A DNA stretch of 64,000 nt from Dimorphilus gyrociliatus (Eukaryota > Animalia > Annelida): contig CAJFCJ010000009.1 of the NCBI GenBank assembly GCA_904063045.1, positions 2,604,968 to 2,668,967 on the forward strand. The letters are read 5' to 3'. The notes under the pieces are model-generated. The model searched no databases. It was not told the DNA's origin and saw only the letters and a list, made by a program, of their open reading frames with translations. Both the position numbers and the translations under genes were made by a program. This document shows, one piece after another, positions 1 to 64,000 of the stretch (its first letter is position 1; every line of letters starts with the position of its first letter).

Positions 1-106
1 TGAGCGTCTAATTTATTAGGGATTCAGTATAAAACGTGTGAAGGTAGAATCCTAACCGGAACTTGGGATTATTTTGCATATTATTTTCTCTGAAAACTGG
101 TATACC

Positions 107-116
107 ATCACGTGAT
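107..116. promoter_or_regulatory. Palindromic E-box ATCACGTGAT (SREBP/USF/TFEB-type), about 450 bp upstream of the MFS ORF
   Basis: Sequence read directly. The same 10-mer occurs within 31302-31315 (extended to CTATCACGTGATAG) and at 44020-44029. Function is inferred. Confidence 0.35.
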
Positions 117-566
117 CGTACGTTTCTCGTTCAATATTTTGAAAAGACTTGTTAAACTCATGCGAACCAATTTTATAATAAAATACAAAGAGATTTTAAA
201 GAATAAATTCATAAAGGAAAATTTTTTTGTTATTATTATCAAGTTTAATATAATAATATATACTTTATAAACAGAGAATATGCAATATATGGATGAGAGT
301 ATTATATTGACATAAAAAAAATTTAATAGAGACTAATAACAAATCCGATTAGGCCTAAGTTAAGCCAATTAAGTAATTATAAAAATATATACGTCATTTC
401 AAGTTTTAAATATCTTCTCTCTGTAGGCCTACATCTACTTTATTTATAAAAGTGTCCACAAAACAAACACATAGTAGATAGACATATACATTTATATATA
501 TATATATATGGGTTTATATCTATATACATGTTTATCTAAGTCTAAATATACAGCTATACTTAAATT

Positions 567-2699
567 ATGGCTTTTATAACTTATATTAATCTTAATTTAG
601 CTGAGATTTGGGCGATTCTTATTAACTTTGCTCATACTTTGTCAGATGTTACTTTTCATACATATTTGTATTATAGACCATGTTCTATTATCGATGATAA
701 AGATATGATATCTTGCTTTCGTTCAAACAATAAAATTATAAATTCAACACTGGAAATAAACTCAATGATCCATGAACCAATTGGAAAATATATCTATTTA
801 GTATGGGGTTTGTTACTTGGTGCTCTTTATGGAGCATGGTCGGATAGAATAGGTCGTAGAACTGGAATGACAATCGTTTCCATTGGTTTAGTTCTCTTCA
901 ACTTCTTCAATGCTTTGGACTATGATGTCATAAAAACCCATGAGCCAATTATTCCGTTTCTTGCAAGATTTCTAGTATCCTTAACAAGTCACTATGTAAT
1001 AATTTATACGCTGGCTTACTCATATTCAGCCGATGTTACGTTACAAAAGAATAGATTAGGTCGCTATGTTCTATTGGATATCGCTTTTCGAATTTCTACA
1101 ATATTGGCTGGAACCTCATTATTATTTCTTACTTTTATAGGTTTTTCACCTATCTTATTAACAAGTATAAATATTGGTTTGCTGGCGGCAGCAGTTACCG
1201 GATATAGTTCTGAAACTGGTTCTATCCGCTACAAACTCAAAGACTCAACTAAATCTAAGAAAAGTAGTTTGTATGAACTTTCTTGGCATTTTCGAGACGC
1301 TTATCACACACTTACCAAACATCGAGAATATAATAGCAGAAGCCACCTCCTTATTTATATTCTCCTATTCGCTTTCAACGATTTATTAAGTAACTGCATT
1401 ACGGAAATAACAACAGTTCTAACCATGAAACATCCGGCTTTGAACTGGGATTCGGTTACTGTTGGTGAATTTCGCTTAGTTTGCGAATTATCCTTATTAG
1501 TGGGTTCAGGTGTCGGCTGGAATATAATAACTCAATCGTCATTTTCTCGTTTTCGAGAACCTCAGTTTATATTAATCGGTTTAGCTTTCAGACTATTGCA
1601 AATATTACCTGTCCTCGTAACAGAAGCGTCTCATGAACCTTATTTAATGGTTGCCATCCTCGGTGTATTCACTTCGTTAATTGGACCCTCAATTCTATCT
1701 CACGCAACTAGTATTGTAGAACCTCACGAAATTGGAAAAGTATTAGGATGTACATTCGGTTTATCGTGTTTTTTGCGTCTACTTTTGGAAGTTATTGGAA
1801 AAGCAACAGTCTATTTGCTGGCCGATGAACCACCCAATGTTGTTTGGGGTCCAATTTTAGGAATTGCCTCATTATTATTTCTATTGCTAGGATTAAATAT
1901 AAGAGATATAGTAAAGCAATACGAAAGAAGGAATCGACATAGATTGTTAGCCAAAGATATATATTCTGAAGAATTGAATAGCACAGGAGATAATACTCCA
2001 TGCGAATACATGAGGAAAGCTACTGGAAATATCAATTCCAGATCAGATGAACCTCAATCTGAATCTATAGAAAAAAGCGATTCCAGGAATATTTTGAGTC
2101 CAATTCTATCGCAAAATTTGCATTCGACTCAACCATCGACATTTCAAATGAATGATGAAGTTCAATTTGCGGAAACGCCAACAAGAGCGGAATCAATTGA
2201 TCCCCAAGTTCCATATGCCAACACTCCCCCATCTGCAAAGCAGCCCTCAAATCGTTTCAACAATGATCTGCAATTGACAACTCCATCGATTGTTAAATCG
2301 GCTTCCGATAAAACTAAACCAAATGCAACAAACGACTCAATAAATCAAATGGATAAGAAAGCCAAGTCTCCAAATAATTCTTTAACAAATTTAGCATCAG
2401 AACCAAAAAAGAATAGTACAACAAAGGAAACTGGTGAATACGACGAGAATAGTTATGCATCTAATTCCGATTCGGAAGAGAGCGATTCTTGTTCTGAATA
2501 CGAATCTGATTCGAAAAACATCATGATGATTGTGAACACTCCTGGTTCAACTCTAGACTCATTTACAAATCTATCTACTTCCCAGATGAAAAGCGAATCG
2601 GTCGGAATCACTAATGGAAACAATATTAAACCTGTTTCTGAAGATAATCTCCTCAAAAGAAGAAATAAGAGAATTCCTACTCTACATAAATCAACGTAA
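567..2699 (+). CDS. MFS transporter, SLC46/PCFT-like, single exon, 710 aa, with a long low-complexity C-terminal tail
   Basis: About 12 hydrophobic segments, MFS motif A (WSDRIGRR), YAYSADVT, and a second-half motif (EPHEIGKVLG). The final ~250 aa are rich in S/N/T/E/K. Confidence 0.8.
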   Translation: MAFITYINLNLAEIWAILINFAHTLSDVTFHTYLYYRPCSIIDDKDMISCFRSNNKIINSTLEINSMIHEPIGKYIYLVWGLLLGALYGAWSDRIGRRTGMTIVSIGLVLFNFFNALDYDVIKTHEPIIPFLARFLVSLTSHYVIIYTLAYSYSADVTLQKNRLGRYVLLDIAFRISTILAGTSLLFLTFIGFSPILLTSINIGLLAAAVTGYSSETGSIRYKLKDSTKSKKSSLYELSWHFRDAYHTLTKHREYNSRSHLLIYILLFAFNDLLSNCITEITTVLTMKHPALNWDSVTVGEFRLVCELSLLVGSGVGWNIITQSSFSRFREPQFILIGLAFRLLQILPVLVTEASHEPYLMVAILGVFTSLIGPSILSHATSIVEPHEIGKVLGCTFGLSCFLRLLLEVIGKATVYLLADEPPNVVWGPILGIASLLFLLLGLNIRDIVKQYERRNRHRLLAKDIYSEELNSTGDNTPCEYMRKATGNINSRSDEPQSESIEKSDSRNILSPILSQNLHSTQPSTFQMNDEVQFAETPTRAESIDPQVPYANTPPSAKQPSNRFNNDLQLTTPSIVKSASDKTKPNATNDSINQMDKKAKSPNNSLTNLASEPKKNSTTKETGEYDENSYASNSDSEESDSCSEYESDSKNIMMIVNTPGSTLDSFTNLSTSQMKSESVGITNGNNIKPVSEDNLLKRRNKRIPTLHKST

Positions 2700-3573
2700 A
2701 CAATATGAGCAAATGGAACAATTTATTTATTTGGATATTTCTATAAATTCTATTTCTTTCTTTTTTTCTTTATAACCTCTCTTAATAAATTATCATTTCT
2801 TTTTTATATATAGTTCATTATTAAAGCTGTTTATAGTTTAGTATATAATCTGTATTACTCTGTATTGTTCATTTATAAACTAACTATCGAAACAGAGGGC
2901 GACACTTGTATATTCTATTCAAAATTCATTAAATTAATTGACGTAATTTTCTAATTAATCACTTTTGATAAATAATATTTCATATATTTTTAATTAAAAA
3001 CTAATTTTCGTAAATTAAAAATATTGTATAACAAATTTTTCGATATATTTTTCGAATGTTCTATTTCGATTATTTTCCATAGAAATAGAACGTTTCCTTG
3101 TTCGTTTTAAAATTCTCTATCGTTAATAAGCATTTAGCAATTTTTTCAAAGGTATTAAGAAAGAAAATAGACCCTTGAGGGATTATGTTGTATTTCTCAA
3201 AGATCCTAAAAGTATGTAATTCAAGGGAGCCTTTTTTTGAACTTAATCTATCCGTTAAGGATGTAAATTTAACGGGGTTCGTTCTTATTATTACTTTTTA
3301 TTATATTAGACGCGAATTGTTGTATTTGCTTAGAGTTTTATAAATTCTATTTACGGGAAAAAGGATTAAAGTCAAACGATGCTATCTTTTTCTTTATTCT
3401 AAATAAATAACTACTGCCATCTATACGGTGTTTTAGAATTAGTAAAAAATATCACTTCTTCCCGTTGTTATTATAATAATAATTGACGTGATTAGTATTG
3501 TTCAAATAAATATTTGGTCTTTTTCAAATATCTTATATTCATATAGTCTTTTTGAAGAAAATCCTGCGAAAGG

Positions 3574-4155
3574 ATGTCTTCAAAATTGAGAGATCCCTTA
3601 AATAATGATGTTCCATCGGACGATGATCTACAAGTAACTAAAGCATTGATGGAAGGAGATGTTGAAGTATTAAGGCAAGAATGCTCCACCGTTATAGGTA
3701 GATTTAAAGTTAGTACAGCTATGCTGTCCGGAATAGAGGAAGCATTAAATGAGAGGAAAGAAGAAGTTGAAGCTGTTGAACATCAGTTGGAATTTTATAA
3801 AAATGACTTAAAAAATATAACTAATGAGATAGAAGAGCTCAAGAAAAAGAAAGAAGATACGAAAGCTGAAAATCAAGGACTCGTCGCTATGCTTAAATAT
3901 GCTAAGGACGAACAAGCGAAAACATTAGAGAGAAGAGACAGTTTACGTCTTTCCAAAAGTAATATGTTGACCATATCCGATAAAAAATTCAGATTCAACG
4001 ACGAAATAGCTAAAAACCTAGCAGACGGAGAAGCTATTTATTGTTGCTTAACTGATTCTGCAATACAAGGTGAATCTGGACGGTTAATGGAAACTATGAA
4101 AGAAAAAGAACCATCGTCTAGAGTTTCTGCTGTTTCAGCTTCGGATCGTATATAA
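3574..4155 (+). CDS. Uncharacterised 193-aa coiled-coil protein, single exon
   Basis: ATG-initiated 582-nt ORF in AT-rich DNA with a heptad-like E/K-rich central region. No family recognised. Confidence 0.6.
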   Translation: MSSKLRDPLNNDVPSDDDLQVTKALMEGDVEVLRQECSTVIGRFKVSTAMLSGIEEALNERKEEVEAVEHQLEFYKNDLKNITNEIEELKKKKEDTKAENQGLVAMLKYAKDEQAKTLERRDSLRLSKSNMLTISDKKFRFNDEIAKNLADGEAIYCCLTDSAIQGESGRLMETMKEKEPSSRVSAVSASDRI

Positions 4156-4334
4156 TCTTAAAGCCAGTCTACTTTAGGCTTCATTTAGAATGAAGATAAA
4201 ATGATAAAATGAAATAAAGGCAGATGGAATTGTTAATCAATCGATTCTCTTTTTTTTATTATTATTGACAAACATAAAAAGTTCAGAGTCAATATATCAT
4301 TGTTTAAAAATGAAATCTTTTATATAATAATCAA

Positions 4335-7300
4335 TCAAAGGGATTGAAATTGACTGAGTGTTGATTTCACCCTGGAGAAAACAAATTATATAAATTAATT
4401 AATTAGCTATAAATTTAAATATAAAATTAACGAACTTTTCATATAATTGTTGATGATCAGTAGCCAACATTTTTTTCAATAATTCCTCAAATCCCATATT
4501 GCGTAACTTTTCTTGTCTACCTTTAGCTCCATCATCCGTTTGGACTAAGTTCCCGAGACAGATAACGGTAGCAGTTTGTAAATTTATATCTATATCATTA
4601 CTCATATACGTTTTCAAAGAATTTAAAATATCATCGTTAGTCATTATGAAATTTTTGCCTGTTTCACTGTCAGCTGCATTTCCAAGTATACAGACAGCCT
4701 AACAAAAAAACAACAAACATAAAATTAAGGAAACGAGTACTTATAATTATTTATGATTTCTCACTTGTTCTTTCACTTCTGATCCACGATCACTCTTGAT
4801 AATCATTAACACAGCTTCACTTATATCTTTACCATGCTGGTGCATAATTTCATCGATATGCTGCTTAAATAGTGATATAGATAGATATATAGAAATTTAT
4901 AAGGTTGCAGAAATAATTGACTTACAGGTTGATTAGAAAGCAAATTTCGAATTAAACCCAAAGTTTTCATAATAACTTCCGAAGAGTCCAACAGTAGTTT
5001 ATTCAAATGTTCCGTACCCAATGTGCTAATGATTAATTTTTTGGTAGATTGCTCAGCTTTAAAAGCTATATTCATCAATCCCCAAACTCCATTAAGACGA
5101 AGTGAACATTCATCCCTCTTACTCAAATCTACAAGTACATCAACAACACCTTGATTTATCAAAGGTTCCTTGCTTGGAGAGAACTCCAAAAGCAAATTAC
5201 AAAGAGTTGATGATGCAACAGTCATTAGTTCATCCGATGCATTTTTAATTAGCTGTTAAATTTAGTAATTTACATCAGGAGAACCTTTAAATCATTTCAT
5301 CTAACCTTCATTAAGGGTTGGCAAACGGAATAGTCTTGAAAGGTTGTCCTCTGCAACTGCACAGATCTCGATAAGCTAAGCATACATCGAACTGCAGCTA
5401 ATTGAACTTTTGCAACGGGATCACTCAAGCCTTGCACAATGTGTCTCATGACAGTCTCCGTTTCGATAATCTGAAAATAATTGGGTTTGATCTTATATTA
5501 TAAAGTATAGAGTAGTCATACCTTTTTTCTTATTTCTTCATCATTAGCACCCAATGAAGCGAAAGCTTTAAACGCAGCTTGTCTTAGCTCATTTCCAACT
5601 ATGATACCATCCTGTTTAGTTGAACAAATTGAGTTAAAATGTACTGCTAAATATACAGCAGATATATATTTATACTTTTTCTTTCGGCATTAAGTCTTTG
5701 TCTATCCAGCTGCCAGGATATTTAAAATACTGTGATAAGGATTGTAAGACGTTTTCGCAAATTGCTGCAGTCTTCTGCAATTCGGTGTCTACTTCAATTA
5801 AGTGAGCCAGGGTTTCAGCTCCTTCAACCCTTTGTTCCCAAGTTTTATCAGATTGGCACATGCGAACCAAAGTAGTTAAAGCCTTTTTTACAATCAGTGG
5901 ATTATTTGCTTCAAGACTCTTGCATCTGTACATGTTAGTAAGACTGAAAAGAAAAAAGAAGATTAATTAATCTCAAAACACCGCTTGACTAATTTCTTCC
6001 GCACAATTTAGCTTTAACAGTTTGTAATTCAACTTCTTCGCCTCTTGACATAGATCTACCAATTATTGATGTTATAGATTCGTTTCCATACATTGCTAAC
6101 AAAAATAGAGTAATTAGAATTTTACCTATTTATTCTATATAATAACTTACTTTCATTGACTTTCATTGCAGCGCGTTCATTATTAGAAACAAGAGAAACC
6201 AAAAACTTTAACGATGACAATTGAACCTAAAAAAACAAGAAATAGAACAGTCAAAAAACAACAACATTCTCTATGCTGAAAATAAAGAGTTTATATCTAT
6301 CAGCGAATGCTTACCCGACGAACGGGAGATGTGATAAGAGGACAGACATTTTCAACGACGCCCATCTTACATAGGAAATCTTGATATTCTTCATTCTGCA
6401 ATAAATTCAAAACGAATAAGTCTTTGAAACAAACAACTTCAAGAGTAAGTTGATTATTTTAATCATAAATATACAGTGAGACGTGGTGGCCGAGTGGTTA
6501 AGGCGATGGACTGCTATCTGTTCAAACTACGTAGAGATCCATTGTGCTCTGCACGCGTGGGTTCGAATCCCACCCGCGTCGATAATTTTTTTTTCTTATA
6601 AATTTGGATTTTTTCACCTATACAACGAATTATGAATTTTCGATTTTTTTTTGGTTCACTAGATGTCGAGACGTGGTGGCCGAGTGGTTAAGGCGATGGA
6701 CTGCTAATAGATTTCGGCAGCTAATCCATTGTGCTCTGCACGCGTGGGTTCGAATCCCACCCGCGTCGCTATTTTTTCCTAATTTTTACAGTTTTTCAAA
6801 TCTCCACTTTGGGAAGACTGAATCCAAGTTTTGATGATGCCGCTTCAAATATCAAGGAGACGTGGTGGCCGAGTGGTTAAGGCGATGGACTGCTATCTAT
6901 TCAAGATATGTAGAGATCCATTGTGCTCTGCACGCGTGGGTTCGAATCCCACCCGCGTCGATAATTTTTTTGAATTTATTATTCCGGTTTTTGTTCGAAA
7001 AGCAGTAAATTTAGAATAATTTTCCAGATAACAACCTGACTGATCGACGAGACGTGGTGGCCGAGTGGTTAAGGCGATGGACTGCTATTCGTTCATACTA
7101 AATTGATATCCATTGTGCTCTGCACGCGTGGGTTCGAATCCCACCCGCGTCGATAATTTTTTCTTTTTTATTTTTCTTACTCTTGATTGCTAAATGCCCA
7201 TCAACTTTTACAGATTTTCTATAAAGTCAACGAGACGTGGTGGCCGAGTGGTTAAGGCGATGGACTGCTAATAGATTTCGGCAGCTAATCCATTGTGCTC

Positions 7301-8397
7301 TGCACGCGTGGGTTCGAATCCCACCCGCGTCGACAAATTTTTTGCCTTTTCTTTAATAAAATTGCTAAAAGACTAATTTACAAAAACATTAAATATAGTC
7401 CTGCACTGGCGCTAAACTTCAATTAAATAACTATCCACTTATCTCATACCTTATTTGCTCTACCTATCTTAAAGTGGTACCTCTTGTATATATACTTTAT
7501 ATATTCACTGTACAAAGAGATTAGAAGTAATACTTACACTGCAACAACTTGACATTATATCCGTAACACATTCTTTTATTGTGTTTGAGTTATAAAGTAG
7601 ATCTATTAATTTTTGGACGAATGCTTCCTATTTAGAGAAGTAATAATTAACCGTTAAAGTAGAGAAAGAATGAAGAATATGTAAATTGAAATCACCTCCA
7701 AAAAGCATTTCTTTGGGCACGAAGGATGCTTCAGTAAATATTTCAAGCATCTTAGACAATTTTCAATCAAAAGAACATTATCCGATGATAAAGCTATATT
7801 ACGATAACAAAATTAATTAGATAATAAAAAATTTATTTGCAGATAATATTTCTGCTAACAAACCTTTAACCACAATTTCAAATGAACCATTTTCAATTAA
7901 TATTTGAGCATTCTCTTGACCTCCTAGAGCCAAACTTGTCATAATAACAGCCGAGATGATTTTAATATCTTCATCAGTATCACTACTTGCTAAAAACTCG
8001 TGTAATCTAAGTGAATAGGGATAAGACATAGTAAGCTTTTTTTAATAAACATCCTGTAAATCTAATTACTGTAACAGCAAAATTATATTTTTACCTAAAT
8101 AAGAGACGTGTTTTTAAGTAGTTCTTTTTATTTCTCTTATTCCCTATTATATCATCTCTAAGACGTCTGTAAGACAAACATAAAAGAAATCTTTTTAAAT
8201 GGATTATTTCGTTAATGAGAAAATGTATTACCTTAGACTCCCCAACCATTGGGAATCGTCGTTGCTCATAATACCGTCTAAAGGGTGAATAACAACAGTA
8301 AGACTCTCCTCAACTTCCTGAAAAGTTTTAAAAAGTAAGATAAAACTTAATAGAAAACAAACAAATAATGGTGATAAATTACCATTTCCGTTTCCAT
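4335..8397 (-). CDS. ARMC8: Armadillo repeat-containing protein 8 (GID/CTLH complex subunit), multi-exon
   Basis: Exon peptides match ARMC8: [56 protein letters not shown]. Start is METEM (ATG at 8397). The last exon [12 protein letters not shown] ends at 4335. The junctions I checked are GT-AG. Confidence 0.95.
6480..6581 (+). tRNA. tRNA-Ser-GCT: tRNA-Ser(GCT) copy 1 with 20-nt intron 6517-6536
   Basis: Acceptor stem GACGTGG/CCGCGTC, A-box TGGCCGAGTGG, anticodon arm ATGGA-CT-GCT-A|A-TCCAT, long variable arm, B-box GGTTCGAATCC and an oligo-T terminator. Mature length is 82 nt. Confidence 0.95.
6670..6768 (+). tRNA. tRNA-Ser-GCT: tRNA-Ser(GCT) copy 2 with 17-nt intron 6707-6723
   Basis: Exons identical to copy 1. 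Intron ATAGATTTCGGCAGCTA. T-run terminator follows. Confidence 0.95.
6859..6960 (+). tRNA. tRNA-Ser-GCT: tRNA-Ser(GCT) copy 3 with 20-nt intron 6896-6915
   Basis: Exons identical to copy 1. Intron TCTATTCAAGATATGTAGAG. T-run terminator follows. Confidence 0.95.
7051..7152 (+). tRNA. tRNA-Ser-GCT: tRNA-Ser(GCT) copy 4 with 20-nt intron 7088-7107
   Basis: Exons identical to copy 1. Intron TTCGTTCATACTAAATTGAT. T-run terminator follows. Confidence 0.95.
7234..7332 (+). tRNA. tRNA-Ser-GCT: tRNA-Ser(GCT) copy 5 with 17-nt intron 7271-7287
   Basis: Identical to copy 2 including the intron. T-run terminator follows. Confidence 0.95.
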
Positions 8398-9030
8398 CGT
8401 ATGGCTAAATAGAAAATACAAATTTATTCTTCTTTATTTTTTCCCTACAATATAGAAAGAAAACTTCTTTTATTTTTTAATACGTTCAATAAAACTTGAA
8501 AATGTTCGATTTTATTGATTCTTCACTCTGTTTTGAAAATAGTTAAGTTTTTTTGGTAATAAGAAAATATATCACATATATTAACACTAGTATTAAAAAA
8601 AATTTAAATAAAGCTATCTTTATTGATGGTTAATGAAAAATTTGTTCTAGAATAGAAGAATTATAAAATAGTATAACACGAAAAAGAACATCGCAATTTA
8701 GAATGAAAACAATTCTGCATTCAATAATTTATTATTACATCTTATAAACATCATGATAAAAGAAGAAAATATATTTTAAAATATATAATAACTGTAGTAA
8801 AAAGAAATGTTGCTTAAAATAGTATAAAATGTCAATTTTATTAACAAAACATCATTTCACTTCTGTAAACATATCCATTTACGAATTCAAATTGATAAAA
8901 AAATAGATTTATTTAAATCGGTTCTCTACCAAACTTAATCATTTTACATCCCTTTCACTCATGTAACTATAAAATACCATGCATACTTACTCTTCTTAAC
9001 TATTTATCCGATTTAACAGATATTTTACAT

Positions 9031-9078
9031 GTCAGCAGCCATGTTTGACCTTCACAGTTGTATAGTGCCATCTACAGT
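9031..9078. promoter_or_regulatory. Conserved non-coding module, copy A (CAGCCAT / TGACCTTCACA / TGCCATCTA)
   Basis: Aligns ungapped, 35/48 identical, with 13297-13344 while the flanks do not align. Confidence 0.5.
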
Positions 9079-9443
9079 CAAGACAGCGTATTATTAAGAA
9101 TTTAGTTTTCAAACAGAAATCGATTGAATCCCGTTCGAAATACCACTTGAACCTCAAAAGTAATTTGTTAGAATACCTTAACAACCAATTATTTATGGGA
9201 ATTAAGGTTTTTTTCGAAATTAATATTTAGATCAGAGCTAAAAATAAAAAAAATAAAAACTAATAGCTGGCTTCAAACATACTTTACATCAGAAATATAT
9301 TTAAGCAAAAACCCTATAAATGTATCAGACTTTTTGAAATGTAACAGCCAAGTTTATAGAAAACAATGATTAACGACAAGATTTTTTCAGTAATTTAATA
9401 AATTAAATAAGAAAACATTGAGAAGATACTTTGATTTTTAATC

Positions 9444-9971
9444 TATTAAAACTTTTGCCATTGACCTAATATGGTATCTTTTATAGCATTTACATATTGA
9501 GATGGTACCCAATATAACCATAATCTTGATTGTTCAGTTGGTCCCAATTGAATTGCCATCATATGATATTCTTCACTTCCATTAATTGGTTCACTTGATA
9601 CATTATGAATACTTTGCATCTTTACTTTGTTTGTTCTATCCTGTAAACAACATAATTTCTTTCATATTAGATATTCAAACATTATACAAACAATACACGA
9701 TAAATGTTCTTTTTATTGGTGTTTTTTGTTTATTACTTACTTTTGTACTGATCCAAACTTCGTCTTGCTCCATTTTGAATGTTAGTCGTATTTTAGCACC
9801 TTTACTGTTATACATACCCGTTATCGGGACAGGGGGGAGACGTTCTCTTTTGCCTTTCACTCCAATCATAGCATCATCTGGCTTTCCATACTTTTCTAGA
9901 ATGTTACAATGAGGTTTCTGTTTACTAAGTGGTTCTTTAGCTGTAGCTCCTGTACTCTCTACTGTTCCAGA
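9444..9971. repeat. 528-bp direct repeat, copy 1 (3' half of UBFD1 paralogue 1 including a 100-nt intron)
   Basis: Base-by-base reading found no mismatch with 13879-14406 (offset 4435). The ORF track gives identical 108-aa antisense ORFs at 9586 and 14021. Confidence 0.95.
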
Positions 9972-11960
9972 CTTATTAGAAGCATTAAGTGGCGGCGCAA
10001 TTTTCAATAGGTCACTAACAGTTGAGCCTATAAGTAAGATTTTCGTCGTTTTTGTAATGCTTGCTTCCTGAAGAGTCATTTCGTCCTTAAGAATACCTTT
10101 CGATAATAAAAAAGAATGGAGAGTTATCTTTTTTTCTACAGCGATTCCAAAGTATAGTTTTTAGTTCAAACATACGTAATCGCTAGATGCAAATATATAA
10201 AATTGTACAGGACATAGTAAAGAAAGAAAACGTACTACTAGGCATAAATATGAAGTACGTAGATATAATCAATGATAATAGCTACCATAGCAATATATTT
10301 TTTCAATAGTACATATTTAATAGATATTATGAATAGGAAAACATCGTTATTTTGACATTTAAGAGAAAATAATGATGATACTGAGCTATTCTTATTCATA
10401 AACATTGTCAAGTGTAGAATAGTTAAAAAAAACTACACAGATTAAATCTTCGAAAATTTTTTTTCAGTTTTGCATAAATTAATATAGAGGGAAAATATGA
10501 AAAATGCAATATGAAACATTATTAATTAGAATAATGGTAAATATATTTATAAAAGTGCATTTTTATTATGAAAAGTTCATAAATCAAAAGAAAGGTTTCG
10601 AATAATACAAGATAAAAATGCTAACAATAAAAAACAGAGAGAGCATACTGCAATGTCTAAAATTCTAAACCACTTCTCGTTTAGTTGAAGGGAAATCTTG
10701 CCATATATTTTTGTTGATCGAAATAGATGGGCGTAAAAACTAAATTAACCGATGAAACTCAATGCGAAGCAGGTAGTGAAAGAGAAAGAGAGAGAGAGAG
10801 TGAAATGAGGGAATGAGAAGCGGGAAAGAAAATATACCCCTTACTGTATTCAATATAATTTGGAAGCTGTTTGAGATACTGAGCGTATTATTTATGCAGC
10901 ACATTATCCTTTAGTTCAAAACTAATTGCCTTATATTATAGAAGAGAGAGGTAAATATATAATCGGAAGTTCTCTGATAAGATATTATTTGGCAGCACTT
11001 CCTCTGTTTTCCGCTCTTTACTCAGTTTTCTTTGATTATAATCTCTCTTTCTTTACATATACACAGCAGTATCTATACATATGTATATCTATATATGTGT
11101 ATATAAAATTTATATACATAAGAACAGCTAATTATTATTTACATAGAGTAATTGGAAGTATGAAGTTCGCACTGGTACAAAGTTTTACGGTTCATTTAAT
11201 CTATTTCATTAGAAATAATGTAAAGATACAACAGAACATAAAGAAAAGACGAATAAATAAAGCTAAGCTTTTATGAGCTTTCTTATAATTCCTATATAAG
11301 ATAAGATAATAAAAGATGTTGTCGTCTTTATAAATATTTAGATTTATCATCGATATTTTGTTTATAAACAAACTAATAATTCTGTAAAAAACGATTATTA
11401 TGCTAGATTAATATTTAATGATATATTGTTTTTATATTAGCGCATTATGAACGTTATCAACATTGGATGTTTACTTAATAGGGTTCTAATTCTATATATA
11501 TAGCAAGAGAGTGAAGGAGAGAAGGGGGAGATAGGGAGAATAAGAGAGATATAGAGTGGTTAGCAGGTAATTTTCAGCATGTTGTCTTGAATAGAGTACA
11601 AGAGTTGACGTTATTTAAATAACTGCTCTATTAAGTTTACGTTTAGGAAAAGAATTAAACACGAAAACCAATGAATTTCTATCAAAGGAAAAACAAATAC
11701 GAGAACCAATACAAACCTTTATACGTCAATTTTTGCATTTCAGCCGGAATTGATGTTGATTCTGCTAAGTGTTTCTTTAAATCTAATATTCTTTTATCGA
11801 GATCGAAAGTAATCGGGTACTTTTGTTTATTGAACATAACTGTAAAAGAGACTGTCTTGTCTCTTACGAGATCAGTCGATTCTTCAACGTTAATAGACTT
11901 TTCTTCTTTTTCCGTTTTTGTAGAAGATTCAGTATTTTCTTTATTTTCGATAGAGTCCAT
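9446..11960 (-). CDS. UBFD1: Ubiquitin domain-containing protein UBFD1, paralogue 1 (exons 11960-11717, 10096-9741, 9640-9446)
   Basis: UBL domain (MQKLTYKG|ILKD) and the UBFD1 C-domain (GKPDDAM..ERLPPVPITGMYN..KIRLTFKMEQD, FQLGPTE, YWVPSQYV). GT-AG junctions are in frame. Confidence 0.93.
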
Positions 11961-13296
11961 AATTGATAATTCTTTCTTGTAGATAATTTCCTATTATTAA
12001 CAAATTAGTAAACTTTACTTAAGTTTCGTCATTTCATTTGCGAGTTAAATGATCCTGACAAAAATTAGACCAATTAACGTGCTTATAATAAACGACTATG
12101 ACTACGTTAAACTTATTATTAATAAAATGAAATATGTTATATATTACCATTAAATTACAAACAGTTTAACAAAGTATTTCACAAGACCTCCTTATTAACA
12201 GAAAATCCACAAAATATTTCGACATGTATTGCAAAATCCTGATGGCGGTAGACGGCGCTGTAAAAAAAATTACGTGAGACCAAACAATTTGTAGTTTCGC
12301 TCCTAAATATAAATAACACACCGTTAAAGATATAAAGTAACTATTTCTCCAATTTAGTACTAATAAATACAGAAGATTTACATATAATTTAGTACTATTT
12401 ATAGTATAAGAGAAAGATGAAAAGGAGTTATGAAATTATAAAATGATGCTATTTGCAGTTTATTTTTACTTTGTAATTGTTTATAAACAAATTATTCCTT
12501 TTCTTAAAGAAACTTAGATAAAAGCTAATTCAATAGACTCTTATTAAAACAACTAAAGGTTGTGTTATTTGTTCAATTGTAACATAATAATAAGAAATAA
12601 ATGAACGATAGCTTCAAGATATAAAAGCCTACATAAAATAATTAGTTAATAAATTATCGTATTTTAATATTAATTAATCTAGATTATGAATATTCATTAT
12701 CTCTATTTTAGTTTAGATTATAGGTACAATACGTTAATTTTTAAAACCTTCATTGGGGTATACATTAGTATATGCAAGTATTATCTTCGTATAGTCCATT
12801 CAAATAACTAACTAATTTTAATTAATTGTTATTTAAATTTAAGAAAAGGGGGCTATTACGAGAAGATCATCTTTTGTTGTTAGTAGGCTTAGATACTCTT
12901 TATACTACTTCTCATGCTAAGTAGATTTTAAATCTCATTTGATATAAACCGTTGAAAATTGTCTCTAATTTAGATAAGGGAAATTATATAGTCTTTTTTT
13001 CGCTTATTTAAAAAACGACAGCGCATAACTATTTATTTATAGCTTTGTCTATTTAATCCAGATCTTTAACAAATTAAATAGATGTATTTTTCTATTTTCG
13101 ACTATATATTCTATACATAAATTATAGACAGATAATAATCCTAGCTTTTCTGCTTTTTCCGTAATTGAAAATTCATAATATTTATCGTATATAATAGATT
13201 TATTATATTGTTACAATACCATTCAATTGTAAACTTGATAAGCACATAAGCAAGTCACTTTCTGATCGTTTTTCAAAAGTGGGTAGAATGTTGCAA

Positions 13297-13344
13297 GTCC
13301 ACAGCCATACGTGACCTTCACACTATTGCCCTGCCATCTATAGT
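13297..13344. promoter_or_regulatory. Conserved non-coding module, copy B
   Basis: Aligns ungapped with 9031-9078, with the same three blocks at the same spacing. Confidence 0.5.
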
Positions 13345-13878
13345 ATAGCGTATATGATTATAAGATAAAAGACTTCTTAAAATAAGGTTAAAGAGTTGAA
13401 AATATATTTCCTAGAAATACTCAAATAAAACTATACTAAGAAAGTATTTTTATTTGTGAAAAAATATGAATAATGTAAATTTAACTTCATATGCATTTCT
13501 CAAGTTCCACTATGAATAGAGTAATATTCAATAGTCGCTAAGTTTCTCTTAAGATTTAAAAACTAAAACGAAAAAATCTCTCAATAGAATCCTTAGTGTA
13601 ATCCCAAAGGTAAACAAATCAACTGAACTCTCTAACTTTCAACTAGTTCTATTGAGATTTGAACAATAGTGTAATCTAGATACTTACAAGTTTCTTCGTC
13701 AAGAGAATAAAGCTGAGATAATTAAATCCTAAAATTTCATCTATTCTCTTTTCTTGTTAAAAATGATAACGTCCAAGTTTTTAGTTTGTATAAATATATT
13801 TTAAAAAATATACGTAACACTATTATTACCAGAAAAGAAACAAGAAAACACAGAAAAGTAGGTTTGTTTATTTTTTTT

Positions 13879-14406
13879 TATTAAAACTTTTGCCATTGAC
13901 CTAATATGGTATCTTTTATAGCATTTACATATTGAGATGGTACCCAATATAACCATAATCTTGATTGTTCAGTTGGTCCCAATTGAATTGCCATCATATG
14001 ATATTCTTCACTTCCATTAATTGGTTCACTTGATACATTATGAATACTTTGCATCTTTACTTTGTTTGTTCTATCCTGTAAACAACATAATTTCTTTCAT
14101 ATTAGATATTCAAACATTATACAAACAATACACGATAAATGTTCTTTTTATTGGTGTTTTTTGTTTATTACTTACTTTTGTACTGATCCAAACTTCGTCT
14201 TGCTCCATTTTGAATGTTAGTCGTATTTTAGCACCTTTACTGTTATACATACCCGTTATCGGGACAGGGGGGAGACGTTCTCTTTTGCCTTTCACTCCAA
14301 TCATAGCATCATCTGGCTTTCCATACTTTTCTAGAATGTTACAATGAGGTTTCTGTTTACTAAGTGGTTCTTTAGCTGTAGCTCCTGTACTCTCTACTGT
14401 TCCAGA
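13879..14406. repeat. 528-bp direct repeat, copy 2 (3' half of UBFD1 paralogue 2)
   Basis: Identical to 9444-9971. Confidence 0.95.
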
Positions 14407-15098
14407 TTTAGTAGAAGATCCATCTGGGGGCCCAATTTTCAACAGATCATTAACAGTTGAGCCTATAAGTAAGATTTTCGTCGTTTTTGTAATTTTAGCC
14501 TCGCGAAGAGTTGATTCATCCTTGAGGATACCTTTAGAAGAGAAAGAATAAGTGTATGAACTTGCATAAATAGTGCATAAAAGTAAATAATATGGCCCTA
14601 TTATATTTTTGTTTTAGCTGTTACCGATCAAAGTGCGCATTTTCGAATAATTAATATTTTGTTACTTTTTCAGTGTTGTAGTATCTAATAAACACTGTTC
14701 AAAATAAAGTTCTTATTGCGTAACTGTTTCTAGAGTAAGTTTAAAAGAAAAAAGTATTTGTTGATTAAGGCCGTCACATTTATGACCGATAAGAATGGTA
14801 TTTTGCACTTTAGTACTATGCTATAGTATATATGTTTTAATGATAAATTTAACTAACCTTTATACGTTAATTTTTGCATTCCCTCAGGGATTTTTGTCAG
14901 ATTTTCCAAATGTTTTTTTAAATCTGATATTCGGTTCTCTAAGGCGAATGTAATAGAATACTTTTGTTTGTTGAACATAACAGTAAAGGAGACAGTTTCC
15001 TCTGATGGTATCTCTGAAGTATCTTCCACCGATGCTGTCTTTTCATTTTCTGTTTTTGGACTAGACTCCGTATTTTCTTTATTTTCAGTATTATCCAT
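13881..15098 (-). CDS. UBFD1: UBFD1 paralogue 2 (exons 15098-14858, 14531-14176, 14075-13881)
   Basis: Same motifs and intron positions as paralogue 1. The N-terminal half is diverged. Intron 1 is 326 nt here versus 1620 nt in paralogue 1. Confidence 0.93.
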
Positions 15099-16940
15099 TT
15101 CTAACAGTCCTAGAACTTTGATATCATACTGAAAAGAAAAAGAAAACAGTCAAGTTGAACATGACTAAATCATATGTTTCCGATTAAAAGGTTCTTGGCG
15201 AAAAAAAGAACAATGACTAGGCTCTTATAGACATTTATTAGCCGCATGAAATGGTATGAATGAAATAACAAAAAATATTAACTATAGTCGATTCTTTTGC
15301 TGCTCCTGAAAATAACTGTTGTGTTTCAATCCAGAAAGACGATAACAGATGCTGAGAACAGTATAAAAACTGTATATATATATTTATATATAGAAATAAG
15401 ATTTCCTCCCCAGGTGGCGTATTCAAGAATCAATTTCCGGTTCCTCTTACACTCTACTTTCCGCCAGAGTGTTAAAATTTGTTTCCCTCTACGTTTGAAA
15501 TATATAGAAGTGAGAGGAGAATAACAACAGAGAAAGCTCTTGTATTTTTAATAACAGATATAGTTTCAATTATATCCGGTTTGAAAGAAATTTTAAATAT
15601 TCTTAAAAAGATTACATTTTTTTTTTTGCAACTTTAAAGTTACGCTTTAAAAATTTTGGACAAAAAAATTGAAATTATCAATCAACTTTAACTTCTCTTC
15701 TTTTCCCGCCGTCTTTCTTTTTTTTATTTCTCTCTCTATCTCTTCCTACCTTTGTCCGATCATACTTATTTATAGTTTGAGCGAATGACGTATCAAAAAG
15801 AAAAATAATAGAAATGTGTCACTATAATGATCTGTATATTGAGAATATGTAGAAATGGCACTATTGAATAAACTTTCCTTGGTATGTCTTACGATTAAAA
15901 GCAATAAGAGATTAATTTTTACGGCTAACAACACGTTCTATTAGTATATTAAATATTGAATATCAATCCAGTAAAGATCAACAGTCTTAGCTAAATATAA
16001 CAAATATAAGGGAAAAGCTAACCTTTAATGTAAATTTTTTTTATAAAATATATGTAAAAAAAAGCAGTATATCTTCTTTGAAATTGAAGGTAGGATCGTT
16101 ATTTTTTCTATGTACTTAATACTCATATTAAATTTCTGTTTTTCTTTCTCTCTCTCTCTCTCTCTCTCTAACTCTGTATATACTTTTATAATACGTAAAA
16201 TATAGACAAGTACTAATAAACTTCATATATTTGTCAAAAAATGAGTGCAATCTAATCATTCTTCCTTAAAAGAAAAATTAATAAAAACATACTTTAAATT
16301 TACAGATGTTTAAACTGAATGTTTTTTTTTTTTTAAAAAAAAGTCAATACACTTTTAGGAAAGTGGATTGTTTTATGATAAAATTTATTATTTTATTGAT
16401 TTTTATCTAGTAAATTTAAATTAATATTCCTAATCTTTTACTTAAAAAGAGATTTGTTATTTTTTTCATTCATTCATTCATAAAATTAACTGATTTATTA
16501 TAGTATAAATTTTGGAGTTTAATCCTTTGAAAAAAAGCTTTATTAGGGTTTAACAATGATTATGATTTATATGGAAAAAAATAGAGATGAAACTATAAAT
16601 CTTGTGTAATAAGATTAAAATGTATAGTATTTATTGAATTGAGAGTGCGTATACATGTTCATTTAATGCAATTATACTGTAACAATTGAATGTTTCTCCA
16701 ATGGATTGTCGTGGTGAGTTTTTATAATTGTTCGGTTTTTTAAAGATATTTTACAAACAATTTTTTCTTCCGTTTTCAATTTCTGTCTCTGTCTCTCTAT
16801 CCTCTGTTTCCATTTATCATTTTTACAGTTGTTTTAATTCTTCTATTAGTTGTTTTAACGGTTGATTTGGTAAGAACAATTTTGTATATAATTTAAATGA
16901 TTAAAATGGTATTAATATACAATTTTTTCAACATTTCAAG

Positions 16941-17194
16941 ATGTCATCATCAAATGAACATGAGCATAATATTTATAAAGATCGACTAAAGATTTACTGG
17001 AAATTTAAGAAATTATTATGCAAACTAGGAACTTATCATCAAAAAGTTGATGATACAAGATCAATGATGAAATTTAAACGTGAACAATTGGGAAAACTTG
17101 TAAGTAGTATTTTGTTTATTAATTTTTAATGAATATATAATAAACATTTTTAATTTTTTAGTGCCGAAAACGGAGAGGATGTCCTGGGTGTTGA
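16941..17194 (+). CDS. Putative 63-aa basic microprotein (exons 16941-17099, 17162-17194) ending CRKRRGCPGC
   Basis: ATG ORF, consensus donor GTAAGT at 17100, acceptor TTTTTTAG at 17161, and a phase-0 62-nt intron. No homologue recognised. Confidence 0.45.
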
Positions 17195-17674
17195 AATACA
17201 AATACGTCATACAATGATTACTTAAGCACTTCAACTCATGACACAACATTTTAGAGTAATTTGCATAATCTATTTCAATTTTAGTTATAACTGTATAGAG
17301 TAATAGTACTTTAGTTCCGCTATATTATATTGATATAAGCCTAGATTGACATTTTTCCCTTAAATTTTTCATATAAAGCAATTCTAACGAAAAAAACTGT
17401 AACAATTAAATAATTAAGCTCATTGATTATCAATATTGTAAGAAATGTTGCATTATATCGAATTGTAAAAGTTTGCACTTTATTAATAAATTTATTCATT
17501 TAAAATATGAAACGAGAAATTTGTCCTTCAATTTTGTACCTGAAAATGAGAAAGAAATGTAGTTGAATCAATTCATAAAGGACAATGTTTTCTTCATTAA
17601 TCAATCAAAAGATATTATATTTGAATTTTCTTTATTCATTATATGTATACTTATCGTTCTCTTGTATGTTTTAT

Positions 17675-19042
17675 TTAACATTTACGAAATCGTCTTTTAT
17701 ATAAATAAGCAAATAAACAAACAACTAGTACAAGAATAAAATATGTCATGTTTACAGGAGTTTTGTCAACAACTATATTTTTCCTTTTTAAATCTGCAGA
17801 TACGTAAACTTTTCTATTTACTTTTCCTTTACTGATAGTAAAACTGTCGATCTTCGATAAATCTTTTAAAGATATTTGTTCATAACTCAATTCATCTTCT
17901 GATATTTCGAGGACTCCATAGGAATCAGTGTCAGGTCCAGACATAGAAAAGGCGGACCAACTTGATTTTTCGGTTATTACATCACTGATGACATCATTAC
18001 CTGTTGATCCTGTAATGACGTGAACGGGCGCTTTAGGATTTTGGTAATTCAATTGTGTAGGTTTGCCTTTAATTATGGGCCAGGATCTTTCGTATGCATG
18101 AATATGACCTGAAATAACTAGATCAACGTGATATTTGATGAACACATCCTCCAGAGTATTTCTTAAATCAGAATTTTCTTCCTTGCAGTCGTCATTCCAA
18201 TCATGTTGAGAACAATAGAGAGGTTGATGGGTCAATACTATCTTCCATTTAAATGATTTTCTTGAAAGTATCTGTTCCAACCAATCAATACGATCAATAA
18301 CAGGGTTCATGAATTGTTCAGAATTTAGACCTATAATCATTATTCCATCTTCGATATCTTTATACCAGCTTAGTTCATCCAAAGACATTGGAAAGCTTAA
18401 GCCTGGATTGGCGAATTTATATGAATAATGAGTGTACTTTCCATCAACTCCTCTTTCATGATCGCCTGGTATAGTTAAATAAGGAACTTTTGAAGCTAAA
18501 TCTTCAATTAATTTTAAAAAGTCATTTCCATTTTTGCCGTTATTCGAATCAAGATTGTAAGAAATATCTCCTAAATGAAATACTGCGTCATAGTTTGTTC
18601 CAACCTTGACTATTTTTTCTATATACTTCGATCTACTACTTAAATCTCCGAATATCATAAAAGATGGTACATTTTCAAGGCTATCCGCTTTAAAAGTAGA
18701 TTTAAAGCTTACTTTGGCAGTTTTAGTTTTACAAGCAATATTATAAGAAATTTTAGCTACTGCTTTCTTGCCTCTAACTTTAATTTTTGCCCTATACCAG
18801 TACTCCTTGTTCTTTCCATCTTTAGAAGTCAAAATTTTATTCTTTGCCAAAACGATGTTTTGTTGTCTTTCATATTCTCCATTAAAAAATAATTGACAAG
18901 GAACTTTTTCATTCATTTTCCAAGTTATAATAAAACTCGATTTTAAAGCTCCCCACGAAACATGAACCAAAGATGGAAAAACATCTTTATCCGCTTTTGA
19001 AGCATATAATATCTGAAGTAAGAGGATAATAAATAAATACAT
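17675..19042 (-). CDS. Purple acid phosphatase, ACP7/PAPL-like, single exon, with signal peptide and C-terminal TM helix (455 aa)
   Basis: Metallophosphoesterase motifs GDLS, GDISY, GDHE, LTHQPLY, GHIHAYER and PVHVITGSTG. Hydrophobic N- and C-terminal segments. Confidence 0.88.
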   Translation of the reverse strand: MYLFIILLLQILYASKADKDVFPSLVHVSWGALKSSFIITWKMNEKVPCQLFFNGEYERQQNIVLAKNKILTSKDGKNKEYWYRAKIKVRGKKAVAKISYNIACKTKTAKVSFKSTFKADSLENVPSFMIFGDLSSRSKYIEKIVKVGTNYDAVFHLGDISYNLDSNNGKNGNDFLKLIEDLASKVPYLTIPGDHERGVDGKYTHYSYKFANPGLSFPMSLDELSWYKDIEDGIMIIGLNSEQFMNPVIDRIDWLEQILSRKSFKWKIVLTHQPLYCSQHDWNDDCKEENSDLRNTLEDVFIKYHVDLVISGHIHAYERSWPIIKGKPTQLNYQNPKAPVHVITGSTGNDVISDVITEKSSWSAFSMSGPDTDSYGVLEISEDELSYEQISLKDLSKIDSFTISKGKVNRKVYVSADLKRKNIVVDKTPVNMTYFILVLVVCLFAYLYKRRFRKC

Positions 19043-19617
19043 ATTAGCAATACTTTAACTTTCTTTTCAATAGAAAATATCTATTCAGTCCAACAAGTAT
19101 GAAGTTGATATGCTTTATTGTTCAAGATGTAAACTGTTCACATATAGTACGCGCTCAATGTACTTTGCTTGAATAATTAAAAGAAATCACTTAACAAACT
19201 TCACGCTGAACGATCAATGTTTTTTTAAAATAAAAAGGAAAATACTAAGAGTATCCTATTGCGAAATTGCCTTCTTTTTGAATAATAGATTATTTTTTAT
19301 TAAAAAAAAAAATAAGGTTATTTTTAAAGAAGAAAAAAACTAGATGGCATTGCTATGATATTGTATAAATTTATATGTATATATATATACTGCAAATATA
19401 TATATATATATATGTATATTGTAAAAATTGATCAATAAAGATGTATTAATTATAGTCAAAATTAAATAAAAAACGTTTTAAGATCGTCGGCAATAGTTGC
19501 AAAATTTTTCCTATAGAAAGAAAAATACTTAAGCTAGAATATAATTAATATATCTAATATAAGAAAATGGAATAGTTATATATATATATATAAAAAAAAA
19601 GCACTCGTTTGAATAAA

Positions 19618-22600
19618 TTAATCATTTAGACGTAGGCCCATATTTTCCATGTAGAATTCGGCGCCTTCGTACAATAACTTATATTGTTCCTGTTGAAAGA
19701 AGAAGAAAAAATTGAAATAATATCGAATATATTAGTTTATATTGTACTTACAATGTTTGTGACAAATTGTGGTCTATTAGCTCTAACAGAGTTAACTATG
19801 TTGAACACGTCTAACTGCTTTTGCTCTTTTACTTTGTCAAGGATATGTGTTAAGGTTGTAAAAAATCCACTTCTCTCATTTCCATCCTCGCAGTGAACTA
19901 ACACTGGAGATTGATCTTTAGCTTTATGATTTTCCATTACTTGGTACAAATGCAAAATTGATTTTACATCTCCTGGTGTAGACGTACCCTGTTCCCATTG
20001 GTCACCTGGGAGTTGAATATGACTTACAACATTATCTTTACCAGTTTCAACATTTTTGATATTCATCTTTCTAATTGGTACACCGTGAATTTGCTTCGTT
20101 TCTATATGAGAAACAGTAAAAGGATGAAAAGATATTGTCTCCTTATCTTGCGGCCAATACGGAACGTATAAGCTAGCTGGATTAAGCATGACACAAACTT
20201 TAACTTCATGCTGAGATATCATTCTAAAAAATGACGCAATAGTAACTGGGGTGGGAATTTGGGTAACAATCATTTCTTTAGAATTGTGTTGACCAGGCAC
20301 AAATACAGCATTGATGTAATCAGACACAGGATTGTCGCCAAGAGGTACTCGATGCTCTTGTAAGGGAAGTATATCTAAATTTCTATTTTTACTTCTATTT
20401 TCAAGCTTAGTTGCAGGGAAATACGAATCAATAATTGGCTTTCTTCTCATCTTTTCCAACTTTGCCCATTCGTCTTCTTCGCGATTGCCTGTATTAGGTT
20501 TTAAGCAAGACGGCTGTACTGGAGGGGGAGTTGGGATAGATTCTGATTCCTTTCTTGGAGGTATAACAGGAGGTTCAGACCGCGGTGTTGCCTCAGTTGG
20601 TTCCGGTTCTGGTTCAAAAGGACCACTATTTTTTCTTTTTGCCTGCTCCTTCATATCTCTCACATACTTTGGATCCCAGTCTGGACCAAAATAACAATGC
20701 GAAACAGTTGAAATAGCATCTGCCGGAATAGTCCTTGGAGTATTCACTGGTAAAGCTTCCTTTTTTGGGTTTATTAGTCTTCCTTTATCCCTTGATGCTC
20801 TTCTATTAAAAAAAAAGAGCGTATAAAATTAAACAAAGTACTTCTTTTTAAGTTACCTCTTCTTTCGAATATGATAAACACAACAGCCAACAATAATAAT
20901 TAACAGAATGGCTGCAAGTATACCTCCTGCAATTCCACCATAGATTTTCCAATCATCATTTGATGATGAAGCATCTAGAAACAAAATAAGTATAAATTTA
21001 CAATTGAGTTAAATAACGGAATTCTTACCGGTATCTTCTACGCTGCATGATATAAGTTTCCATCCGTCTTCACACGCCAAAAGTGGACAAGCTCCAGATG
21101 TAGTTTCACAAGGTTTATTATCCTTGCAATGGCATTGTTTTATACATTTGTGACCAAAATAACCATGTGGACAAGGTATAGAACAATTTAGACCTGAATA
21201 GCCATCTTCGCATCCATTAACACAGTTACCAGTTGCTTTATTACAAGCTATACCACTTTTACAATGGCATACTCCAGCACAGTAAGGACCAAAACTTCCA
21301 TTTTCACATTCTTCCGAACAAGTATGTGGATTCAATTTTTTGTATCCCAATTTACACTCATTAGGACATATACCTGTATCGGTGGGACATTTGTCAGGTT
21401 TTTCACAATGGCATATCTTTTTACATCCTGAACCAAATTCATTTAGATTTTGATCACATCGTATAGAACAATTAGAACCACCAAATCCGCGTGCACATTC
21501 TGGACAACCTCCTGTTGCCTTTTCACAAACATTCTGTGTAAGACAATTACATGTTCCTACACAACCTAATCCAAACTTTCCATCGTCACACGGAGTGTTG
21601 CAGTTGGCTCCTTTAAAACCTGGGAAACATGGTCCTGAACAAGTACAATCAATATGATTGCAGGCTTGGTTGGAACATTTGTTACAAACAGTCAAACAAT
21701 CTTGTCCACATGTATTCACATCGCATTTCTTATCGCAGCGTTTATCGTCTCCTCTGTATCCGGGAGCACATTTTCCATTTTTTGGACATTCACCTATAAC
21801 ATTCATTATATTAGTTTATACGCTCTTGTATTGTATTCAGTACTAGAAATTCTGAATTGAAATTACCTGTAGTCGAAACACAAGTCGCTCCATTTTGACA
21901 GTGACATTCACCACCGCAGTTTTCACCATATTCATTTCCATTACAAGGTACTGAGCATGAGTGCGATTTCCATCCCGGGTCACATCCAGCAGGACAGGTT
22001 CCGTTAATCTTATTACAATCTACACCGCCTTTGCAATGACAATCCGTAGCACAATTAACACCAAATTTTCCCACTCCACAAGCTGTTTTCAATGAAAAGT
22101 CATAATTTGATTATTAGAATATACTCTTCAAATGCATAATTTCACATTCAATGTATTTTATTACCATTTTCACATGTAGGCGGCTGTTCATATCCAACGG
22201 CACAACCATTTACGTCGCATACTCCGTTTTCTTTATTGCAAGGAGGGTTTTTACAAAAGCACGATTTTAAACAAAGATCTCCAAATTTACCATCAGCACA
22301 TTCTATTAATGATTAAACAGCTCTTAAACATTTTCTACTTCTCCAATTTTATTTACCTTTGTCACATCTGATCTCTAAATATCCTGGCTTACAACCATTT
22401 GGACAGTTGCCTGTTTCCGGGTTACAGATATCAGTATTTGCGCATTGTCCACACTGTTCTGTACAACCAGACCCCCATCTTCCGGCAGGGCAAGCTGTAA
22501 AATATAATTTTACAATTTATATATATCGCAATATTGAATTAATTGAATCTTTAGAGTAATTAATTTACGTGTTTGGCAATCAGCAGATTGGAATCCTGGT

Positions 22601-23553
22601 AAACAACCACCAATACAAAATCCCGTGATGCTATTACAAGCTCCATTTCCGTCTTTACATTTACATATTCCCTTACAATCTTGACCAAATTCACCCTTTC
22701 CGATCGTCTCACATGCTATTAAATTATTAACAAGTTCATCATTTATTACGCGAAATCTTTATATTATATCAACGTACGTGTTGAACAAGTTGCTCCCTTA
22801 TATCCAGCTGCACATTCATCATTTGGACATTTTCCTATAGCTTTGTCACAAGATGCTCCTCCTCTGCAGAAACACTTTTTCGTGCAGTCAGGTCCCCATT
22901 CATCAGCAGCACATGCTGTTTTTATAGTTTAAAATAGGTTTTGCTTTCGATTTTCTGATAAATGATATGATTACAACTCACGAGTTTGACAATTGTCTAA
23001 GGGGTTAGTCGGAAGCGTTTTCCATCCTGGCTCACAATTTGGTGGTGTACATCTACCAATAAAAGGGTTGCAATTGCTTGAAGCATGACAGTGACAAAAT
23101 TTCGAACAATCAAATCCAAATCTTCCTTTGTATGGATCAACACTACAGCTAATCGAACAAGTTGGACCAGCAAAACCTTCGGCACATTCATTGTTAAGGC
23201 ATACTCCTGTACCTGTATCGCATGGCTTTTTGTCACGGCAATAGCAAAATTTTTCACAAAATGGTATATCGTATAATCCGCTTTTACAGTCTGTTTCAAA
23301 GTATATTTGTATTAGGAAAAAAAGAGTACATAAATAAGATTGACGAAATCTTACCGTCACATTGATTATTAGTGCCAGCTTTGCAAATTCCATTTAAGCA
23401 CTTATCACAGTTTTGGCTTTGAACATCTATGAGAAAATGTTGATAAGTAAAGAAATATGAATAAATTAGTATAGTATTTAATGTAAACTACTCACTATAA
23501 ATCGTAAAACAAAAGAAAAGTGTAGTTATAAGTATCGAATTCATTTTAGTCAT
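19618..23553 (-). CDS. MEGF10/11-like multi-EGF receptor with TM helix, Pro-rich juxtamembrane region and a single degenerate tyrosine phosphatase domain
   Basis: Signal exon (MNSILITTLFFCFTIY), roughly 14-15 laminin-type EGF repeats (CxxGxxGxxC..CxC..C..TGxC), TM IYGGIAGGILAAILLIIIVGCCVY, PTP motifs KNRN, DYINA and VHCEDGNERSG. The last exon EQYKLLYE...LND* ends at 19618. Confidence 0.88.
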
Positions 23554-26500
23554 GTCAGTCGCGCCCTGCCTTTAAGGCCGAACCCTTTATTATTAAAATG
23601 ATATTAAAGGTTTCGTATAAAGAATTACTACGGAGCAATATTAAGCTAATATTTTTTTTTAAAATTCTTTCTCTTTCCAATTGTATAGTTTTTTGATTTC
23701 TGAATTAATTTTCTAGTTTTTCCTCTTTTGAAGTTCTGCTAATGGGAATTGATACTTTAAGTTAAGATTCATAAAATAATAAAATACATTTATTACCGTT
23801 TCATAGTTCTCGTACTTTGGGCGTGTAGGGCGGGGATTCGTGATAGAATAAGGCCTATTTCACCGAATATGAAGAATATAAATATTCGAAATTCCATTTC
23901 GATTAATTTTTCTTTAATACTTTCTTATTGGAAGGTCAATAAACTAAAGGAAGATTTTTTCTCTCTACAGTCGTACGGAACCGTAAGGATAATCGAACAA
24001 AATTGCAAAATGGTTGTTTTTCATGTAAAATAACATTACTATGTTCACTTTGCAAAAATGTTCGATGTTTCTCGCGGCACATATTGTTCACGTTTGAGAT
24101 AAAGTTTTCTGTGATTGTGTTTTGTCTTGGATGCTATTTATCTTATCGATTTTTAGAGAAAAAAATGATTTCTGTTTTGATAAAAAGAAAAATATAACAA
24201 TATAAAAAAAACCGTTTATCAGATACTAACTTCTATGAAACATTACCTATTGGGCTCTTTTCTTATCAGCCTGATAATAAAAATCTATTAAACATCAATA
24301 TATAAACTATACCATTTTATATTCTTAATATATTTATAGTTATTGTGTTCTTCATTATTACTTTTTGGTGTTACGTAATGACAATATGATATTTTGAATT
24401 TTTTAACGGCTCATTTGTCGAAAATTATTTCCGGTAAGAAATAGGTCAAATACCAATAACAAAGGTTATTCCCCCATTAATAATTTCCTAGTGCATAGCG
24501 TATTTTCGAATGGCTATACTAAACAGACTATAGCGATGTTTGTAAGATATTCTAATAGTATAGTGCTAATTCTACAACAATATAAAATACTTTATTTTAA
24601 TATTGTTAAAATAAAAGGTTGTACAATAACAAGAAAATAATCTTTTAATACTTTTTAAAAGACATCTTATTAATTAAATTCAATTAAATATTCTAAAGTA
24701 TAAAAAACAAAAATGTTCTTTTTACATAGTACAATAGTAATAGAACATTACACAACGTTTTATGTATAAATGTTTGGAAATATGACCTAAATATGCCGAC
24801 ATATTGTCGATTGAATAAATGTTCTATAATGTTTTATACGACATTCCACATAGATTTATATAATATTCTTTTACTAAATAAAAAGAAATAACTAATAAAA
24901 CTAATTAAATAAAGTTAAATAAATACATTTTCTTTTTTTGTTGCGTTCCCATTTTTCGTTTATTAATAAAACATTAATTTTTGTTTTTACAAGAAAAAAA
25001 AAACTTAATTACACAAAGTTGAAAAAAAATTATATACAATAATTGTTAAATTTCCATATATTGAGTATTAATATACTCAATATTGTACCTGCATCATTGC
25101 TTTGTTGTTTTTAATATAGTTTCTTAAGACAAACGAATTTAGCAATAAATCAATTCTAAAAATGATGGAATCATTGCAGAAAAGGATACAAATATATATA
25201 TAAACTTTACAGAATATTCTTAAATTAGTACATTGTTACATAATTATGAATTATCATGGATAACTTTATAAAACAATTAACTTCTGGACCAATTATTTGC
25301 AGTATAGGATAACAAAATTTATACTATATCTTCTTTATTATATAATAAATATCTAAAGAAACACTTTCGTAGTCCAACTCTATTCATTTATTAATCCAAA
25401 TATTGTTAATATTTTCATTATTAGAACTTAGCGAAGGTACAAGAAGAGATCTTCTTCATCTCGGAAATTGACACAGTCCTCGTTTAATGTATCTACGAGC
25501 TAATTCGGTCTTTCGATCATTTTTTTTTAGTTGTTAAAATGTCTATTTCTCTTAAGACGTCATTAAAAGTGGATAAGATAAGCTGGTTAGATCTCCATAT
25601 TGGACTGTGTAACCAAAAATCGAGAATCGTTTATTTATATAGCCGTTAAGAAACAAATAAAAAGGCTTAAAGAATATAATTTGATATATTTAATAAATTA
25701 AAAGAAACAAAAAAACCCGGTTTAATCTAGTTAACAATAAGTTTTTGAAAAATGAACTTTGAACCTAAACAGTTATTGAAATATTAAACCCTCCACTGTT
25801 GTTTACTTATTAGTTCTATTACGTTGTTGTCATGTTAACATTTTATTCTATAGTGGATAATAAATATTTAAATAGTTCTCAAAAGAAACCGATAAGATAA
25901 GAACAGGGATTGGATGGTTAAGAAACTTGTTGAAAATCTTAAAAATAACGCCATCTGTAAGAGAGTAGATGAACACTATGTAATAAGTTGACAATGTTGA
26001 CAGCAATTATCTGGAATAAAGTTTAACAAATGAAATACACTATATATTTATTTATATTGTAAAACTATACTAATTTATTCATTTTCTTTAACCTATAAAA
26101 ATTTTCTCATAGATATTCAAAGATGTTTTTTGTGTTGTAACTGCGGTATTTCTCCTTACGAAGGAAAATTTGTTGAATAGATGAAGTTCGAGAGGATGCT
26201 AGGCAAAAATGGAGAAGAACGCTTCCAACTAACTTTTGAGTTGTAAAAACAAGACGTTGATAAGAGAAATTCGTTTAAAAAATTTGCTAGTTTAATGCCA
26301 TTGTAAAGACGAAAAAGCCTATAGTACTATAACGTGGAACATGTCCTTCAAAATTACATGAAGAAGGTTAAATAAGAAATATATATTCGATTATAACGAC
26401 AATATGTCTGTTTCATTTAGTAGTTACGTCAATTTTTTATGACCCCTGTTAGATTATGTATTAGATAGCAACTGAATCTGTATAGTATCTATATAAAATT

Positions 26501-29500
26501 TCACAAAAAGATGTTGCTATTTATGAATGTGCAGATATATATATAGAAGACAAATTTCTTCAGCACGTTGATTTTTGAAATTGCGTTTGTAATTGTTATT
26601 GAAAGGAGGGGAATGCCTAGTAGTAGTCGTAGTGTAATAGGTCTAATTTGCTAAGTTGATTTATATGAATATTCTTGAATTTGTAAGTGATAAATGTTTA
26701 AAGTATCTTAGTTTTACTTGTTTTCTGTCATTAAACTATCAATGATATATTAATTGAATATTGACAGTTTCTATTCAAGGAATAGCCACGTTAGTTGATA
26801 TAGGATACTTACCATATACGTACAAAGAGTGATTACTAATATATTGAAATTTATTCAACAGATAATGAATACTCTAAACCTTCCATCTTTCACTTCAAAC
26901 AAACATTTATTCTATTTAGTTCGTTTACCGACAGATGTCTCTTTACTTTTTTCAGTGTTTTAAACTTGTAAAAACAAATACTGGATTTGAAAAAAAAGAT
27001 GGAGTTTAATAGTTTCTATAAAATTATTAAAAATCAAAGAAAAACAACTGATAAATGTATATTATTTATTAAAGAATAATTACAGAATAAAGGTATTTAT
27101 AGTAGAAAGAAAAAAAATGACTTCAAATGTATATACGGTCAAAGTTTAATAATAGAAATATAGAAACATTAATGATGATAATTTGTAGGAAAGGTAAAAG
27201 ATAGTTAAAAAAACATAAATGAAAACCTCTATATACTTTTTATATTTTCATCTATAAATAATTATTTGAATGAAAGATAAAGCTACTCTTCTTATTTTGC
27301 TTTAAAAATGAGAATTTTAATATAGATTTGGTACTGAATTCTTATTTTATAGATTTAATTAGTATATTTATTATATAGACTGTTGATGAGTTTTCATTAG
27401 TGAACAGAGAAGAAATCTTTCATTCAAGAATAATCAAGGAAGCACCATTTCAAAACTTTACCTTAATTGATAAGATACATCATAAAAATATGATAACATT
27501 CTACGAAAAGTACAGCTTAAGATGACATGGAGTGCTTTTATCAAATACTTACCTACGGCAATAAGCTGTAATTATTCTATATATAACATATCTATAAATT
27601 ATTTCTCCGGATATTTTTATATACTATAAATAAAGAATATGGTTCTGAAATGATGCATTATGATATTCTTATTAATTAAATATGATAACAACTAACTTAA
27701 TGAAGAAATAATAATAGACTTACGGAGAAGGACGGAAATGAAAAGGGAGATAAAAATTTTTCTAATGAACTCGAATTAGACAAGGAGAGGAAACAGTTTG
27801 AAAGATATTAATTATATAGAAAGAATTGTGTAAATCCTCCAAGTAGATTAAACTTATGTAAAAGTTACTTCTCTTCCCCCTCTCTTTCTCTCTCTATCTC
27901 TCTCACACTTTCTGTCATTCCTAACGTATCAATCCAACAAGACAAAAATAACATTACTTAAAAAAGTCTAAAGCTCACTTAGGGCTAAATAACGAATTAT
28001 GACGTACTTTCAGTTTGCCCATATATCTCTGCGTGTATATATATATTTGTATTTCTTTCTAAAACATTATCATCATTCATTCATTCATTTATTCCATCGA
28101 AAACTCTTCATTTTTTGAAAATACCTCAAGTCAGGGACTTTGAGGAGTTTATCTCCAAATTGATAAGAAGTATATGCTGTGTATAATATATCTCTTTAAA
28201 AGGAAAAGAACATAGCTGTAATATCTTAAAGTGTTTCTTAATAATCTACATATTTAGAAGAGAGGCAGGAGAGGCTCTTTTTTTATTATTCATTTATAAA
28301 TTTATACACATTCTATTTATTCCTTAAACTATCCGCATTCGTCTAATGCCTCGTTTTTGTTACTAAAAAAACATTGCATTAATGAGAGATTAAAATAGAC
28401 TTTTCACATTAAATGGAAGGCGTCGCTTATATGAAAAAGTTAATAGCCTGAAATGAGAACAATACAGTATAAATAGGCTTAGAAACCTATGACGCCTTAA
28501 GAAAATAAGAAAATTTTCTTCGTAATCAAATTATTGGATAATAGCCACTAATTTATGTTTTATGAACATATAATTTATGTAATAGAAGTACATCCGAATC
28601 TTATAAATAGCTTAGGTAGTAAATTTCAAAGGAGATAAAAGATTGTAAAGGAAAGAAACGTAATTGAACAGACCAATTAAAAGGCAAAGAAGAAACTTCA
28701 AGCACTATTAATAGACTAATTTCTATCTTATATGTCTTAAAAACATAGACGCTATGTCCTCTATATTTTTTACAAACAAGACAAATAAGGCAAAAAGTAT
28801 TCTACTACAAAACGTCTATAAGTTTAAATACTCAATTAAAAATAGGTAAGAGCGTTTACAAACAATAAACAAACAAGCAGATCTAACACAAATAAATAAG
28901 TACATAAACAGAAGAATTATAAATATAACACTTTATTCCATAGTTTCTTCCCTAATTCTTCCAACAAATAGAACATTCTAATGTATACATTTGGATATTA
29001 AAGATTTCTCTTTTATGTTTCCGCAACACTTAAACATTTAGATATTATTTATAGAAGGAAAAACTTTAGGTAGACTTTTTTTCTATTCTCCTTAATAACT
29101 TTCTTTTAAATACACTTTTCAATAGTCCTATGTACTTAAAAATAATAATAAAAAGTAACGCTTTTACCGATCAAATGAATTCAACTATTCGCCTATTTTC
29201 TTCTATGTCTTTTATTATTTATTGTTTAATGTTTTTTTTTTTCAGAAAAACAAAAAATGTATGTTTATTAATAGAATGCAAAAAAAAAACAAAGTTAAAA
29301 GGATATAATAGTAGATGAAGGTTATAAAAAAAGAGAGGGCGACTGTGGGTGGGATGAGGGGGAGGAAGTTGAAAAATATGTTTGTGAGAGAATGAAAAGT
29401 TAAAAGAAAGATAGCAATATGGCAAGAGTATTGAAAATTGTCTTTAACTTTACTTTTAAGATAATAAATGTTGAGTAATTAACCCATAAACTACTAACAA

Positions 29501-29639
29501 GTATAGCAAATAGCGAAAAAGTTCGCCTTGTTTTGTCTTAAAGATATGTTATTTTTTACATAAACAATTCAATAGAACAGTCATTTTATTAGAATTCGCT
29601 ACAAATTGTGTTAATTTTTGTTGTGTAAATATAATTTTC

Positions 29640-30884
29640 TTATTGATTAAACCCCTCAGCTGTTATTGATAATTTATCATTGATAATCCGATCAATCTTA
29701 TCACGAGTTTCATCGGCTTGACTTATCTTATCAATTGGAGTCCAACTTGAATCGTACTCGTATCTATAAGCTCCGACATATTTATGTGGATTACTACTAC
29801 CCCACTCCTGAAAGAAATAAGACACATAAGGGCGTGTGTAATGAAAAAATTATGCAAATAAGTCTAATAGCTCATTTGCATAGAGCTATAAATAATAGTA
29901 GAAAGAGTGATAGAACATCAGAACATCGTCAAGCATGTTTAAATTATTCTTCATTCTCCTTATTTGCTCTTCAGCTCTACTTTTTACAAGTTGTGGTTAG
30001 TAAATAATTACTAATAATCTTTAATGTTAATCCTTTAAAAAATGTTCCATATATTACTAAACACTGTAATAAATATGCCTTCTATAAGAGAGAATAATAA
30101 AATGGAAATTTGTTTTTTCTTTAAATTTTTAGAAACTTATTTCCAACAACAACCAGCGAAAATGGACAGATTGAGGCGCAGATGGATTGATATTCGTCGA
30201 GCAGAAGCCCGACACATACTAAAATGTTTACAATCCGGTAATAAGGGCGATTGCAATTTCAGAGAAAAAATCTTTTGACCATTTCGAAAAGAAGAAAATT
30301 ACCGTTGGTGAAACAATAGATAAGAAAGTTTTGTTATCCGCCCTTCTATAGACGTAGTATATGTTTCCTGGTTTCTTTATCAAGTTGCATTCGGCGTGGT
30401 TAAGGTCTGTGTCTCTTTTTGCTTCTTCTAATATCTAATAAATATAAATATATACATGTAATTTTAAAAAGTACTATATGTGTAAAAGTGAACCTTCTAT
30501 TGAATAGAATGTTTTTTTTCTAAATAATTCTTAAATATCTTTGAAAACGTACCCTAAAAGCTTGTTCTTTCAAGTTATTCATTTGCTCTAATATAACCTG
30601 TAATTTTGTATTGACACTCATCTTCACCTTCGAATCGGACTGTATTTCGAGTTAAAGAAATCTTAATTAGAAATACTATTGAGGTGAGTATTAATGGTCA
30701 AACCTGCTGAATCTGATTCGCCAAATTTACTAAATCGTTCTCATCGTAAACCTTACGAACTTTTTCCCTACAAACCAATTGGAACTCCGCAACAGATTCA
30801 CTTAGATTTCCTTAAGAAAAAAAGTAGTATTATAAGCATAGATTAATTAAATTCTTTACCAATACAACCTTTATCAGACTCCAT
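29640..30884 (-). CDS. C1orf50: C1orf50 / DUF2452 family protein, 5 exons
   Basis: Spliced peptide [75 protein letters not shown] matches the remembered C1orf50 motif order. The ORF track shows only the last exon. Confidence 0.85.
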
Positions 30885-31301
30885 TTTAATCGGCAAGTTC
30901 TTCGATAGTTAATTAACAAAACAAATAGCGAGATGATTCCTTTCTAACAAGTTATCTGGAATGGTATAACATGCGTGAAAGGTCAAGGTTGTTCGAAAAT
31001 TAAACTTCTTCCGGTTACAAATAAAAACTGGTGTTTCTATACAAAATTGACATGTCTTAAAGAAGTTCGAAAAAGTGATAAAATCAGGTTTTACTAAGAT
31101 AAAAATCTAAACCATGTTATAGGCAGAAAGAAGAAAATTATTATCAAATTGATGTATACTAACTACGTATGAACGTCATAAAAAGGCTTTGAAAATGAAG
31201 AAGAAAATGTCTCCTAATAGTTTTCAAATAATCAAGTTACAAGGCTAAGAAAAATTATTATAATAATAAAACTTTAATTAATAATAACTGGTTGAAACTA
31301 C

Positions 31302-31315
31302 CTATCACGTGATAG
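31302..31315. promoter_or_regulatory. 14-bp perfect palindrome CTATCACGTGATAG (extended E-box) upstream of C1orf50
   Basis: Sequence read directly, about 420 bp upstream of the ATG at 30884. Confidence 0.4.
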
Positions 31316-31615
31316 TTTTCTTTTAACAGACAAACGTAATAGTACGTAAAATAGGTTGATCAGTTTCGAATGTTGTATTCTTCCATTGTTTTACGCCATT
31401 ATCAAAAGCATTTGCTTGTAATATTAGATATGTTAAAGACTTTTAACTTGTATTTATTATATATACAAAAATATATATTATTATAACATCTTTAACGCTT
31501 TATAATTAAAATAGTACTTCTTTATCTCCAATATCTCTATAACAATTTCCAATCTTTAGGGTATTTTCGTATTATTGCTAGTATTACTTTTTTCTATCAT
31601 AAATGTTGTATGTTC

Positions 31616-31648
<33 letters not shown>
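31616..31648. repeat. (TG)n microsatellite
   Basis: Direct dinucleotide run. Confidence 0.9.
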
Positions 31649-31649
<1 letters not shown>

Positions 31650-32936
31650 ACAACATACCATATGTGTATACTAGATATTATCTGTGTAAGAGATAGATGA
31701 CAAGTAAAATGATAGAACAATTGTAATTAACGGGGAAAATTTCCTTCATTTTTCTTCCCAAAGTTTATAAAAATATGAAAAGGCATACACTATACTATAG
31801 ACATTTCTCTTATTCGCTGGTTAAAGTCGATAAAACAATTTTCTAGTAAATTTTATAATTAGAATATATATATCTTTTATAAAAAGATTCCTTCCAAATT
31901 CTATAGCTTTCCATACACATTCTTAAAAATACATTAAAACAGTATACGTAGTTATGTAACATTTTTTAAATAGATTGTCTAGACTAATTCTATACGATAA
32001 AAAACGAAAAATGATAAAGTGTTATTCTATTTTTGTATTATTGATTGATTTTAGTTCAATTTTCGTACAGAACCTATTTTTATAAATAGTATAATAAGTA
32101 AAAAAGAAATAGAGATAGAAAGAGAGAGAAAAAAGAAAAGTATACTAATTGAATCATATTTCTAAAAATAGTCTATAGTCTAAGTTTTGGGAGTGGTACA
32201 AAATACATCGCAAAAAGAAAAGAATTCGACCTATTACTATTTCTTTATCATTCTAAAAAATTTTCCTGCTATAGGCCTTAAATATACAATGATTAATAAA
32301 AAAAAAAGTTGAAATTTTTGTGTATTTGTTAATTAAATGATAAAAGAATTAAAGAAAAATTCTATATTATTATAATTGTAACGATTTTCCAATAGTTAAA
32401 TTCCTCTTGAAATTTACGACGAATAGTTTGTTGAACTCTTCCAAATTGAAATGGCTTTCGTACCGAAATAAAAGAGAAATCAATACGTTCATTTATCACT
32501 CTGTGCATAAAATCTAAAGTGTTCTCTTTGGCAAATTATATATCAAGTAATTTTATTTTAACAACAATCATTATCATCTCCTTTGTCATTAAAATGCTTC
32601 CTTTAAATACATGTATAAATGCATATATATGCAATGTATAAATACTTTTCGCGTTACTATCTATACAGCTGTTTCTTACTTAATTTTTAGTTTTGCATAA
32701 TTTTAACTTTTAAACTTCTAAGATTTCACTTTAAAATTTATTTTGTTTAATAGAATGTAAATATCTGATAACAGTGCAGCATTAAAAGTAATAAGCAATA
32801 AAAATAATCAAAATCTATCTATATAGATTTAATTGCCAAGTATACATACTACAATGCATACGCAAAAACTGAGATTTACTTAAATTTGTTATTCTTTTCT
32901 TCTTTTGCAAAACCGTATATTTCACTAATATCTAAT

Positions 32937-34982
32937 TTAATAATTTTTACCATCGGGAAATTTTTCGGGTTGACGTAAGTTTCTATCTTCTATCCATTTT
33001 TCCCATAAAGATCTGACAAAGTCGGTGACCGTTATGGTATTTGTATTACAACCAATAAGTCTGAGTATAAAAATTCCATCTGGTCGTAGATAGTCGTTAC
33101 TGAATCTCTTAACATTTTCTTTATCGTCAGCTCCAGATTTAATTATTCCACCCAGTCTAAGGTGTTTACGGATGTAGCGTTGATTGTCAACGCTAGACGT
33201 TGTCCTTAAGATCCATTTGATTAGAGCTACTCCTTGAATAAGTACAAGGAAAATAATCCACCACCAGATAAAAAGGAAAAGTTTTTCATTGAATAAATTA
33301 ATAGGCAATACGCATTGAACGGTATATCTTTGAACGTTTCCCAATCTTCTTACCAAGAAATCGCACATAGTAACTCTCGGAAATCTCGGAGAGTTTGTCC
33401 AATCTTGGCCCAAAGAGAGCTCTTTTAAAACTTGCACACCGTACGCGTGAAACCTTGATCCCATAAAGACATCAAGGATAAACAGTTGTGCTAAAGCGTT
33501 TAAAATATAGAAAAACTTTGTAACCAAATAAAGGGACACAAGGTAAGTCCCCTGCCGTCTACCGCAGCACACGCATAATACAGATAGGCAGTTTTTTAAC
33601 GAAACTGTCAATTTACTACTAAGATAATCCTGAGCGTTAAGATAGCGATGCATTTGTTCCGTCATATGTTTTAATGTACTATCCCTGTTAGCAATCTTTT
33701 CTGTGTTTTGGAAGGATTCGGCTGATTCAACAATAGATTTGATATCAATACCCGATTTGTTGTTCAAGCTTCTCCAAATCAAGGTCGCTGAAAAAGATAA
33801 AAATTGACCTTTTCTATTGACTTAAGATTTTACTACTTACGAAGATAAAAGAATAGGGCCATCACTAAGAATATTATAGGTACCCACTGGTAATATGGGA
33901 TAATATTACGTTTTTCATGTTCATGGTGCTTTGGTATGTGATCATCAAATGGTAGGTAATAAGTATTTTTAATCCAACAATAACTGTTGGTGTATTCTTC
34001 CCAGCCGCCACTAAAATGAGCAGGTACCCAGCAATTAATAGGTTCGCCAACAAACTATAAGAAAGGAAAAGATAGTCATGTAATAAATATAAACATTCTT
34101 GGCTTATAATAACAATTGTAGAAGTGAAAAAGTAAATAAAAGAAAATCACGATCAATCAATATATTCCTCTAAGTTTATATATTTATTAAAGACCTCAAA
34201 TATAATTTTAAAAAAATAGAGAACCTGCCATTAAACAATACACATACTTTTCTCTTCTATTGGTAAAATAATACGCTATGTACTTAAAAAAAAGGGAATA
34301 ATTAATAATATTCAAATTACGAATGAAATAATACTACAGCTTCTCTACGTAGGTTTGGATAGGTATTTCTTTTTGTTTTATCATATGTAATGTAATGTTA
34401 TATCCTTGGGATTGATAGAAAGATATCTTTAATGCACAATATCTTCTTTTATATTGTACAACTTATTAATAAAGTAATCTTGATATTTGCCACCAATTAA
34501 TTTACATCAACTATTAAACAAATAAGTACACATACATACTGTACACACATAATTATAATTGATAAGACAAGTAGGCCTATTCTCAACAATAGGAAATATT
34601 ATCCCTGGCACTTTGAAAGATCTATTGTTTGGTAAAAATTTTTTATAACCTAAAAAAATTAAACTGTTGTTAAGAAAGTTTTTTCTCAGATCTTTTTAAT
34701 ACGTTCTTTACTAAATATTTTCCAATAGATAAATAATAGGCCTATATAAGGAAAAAAAAACAACTTGAACTTTTCAACTCGGAAGAACGCGTTGGTGGCT
34801 ATGTATACACAAAAAAAAAGTTGTCAAAAAAAAGCGTCATGTACCTGTTTAGCAGAAACAACTACGGCAAATACAACCAAAATAGCTGAGGTGAAACGAT
34901 GCGAAAGTCTATCAGCGCTAGTATCATCATTCCTTGACTTGGAGAGGGGAATTCCTCCTATTACCCCAATAATCTTATCCAT
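32937..34982 (-). CDS. Innexin gap-junction protein (exons 34982-34845, 34054-33841, 33787-32937)
   Basis: DDTSADRLSH, GEPINCWVP, YCWI, YYQWVP, FPRVTMCDF and QCVLPINLFNEK. All splice junctions are in frame. Confidence 0.95.
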
Positions 34983-36207
34983 GTTTCCAACAATCTGAAG
35001 AGTGGGAAAATAAAAAAATACTCGATATATTTCTTCTTTTCACGAAAAATTTTCTTCCAAATTCCTCATGAGAATGGAAGATAACAATAATAAACTTCAA
35101 TATTTTTAAAATATGCTCTAAACAATCAGAAAATGAAGATAAGGTACCTATCTAGCGGTTCGAAACAAAGCGATGTTCTTTCTGGCTAACACTTTTCCAA
35201 GGTATCCTTTTCCGCTCTGCTTTTAAATCCAAATTTTTTGGGACATATTACTACACGGAGCAGAAACCTGACTAACAGCATTGTGTGCGTGCATGACCCT
35301 TTTTTGACACCCAATACTTTGCTATAGTTAATACTAAAAATAAAAGATCTACAAGTATCTTAGTAATATAGCTAAAACTTTAAATATTTCTATAGAAAGC
35401 ATGAAATTTCAAGTAAAAAAGCTTTAATTATAGAGAAAAAAGGCACAAAATAAAGAATTAAATATTATTAAAATATTTATTTTTTAATTCAGTACATTCT
35501 ACTTGAATACTTCTGTTGTCCTAGTAAAAATAAAATACTTCAATTTTATATTAAACAAACTTATTTTACATTTTATTCAAAGTGTAAATTTGCTCTTGTT
35601 AAAGAGTAGAAAGGTCAATTTTATTATATAATAAGAGAGAGATAGAAATATCGGATGTTGTGCTTTTTATGTCTTAAATGAATAATATCTTCAGTTTTTA
35701 TAGTTATTTTTTTTTTCAAATAGTATTGTAACATTGTATATTAAATTAAGACTAAATAGGATGTAGATGATAGGGTTAAACCTACTTTTAAACTAATAAA
35801 TAATTTGCTATACTTATAGCAAATACACTTTGAACATTGTTGTTGTAAATAACGATTACCTGACAAAACAATTTGATTTTATATAATAAATTAGTAAAAT
35901 AAATAGATAGCTATATGTATTAGCTAATATATAATATTATTATATAAGTTAAACAACGGAATTGTACTCAGAATGAAAATAATCGGGGTGAGAGGGGGAA
36001 AATCGTTTTGATGGTGATATTTCCATGATTTTTTGTCACAATCTGAAAAATATATTTCTAAACCTTCATTATTCTGTAATTAAACTTTGCATGTTTGAAG
36101 TTTAATACTTTATCTGTTTGTATAGTAATTAAAATTAAAAGACGAATTAGGCGGGAAAACAAACTGAAAATTGTTCAAAATAGAACGATTTCCGTCTTTG
36201 CTTACTA

Positions 36208-36219
36208 TGCGCATGCGCA
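36208..36219. promoter_or_regulatory. Perfect NRF1-type palindrome TGCGCATGCGCA upstream of PSENEN/COX5A, with an E2F-like GGCGGGAAA at about 36150
   Basis: Exact consensus in otherwise AT-rich DNA, about 220 bp upstream of the PSENEN ATG. Confidence 0.6.
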
Positions 36220-36440
36220 TATAAAAAATAACACTGTTTCGCCTAGAATAATAATATAAGTCAATCTAAGCTTATCATTGAGTTATTATTATTTGTTTGT
36301 TAACCTACGTCATCTATTTTTGTAAAATTCAAATTCAAGGTACCTTTTAGATTATTAATTTTTTGATTTAAATGTCTATTTTACTCGAATACTTATGAGC
36401 TATGTTTTCGTGATTCATACACAGTTTATCGTTCAACGCT

Positions 36441-36746
36441 ATGGATTTAGCTAAAGTAAGCAATGGAGAGAAGCTTAACATATGTAGGAAATATTTTTAT
36501 GGTGGATTTGGTCTTCTACCTGTATTATGGCTTGTCAATTTCGTATGGTTTTTTCGAGATGCATTTTTAAAAGAGACATTCCCTGAGCAAAAGAAACTCC
36601 GTCAGTACGTAACAATATCGGGAATCCTTGCACTTTTTGGTATAGGAATAGTGGTGGCATGGGCTATTGTCTATCAAAAATATCGACTCGATTGGGGCGA
36701 AGCTGGAGATAGATTATTATTTGTTATTCCTGTTGGGAAACCATAG
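36441..36746 (+). CDS. PSENEN: Gamma-secretase subunit PEN-2, single exon, 101 aa
   Basis: EKLNICRKYFYGGFGLLPVLWLVNFVWF..W..GDRLLFVIPVGKP. Confidence 0.97.
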   Translation: MDLAKVSNGEKLNICRKYFYGGFGLLPVLWLVNFVWFFRDAFLKETFPEQKKLRQYVTISGILALFGIGIVVAWAIVYQKYRLDWGEAGDRLLFVIPVGKP

Positions 36747-36988
36747 ATCTAATCTGGTTTATGATAAATTACAATCGAATTTTATAATATCAACCATGAT
36801 TTATATATATTATATATGTATATAATTATATATAATATTTATGATCAATGAAAGTCTGTCATATGTTTTTTTTTTTAGTCTTTAAATATATTTTCGAAAA
36901 TATTTGCAACTAATCAGGAAGTTACGGGCGGGACTATTATAGGTTGAAAAAGAAAACTGGTATAAGCAAGCAAAATTGCCATTCTCCT

Positions 36989-36998
36989 CCGCCATTTT
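36989..36998. promoter_or_regulatory. YY1-type site CCGCCATTTT about 30 bp upstream of the COX5A ATG
   Basis: Exact consensus match. Confidence 0.5.
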
Positions 36999-37029
36999 GA
37001 ACTTAGAGGACAGAAAGGATTTTTGAATA

Positions 37030-38044
37030 ATGTTGAGAATTTTCACCTCCAGAGTAGCATCTGTTGTTGAGACAGCAGCGAGAGCCAATTTGAGTGCCAC
37101 ATCAATCGGTTAATTTTACTTTTTTCTATTGCTTCTGAATATACAAGCGTAAATAATTATTCGGTATGGGCGATATAGCAAGACAGTTGACATACGTTAT
37201 ACTAACCTCCAAAAACTCTATATTTATCTATTAATGAATTTTAATCATAATTGTAGAATGTAGATATCGCTATTGTAAGCTTAAAATATATCTGTTATCC
37301 ACTGAGAAAATTTGATGCAGGATTGCTTGGGCTTATCCTCGGTCCTCTTGATAATTTGCCCTTGTCATGATACATAATAATTTAGAATCACAGAATAATT
37401 TACTTTGAAAGAATACGCTAAACCACACAAATTGAAACGTTTAATGTTTTTATCAATATAGAAACTCGTGTAAAATATAGGCCTACGTAAATCCTTGGTT
37501 AACCTTCATAATTTTGTTATTATTGAAGTAGAATTATGGCTAGAAGCAAAGTTTATTTTGTATACAAGAACTATGTCCTAATTAAATGTTATATTGTTAT
37601 ATTTGCTACAGTCTCAAGACGCTGTATGTCGAAACATGTAGTCGAGTCTGAAGAAGAATTCGACGCCAGGTACGAAAGTTTCTTCAACCGTCCAGATATC
37701 GATGGATGGGAAGTGAGAAAAGCCATGAACGACATCCACGCCGACGATTTGGTCCCAGAACCCAAGATTGTTATTGCGGCCCTCAAAGCTTGTCGTAGAA
37801 TTAATGATTACGCTCTAGCCGTTCGTTATTTGGAAGCTATTAAGGTAAATTGTATGCTTTGTTTTATAGAGAATAATAATCTTTTTTGGTTTAGGACAAA
37901 ACTGGACCTAAACAAGGTGAAATTTGGCCATATATGCTGAAGGAATTACAACCAACCTTATCAGAATTGGGAATTTCCACCCCAGAAGAAATGGGCTATG
38001 ATAAACCGGAATTTGCATCCGAAAGTGTTTATGATATGCATTAA
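37030..38044 (+). CDS. COX5A: Cytochrome c oxidase subunit 5A (exons 37030-37108, 37612-37844, 37895-38044)
   Basis: Mitochondrial presequence [11 protein letters not shown].., then [54 protein letters not shown]|[17 protein letters not shown]. Confidence 0.96.
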
Positions 38045-38755
38045 GGAGAACATTTGTTGTAAAATCAAGACGATAGAAGTCAATTATAAATTAATTCCGG
38101 ACTAACTTTTTCATTCTTAAATAAAGCCGGCAATAGGTATGATAAAAATAAAGTGTGCTTGATAGAACCGGTTTGGAATACATTAAGCAAAAATTCGTTT
38201 ACAAAAGAAGAAAGTCATACTTTCATCGTAATTACTTTAGAGCGCATTTGAACTTTCTATAGTTCACCTCATATAATGAGATTTTCCTAAGTGCACAAAG
38301 ACACGATAAGAAACAAAAAGTATCCAAAAACAACTAAAATATATTGATTTCCGAACAGTTATTAACTAGTCATATATCATTTTGCAATAGAAACGCCTGA
38401 AAGCTTTGTAGCTTGAAAGGATAGGCGTTCTTTTAATTCAAAGTAAAATCGTTTTTATTTCCTTCATATCAACACCAAATAACTAATTATTATATAGTGT
38501 ATTTGACGGTGATATGTCGGGTTTTTTGACGTTTTATAATAGATATTCTATATTTAAAAGTATTAAAAAAAGAGATTTCATTAAAAGACAAAAGTACAAT
38601 TAACATATCTTCTCTTTATCTTTATTTATCGTTAATAACATGTTATTTTAACTGTACAAACACGAGGATGGATATACAGAGATGTGTACTTTCTTTCTAT
38701 CTCAATCTCGCTCTCTTTCTCTCTTTATCTTTGATAGGAAACAAAACGTCGCTCT

Positions 38756-41700
38756 CTAGCAAAATTGTTCTCTATGCCTTTTAGGTCTACAAGTACAACT
38801 ATTTAGCTTCATATATGGTTCTGAAAATCTCCTCTGATTCGGGCAACGAAATTCGACATCTATAACGTCAAAATCTTTTGGATAGCAACATTTCTTCTTT
38901 TTACAATTCGAACAGTAATTTAGTTTATATTTGACGGCACTCCGACATCCTTTGTACTCTAAATATTTGATTTCGTCACGAAACTTCCACGTAGCTGGAC
39001 ACTTTTCTTTTTTATTTTTCATATGTTCGTCTATTAAATGGCATGTTCTTATCATGCACAGTCTCTTCTCTTTTATTTTTGCGCAATTTTCATTATCATT
39101 CCGAACACGGAACGATATACCCATTCCACACGATTTTGTGCAGGGAGACCATACGGAAGTTACATTTGGACAGGGTACTCTCGACGGAGTTGGTTCAGGA
39201 TTTGACGGAGGATCCAAAATAAGTGGACAAACCCATTCTTTGCAACATTTATTACCAATATTAATAAGTAAAGGATTTCTACAGTGTCTAGAACGTGGTG
39301 CCCTTTCCTCATGAAGACACTTATTAACGCAAGTAACAACACCATTTTGACAGGTACACTTATACCGACAAGATTCACCATCGAATTTATCACCATCCTT
39401 ATAAAATACTCCATTGAAATTACACTTTTTTGCGTATTGACTTTTCACTGAAAAAGAGAGAAATAAAAACATCAATAAAATTCATTGAATAACTTAATTT
39501 GTAATTATCAAATAAAAGTCTCAACTATCTGCTTTCTGTTTTATAATTAATTCTAAACGCTTAAGATTTTCTCCTATTCTTTGTGCTCTATAAAGCTTCA
39601 GATAAATTGATTCTTTTCTTTTTTTTAAGGTTTTGCTTGTTAAATTATAAGAATAAATGACCTTATTCCATCCGACTGTTGTATAATAGCAAGATTCTTA
39701 GGGAATAATTATTAAATTAATGCATTAAATTAAAAAAATTGCAGAAAAATTACAGCAATTCCAGATTTTTTTTAATGGAGACCCTCTTTAGAGATTTATC
39801 TCTAATTGTTTTCTTATCGATTTTTTCACAATAATTCTTACTTTTAGATCAAGAAACGGAAAATAACAAAGTAATATACATCCACTCTATATTTTTAATA
39901 TAAAGAAACTGCAATGGAAAATTGCAGTATATATATATATATATATATATTTATTAAGGAGATATTTGATATGAAATTAGAAGCAGTCTTTCTGTCATAT
40001 TTAATTTCTAAGTTCAAAGGAATTTTATTACAGCTGCAATAAAAAAGGACAATAGATCGACATGTTTTTATTTTAGGGAGCGTCTATTAAGTAACCTTAT
40101 CATTCATCAGGTATGTGGTTGCGAGTCTATTTCAATACAAGCTCACTCTCTGTTGATTCTACGAATTTTCTCTTTCAATTAAGATGAAACACAAGAAACA
40201 GTCGTTTACAACTACGACTACTTCTATAAAGAACTGGAGAAAAGGATGTAAAAGTGTATCAAAGAGGTATATATAGAAGAAAAGGAAGAGAATTAGAAAA
40301 GGACGAAAGTAGAGAGATGGAGAGAAGGAATAAAAGTTTTCGTGATTTCCAGCAAAGAATAATCAAAGGTTGTTAATTTGTAAAGAGTAGAATTTCAATC
40401 ATGTGTCAACTTCAAAAGTTTTTGGACAGAGAGTTTAACAATTCTACCTTATCTATACGAGCTAAAAATAGCATTATTTTGAGGAGCATTTAGTCTTTAA
40501 GCTCCATTTTACTATTCATATTATCAATCGTTCTTTTATATTTGCTGGGTTACTTTCATCTCCTCTCTATCCTCTCTCTTTCTCTTCTTCGTAACTTATT
40601 TGCATGTATTTTGTAAAATTATAGCTAGTACAAGTTCTTTTTTATTGATTTTTCATGTTTATTCTTATTCTTTTGTTTCCCTTTAATTCTTGTAATTTTT
40701 TCAATTTATAAAAATTCCGTTTACATCCGCAAACAATAGTCCTATATGTCAACTCACCTTTGCACCTTCCTCTAACCTCTCTCCTCTCTTCATTATCGCA
40801 ATACAAGTGTTTCTCTTCATCGCAGACGTGTTTGTAATCGCAGTAATCTCCGTACTGTCGGGCGCAAACTTGACAACATCCGCAACCATCTTTCACCTTT
40901 CGTATACCGTCCATACATTTTTCGACCTGACATTCGTCGCATTTACTGTATTTTGTACATCTTCCTGCCTCCTGTAATCGATAAAGAGTAAGTAGTTTAA
41001 AGAAACATCCACGAGACAAAGCTTTTTTTCATTAAATAATAATTTGAAAAGAGTAACACCAATCATAAAAAGTTCGGTGGAAAACCTTTAGGGATGGAAA
41101 AATGTTCCCCTAATTGTTTCTTTGGGATAAACTATGAGAATATTGTAAGAATTTCTTATGGCCTCTATGAATTCTATAAATAGATTTATGGGCGGGATAA
41201 AGAAGGGTAGGGAAGAATGAGGGATGGTGATTAGTTGGATTTTTTTCCTGTTTAGACATGTCATGTTTGTGTTCATCATTAGTCATTGTCGCCGGATGAC
41301 TGGCTGGCAACATAAAAAGAAAATTTGAAAAATCGCTACTGGAAACGCTTATTCGTGCGTCTATTTTCCGTTGTGTATTAGCCAGAGTATCTATGAATAT
41401 TATGTGTATATATATATTAGTTCTATGTATACCATATTATAACTGTATTGAGTTTGTCAACCCCTATTTCCCAACTGCTTCTTCGTTCTATTTATTTCCA
41501 TCGTTAATGCCTCGCACAATTTAAGGAAACGCCCTTCAAAAATTTTTCATCAGGGAAAGACGCTATCGTTCCTCCCCTCCTTGCTTCCTTGTCTCTATCT
41601 AATATTTTATATTCTTGTCTATCTTTCTCTGCTTTTATTATTTTTCTTATAGGAAATTTTGTCACCAAACCAGGACAGTGGGATGGGAAAAGAGTGAAAA

Positions 41701-43250
41701 GTTCTTTTTTTACGAAAATCATAGTTTGTTTACTCTGCGAGTAGCGTCTATAATTTCGAAATATAATAGGCCTATAGATATTCTATATTCCAAGTCGTTC
41801 TCCCCTAGCTTAATGTGAGTAAATATACCATAAAACTGCTTTCGTGAGAGAAACGAATTTATTATCAATTTGGTAGCGGCAAAGATAGGTCATAATCATT
41901 GTTATTTACACCATTTATAATTCATTTTTAATAAATATATAGTATACTGAATATATCTAGGCGTCAATGTTGACATACATAGATATCATAGTCGCTTAGA
42001 CGCCTATTTATAGCCTATTGTATATAGTATACCTACAAACAATTTGTAAATAGTATTAGACTAATATGTATTGTATATAGGAAAAGGATAAATAAAGGAA
42101 AAATTTCGTGCATATGCAAATTGTATAAATATTAATGGGTTCATATCTAATTCTTATCAATTATTAAGAAAACAAATAAGTTGAGAAGAGGAATAGATAC
42201 CGTTGATCGACTAGAGAGAACAGAAAAAAGGGAGGAAGAGGGAGGGACGAAGGGAGGGATTTTTTGAAGTCCGATAGACGGCAACATATTATTTCACGGT
42301 TGGCAAATCCTAATGGACTTTTGCCGCTTGTTGTCTTAATTGAAAATCTTCAATTTATATACACATAGCAACTGCTATTTATAGATATCAAAAAGTTGGA
42401 AGCTAGAACAAGCAAAAGGGTAGCCTTGGATGTCTGCAGCCTGGAGTAGGGGTGATATTTGCTATTGCGTCGTAAAATGCAGCAATTTACCGAGTAAATG
42501 ATACTCTAGTGAGAAGAAAAGGAAAACGGCAAAGGAAAGAAAAGAGATAGGATTTTTTTCCCCTTTCTTACTCCTTTTTATGCAATGCATCGATTCGGTC
42601 GCTACGAATTAAACGACTAGTCGCTTAATTGTTTTAGCCAAAGGGGGGTATAGAAATAGTAAAGGGTATATAGTAGCCATTTGAAAGGGCGTTAAAGATT
42701 CTTTCATCTTGTACCAAAATTAAGCTGCTATTTATAATCTACATTATTCATTCTTTACTTTTACATTAAACAATCGGTTTTTAGAAATCTTTCGAGCTTT
42801 GGAGGTCAGCCTGTAAGACTAGTTTTTTAAAGAATTGGGTTAGTAGGCAGCACAATTATACGACTAATACTGGAACTTTAGCGTGATGTATGGAAATAAA
42901 CGGTATAGCCTAATCAAAATGCAGGGCGAAAATCGCTTGTGAAGTGGCGCGAATTAGTCTGCGCTGACCAACGCGGACTTAGTTCATGAATACGAAAAGA
43001 GTACAGTTGTTTGTCCATAAATCGATAGGAAACCCCCTCCCCACTTCTCCCTACTTTTCTTAGTTTTTCCATCCTTATGTCACCTATTTGTCCATTTACC
43101 TATACAATTAATCAGAATCAAAGACTCTCCTCTAATTAGGATCTACAGATTTACATCAAGGAAACAAACTGTTACGATAAAAGAGAAAAAAAAGTGTTAA
43201 CCATCTCTCATTTATCTCAATCATTATCTTTTACAACTTGATTTCTTTCT

Positions 43251-43301
<51 letters not shown>

Positions 43302-44473
43302 CTACTACACTGTTATCATTCTCGCCTTTTTCCCTAGCTATTTTATTTCTTATTAATGGACTGGGATGGAATAGAAATTCAATAAAATCATAAAATTTAC
43401 AAAGGAAATTGTTTAATACGTATTAGACAACTCTATTTAGTACGGGGGAAAGAAATTACATTTATTACATCTATATCATATATTTATGAGGTAGGTCTAT
43501 TCTTTAGGCCTAGTACCCATATACGTATTATTTTAATTGTATAAACCCATAGCTCCCGCTCATGCCTTCCTCTCTTTCTCTCTCTCTCTCTCTCTTTCCC
43601 TCTGTTTTCCTTCTAAATTCCTATACATACAGATAGAGCAAACTGCTGTTATTTTTTCCCCGAGTTGTAAAAGATATTAAGCAAAGGGAAAAAGTTGATT
43701 GAACTGATTATTTTCCTATGAACAGAAGAATAACTTCGATAAAAAGTTCCAAGTTTGCGGGGGGTAACGCTTAATTATAAATCGTAGTGTGGTTTGTGGT
43801 ATTTAAACAGGCTTTTCTTTAATTTAAAGACTTTACTTTTACTTTATAAAAAAAAAACTATTAGTCTAAATTCTCTTTCTTTCGCTTCGAAAAAACATTC
43901 ACAAGTCTTCTGCTTCTATATGTTATTTTTAGGTAAGAGACGCCCTTTTGCATGCCTCTTTCCAAACTAAGAGAAGTGCGGAATTAGGCGTCAACCTCGT
44001 ACAAGATAATAACACGCTGATCACGTGATTTCCTATATCCTTTAAGTCACGTAATTTTTAAATTATTTTTTTTTGTGTATCTTTAACGGAAACTGACAAA
44101 AGAAAGTAATCGTCTTTTTTCTCCTTAATTACACAATAAAACCCTTTAATAACGTATTAAGTTTCTTATTCATCCATTGTTCTTTATTTGTAACGCACGA
44201 AGCGTAACTCTGCCCTCGTTCCTCATTTTTCCTCATTTTCATTTTAACTATCTTCCAATACCGAGTTACCGAGATTGTTAAGCTAACAAACCGGCTTATA
44301 AGTCGTTTGTCAACGTCGACAACGGTGTAAAAAAATAATACTTTTATGTGACCTATTATTGGTGTATATCAATACGTCGACGCTTCTAGTTAGTTTTTAA
44401 TAAATTAATTTTCAATGTTTACGGCAAAGTTAATTAATATTGATAAATTAAAAAAGAGAAGAGTATAGGGAAA

Positions 44474-44506
<33 letters not shown>

Positions 44507-45239
44507 AAAAGAATGAGATAGTACAGGATAAACCAAGTTAAACGATGAAATAGTTAAATAGGAGAATAAACGCAATGAGAGTTTGTTTACATAAAGATAG
44601 AATTTGATAATGGCGTTACTTTATTAGTTCGAATTAGACGTATATAAAAAAAAAGAGGTAAAACCAAAAGTGTATAAATAACATATATCTGTTTAATACT
44701 ATTAGCTAATATGTCAAAGTATGAAGTAAAGGTTTACTTGGCTATGAAAAATTCGGAAATAACCATATTTACCTAAAGGGAAAGAAACGGAATAAGTTAA
44801 TATCACAAGCAGATGCGTAATATCATTCGATAGTAATGCATATATAAGTTTTTCATAGAACACACTCTTCATCTTTGAGTACTTGTCGCAATTATGAAAT
44901 ATGTTTTCAAGTCTATTTATATACAGTATATACAGTATAATCTACTAGCTGAATAGCTTTATATTTGTACCAGAAACCTCTTTAATTGATCAATAATGAT
45001 ATTAACTATTTATAAACTCCTACTCTCTAATTCTCCTTTACCGTTTTGTTTGTTAATTATTTACAAACCTCGCTTGGATTGTGATGAGATCTCTTTGACA
45101 AACTTCTCACTTTCGGTAAACTTTTGTGGAGTAGACGCATTTTCATAAATTCACAATGGTAACAAGGAGCGTGTAGATCGGCTCCGATCTCCATCTCCAT
45201 GAGGAAGAGACCCAACAGCGAAAACTTGATAAATTCCAT
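38756..45239 (-). CDS. CCN-family matricellular protein (IGFBP-VWC-TSP1-CT). Exons 45239-45069 (inferred signal exon), 40971-40758, 39447-38756
   Basis: 12-Cys IGFBP domain with DGCGCCQVCARQ, VWC, TSP1 (WSPCTKSCGMGISFRV) and a 10-Cys cystine knot. Exon 1 (MEFIKFSLLGLFLME..) joins in phase 0 but is the least certain part of the model. Confidence 0.88.
43258..43300. repeat. (TC)n(TG)n compound microsatellite in CCN intron 1
   Basis: Direct run. Other (AG)/(TC) runs lie at about 10780-10800, 16145-16170, 43570-43595, 44475-44505 and 51610-51626. Confidence 0.9.
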
Positions 45240-45825
45240 AAAGAAAAGGGGATCTTGATAACTCGATGTGAGAAAGAAAAAAGCAAGAGATAGAAAACGC
45301 TTCTGGCCACGCTCAAACAAACAATACTAGACTCGTACAATTCGTTTGACGCCAGGCGTCTCTTTATAGCTAGTTCTCTTATAGACACTATTTCATATAT
45401 ATATATAGTATATATGCTTATTCTTTCATACTTCCATACTTTTTCAATATTTTTTACAATGATTCTTTATTTGATTCCATGAAGATTCGATAAGGTTTCC
45501 TGCTTCTCGTCCAGCTATAGCAATTAAAGCACAGTCATTGAAGAATAAATTCATACAGTTTGTCTCTTCTCAAATCTCACTTGTAACGTTTCTCCAATGA
45601 ATATTTAGTGTTATTTTTCTTGGTATTTTCAATAAGAATAAGAATTTCTATACAGGATTCGAGAAGAAAAGCATCAACTGCTAATAAAGAATCGAAAGGT
45701 AATTTGAAGAGGTTTATGTCTTAAAGAAGGATAAAGCAGAAGGAAATAATACTAAGCCCACATAGCCTTTGATCGTCGAGGTAACCGAGAAAAGTGAAAA
45801 AGTCAATGAGATAATCAGGCCTAAT

Positions 45826-45867
45826 CCGCCTTAGGCGGGAGAATATGTAACATGTACATGTTACATA
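45826..45867. repeat. Two adjacent inverted repeats: CCGCC-TTA-GGCGG (45826-45838) and the perfect 24-bp palindrome TATGTAACATGTACATGTTACATA (45844-45867)
   Basis: Self-complementarity verified by reading. Confidence 0.85.
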
Positions 45868-46855
45868 CGTAACACTTGCACAGTAGAGATATGTAATAGT
45901 TTAGCTATTTCTACATATAAAACAAAATTTCAGGTTATAAATATCACTAGAACGTAATTTATTCGAATTTCTTTTGGCCTAGCCCTTTATTTTGATGAAA
46001 GCGAGATATTTAGATGAAAAATACATAAAATACGGACATAGTTCTGTCTAAAATCTCTCCTTTACTCTATCTTATTCAACTTGCCAAGCTTTTGGTTCCT
46101 TTTCTATTAATTAGCCTAAAAGATAACCTTTTATCGTTTTTGTACTACGATCAATGTTTGAATAACGAATCAACGCTATTAATTTATAAAATACACCTGA
46201 AAAATATGGTCGTAAACGCATAGATCTATCGTTCTTTAATTTATCTTTGTTCTCTCCTAATCAAACATTCCCCTATGAAAAAAAACTATGGTAAATTATC
46301 TTTGTAATGCCGTGTCCTTGCAATCGTCTTTTTTGTGCTTTTCAATATGAAATATATTCCTAAGAGAATAACAAGTCAAATACAACCAAAAAAAAACCAT
46401 TTCCAATGAAATAGCATCATTTGAATAAATATGACAAACATATTCTATTCTTTCAATAGATGGCGTTATAAAAAAAATTTCTTTTAATACATACATTCAA
46501 TTAATTAATAATAAATTTTTCATAATTCAAACTCTCTAAATCAGAGTGACAAACTGACAAACTGACAAAACAAAAAAAAATCCCCCAAATCGTCTTAATG
46601 AAACACTGAGGAATTTTCATACAGTTGATGTTTTATATAGAGATTTCATTTTACGAATGTAAAGGAAAAGATGTAAAGTATAGATGTTTGTCAATTGCAA
46701 ACTACTTAAAATATTTCATTTGGGTTATTTTCCATATTTATATTCTGTATTTGATTTAAAGAACAACTGGAAGGATTAAAGATTTGTAAAAATAATTGGA
46801 AGACATTGAAATTATAGCACGAAATGTATGAAATATAATGTCGGTTTTTTATGTT

Positions 46856-49800
46856 CTAATTATCTTCTGCGGGAAGAGATTTACTTCTTGATTTTCTTCT
46901 ATCCTTCAGCTTCTTTAGGCGTTCGTTATCGTCCAGTTTTACCGGTGGTGCTTTAACTTCCCTTTGTATCGATTCCTATATAAAAGTAAAATATTATTAT
47001 AATTCTTACTTTACTTTAAACGATTAATGTTTACCTCAGTTGATAGAGCTATCCTATATCTTTCGTCTAGTTGTTTCGATAAACGTTCCATTTCTTCGGC
47101 GTTTTGAGGTATATTGGGTTTTTTGGATGATACCGGCGTTACTTCTCTAACAACAGACTTTTCGGTTCTGGCTCTTTCTAGTTGATCTCTCGTCTGTTTT
47201 CTCTGCCTTTCTCTCTCCTCTTGAAGATTTCTTTCCAATTGTATACGTTGCTCTTCACCACGAAGCAAAACTTCTTGTACTTCGCTCTGAGACTTTCTCC
47301 TCTGGCCCCTAAGACGTTTTTTAAACTGTTCTTCTTGTCGAGTCTTTTCCCTTTCGAGAGCTTCGGCTTTAGACGCAACGTCTCTTTTGAGACGAGCGAA
47401 TTCTTTTTCAGCCAAGCTATCGGAGAATTTCGTAGGTATAACAGTCTTTTCTCTTTGAAGGCCAGGAATTTGGACTTCGGCTGAAGTGGACCTCTTTGAT
47501 TTTATCGAACTAGAATCGATTAAACCATGATCTTCAATAGATTGTTTTCTTGATCGTTTCCTTTCGGCTAGCCTCTTTCGCATAAGTTCGGTTTGTCTAC
47601 TCCTCTCTTCCGAAATTTTCTGCTTAATTTTTTGTTCGTCCTCTTTCGACGCCTCTAAAACGGAAGCAACAGCTTCTTCCTGTCTCACTGTAAAAAATAA
47701 AGAAAATTAGTAATACTCAATGATTCTTTCGTAAGATGGCAAAGTTTAACAGATAAACGATTATATTACGTCTTAATTCCCTTTCAGATCTTCTAGCATC
47801 TAATTTGCTCAATGCTATTTTCTTCTGACGATCAATACTCCTAAGCAAAGCCGATTTCCTTCTTTCATAGTCTTCTTTTAATCTAAATTAACGTATAGAA
47901 TTTAAAGAAAAAATGTTACATGTCCTAAAGGCATAAAGGTAGAGAAAAGAAAACAAAACGTTACTTTGCCAATTCGGCATCAATATCAACTCCTTCACTC
48001 ATATTCTTTCTTATTTTAGACTCTTTATCATCGAATTCTTGTTTCAAATCTTTTTCTGCAGCCTCTACTTGTGTCTGTGAAAGTCCAGCTTCAACTTTTT
48101 CTTCCTCTCTAACTTTAAATAATAGAGAAGTTAGATTATCAAAGTATCCTTTTAAATTAGTATTCTTCTGATGTTTTAAAAGTCTTATCACTTCATCGCC
48201 ATGCATCTTTCCCATCTTATCACTAATTGCCATAATTTCCGCTTTTTGCAATTGTTGCAAGTCGGCTAAGAGGCTAATGGCAATTTGCTGTTGTATTTTT
48301 TCTGTATCCTCGTTTGGATTAACTAAATTATCCAGTTCAGCTTTTAAAAGACAAATATAGGATAAGTCTACACTCTCTTTCGTATTTAATGAATTTAAAA
48401 AAACAGGCCTAATAAAACGTCAGTTCTTACACGATTAGTTATAAAGAATTTAGCGTAGTACCTCTAGATTTCAGTAAAGCAGCCTTCTTTAGTATCGAAA
48501 ATTGCTTAGTTCTTTCATCTGCAACCTTTCTCAAGTGGACCTCCTTTTCTAATTCGGATAAATTGTCTGTGGACAGTTGTTCCATTTCTTGCCTCCAATT
48601 GGCTCTTTCTCCCTGCATATTCTCTAAATCAGACTTTATACTCTGAAAGTTGTAATTATAACGGAAGTAAAGATTAAAAAATAGGTATCATATGAAGGCA
48701 AAAGCTAATTAACCGGAGTGGTCATAGACATTAGTTGAGCTATAAGGTCTTTTTCTGAGGCTCCTGAGGCTAAAAGCCTTCCCAGTAACTTTCGCTCATT
48801 TGCATGGCATCTCTCTAACCTTTCCATAAATATATGATGCAAAGGTCCTATTCCTCTACTCTTAAGATCGTATAAAGCCCGTGAATCCTCTTCTTCTATC
48901 TTTTTGTCCTCTTCCAAGAGTTCATTATAAATTTCATCCTTAGTCTTATTTCTATACTTTAATCTCATAGCAGCTAATCTTTTAGTCGCCAATTCTCTTT
49001 GTCTTTCTCTCTCTGCTGTTATGGATTGTTCTGCCCTATTCCCTTCAGTTAATAATTCAGAAACAGCAGCTTTTAAATCGTTTTCTCTTTGTAAGCGTCT
49101 CTTCTCAGCTTTTTGTCTTGCCAATAACATTTGTTTTTCCTTTTCTGTCAATGCTCTAACAGTTTGAGATTTAAGTAGAGCAAGAAGAGCAGCTTGCTCT
49201 TCTTCAAAATGCATTTGAAGATCTTCGAGAACATTCTAAGAAAAGTCAAATAAAATACAATGATTAAAACAATGTATAAAAAAGTGTTTTTTTTTACCCG
49301 ACGTCGCTTTGACTTCTCTTCAATTTCTTCTTCGTCCAATAAAGCATCTATAAGAGCTGGATTTGTACTAAGTCCCTCTTGTTTTCTTTGATTTATTAAT
49401 TGTTTACTCCTATTAGCCCTATTTTCAATCCTTTCCTTTGATTCTTTCCAAGTGTCTCCAACTTCAATATCCATGTTACCTATTAATTCTTCAGCTTCAT
49501 TTAACCTCTTTTCTTTTCTTAATTGCTATTCATTTCAATTTTAAATATCACTGTTTCCTTTATTAGTTGAGAAAAAAATCCTACCTTTTCCTTTAATTTA
49601 ACTTCTATTAATAGATTTAGACGCTCTTCGTCACTTAACTTGTTCCAGGCCTCTTCGCCTCCTACTTTTTCTGTTAATGCACCTACTAAAATCTTATTTC
49701 TCATACTCTCATATTTCATATCTAAAACTTTCATCATTTCATCTTCAACTTTCTAAAATTATCAGAAAAAGCGTCTCCTTATTATTTGAATTAATGGAAT

Positions 49801-52800
49801 TATTTAAATTGTAATAATTACTTCCGGCATGATTAACAGTAGAGACGCTATTGGCTCCTTACTTTTAAAATTATTATTTTGAGCGTCTAGTAACTTCTGT
49901 AAAGTGTCTTTCTCCTGATAAACGAAAAAGGATATCAGTAAGTATACTCGAATTATTCAAGATCATTTACAATATTGCTTTGATTGTGCAGGAGATTTCT
50001 ACATTCTTCGTCTTGTTGCTTTTGCAAATTGGCAACAAGAATAACTTTTGCTTCTTCCTGATTCTTAGAAACACCCAAGTAGGCCGCAGCAGCTTTCTAA
50101 GAAACAACCAATAAACTTTATCTAATTGAAAAGATAAGGAAAAGAACCAAAGAGAAACTAACTACCAACCTCAAGAACAATATCTGGATTACCTTCTTCT
50201 TTTGATATAATTTCATCCCAGGTGTGTGTAAGTATATCAACTAAATTACGAAACTCCTTCTCTTTTATAGGATTAATACCTCTGTTCGTGACATTTTCAA
50301 GAAGATCTATCAGGAAATTTCGCTCCTTTTCATGCTTCGTTTCTAGTCCACGTATTAAAGCGTCATGGGAATCAGGAGTTATTTCTTCCAGTTCTTGTCC
50401 TTGAATTTTCCTCTTTCTCCTTGCCTCTAATCGGGCTTTAGCAATTTCCATCTGCCTTTTCTTTTCCTTATCTAAGTTCTTTGTAAGAGACTCAGATTGC
50501 GTGAGGAGACGAGATGCTGTAAAGTACATGTCATTTCTTCTAGCCAGCCTTTCTTCGTGCCGTAATCTAGCAAGTTCCAATTGAAGTTTTCTGTCTGCAT
50601 CTTCTTTGTCTTTCATTTTACCTAAAAGAGCCAGCAGTTCGGCTTTTTCCTAAGAAAAGTATTAAAAAAGACAGGATTAAAAACAATTCTTTATACAAAT
50701 GATCTGTGGCTGACCTTCTCATAATCATTTTTAAGATCTTCAAGGACATTCTTTCTTTTCTTGCTTCTTTCGTCATTTCCAGATGTTCCTTTTTGAATTA
50801 ATTCATTAACTTTTGAGTCATTTGCTTTAAGTTCCAGAAGTATCTTATTTTTTTCCTCCTTTGATAAACTATCAAACTTAGAATCGTTTTCCGAAAGAAT
50901 ATCTAAAAGAACAGTATCTCTCAAAGCGTCATATTTGTCCTTCAGGGCATCTACGACAGTCTCATTATTCGATTCTTGGGGCGATGAACTTTCAGCTGAG
51001 CAAATGATCTGTTCCAGATTAGGTACATTATCGTTTTGGATACAAAAGCTATATTTTAATTGCTCTTGCATAGCGTCTTTATCATTATCTAAAGCTAAAG
51101 TATCCATGAGAACGTTCATTTCCTGGTTTTGTTTCTGCTCTAAATCGAGAAGTAATGATGCTAGGATATCCTGTAAGGAACTTTCCTGATTAGATCTTCG
51201 TAAAGAAGCCATTCTGTTAGCCCTTTTTAAAAATGCTGCCCTATTTAAAAGATCTAATCGAGACTGTGTACTCTCCGGAGGCAAATTCCTCAAGTTTTTA
51301 TATAATTCATCCAATTGATTAGTCCTTTGTTCGCTGGACATGCTTTCTGCCATTCGATCATTTTCATCCCTACTAACCATCTCAACGAGTAATTGCCTCT
51401 CCTGTTCAAACATTTGATCAGCTAATTTTAGTATTGTGTCTTTCATAGTCCTTCTATCATTATCTATTTCAGGGCATGGGATTTTCCCGACTTTCTTAGC
51501 CTTGAGAGCCGCCAATCTTTTAAGTGCAAGTTCTTTTTGTCTTTCTCTTTCGCTTTGCTGCCTATGAAAATGAGTTTATTTAATAAAATTCTATTTCTAA
51601 ATCTCATCTAAGAGAGAGAGAGAGAGTCTTACTTTTTCATTAAAGAATTTTCATAATCAGAAGTTGTAGAGAGCAACAGTAGAGCATCGTCTAAGCGCTC
51701 TTGAGACTTAATCTGACGTTGTTGGCGTTTTAATCTCATAAGGAGTGCTTGACGTTCCCTTTCTGACATGTACTTTCGATTGAATCCTTGTTAAAGAAAG
51801 AAACAATTATTACAATGAATGGTAAAGAAAACTTATGATCAACCACCTCTTAACCTATCTAATAGAAGACGTCTCTCTTCTTCGAAATCTTTCTTCAGCT
51901 TATCTCGAACATCTTGAGGACAGCCGTCATCCAAAAGGGCTTCCAGAGCTGCTTGCCTATCATCCAAAGCCTGAAGAATAGAATCATCGGAGAGTTCTCC
52001 AACATATTTTGTTAAAACGTCGAGTATATTGTGAACATTTTGATCATTCCTGCTATCAATTTCTCTTCCTCTTTTATACATCAAATCATTCTGATCTTGG
52101 TTTGCTAATGTTCTCATTGCACTGCTTAACTCTTTATATTGAGCAGCCTGTACGTCAGCCACAATACCATAAGCTATTTCCTCATGTGAACTTTGCACGT
52201 GGTCCTCTTCATCTAATTTGCAAGCTATTCTTATGGCAGCTGCCTCTTCTATTAGTTCCATACGCTGGTCAAGATCATCATTTACAACGTTTCTCTTAAA
52301 GCTTAATTCGCTTAGACGCTTTGTTCGTTCAATATCCCCCATTTTCAATGCTGCGTCAACCAAAGAATCCATAGACGGATCCTGTAAGACATAGAGAATA
52401 ACCTCTATTTCTTCTCTATGTTTTTTACTCATCTCGATTAGAAATGCTCTCCGCCAAGAGTTAAGATCGTTATCAATATTTCCACCTTCATCCTTTTCCC
52501 TAGACCATATTTGACCCTGTTCGAGACGTTTCTGTCGAAGTTTATACCTCAATTTTGCCAGAAGTAATTGTCTCGCATCATCTTCGGGATCGGAATCACA
52601 GAAGACACGTTCAACTAGTCCTACACTTAGAGCTGATACACCAGTATCACTTTCTTTTATAGCTCGCCAAGCCTCGTGCCTAATAGCAACGAGAAGAACG
52701 TCATTCAGACCATTCTTTCGTAAAGTATTCAGAACTGCTTCCTTCTCAATTCTCATTCGAACTGTTAAGTCATAAAGGATATTTGAGGAATCAAGTAAAG

Positions 52801-54965
52801 CTCCTTCCCTAACAGGCCCCATGTAGAAATTTAAATCGGATAATTTTGAACCAAGTTTACCCATGAGCGGGGAAAATCCATCGGGTTCTCCCCTTTCCCG
52901 AGCGACGGCTTCTTCCTTGGCTCGTTTTAATCTCAAATTTTTTTTTTCGTCTTGAGATAATCTGCCCCAATCGGGTCCGTATTCATATTCGAGACTGTGT
53001 TGAATAGCAACATCTTTCAGGGCAGCATATTTGACCTCTATAGAAACAACGTATGGCTTCTCATCTTCGCTTATGTTGCCTTGATTTAAGAGAACAGCAG
53101 CAATATTATCCATATCATGTTGCTTCAGTTTTTTCTCTTCCTCGATACTTTTTGCTGTAATTAATTAATTAAATATTAATTTAATATTTAAATGACAAGC
53201 AAAAAAACGTACCTTTTAGTTCTTTATCATTAAGATTTCCAAGATTTCTAACAATCTTATCAAGGTCTAAATGCTGCTGCAATTGTAATTCAGTATGCAA
53301 TCTTAAAATTCCAGACTCTCTTGTTAGATCCATAAGATAAAGCTTACAAGCTTCTTGGAAAATTGCAATATGCTTCTTTTTATTCTTAATTCTTAAATCA
53401 TCAGCTGATTCTCTTAAATTTTCACGCTCATTCTGTAAAATAGTCATCTTCTTTTCCCTTTCATTGCTATCTGTTGATGGGATTTTTTCAGGAAGAGATT
53501 TGATAAGAGATAATAATTCTTCATATTCGTTCAAGTGTCGGAGGCTAATCGACTTTATTAAACAACCAATGTAGTCGTCACCCACATGATCTGTACTTTT
53601 GCTAAAATCATCATTCATTTTGATTTTAGCTAATCTCTCCTGTCTTAGGTAATCTGCTTCAAAGAAAGATGAAACTGGTAATTGGTTCCTCTCAAGTAGA
53701 CCTACACTAAGAGCGCATGTTTCCGGATGATCGAATCGCCTAAGAGAGGTTATTTGGGCTGCCAAGCGACCATGACTTTCTGTTAACAGATTCGGTGACA
53801 TAGAAAGAAGTAGCTTGCGCTCCTTTTCTTGTCTCTCCTCTAGTATCACTAAAGCATCTCCACATTTCATTCTGGAATCTAAGGATTCTTCAAAAAGTCT
53901 TTTCAGAGTTTGCTCTATTTCAACTTCTTTTGTTCCACTCTTTTTCATGTCACGTCGCCTTATGTTTAAGGACCGTTGATCAGCAGTGAGCTCTTCTCCA
54001 AGCTTTCCCAACAGGGCATCAAAGTTTCTCAAGAGTATGTGAGATCCTGGAATAGCATGGCTGGATGAAGCTAGTTGTTTCTTTCTTCTCAATTGTTTCT
54101 CAGTTGTAGATATTTTCCGTAGAACTGCTTTTTGCTGTGATGGAGTTGAGCCTATCCATAATCCAGAGCCCATATCACCTTCTGCCATTAAAATAATAAC
54201 TCTCTCTCTTAAAATGTCATATTTCAGGTTAAGAAGGTCGAATACGACTGAAATGCCTCTCTTCAATGGTTGAGCAATATCCTCAGTTATATCATCAATA
54301 CCATCATCATCAAAGAGTCCAGAAACTCCATTTTTTTCCCAATTTCCCAATTTTCGTCTAGCCAATCGATTACTCTTCTTCTCATTCCAATCTCTATCTG
54401 CCAGAAGTTCTTCGTCCGTTTTCTGAATTAACTTAGCTATCTCACTGTCGAGTGCCATTTCGAAATCCTCTGCTAATCTAGCCAATTCCTCCTCTGCAGT
54501 ATCCGGTTCGTCTTCATCTTTATTAGGTCTTTCGAAAGGATGATCGCAAAGCCACATTCGCATTTCGTCATACGATACAGGAACAGTAGTTCCCAGGTCT
54601 CCCCTACTGTCAATAAATTGATGCCAGAAATCTATAAGGAATTCGTTACCATGTGTGATCTGAAAGAGGAGTAGAGCCTCCGATACAGAAATTCTTGACG
54701 AACCAAACTTATCAAGACCAATAAAATCCCATTGGGCCTTATCTTCGACATCCTTCCTCCTCGACAATTCTTGTAGAACCTGAGAAAATTTACTTTTAAC
54801 AACCTTCCCATTAGGTCCAACTACCCATTCAATAGATTTAACAACATGCTTAAAATTCACACTGCAAATATGGGCTCTTTCAAAGAATTCTTTGACTTGT
54901 TCAGCCGTAAGGAAGCCTTTACGACTGGCGTCAAGAATATCGAACATCTCTTCTAGTGTTTTCAT
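46856..54965 (-). CDS. Giant (about 2,300-2,400 aa, about 15 exons) protein with an N-terminal degenerate EF-hand module followed by five helical super-repeats (trichohyalin-like composition)
   Basis: ORFs 53181-54965, 51839-53113, 50691-51515, 50158-50616, 49519-49737, 49148-49474, 48705-49214, 47961-48260 and 47011-47688 are linked by short introns. The junctions I checked are in-frame GT-AG. EF-like loops DASRKGFLTAEQ and DKFGSSRISVSE. The last exon ends ..SLPAEDN* at 46856. Confidence 0.85.
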
Positions 54966-55759
54966 ATCGTTTCACTCTTCTGCAGCCCCCGCTCACAAAA
55001 AGACTACAGCAAATCAACAATTTAAACCCTCTTCCTGCTCCTATAAGACCATTTACTTAAACAAAGCAACGTAAGCACAGCAAAATATCGCTGCTGAGAA
55101 ATAAATACAAAAAAAAGGACAAAGTATTTGCGTAGCCAATCGGATCAATAGTTTTATTGAACAGTTGCTACAACTTGCAAAATAAATCAACTTTAATACG
55201 GTAGAGGGCATTGTATACAGAAACTTAACGTTTAAGATCTAATATCCACAATCTCTTAAAAAAGACAATATGCAAATTAAATATACTTTTAATAATCTCG
55301 AAAACAAAATAGACAATATTTTCTCTAAGCTAATCAAACTCTGATAAAAGAAGAATAAAGCATTGTAATTTAGGCCTAGTATTAGTTGTATTCATGAATA
55401 TAATATATATATATATAGTATATATATTAGTATATATTAATCTATATTTAATGAGAGTATTTATAACCCACCCCTCTGCCATCACCAACCTCCCACCTAA
55501 TAAAAATAGTAGATACTGTTCAAACTTTCCATTCTATTGAGTAACGTTCATAAGCCTTCTTTTTTGAACTTTTCATTTTTTACCAAGAAATTATAAGAGA
55601 CTGATTAAAAAGTTTTTAACAAATAAATATTTCACATTTTTGTGTCTTATTTATGGAAATTTCGTATTTTTTCTCCTTCTATTCGCAAAAAGACGACAAA
55701 GTTCGAAGATAGGAAGGGAAGAGGAAGGGTAAAGGAACCAAAAATTAAGGAATAATGTC

Positions 55760-56189
55760 ATGGCTCTAACATACGAGAATGATGCGATAACGGATATTAA
55801 TTTAACGGATAATTTTGAGCAAGGTCCTGAACCTATTACTAAAGAATCAACAGAAGTTATTCAAGGGGAAGTTGTTAAGTGTTACGCTGATAAAATATCC
55901 TTCCAACCGGTTTGTAAAAATAACCTTCTTATTTTCTCTAATTACAAGACATGTCCTAGTTCAAGATTTTCACACTGTAATACTTAGTACAAAAGTAGGT
56001 TAAGTTTTTAATTTTTTAAAGCTGTCTACTTATTTTTTTAACCTTTAAAAATAACTTTTTCTTATTTCCGTTTCTCTGCTTTTTTTTCTTTTACAGTCAA
56101 ACGTTCATAAGAGAGAAATGGAGAAACAAGTTGAAATTAGAAGAAATTCGAATTCTAGAAGAGATCTGTCTTGTTGTATTATTCTTTAA
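55760..56189 (+). CDS. Putative ~80-aa microprotein ending in a CaaX box (..RRDLSCCIIL*), exons 55760-55909 and 56097-56189
   Basis: ATG ORF with a phase-0 donor GTTTGT at 55910 and a strong polypyrimidine acceptor (TTTTTTTCTTTTACAG) at 56096. The spliced frame ends CCIIL-stop. An alternative middle exon at 55949-55994 gives the same C-terminus. Confidence 0.55.
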
Positions 56190-56492
56190 CAAGAAAATTG
56201 TTTTTAAAACATTTTTTGTTTAGTTACTATGGAGATAGATATAGATAAAGTTTTTTTAATACATAAGAGATTTTATGAAATATATGCTATAGAAACTCTA
56301 TCCTAAACTTGATTAAGCAGTAATAGGTGGATATTTAAGTTAATTAGGTCCGAGTTTTGTGTTTTTACTTGACGTATATAGTTTGATTTTTTTTTTAATA
56401 TAAAAGAATACATTTAAACTTCTGCATAAATGGAAAAAATAAAACCGGTAAATTATTCGAGTTTGTTTTAATGACCCAAATTAACCGGTTAC

Positions 56493-56506
56493 CTTGCTAT
56501 GACAAC
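56493..56506. promoter_or_regulatory. RFX X-box-like element CTTGCTATGACAAC upstream of TEKT4
   Basis: The reverse strand GTTGTCATAGCAAG matches GTTGYCATRGCAAC at 13/14. Further half-sites (TGGTAAC, TAGCGAC) lie within 40 bp. Confidence 0.55.
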
Positions 56507-56620
56507 AATCATATCCTGGTAACGAGCGCCTTAGCGACAAGCGTCGGCGATAGTGTTTCTCGTTCTTAAGCGATTGAAAGTGTGTCTAATTTTTTATTTA
56601 GAAGAAAACCAGTGCTAGAT

Positions 56621-57970
56621 ATGGCAACTGCATCAATAAATCCGGCTCTGGCTGCTTCTGAAGCCTTACCTAACAAACCAAATGGTGTTAGAGATTTCGA
56701 CGTTTGCTATTCTGGAAACGTCGGTAACGACATGGGTATTTCTACTATGGGCTACCGATCCCAAAAGTACAATCCACCAGAGTGGCATGAGCACAACTAT
56801 TCAAAATATTACCAATCTTTTGCTAATCTACATAATGCTGAGAATACCAGACACGAAGGTAATAGGACAATTAAGGAAACTGATGCCCAAACAGTAAATA
56901 CCCAAAATGACGTTACCAAGAAGTTAGCGGAACGTAGTAAGGATATAAACTTTTGGAAAACTGAGCTGGAGAGGGAAATATCCGACTTGATCTCCGAAAC
57001 CGACATGTTGGTCGACCAGAGGAAAAGATTGGAACTTGCTTTAAGATCGACTGAAATCCCTCTACACATTTCAACGGATAATTTAAATTGCCGAGCTCGT
57101 AGACAAGGTATCGACCTTGTTCAAGATCCAGTTGAGTTAAACTTATTGAAGGAAGTGGAGGTTATCAATAACGTACAAGATTTATTGAAAAGGACCATAA
57201 AGGAAACTGACGAGCAGATAAAGCGTAATCGAGACCGTAAAAGAGAGTTAGAAATGGATTGGAGCGATAAGAAAGAAGCTTTCGAAATTGATACAGCAAT
57301 GGCTTGCTTGAGAAATGAACATACAAATAAGCAATTTTACGCTGGTTCCGCCCAATTCCAAGCGGTTCAGTCGACACCCGAAAGCTGGGCTCAGTTCACA
57401 CACGACAATATAACTAGGGCAGAGCACGAAAGAATGGCTTCAATCCAGCTGAGATCACTTGTCGACAATGTCTTACAAGATACGTCTCGCGATATGCGTG
57501 AACAAGCCGACGCAGTAGATGTCTCATTCAAGAGAAGAACGGATGAGGTTCACGATGCCCTGCATAAACTACAAGATAACCTTAAAAAAGTATCTGACGA
57601 TATTGTAAGACAACAAAACAAGATAGCCGATCTTAAAAAGAAGATTAAAGAGAAGGAAGATCCTATGAAGGTTGCCCAAACCAGACTTCATAGTAGGGAA
57701 TATAGGCCTGGAGTTGAATTGTGTAGAGATCCCGTTCAGTACGCTCTCGTAAACGAAGTTCACGAGATCGCTGGCTCTGTTGATGCTCTAATGCAACGCT
57801 TAAACGATGCCGAAAATGGTCTAAAAGATCTTCAAGATAACAGGATGCTTCTAGAGAAGGAAATTTCTATCAAGAAAAACACTCTCTTTATCGATAGAGA
57901 GAAATGTATGACCACCCGTACAAGATATCCATCTACATTGCAGCTCCAAGGATACCAAGGACCTCGTTAA
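56621..57970 (+). CDS. TEKT4: Tektin-4 (tektin A type) axonemal filament protein, single coding exon, 449 aa from ATG 56621
   Basis: GYRSQKYNPPEW, WKTELERE, TDNLNCR, EMDWSDKKEA, STPESWAQFTHDNI, the tektin nonapeptide RPGVELCRD and the C-terminus RTRYPSTLQLQGYQ. Confidence 0.92.
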   Translation: MATASINPALAASEALPNKPNGVRDFDVCYSGNVGNDMGISTMGYRSQKYNPPEWHEHNYSKYYQSFANLHNAENTRHEGNRTIKETDAQTVNTQNDVTKKLAERSKDINFWKTELEREISDLISETDMLVDQRKRLELALRSTEIPLHISTDNLNCRARRQGIDLVQDPVELNLLKEVEVINNVQDLLKRTIKETDEQIKRNRDRKRELEMDWSDKKEAFEIDTAMACLRNEHTNKQFYAGSAQFQAVQSTPESWAQFTHDNITRAEHERMASIQLRSLVDNVLQDTSRDMREQADAVDVSFKRRTDEVHDALHKLQDNLKKVSDDIVRQQNKIADLKKKIKEKEDPMKVAQTRLHSREYRPGVELCRDPVQYALVNEVHEIAGSVDALMQRLNDAENGLKDLQDNRMLLEKEISIKKNTLFIDREKCMTTRTRYPSTLQLQGYQGPR

Positions 57971-58168
57971 GAACATCAATTTTAATCACATTGCTGCACC
58001 GGTTTTATTTTTATTCCGTTATAACGTGATCCTTTGAAAAAGAAAACGAACTAAATTTCCAATACAGTATTTTCAACAATCTTGGAATGAAACTATATTT
58101 TTAATTATCCAAAGAATAAAATTTCATTTAAGAAAAAGAGAATTAGTCATTTTTTCTTCATTTATTAT

Positions 58169-60280
58169 TTACATATAGGATTTAGACGCTCTTATAAGCC
58201 TATTTAAACTTTTACTTTGCCTTCTTCTCATTGAACTTTTAATGTTATTGACATGATCATTCAAATTGGATTTAACAACAAAATAGAAGCAAGAAATAAG
58301 AGTTATATAACAAAAAGAAATTAACAATGTAACTGTTAATACAATAATACATTGAGGGCTTAAACGACTACCAAAGAAATCCAAGTCTTTGACCTCTATA
58401 CTTTCCTGAAGGCTTTCATACTGTACTTTCTCTTGAGTTTTTGGTGGTAAAATCCTCCAAACAGCAGTTTTTTCCCTTAGTATCTCTTCACAAGATTTCT
58501 TTCCTGGTATAAAATTACAAGGGCAACGATTACAGTAGGCAATTTCTTTTGTACTCTTTAAGCATTTTGTTTTAAAATAGGATTTAGTCATTCTTTTAAT
58601 ATCTTCCGAAATAATATTAGTATCCATTATTTTTTCTGTACAATTACCCAACTGACCGTCGTTTGGCAGTGAAGAAAGATATCCTCCACTACATATACCT
58701 GAAGAGTATCGAAGTCTTGGAGTAAACTTGTGAAAGTGATTTTTATAGAAATCTCTCAGGAGCCGACTCATATGATTCCTAATATGATCTTGTTTAAAAA
58801 TGTTATAATCCATAAAGCAAGAACGATATCGATACTTAAATCCTGTGTCGCATGTCTGATTGCATTTGGACCATTCACCCCATTCCCCAACTGTACCGTC
58901 TAAGAAACAAGCGCTTGCTTCGCAAGGATCTTCCTCCATTCTAGCCGCTTCGAGTTCAAAATTCTTTAAAGAATCCACTTGAGACATACACCTTCTAGAG
59001 TCTAGACCTTCTTCTTTAGTTCTATTTAATCCGCAGAAACGAGTTCGTATTTTTCTTCTAACAGGACCACACTGTGGTCTACAAGGAGACCAAGGAGACC
59101 AACTGCTCCAAATTGGTCTTCTCTTTTCGCAAAATTCACCGGTATAGCCTTCGTCGCAAATACAAAAACCCACTGAATCTTCTCCTTCAACACAACTTCC
59201 ATGAATGCACATCTTAAATATACAAGAAACCTTTTTCATACGACAGTTATCCTGGGAATCCTTGTATAGTGGATCTTGAACGTGATTGCTATCGCACTCG
59301 CATACGTATTTGTTTGTAAATGGATATTGTATACATTTTCCATAGGGTCCGCAAGCTTTGAATCCTTCACCGTCTGCGTGACTACAAACATCATTTGGGT
59401 AGGTACACGTCTGTCCACCGTTAGAATCCATAGGATCAGCTTTCAGGCCAGAAATACATTCACAATCAAAATTATCTGAAGTCGCTCTTCGTCGAAATCC
59501 TTTGATAAATGGAAGAAAGCAACGAACATTTACTTTGTTGTAATAAGGTTCTATTATTCTACTAGTAATTCTCTTCGAAGTGCATACCCCTAAATCTTTC
59601 TTCCAGACTGACCTTTAAAAGAGAAATATTAACTATAAATAGAGTAGATTGACTTTATGTGTCAATTTTTGTAATTACTTGTCGTCGCATGGACACTCGT
59701 ACTCATATTTATATAGACTAGACATATTTGATTGGCATTTACCAGTTTCTTTAATGTTATGAAGATTGATACAAGGTTGATTCTCGGAGCATATATTCAT
59801 TTGACAATTTGATGAGATACTATTGGTACTACACATTAGCATATAAATCATAAGATCAACGTCTAAGCTAGAAAATCCAAATGATATTGTTTTTAACATA
59901 ATAGACTTTCTATGCCTTTGCAACCATCGTTTTTTAATATTTTCAACAAATTCAACTGTACATTTCGTAGTCGCTTTATCCTTTTGACAAGTTTTATAAT
60001 AATTTGAATGAGTTAAGCCTAAGCCTTTCCAATTTCCGGTATAATTACAACAAAATATTGCATGTGGTTCTGCAAGCTAAACAAATAGAATTAAAATAAT
60101 ATATACATATATACTATATCCGCTTATTTTGAATACCTTAAATCTATTTGGAAGTCCTTTTCTTTTATATTCGTAATATAGGTTATTTTTATAAAGTTCT
60201 AAATTCTTTATTTGATTCTCTGTAAAAATTCCACTGTTTTCCTTTATTTTAAAGAATACTATTAAGAAAATATGCAACAT
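58169..60280 (-). CDS. Type-I membrane protein of about 661 aa: signal peptide, unrecognised Cys-rich N-domain, EGF-like repeats, two TSP1 repeats, TM and basic tail (exons 60280-60137, 60076-59679, 59612-58169)
   Basis: Exon lengths 144/398/1444 nt give one continuous frame. CIHGSCV..CICDEGYTGEFCE, WSSWSPWSPCRPQC and WGEWSKCNQTC. TM IIVLTVTLLISFCYITLISCFYFVV. Confidence 0.8.
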
Positions 60281-60589
60281 GGTTCTTTTTTCTCTTAAAT
60301 TCTTCAGAATGATTTAAGATTTATTCTTGATACAAATGACAAAAGTATTTATTTTATAATATGCATTTAGAACTTTTGCAAAACTGCTGAATTAGATTAT
60401 TAATAGCAAAAATGCTAAATTTACCGTTTAAATATTTAATTATTAAATTATTATTTCGACGAGATTAAGCAAAATAAACAAAGATTATCATGATTATTAT
60501 ATTTGAAATGTTTAAACTTACATTTTAAAAGCGCCAAGTTTAAATGGATAAGAACCATGTTTCGGTCAGCGCCGCCTAGCGTTTGACGC

Positions 60590-60610
60590 ACCGGATATCC
60601 GGTCTTTTCC
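60590..60610 (+). promoter_or_regulatory. 14-bp palindrome ACCGGATATCCGGT abutting a TCT/5'TOP initiator (TCTTTTCC) of RPL27A
   Basis: Sequence read directly, about 55 bp upstream of the ATG. The TCT motif is typical of ribosomal protein genes. Confidence 0.6.
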
Positions 60611-60660
60611 ATTTTCGACTTGATCTGTAGAAAAACGTGTGCGCATAAAATCGTAAAAAT

Positions 60661-61119
60661 ATGCCGACCAAGACCAAGAAGACCCGTAAATTGAGGGGCC
60701 ACGTCAGCCATGGACACGGAAGAGTTGGTAAACACCGTAAGCACCCGGGTGGACGCGGTAATGCCGGCGGTCAACACCACCATAGAATCAACTATGACAA
60801 GTACCATCCTGGTTACTTCGGAAAAGTTGGTATGCGTTACTTTCACAAGACGAATAACAAGTTCTTCTGCCCTACTGTCAACGTCGATAAATTATGGTCC
60901 CTATTGAGCGAACAACACCGCGAAAAATACTTTGGGGAAAAACCCGACAAGGAGACCGCCCCGGTTATCAACGTAGTTAAATCTGGTTTCTTCAAGGTAC
61001 TCGGCAAGGGAAAACTCCCAAGCAAGCCAGTCGTTGTTAAGGCTAGATTCTTCAGCCGAAAAGCCGAAGAAAAAATTAAGAAGGCCGGCGGCATATGTGT
61101 GCTCACTCCATCTAACTAA
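60661..61119 (+). CDS. RPL27A: 60S ribosomal protein L27a (uL15), single exon, 152 aa
   Basis: [53 protein letters not shown]. Confidence 0.98.
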
Positions 61120-61178
61120 AAGTTGTATTGTTTTAAGAAATACAGTTAAAGAGTGACGGAATTTGTGCATATATATTA

Positions 61179-61881
61179 TTATGAAAGCGGACATATAGAT
61201 ACTGGAACAGTAGAATGGTGAAGAACGTAGTCGCTCACGCTTCCCAAAACTGTTCTTCGTACGGTTCCGAGACCACGCGTCCCCATAACTATCATGTCGG
61301 CTTTTTCTTTCTTAGCCATATGACATAAATGCTGTCCAGCATTACTCCCAACTTCTGCTCTAGTCTTGTACGGAATCTAAAAATTAATGACATTTAAAAA
61401 ATTGTTTTTTTTTATTCCATCGATTACAAGTGATAGAAGCTCACCCCATTTGCTTTCAATGATGTTCCATAGGTGGAAAGTAGGTCTTTAACCCTCTTCT
61501 CATCCTCAGCTACCATAGCTTTCCACTGCTCTTGAGGTAATGCTAATCCGGCTGAATATTTATATAGGATTTTTTTTGGAATATTAAATAGATTGACAGA
61601 ACGTTATATTGTCGTCATAAAACGCTACAAATTCGGCGTCTCGAAATTTTTAATACCTCTAAATGCGTAAGCAGGTTGAACTTGAGTGTCTGAAACAGTT
61701 GCCAAGACGACAGAATTATTGCTGCTGTGTAACATCTTCAAATACCCTAATGAAATATAATTGAAACCTTACACCTCTGATAATTTACACACAATTTAAT
61801 ATCGAGCAACTTTCACATACAATCAAAAGCGTTACGGCATTGTTCGCTACCGTCTATTGCGATTAAAACTTTGAAGGTCAT
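61179..61881 (-). CDS. Universal stress protein (UspA domain), 151 aa, exons 61881-61821, 61746-61657, 61551-61445, 61376-61179
   Basis: [18 protein letters not shown]..., [36 protein letters not shown]. Contains the ATP-binding G-2x-G-9x-GS motif. Exon phases are consistent (456 nt). Absent from the ORF track. Confidence 0.92.
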
Positions 61882-63428
61882 ATCTGGCTCAGCACGTTGA
61901 CTAAATAAACGAATATTTCTGTTATTTTTTATAATATATCTTGTAATCGTACAAATCATAGATAAAAACTTTAGAATTTCTTTACGGTAAATAAGGCCAA
62001 TGTTGTTATCTTAACGATATGAAAAGTCTATATGGTCTACAGACAATTATGTATATTTTCTTTTGAATGCTTGTTGACTAGTTTTTGAATTTTTTTACTT
62101 TCTCAAAGAGACATAAACAAAACAGATAAAATTTGGATAAACTAATACATATAAATTTATATAAATATATATATATACTGTATAATTTATATATATATAT
62201 ATATATATGAACTATATAAACGCCAAGTTGGAACTGAGTTTTAATCGCTTGTATATATTTCCTTAAGAACTTTGATAGAAATTTCTATTTTTTGCAACTA
62301 AGATCTATTAATCAATCACAAAATTATTACCTATTTTTTAATTGCTTTCTTCATATGCATATGTTTAAAAATTGTTGATGATGCTTTTAAGTTAATCTTC
62401 CGTGAGTTCTAAATCACATATCAGAAGAAGAAGGAAAATATGGGAAGATTTTAGGCAGGGATAGTTTCATCTCTATGAGTTTATGGAATATAAGGAAGTT
62501 CTTAGCACAAATTTATATATATATAAAGTTATAGAAACTCTAGGGAAGCCAAGAAAATATTAAAATAACTTCATCTATAAAGATAGACTTATGCAGTATG
62601 ATAATAGACACACCAGCATGCAACTCATTTTTATCACAAAACAATGTCAGTATTTATGTCCTCACCCTCGCTACAGCTCTGAATGGCACATTTTATTTTC
62701 ATATACTTGACAGGCTAAGGACTATGTCAGAGGAGTAGATGGTGAAGACTTAAGATAAATTGAAGAAAGGTATCGCAAGCTTCTTGATAAAAAGAAACTC
62801 ATGGCTTAGAGTATAGACTTTACTGATTACCAAACAATGATTTGTATACAGCCTAGGAAGAGACACCAGAGAAAGTTTTCTGTTCGGATTAGGAAAGTAC
62901 AAGCAATTAAAATTGTCCAAGCTCACCTAAATATATATATATATGTAATGTCGATAACAAAAAAAATAAAGTCCTTTGTTGAAAAAGCCACTCAATGGTT
63001 CAATTTTCCAAAAATTTTTGTCTCTTTTTTCTTTAGTCTTTGCTCTCCAATAAAAACCATATATAAATAAATATATATATATATATGATATAAACATAAA
63101 TTTAAATGCTTGTAAATGTACAAAGCAGTAATAGAATGAATATTGAGGCATTTAAAAATATGAATGAATGATTAGAATCCTCTAATTATCTTCCAATGAA
63201 AGAAATTTTTATATTAACATTCTAGATAATTTGCTATATAGTAATTAATTTTATAAAATAGCTACTCTAATATTTTCCATATTTGGAGCATTTACCTCAA
63301 TCAGAGATTTCTTACTATAGGCAAAATTTTTTTTGATAAATTGCCTCGATTTCATTCAATTTACCTCTTGTACTTCGAATTTGATATATATATATATATA
63401 TAGAAATTATATAAGATCAGCGAATTTA

Positions 63429-64000
63429 CTAAGGCTGACTAAGATATTTTCGTTTTGGTAGAACTTTTCGGCAGCATGCTCTCTTCCTCCAGAAATAAAT
63501 GTAGACGCATACAATTAAGAAGACGCTTGCTATGTAAAATACTATGCAAAAACCAACGTCAAATTGCGATAAGAAAAGAACACTTTTGCTATTGTGAATA
63601 AATAATTTTCGCTTTGGATGATCCATAATTATATGTGCTTTAGCATATCTCTTTTTGAGATATTCAACAACATTTGACACGCGAAACTGATTGCTTCTCT
63701 TTTGACAGCTCCAGCATAAAATACGAGATGGAAACTGCAGTTTAACATGTGTAGGATCTTCTGAGGGTGTACCCTTTAAGCGTTTGTTAACTCTATTGTG
63801 AGATCTCCAAAGCCATAAAGCTTCCTGATCTCCTCTAACATCATCTTCAACGTTCTTGGCCATTTTTAAAAAATTCTTACAGCATTCTGTGCAACCAAAG
63901 AAATATTTCACATAGCCTTTCATAGCCATTAAAACTTTTGGAGGATCATTTTTAGCTAGCTTCGACATATATGACGAATGAACAGTCATTACGTGAAATA
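63429..64000 (-). CDS. QSOX: Quiescin sulfhydryl oxidase, C-terminal ERV/ALR domain and TM anchor (partial, continues past the window edge)
   Basis: FHVMTV, YVKYFFGCTEC, LWLWRSHNRVNKRL, SEDPTHVKLQFPS, LCWSC and the C-terminal TM. Confidence 0.9.
   Translation of the reverse strand, partial: FHVMTVHSSYMSKLAKNDPPKVLMAMKGYVKYFFGCTECCKNFLKMAKNVEDDVRGDQEALWLWRSHNRVNKRLKGTPSEDPTHVKLQFPSRILCWSCQKRSNQFRVSNVVEYLKKRYAKAHIIMDHPKRKLFIHNSKSVLFLSQFDVGFCIVFYIASVFLIVCVYIYFWRKRACCRKVLPKRKYLSQP

Follow-up and report, generated by a model that had tools for sequence, protein, structure and literature searches.

Why introns persist in tRNA genes is an old open question, and animal work on it has been confined to three or four families. 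A GtRNAdb survey counts four spliced tRNAs in human and finds introns in ~7% of animal tRNA genes (PMC12168002), with 3.7% in sea urchin (PMC12168002, PMC4090602). The usual animal families are Tyr-GTA, Ile-TAT, and Leu-CAA, joined by Arg-TCT in vertebrates. A stretch of the Dimorphilus gyrociliatus genome (64,000 nucleotides; the window) contains an array of tRNA-Ser(GCT) genes with inserts in the anticodon loop, an isoacceptor outside that set, as the first-pass annotation had pointed out and as the survey bears out (PMC12168002). Here, we ask whether these are working, spliced genes and whether the introns are peculiar to this family.

Five tRNA-Ser(GCT) genes lie in tandem on the + strand at 6480-7332 (Rfam RF00005 and ARAGORN -i, 64-kb window). 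They score 53.3-53.6 bits against RF00005 (gathering score, 29), and the alignments cover model positions 1-71 with an anticodon-loop insertion of 19-22 nt in 5/5 copies. ARAGORN -i called tRNA-Ser(gct) five times out of five, with an intron at position 38 of 20, 17, 20, 20, and 17 nt in array order. The same program in default mode returned 0 tRNA genes in the window because its intron mode was off, which is no argument against the genes.

Copy 1 (6480..6581, +; exons 6480-6516 and 6537-6581; RF00005, 53.3 bits; ARAGORN -i, i(38,20)) has a 20-nt intron at 6517..6536 (+), with a G at -3 that could pair with C32, and a terminator T-run of 9 T at 6586..6594 (+). Copy 2 (6670..6768, +; exons 6670-6706 and 6724-6768; 53.6 bits; i(38,17)) has a 17-nt intron at 6707..6723 (+) and a terminator of 6 T at 6772..6777 (+). 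The 20-nt intron of copy 3 (6859..6960, +; exons 6859-6895 and 6916-6960; 53.3 bits; i(38,20)), at 6896..6915 (+), shares 16/20 positions with that of copy 1; its terminator (7 T) is at 6965..6971 (+). Copy 4 (7051..7152, +; exons 7051-7087 and 7108-7152; 53.4 bits; i(38,20)) carries a 20-nt intron at 7088..7107 (+), in which the G at -3 is retained and the remaining anticodon-intron helix is weak, and a terminator (6 T) at 7157..7162 (+). Copy 5 (7234..7332, +; exons 7234-7270 and 7288-7332; 53.6 bits; i(38,17)) has a 17-nt intron at 7271..7287 (+), identical in sequence to that of copy 2, and a terminator (6 T) at 7338..7343 (+).

Aligned, the exons (37 + 45 nt) are invariant across 5/5 array copies and the inserts vary. 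By our own parse, the 37-nt 5' exon ends with the loop bases C-U-G-C-U-A, and in every copy the insert precisely separates nucleotide 37 from nucleotide 38, a single base beyond the anticodon on its 3' side. With the insert removed, all copies yield one and the same 82-nt sequence, which adopts a class II cloverleaf fold; its anticodon loop is 7 nt, its variable arm is long, and it ends in G (G73 discriminator). An A box and a B box were found by pattern matching, and the T-runs of 6-9 T begin 3-5 nt past the 3' end of each gene. Similarity among the inter-gene spacers is near random (z, 0.7-4.0), a contrast with the invariant exons that speaks for selection acting on the gene body. The first-pass annotation was correct in the coordinates, insert sizes, and 37/38 position of the five genes and in stating that removal of the insert restores a standard 82-nt Ser-GCT cloverleaf.

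Across the D. gyrociliatus assembly (77.9 Mb, 349 contigs), an exact-flank pattern found only six Ser-GCT genes, all with an insert (17-20 nt), so that pattern searches answer the earlier question of whether every Ser-GCT locus in this genome is intronic with 6/6. The sixth gene is unlinked (C2:2445488), its exons are 100% identical to those of the five array copies, and the six genes hold five distinct introns. No intron-less GCT gene was present among all 27 loci with a Ser-type D-arm (≤2 mismatches), each of which was classified, or among genome-wide matches to an anticodon-loop-to-B-box pattern, which were Ile-AAT genes and noise; these searches presuppose the B box GGTTCRANNCC or the usual Ser D-arm, and a very divergent or unassembled gene would escape them. 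A family on small contigs that matched the "GCT anticodon" pattern is tRNA-Ile(AAT), not Ser-GCT.

Profile searches placed the TSEN catalytic domain (PF01974) at two loci (C6:4061107-4061411 and C5:2961744-2961827) and RtcB (PF01139) at C16:277013-278308 (480 bits). Since 6/6 Ser-GCT genes bear introns, no intron-less gene was found, and the genome encodes both TSEN and RtcB, AGC/AGU decoding in D. gyrociliatus should depend on tRNA splicing, as had been proposed. AGY codons make up 28% of Ser codons in the long open frames of the window. We consider it very probable that all five array members are functional RNA polymerase III genes, that they encode cytoplasmic tRNA-Ser(GCU), the sole AGC/AGU decoder, and that each is split by a canonical protein-spliced intron at 37/38. 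Once transcribed, as predicted, the Ser-GCU pre-tRNA would fold with an anticodon-intron helix, a TSEN2/TSEN34-type tRNA splicing endonuclease would cleave both intron ends at the predicted cut sites, and RtcB would ligate the exons into one 82-nt tRNA; with an intron in every genomic Ser-GCT gene, AGY decoding would hang on this pathway. Any role for the intron itself is likewise a prediction, and the tricRNAs (circular tRNA introns) and intron-dependent modification suggested in the first-pass annotation are speculative. In flies, tRNA introns of <21 nt were missed by detection for technical reasons (PMC4536317). A sequencing-run search with the array stretch returned no RNA run containing it; one probable DNA run contained 0.56 of its words, and the others contained exon-sized shares only.

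The geometry of the introns bears on how well each copy might be cut. Among eukaryotic pre-tRNAs, the proximal anticodon-intron (A-I) pair is the one conserved feature, and excision depends critically on it (PMC10485636). In D. gyrociliatus, all of ~52 distinct introns genome-wide except one permit this 32:-3 pair (control offsets, 11-23/52), with co-variation of C32 with G and of U32 with A or G. A C32:G-3 pair is possible in Ser-GCT copies 1, 3, and 4 and in the sixth gene, and in the minimum-energy fold of copy 3 the anticodon-intron helix has its textbook form, the 3' splice site lying in a 3-nt bulge. The sole exception among the ~52 is the intron common to copies 2 and 5, which has C at -3 and G at -4 and folds into a 5-bp anticodon-intron helix with a 4-nt bulge; lacking the 32:-3 pair, the precursors of these two copies may therefore be poorer splicing substrates.

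The introns are not peculiar to Ser-GCT, and here the first-pass reading was too narrow. At least 75 intron-bearing tRNA genes, with introns at the canonical position, were found genome-wide in at least 15 anticodon families, including Pro, Leu-AAG/TAG, Arg-TCT/CCT/CCG, Lys-TTT, Thr-TGT, Glu-TTC, Ser-TGA, and Tyr; the Thr-TGT introns are 36 nt long. The intron-bearing genes amount to at least 23% of genes (75 of ~320, the total being from PMC12257675), or ~32% among pattern-detected genes. This census used patterns for long A-box-to-B-box spacing, after which loci were fetched and run through ARAGORN, and it is not a tRNAscan-SE count; the spacing patterns replaced a plain B-box pattern, which was noisy (688 matches versus 525 in the control). 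ARAGORN -i set several introns wrongly, and these were re-parsed by hand at the canonical position, which, among others, corrected calls of Leu(taa), Asp(gtc), and Val/Asn to Pro, Tyr, and Leu, respectively. An Rfam check of sampled loci confirmed 65 tRNAs (54/65 of length 87-112 nt); a whole-genome search with the Rfam tRNA model scored the best 63 of 4539 candidates, all high-scoring, and was unsuited to a census. For Ile-TAT and Leu-CAA, our own patterns gave nothing convincing. On these sequence criteria, the Ser-GCT cluster belongs to a wider pattern, in which introns are abundant in tRNA genes throughout the genome and interrupt roughly one quarter to one third of them.

The array resembles the usual animal intron families in the kind of intron, the expected TSEN and RtcB pathway, and the A-I pair rule (PMC10485636, PMC12168002), and Tyr-GTA and Arg-TCT of D. 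gyrociliatus bear introns as in that set; the difference lies in the number of anticodon families affected, at least 15 as against 3-4. Ser-GCU introns are indeed known in budding yeast, as previously noted, where this is one of ten intron families (PMC6582322). Saccharomyces cerevisiae tS(GCU)F and tS(GCU)O match the array in isoacceptor, 37/38 site, short intron, and a wholly intron-bearing family (PMC6582322, PMC4090602), whereas yeast is a fungus with cytoplasmic splicing, the ligase Trl1, and unrelated intron sequences. Deletion of the yeast introns caused no growth defect (PMC6582322). Introns occur in ~50% of fungal tRNA genes and in 92% in Cryptococcus neoformans, and intron-rich fungi share with D. 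gyrociliatus the many isoacceptors and the large share of genes split at 37/38 (PMC12168002, PMC4090602). Gain and loss in Saccharomycetaceae and the intron rise in Thermoproteales are precedents for a shift of the intron-bearing isodecoder set between relatives, and isodecoder genes can be homogenized along with their introns via gene conversion (PMC4090602, PMC2888827); these precedents are yeasts and archaea, with no animal among them.

D. gyrociliatus or its clade may have by far the most intron-rich animal tRNA set known, through a spread of introns since its divergence from the other animals studied, a reading that we hold tentatively and place just short of probable; under it, every gene would be intron-bearing in Pro-AGG/TGG, Lys-UUU, Thr-UGU, Arg-UCU, Leu-AAG/UAG, Tyr, and Ser-GCU. 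It is also possible, if somewhat doubtful, that the Ser-GCT intron occurs widely across annelids or spiralians, or was kept from an intron-rich opisthokont ancestor, and is no lineage-specific gain, its oddity reflecting databases dominated by vertebrates, insects, and nematodes. Our literature searches returned nothing on introns of nuclear tRNA genes for annelids, molluscs, or Dimorphilus, and the main text of the Dimorphilus genome paper does not mention tRNA (PMC7854359), so that we count the clade as unsampled. The description of the genome as "intron-depleted" in the first-pass annotation stands insofar as its introns are fewer than those of other annelids, but it fails in that the ancestral ones are highly retained; the species is described as conservative, with many ancestral spliceosomal introns kept (PMC7854359), which would suit retention. 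Of the ten intron families in yeast, five (Leu-UAG, Lys-UUU, Pro-UGG, Ser-GCU, and Tyr-GUA) also bear introns in D. gyrociliatus (PMC6582322), an overlap close to the ~3.5 expected by chance. Taxonomically unassigned metagenome contigs, in which solely the matched gene and its gap length were read, also speak against a widespread intron: searched for with an insert of 8-38 nt, the conserved animal Ser-GCT gene had 0 matches, whereas the insert-free gene occurred in at least 118 contigs (125 matches, 27 distinct sequences, all with gap 0).

Two other explanations concern function. The array could be only partly efficient, with copies 2 and 5 cleaved inefficiently or with a displaced 3' cut where a 32:-4 pair replaces 32:-3; their intron is the one genomic exception to an A-I pair that is critical for excision, and four unpaired bases follow its 5-bp helix. 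We regard this as unlikely: the exons and terminators of both copies are intact, one intron in two copies with unrelated spacers suggests copying and keeping and not decay, and, since the eukaryotic enzyme also uses a ruler mechanism to gauge distance from the tRNA body (PMC10485636, PMC4090602), the 4-nt bulge may be tolerated. Much less credible still, indeed highly improbable, is that the copies with introns are relics, defunct or never spliced, and that a functional intron-less gene elsewhere supplies the tRNA. A 349-contig assembly may miss some loci, but none of three independent pattern searches of the genome found such a gene, the genes have kept their terminators and internal promoter boxes, and the splicing pair is retained outside copies 2 and 5; exons identical in six genes amid scrambled spacers are, moreover, not pseudogene behavior.

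With all Ser-GCU genes and many other families dependent on splicing, as the gene set indicates, D. gyrociliatus would be a natural test case for whether an intron holds back or steers modification at positions 32-37, for how TSEN handles diverse precursors, such as those of copies 2 and 5 with their 4-nt-bulge intron, and for how introns spread or are retained under genome compaction. For annotation, it is a warning that tRNA finders without an intron mode lose whole isoacceptor families in this genome. If this is truly the most intron-rich animal tRNA set, many codon boxes would be decoded only with the help of TSEN and RtcB; the textbook figure of three or four spliced tRNA families for animals would then be an artifact of model-organism sampling.

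Five tRNA-Ser(GCT) genes stand in tandem on the forward strand (copy 1, 6480-6581; copy 2, 6670-6768; copy 3, 6859-6960; copy 4, 7051-7152; copy 5, 7234-7332). Each was matched across the whole Rfam tRNA model at 53.3 to 53.6 bits (gathering score, 29), with an anticodon-loop insertion of 19 to 22 nt, and ARAGORN -i placed an intron at position 38 in all five (20 nt in copies 1, 3, and 4; 17 nt in copies 2 and 5). ARAGORN in default mode called no gene in the window, because that mode ignores introns. Alignment of the five units showed invariant 5′ and 3′ exons, variable inserts, and a T-run beginning 3 to 5 nt downstream of every copy. Joined, the exons give a single 82-nt sequence that folds as a class II cloverleaf, its anticodon loop 7 nt long. 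The coordinates, insert sizes, and insertion at the canonical 37/38 site reported in the first-pass annotation were correct in all details by Rfam, ARAGORN -i, alignment, and fold. A putative protein-coding exon (~6300-6370, reverse strand) appears to start ~110 bp upstream of copy 1 and to run away from the array, which would thus occupy a short intergenic interval next to a gene of divergent orientation.

The assembly searched for further copies, in which the window is positions 2,604,968 to 2,668,967 of contig 9, comprises 77,897,245 bases in 349 contigs (~30% G+C); the published assembly is ~78 Mb in ~350 scaffolds (PMC7854359), with tabulated values of 32% GC and ~320 tRNA genes (PMC12257675). 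Exon sequence flanking the anticodon loop on either side, with 0 to 30 free bases between, matched six loci genome-wide (the five in the window and one on contig 2, C2:2445488); all six carried inserts of 17 to 20 nt, and none was an intronless, gap-0 gene. Loci with a Ser-type D-arm (≤2 mismatches) numbered 27, and all were classified: six GCT genes, every one with an intron; seven TGA genes, four with an intron; and AGA and CGA genes without introns, with Leu-TAA also present. A less stringent pattern, U33-GCU-A37 with a B box downstream at the spacing of a tRNA, matched no intronless gene with a GCT anticodon. Its recurrent match was the tRNA-Ile(AAT) family, which was rejected as a GCT tRNA; ~13 near-identical intronless tRNA-Ile(AAT) genes lie on small contigs (C42, C44, C78, C152, C226, and others), with a single decayed copy on C35. 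In the window's long open frames, 28% of serine codons are AGC or AGT, so tRNA-Ser(GCU) is needed. Unless some Ser-GCT gene is absent from the assembly, AGC/AGU (AGY) decoding is thus predicted to depend on intron removal, as the first-pass annotation had proposed.

Pairing of nucleotide 32 with intron position -3 (32:-3) is critical for intron excision (PMC10485636; PMC4090602). A G at -3 faces C32 in copies 1, 3, and 4 and in the sixth gene, and the minimum-energy fold of copy 3 is the textbook arrangement, in which an anticodon stem is followed by C32-U33-G34-C35 paired with the intron and a 3-nt bulge in which the 3′ splice site lies. Copies 2 and 5 have C at -3 and G at -4, and fold with a 5-bp helix followed by a 4-nt bulge. 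A further 70 intron-bearing tRNA genes from elsewhere in the genome were parsed; the automatic parse allowed the 32:-3 pair in 50 of ~52 distinct introns, compared with 11 to 23 of 52 at control offsets. Correction by hand of mis-parsed Thr-TGT, Pro-CGG, and Arg-CCG genes left one exception among the ~52 sampled introns, the 17-nt intron of copies 2 and 5 (6707-6723 and 7271-7287). The pair co-varies between families (C32 with G; U32 with A or G). Because it is near-universal relative to controls and co-varying, it provides strong indirect evidence that the tRNA introns of this genome are under selection for cutting by TSEN, the endonuclease that acts in tRNA splicing. The catalytic domain of that enzyme (PF01974) was found by profile search at two loci, which would fit TSEN2 and TSEN34, as expected. 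The ligase RtcB gave one match (480 bits; C16:277013-278308, reverse strand), whose reading frame crosses two TAG codons; short spliceosomal introns in the gene are the most likely cause, rather than damage.

Exons are identical in all six Ser-GCT genes, and the A box, B box, and terminators are intact. The tandem copies lie 183 to 192 bp apart, with spacers almost devoid of similarity (z of 0.7 to 4.0 versus shuffles), and by the same comparison the residue is mostly due to T-runs. The six genes hold five different introns: those of copies 2 and 5 are identical, those of copies 1 and 3 agree at 16 of 20 positions, and the remaining comparisons are ~50 to 65% alike. Identical exons set against near-random spacers are not what pseudogenes would show. 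With exons identical, spacers diverged, and introns varied, the copies are best read as duplicates of long standing that purifying selection has maintained and in which gene conversion has now and then run across the gene body; the shared intron of copies 2 and 5, between unrelated spacers on both sides, points to such an event.

Introns were sought genome-wide as A and B boxes at longer-than-normal spacing. With a G57-type B box, 93 matches were obtained (control, 32), ~58 of them recognizable tRNAs, and with an A57-type B box, ten Lys-TTT genes; normal-spacing patterns gave 135 (control, 19) and 73 (control, 34), respectively. Families were assigned on fetched loci by ARAGORN -i combined with a parse at the canonical intron position. 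Intron-bearing genes were Pro-TGG (~10), Pro-AGG (5), Pro-CGG (1), Leu-AAG (7), Leu-TAG (3), Arg-TCT (9), Arg-CCT (1), Arg-CCG (1), Lys-TTT (10), Glu-TTC (5 of 12 sampled), Thr-TGT (5), Thr-AGT (1 of 6 sampled), Ser-GCT (6 of 6), Ser-TGA (4 of 7), and Tyr-GTA (7), in total ~75 genes from no fewer than 15 anticodon families. Independently, Rfam confirmed 65 tRNAs in a subset of the fetched loci, 54 of them 87 to 112 nt long. The intron-bearing share is ~32% of pattern-detected tRNA genes (70 of ~221) and at least 23% of the ~320 published; in a GtRNAdb survey the figures are ~7% for animals and ~50% for fungi (PMC12168002), and the sea urchin value is 3.7% (PMC4090602).

Several of these loci are clustered. 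At C2:2892000-2894900, seven Ser genes and one Gln gene include four Ser-TGA genes with 16- to 23-nt introns (G at -3 in all) adjoining one intronless Ser-TGA gene and intronless Ser-AGA and Ser-CGA genes. The same TCT..TTC motif opens several Ser-TGA and Ser-GCT introns, and the two families are identical over positions 8 to 31; intron transfer between them by gene conversion is conceivable. Fourteen tRNA-Pro genes (TGG, AGG, and CGG) lie in a ~34-kb stretch inside C4:1-40000, all with introns (16 to 31 nt) and with U32 pairing with A or G at -3; isolated intron-bearing Pro genes lie at C28:152311 and C3:2826235, and one intronless Pro-CGG lies at C12:1576922. Four of five tRNA-Thr(TGT) genes at C5:3491000-3494000 carry a 36-nt intron, the longest sampled in the genome, that contains an inverted repeat; of the introns sampled, these would be the likeliest to be detectable as circles. 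Ten tRNA-Lys(TTT) genes, nine in tandem (C14:1856000-1859400 and locus L178), all have 21- to 22-nt introns, and no intronless Lys-TTT was seen among those detected by A-box/B-box patterns. The Leu-AAG/Leu-TAG (10) and Arg-TCT (9) genes all bear introns (C5:549-602 kb, C5:2497-2503 kb, C12, and C17; loci L160 to L169), and single intron-bearing Arg-CCT and Arg-CCG genes lie at C10:1510505 and C29:305483.

As a proxy for other animals, public metagenome contigs of unassigned source taxa were scanned for the conserved animal-type Ser-GCT gene. An 8- to 38-nt insert had no match in these contigs; with a 0- to 30-nt gap allowed, at least 118 contigs gave 125 matches (27 distinct gene sequences), with gap 0 in all those listed. 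This fits animal Ser-GCT genes being normally intronless, to the extent that such contigs represent animals. Ser-GCU introns are known from budding yeast, as the first-pass annotation noted, and their removal gives no growth phenotype (PMC6582322). Yeast tRNA introns have been gained and lost by lineage and homogenized within families by gene conversion (PMC4090602). No paper on annelid or mollusc nuclear tRNA introns came up in our literature search, and tRNA goes unmentioned in the main text of the D. gyrociliatus genome paper (PMC7854359). The first-pass interpretation is partly supported: Ser-GCT is an unusual isotype for an animal to splice, but the introns occur genome-wide and are not confined to serine.

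Very probably, the five genes are functional, their tRNA-Ser(GCU) products undergo canonical splicing, and AGY decoding relies on them. From sequence, we infer transcription, splicing, and the exact cut sites of the array; circular introns and an effect of the introns on modification are speculative. In position, size, and geometry these introns are of the ordinary kind, with a textbook mechanism; new here are the host organism and the breadth of families. The finding would be weightier if other spiralians are intron-poor and lighter if they are alike.
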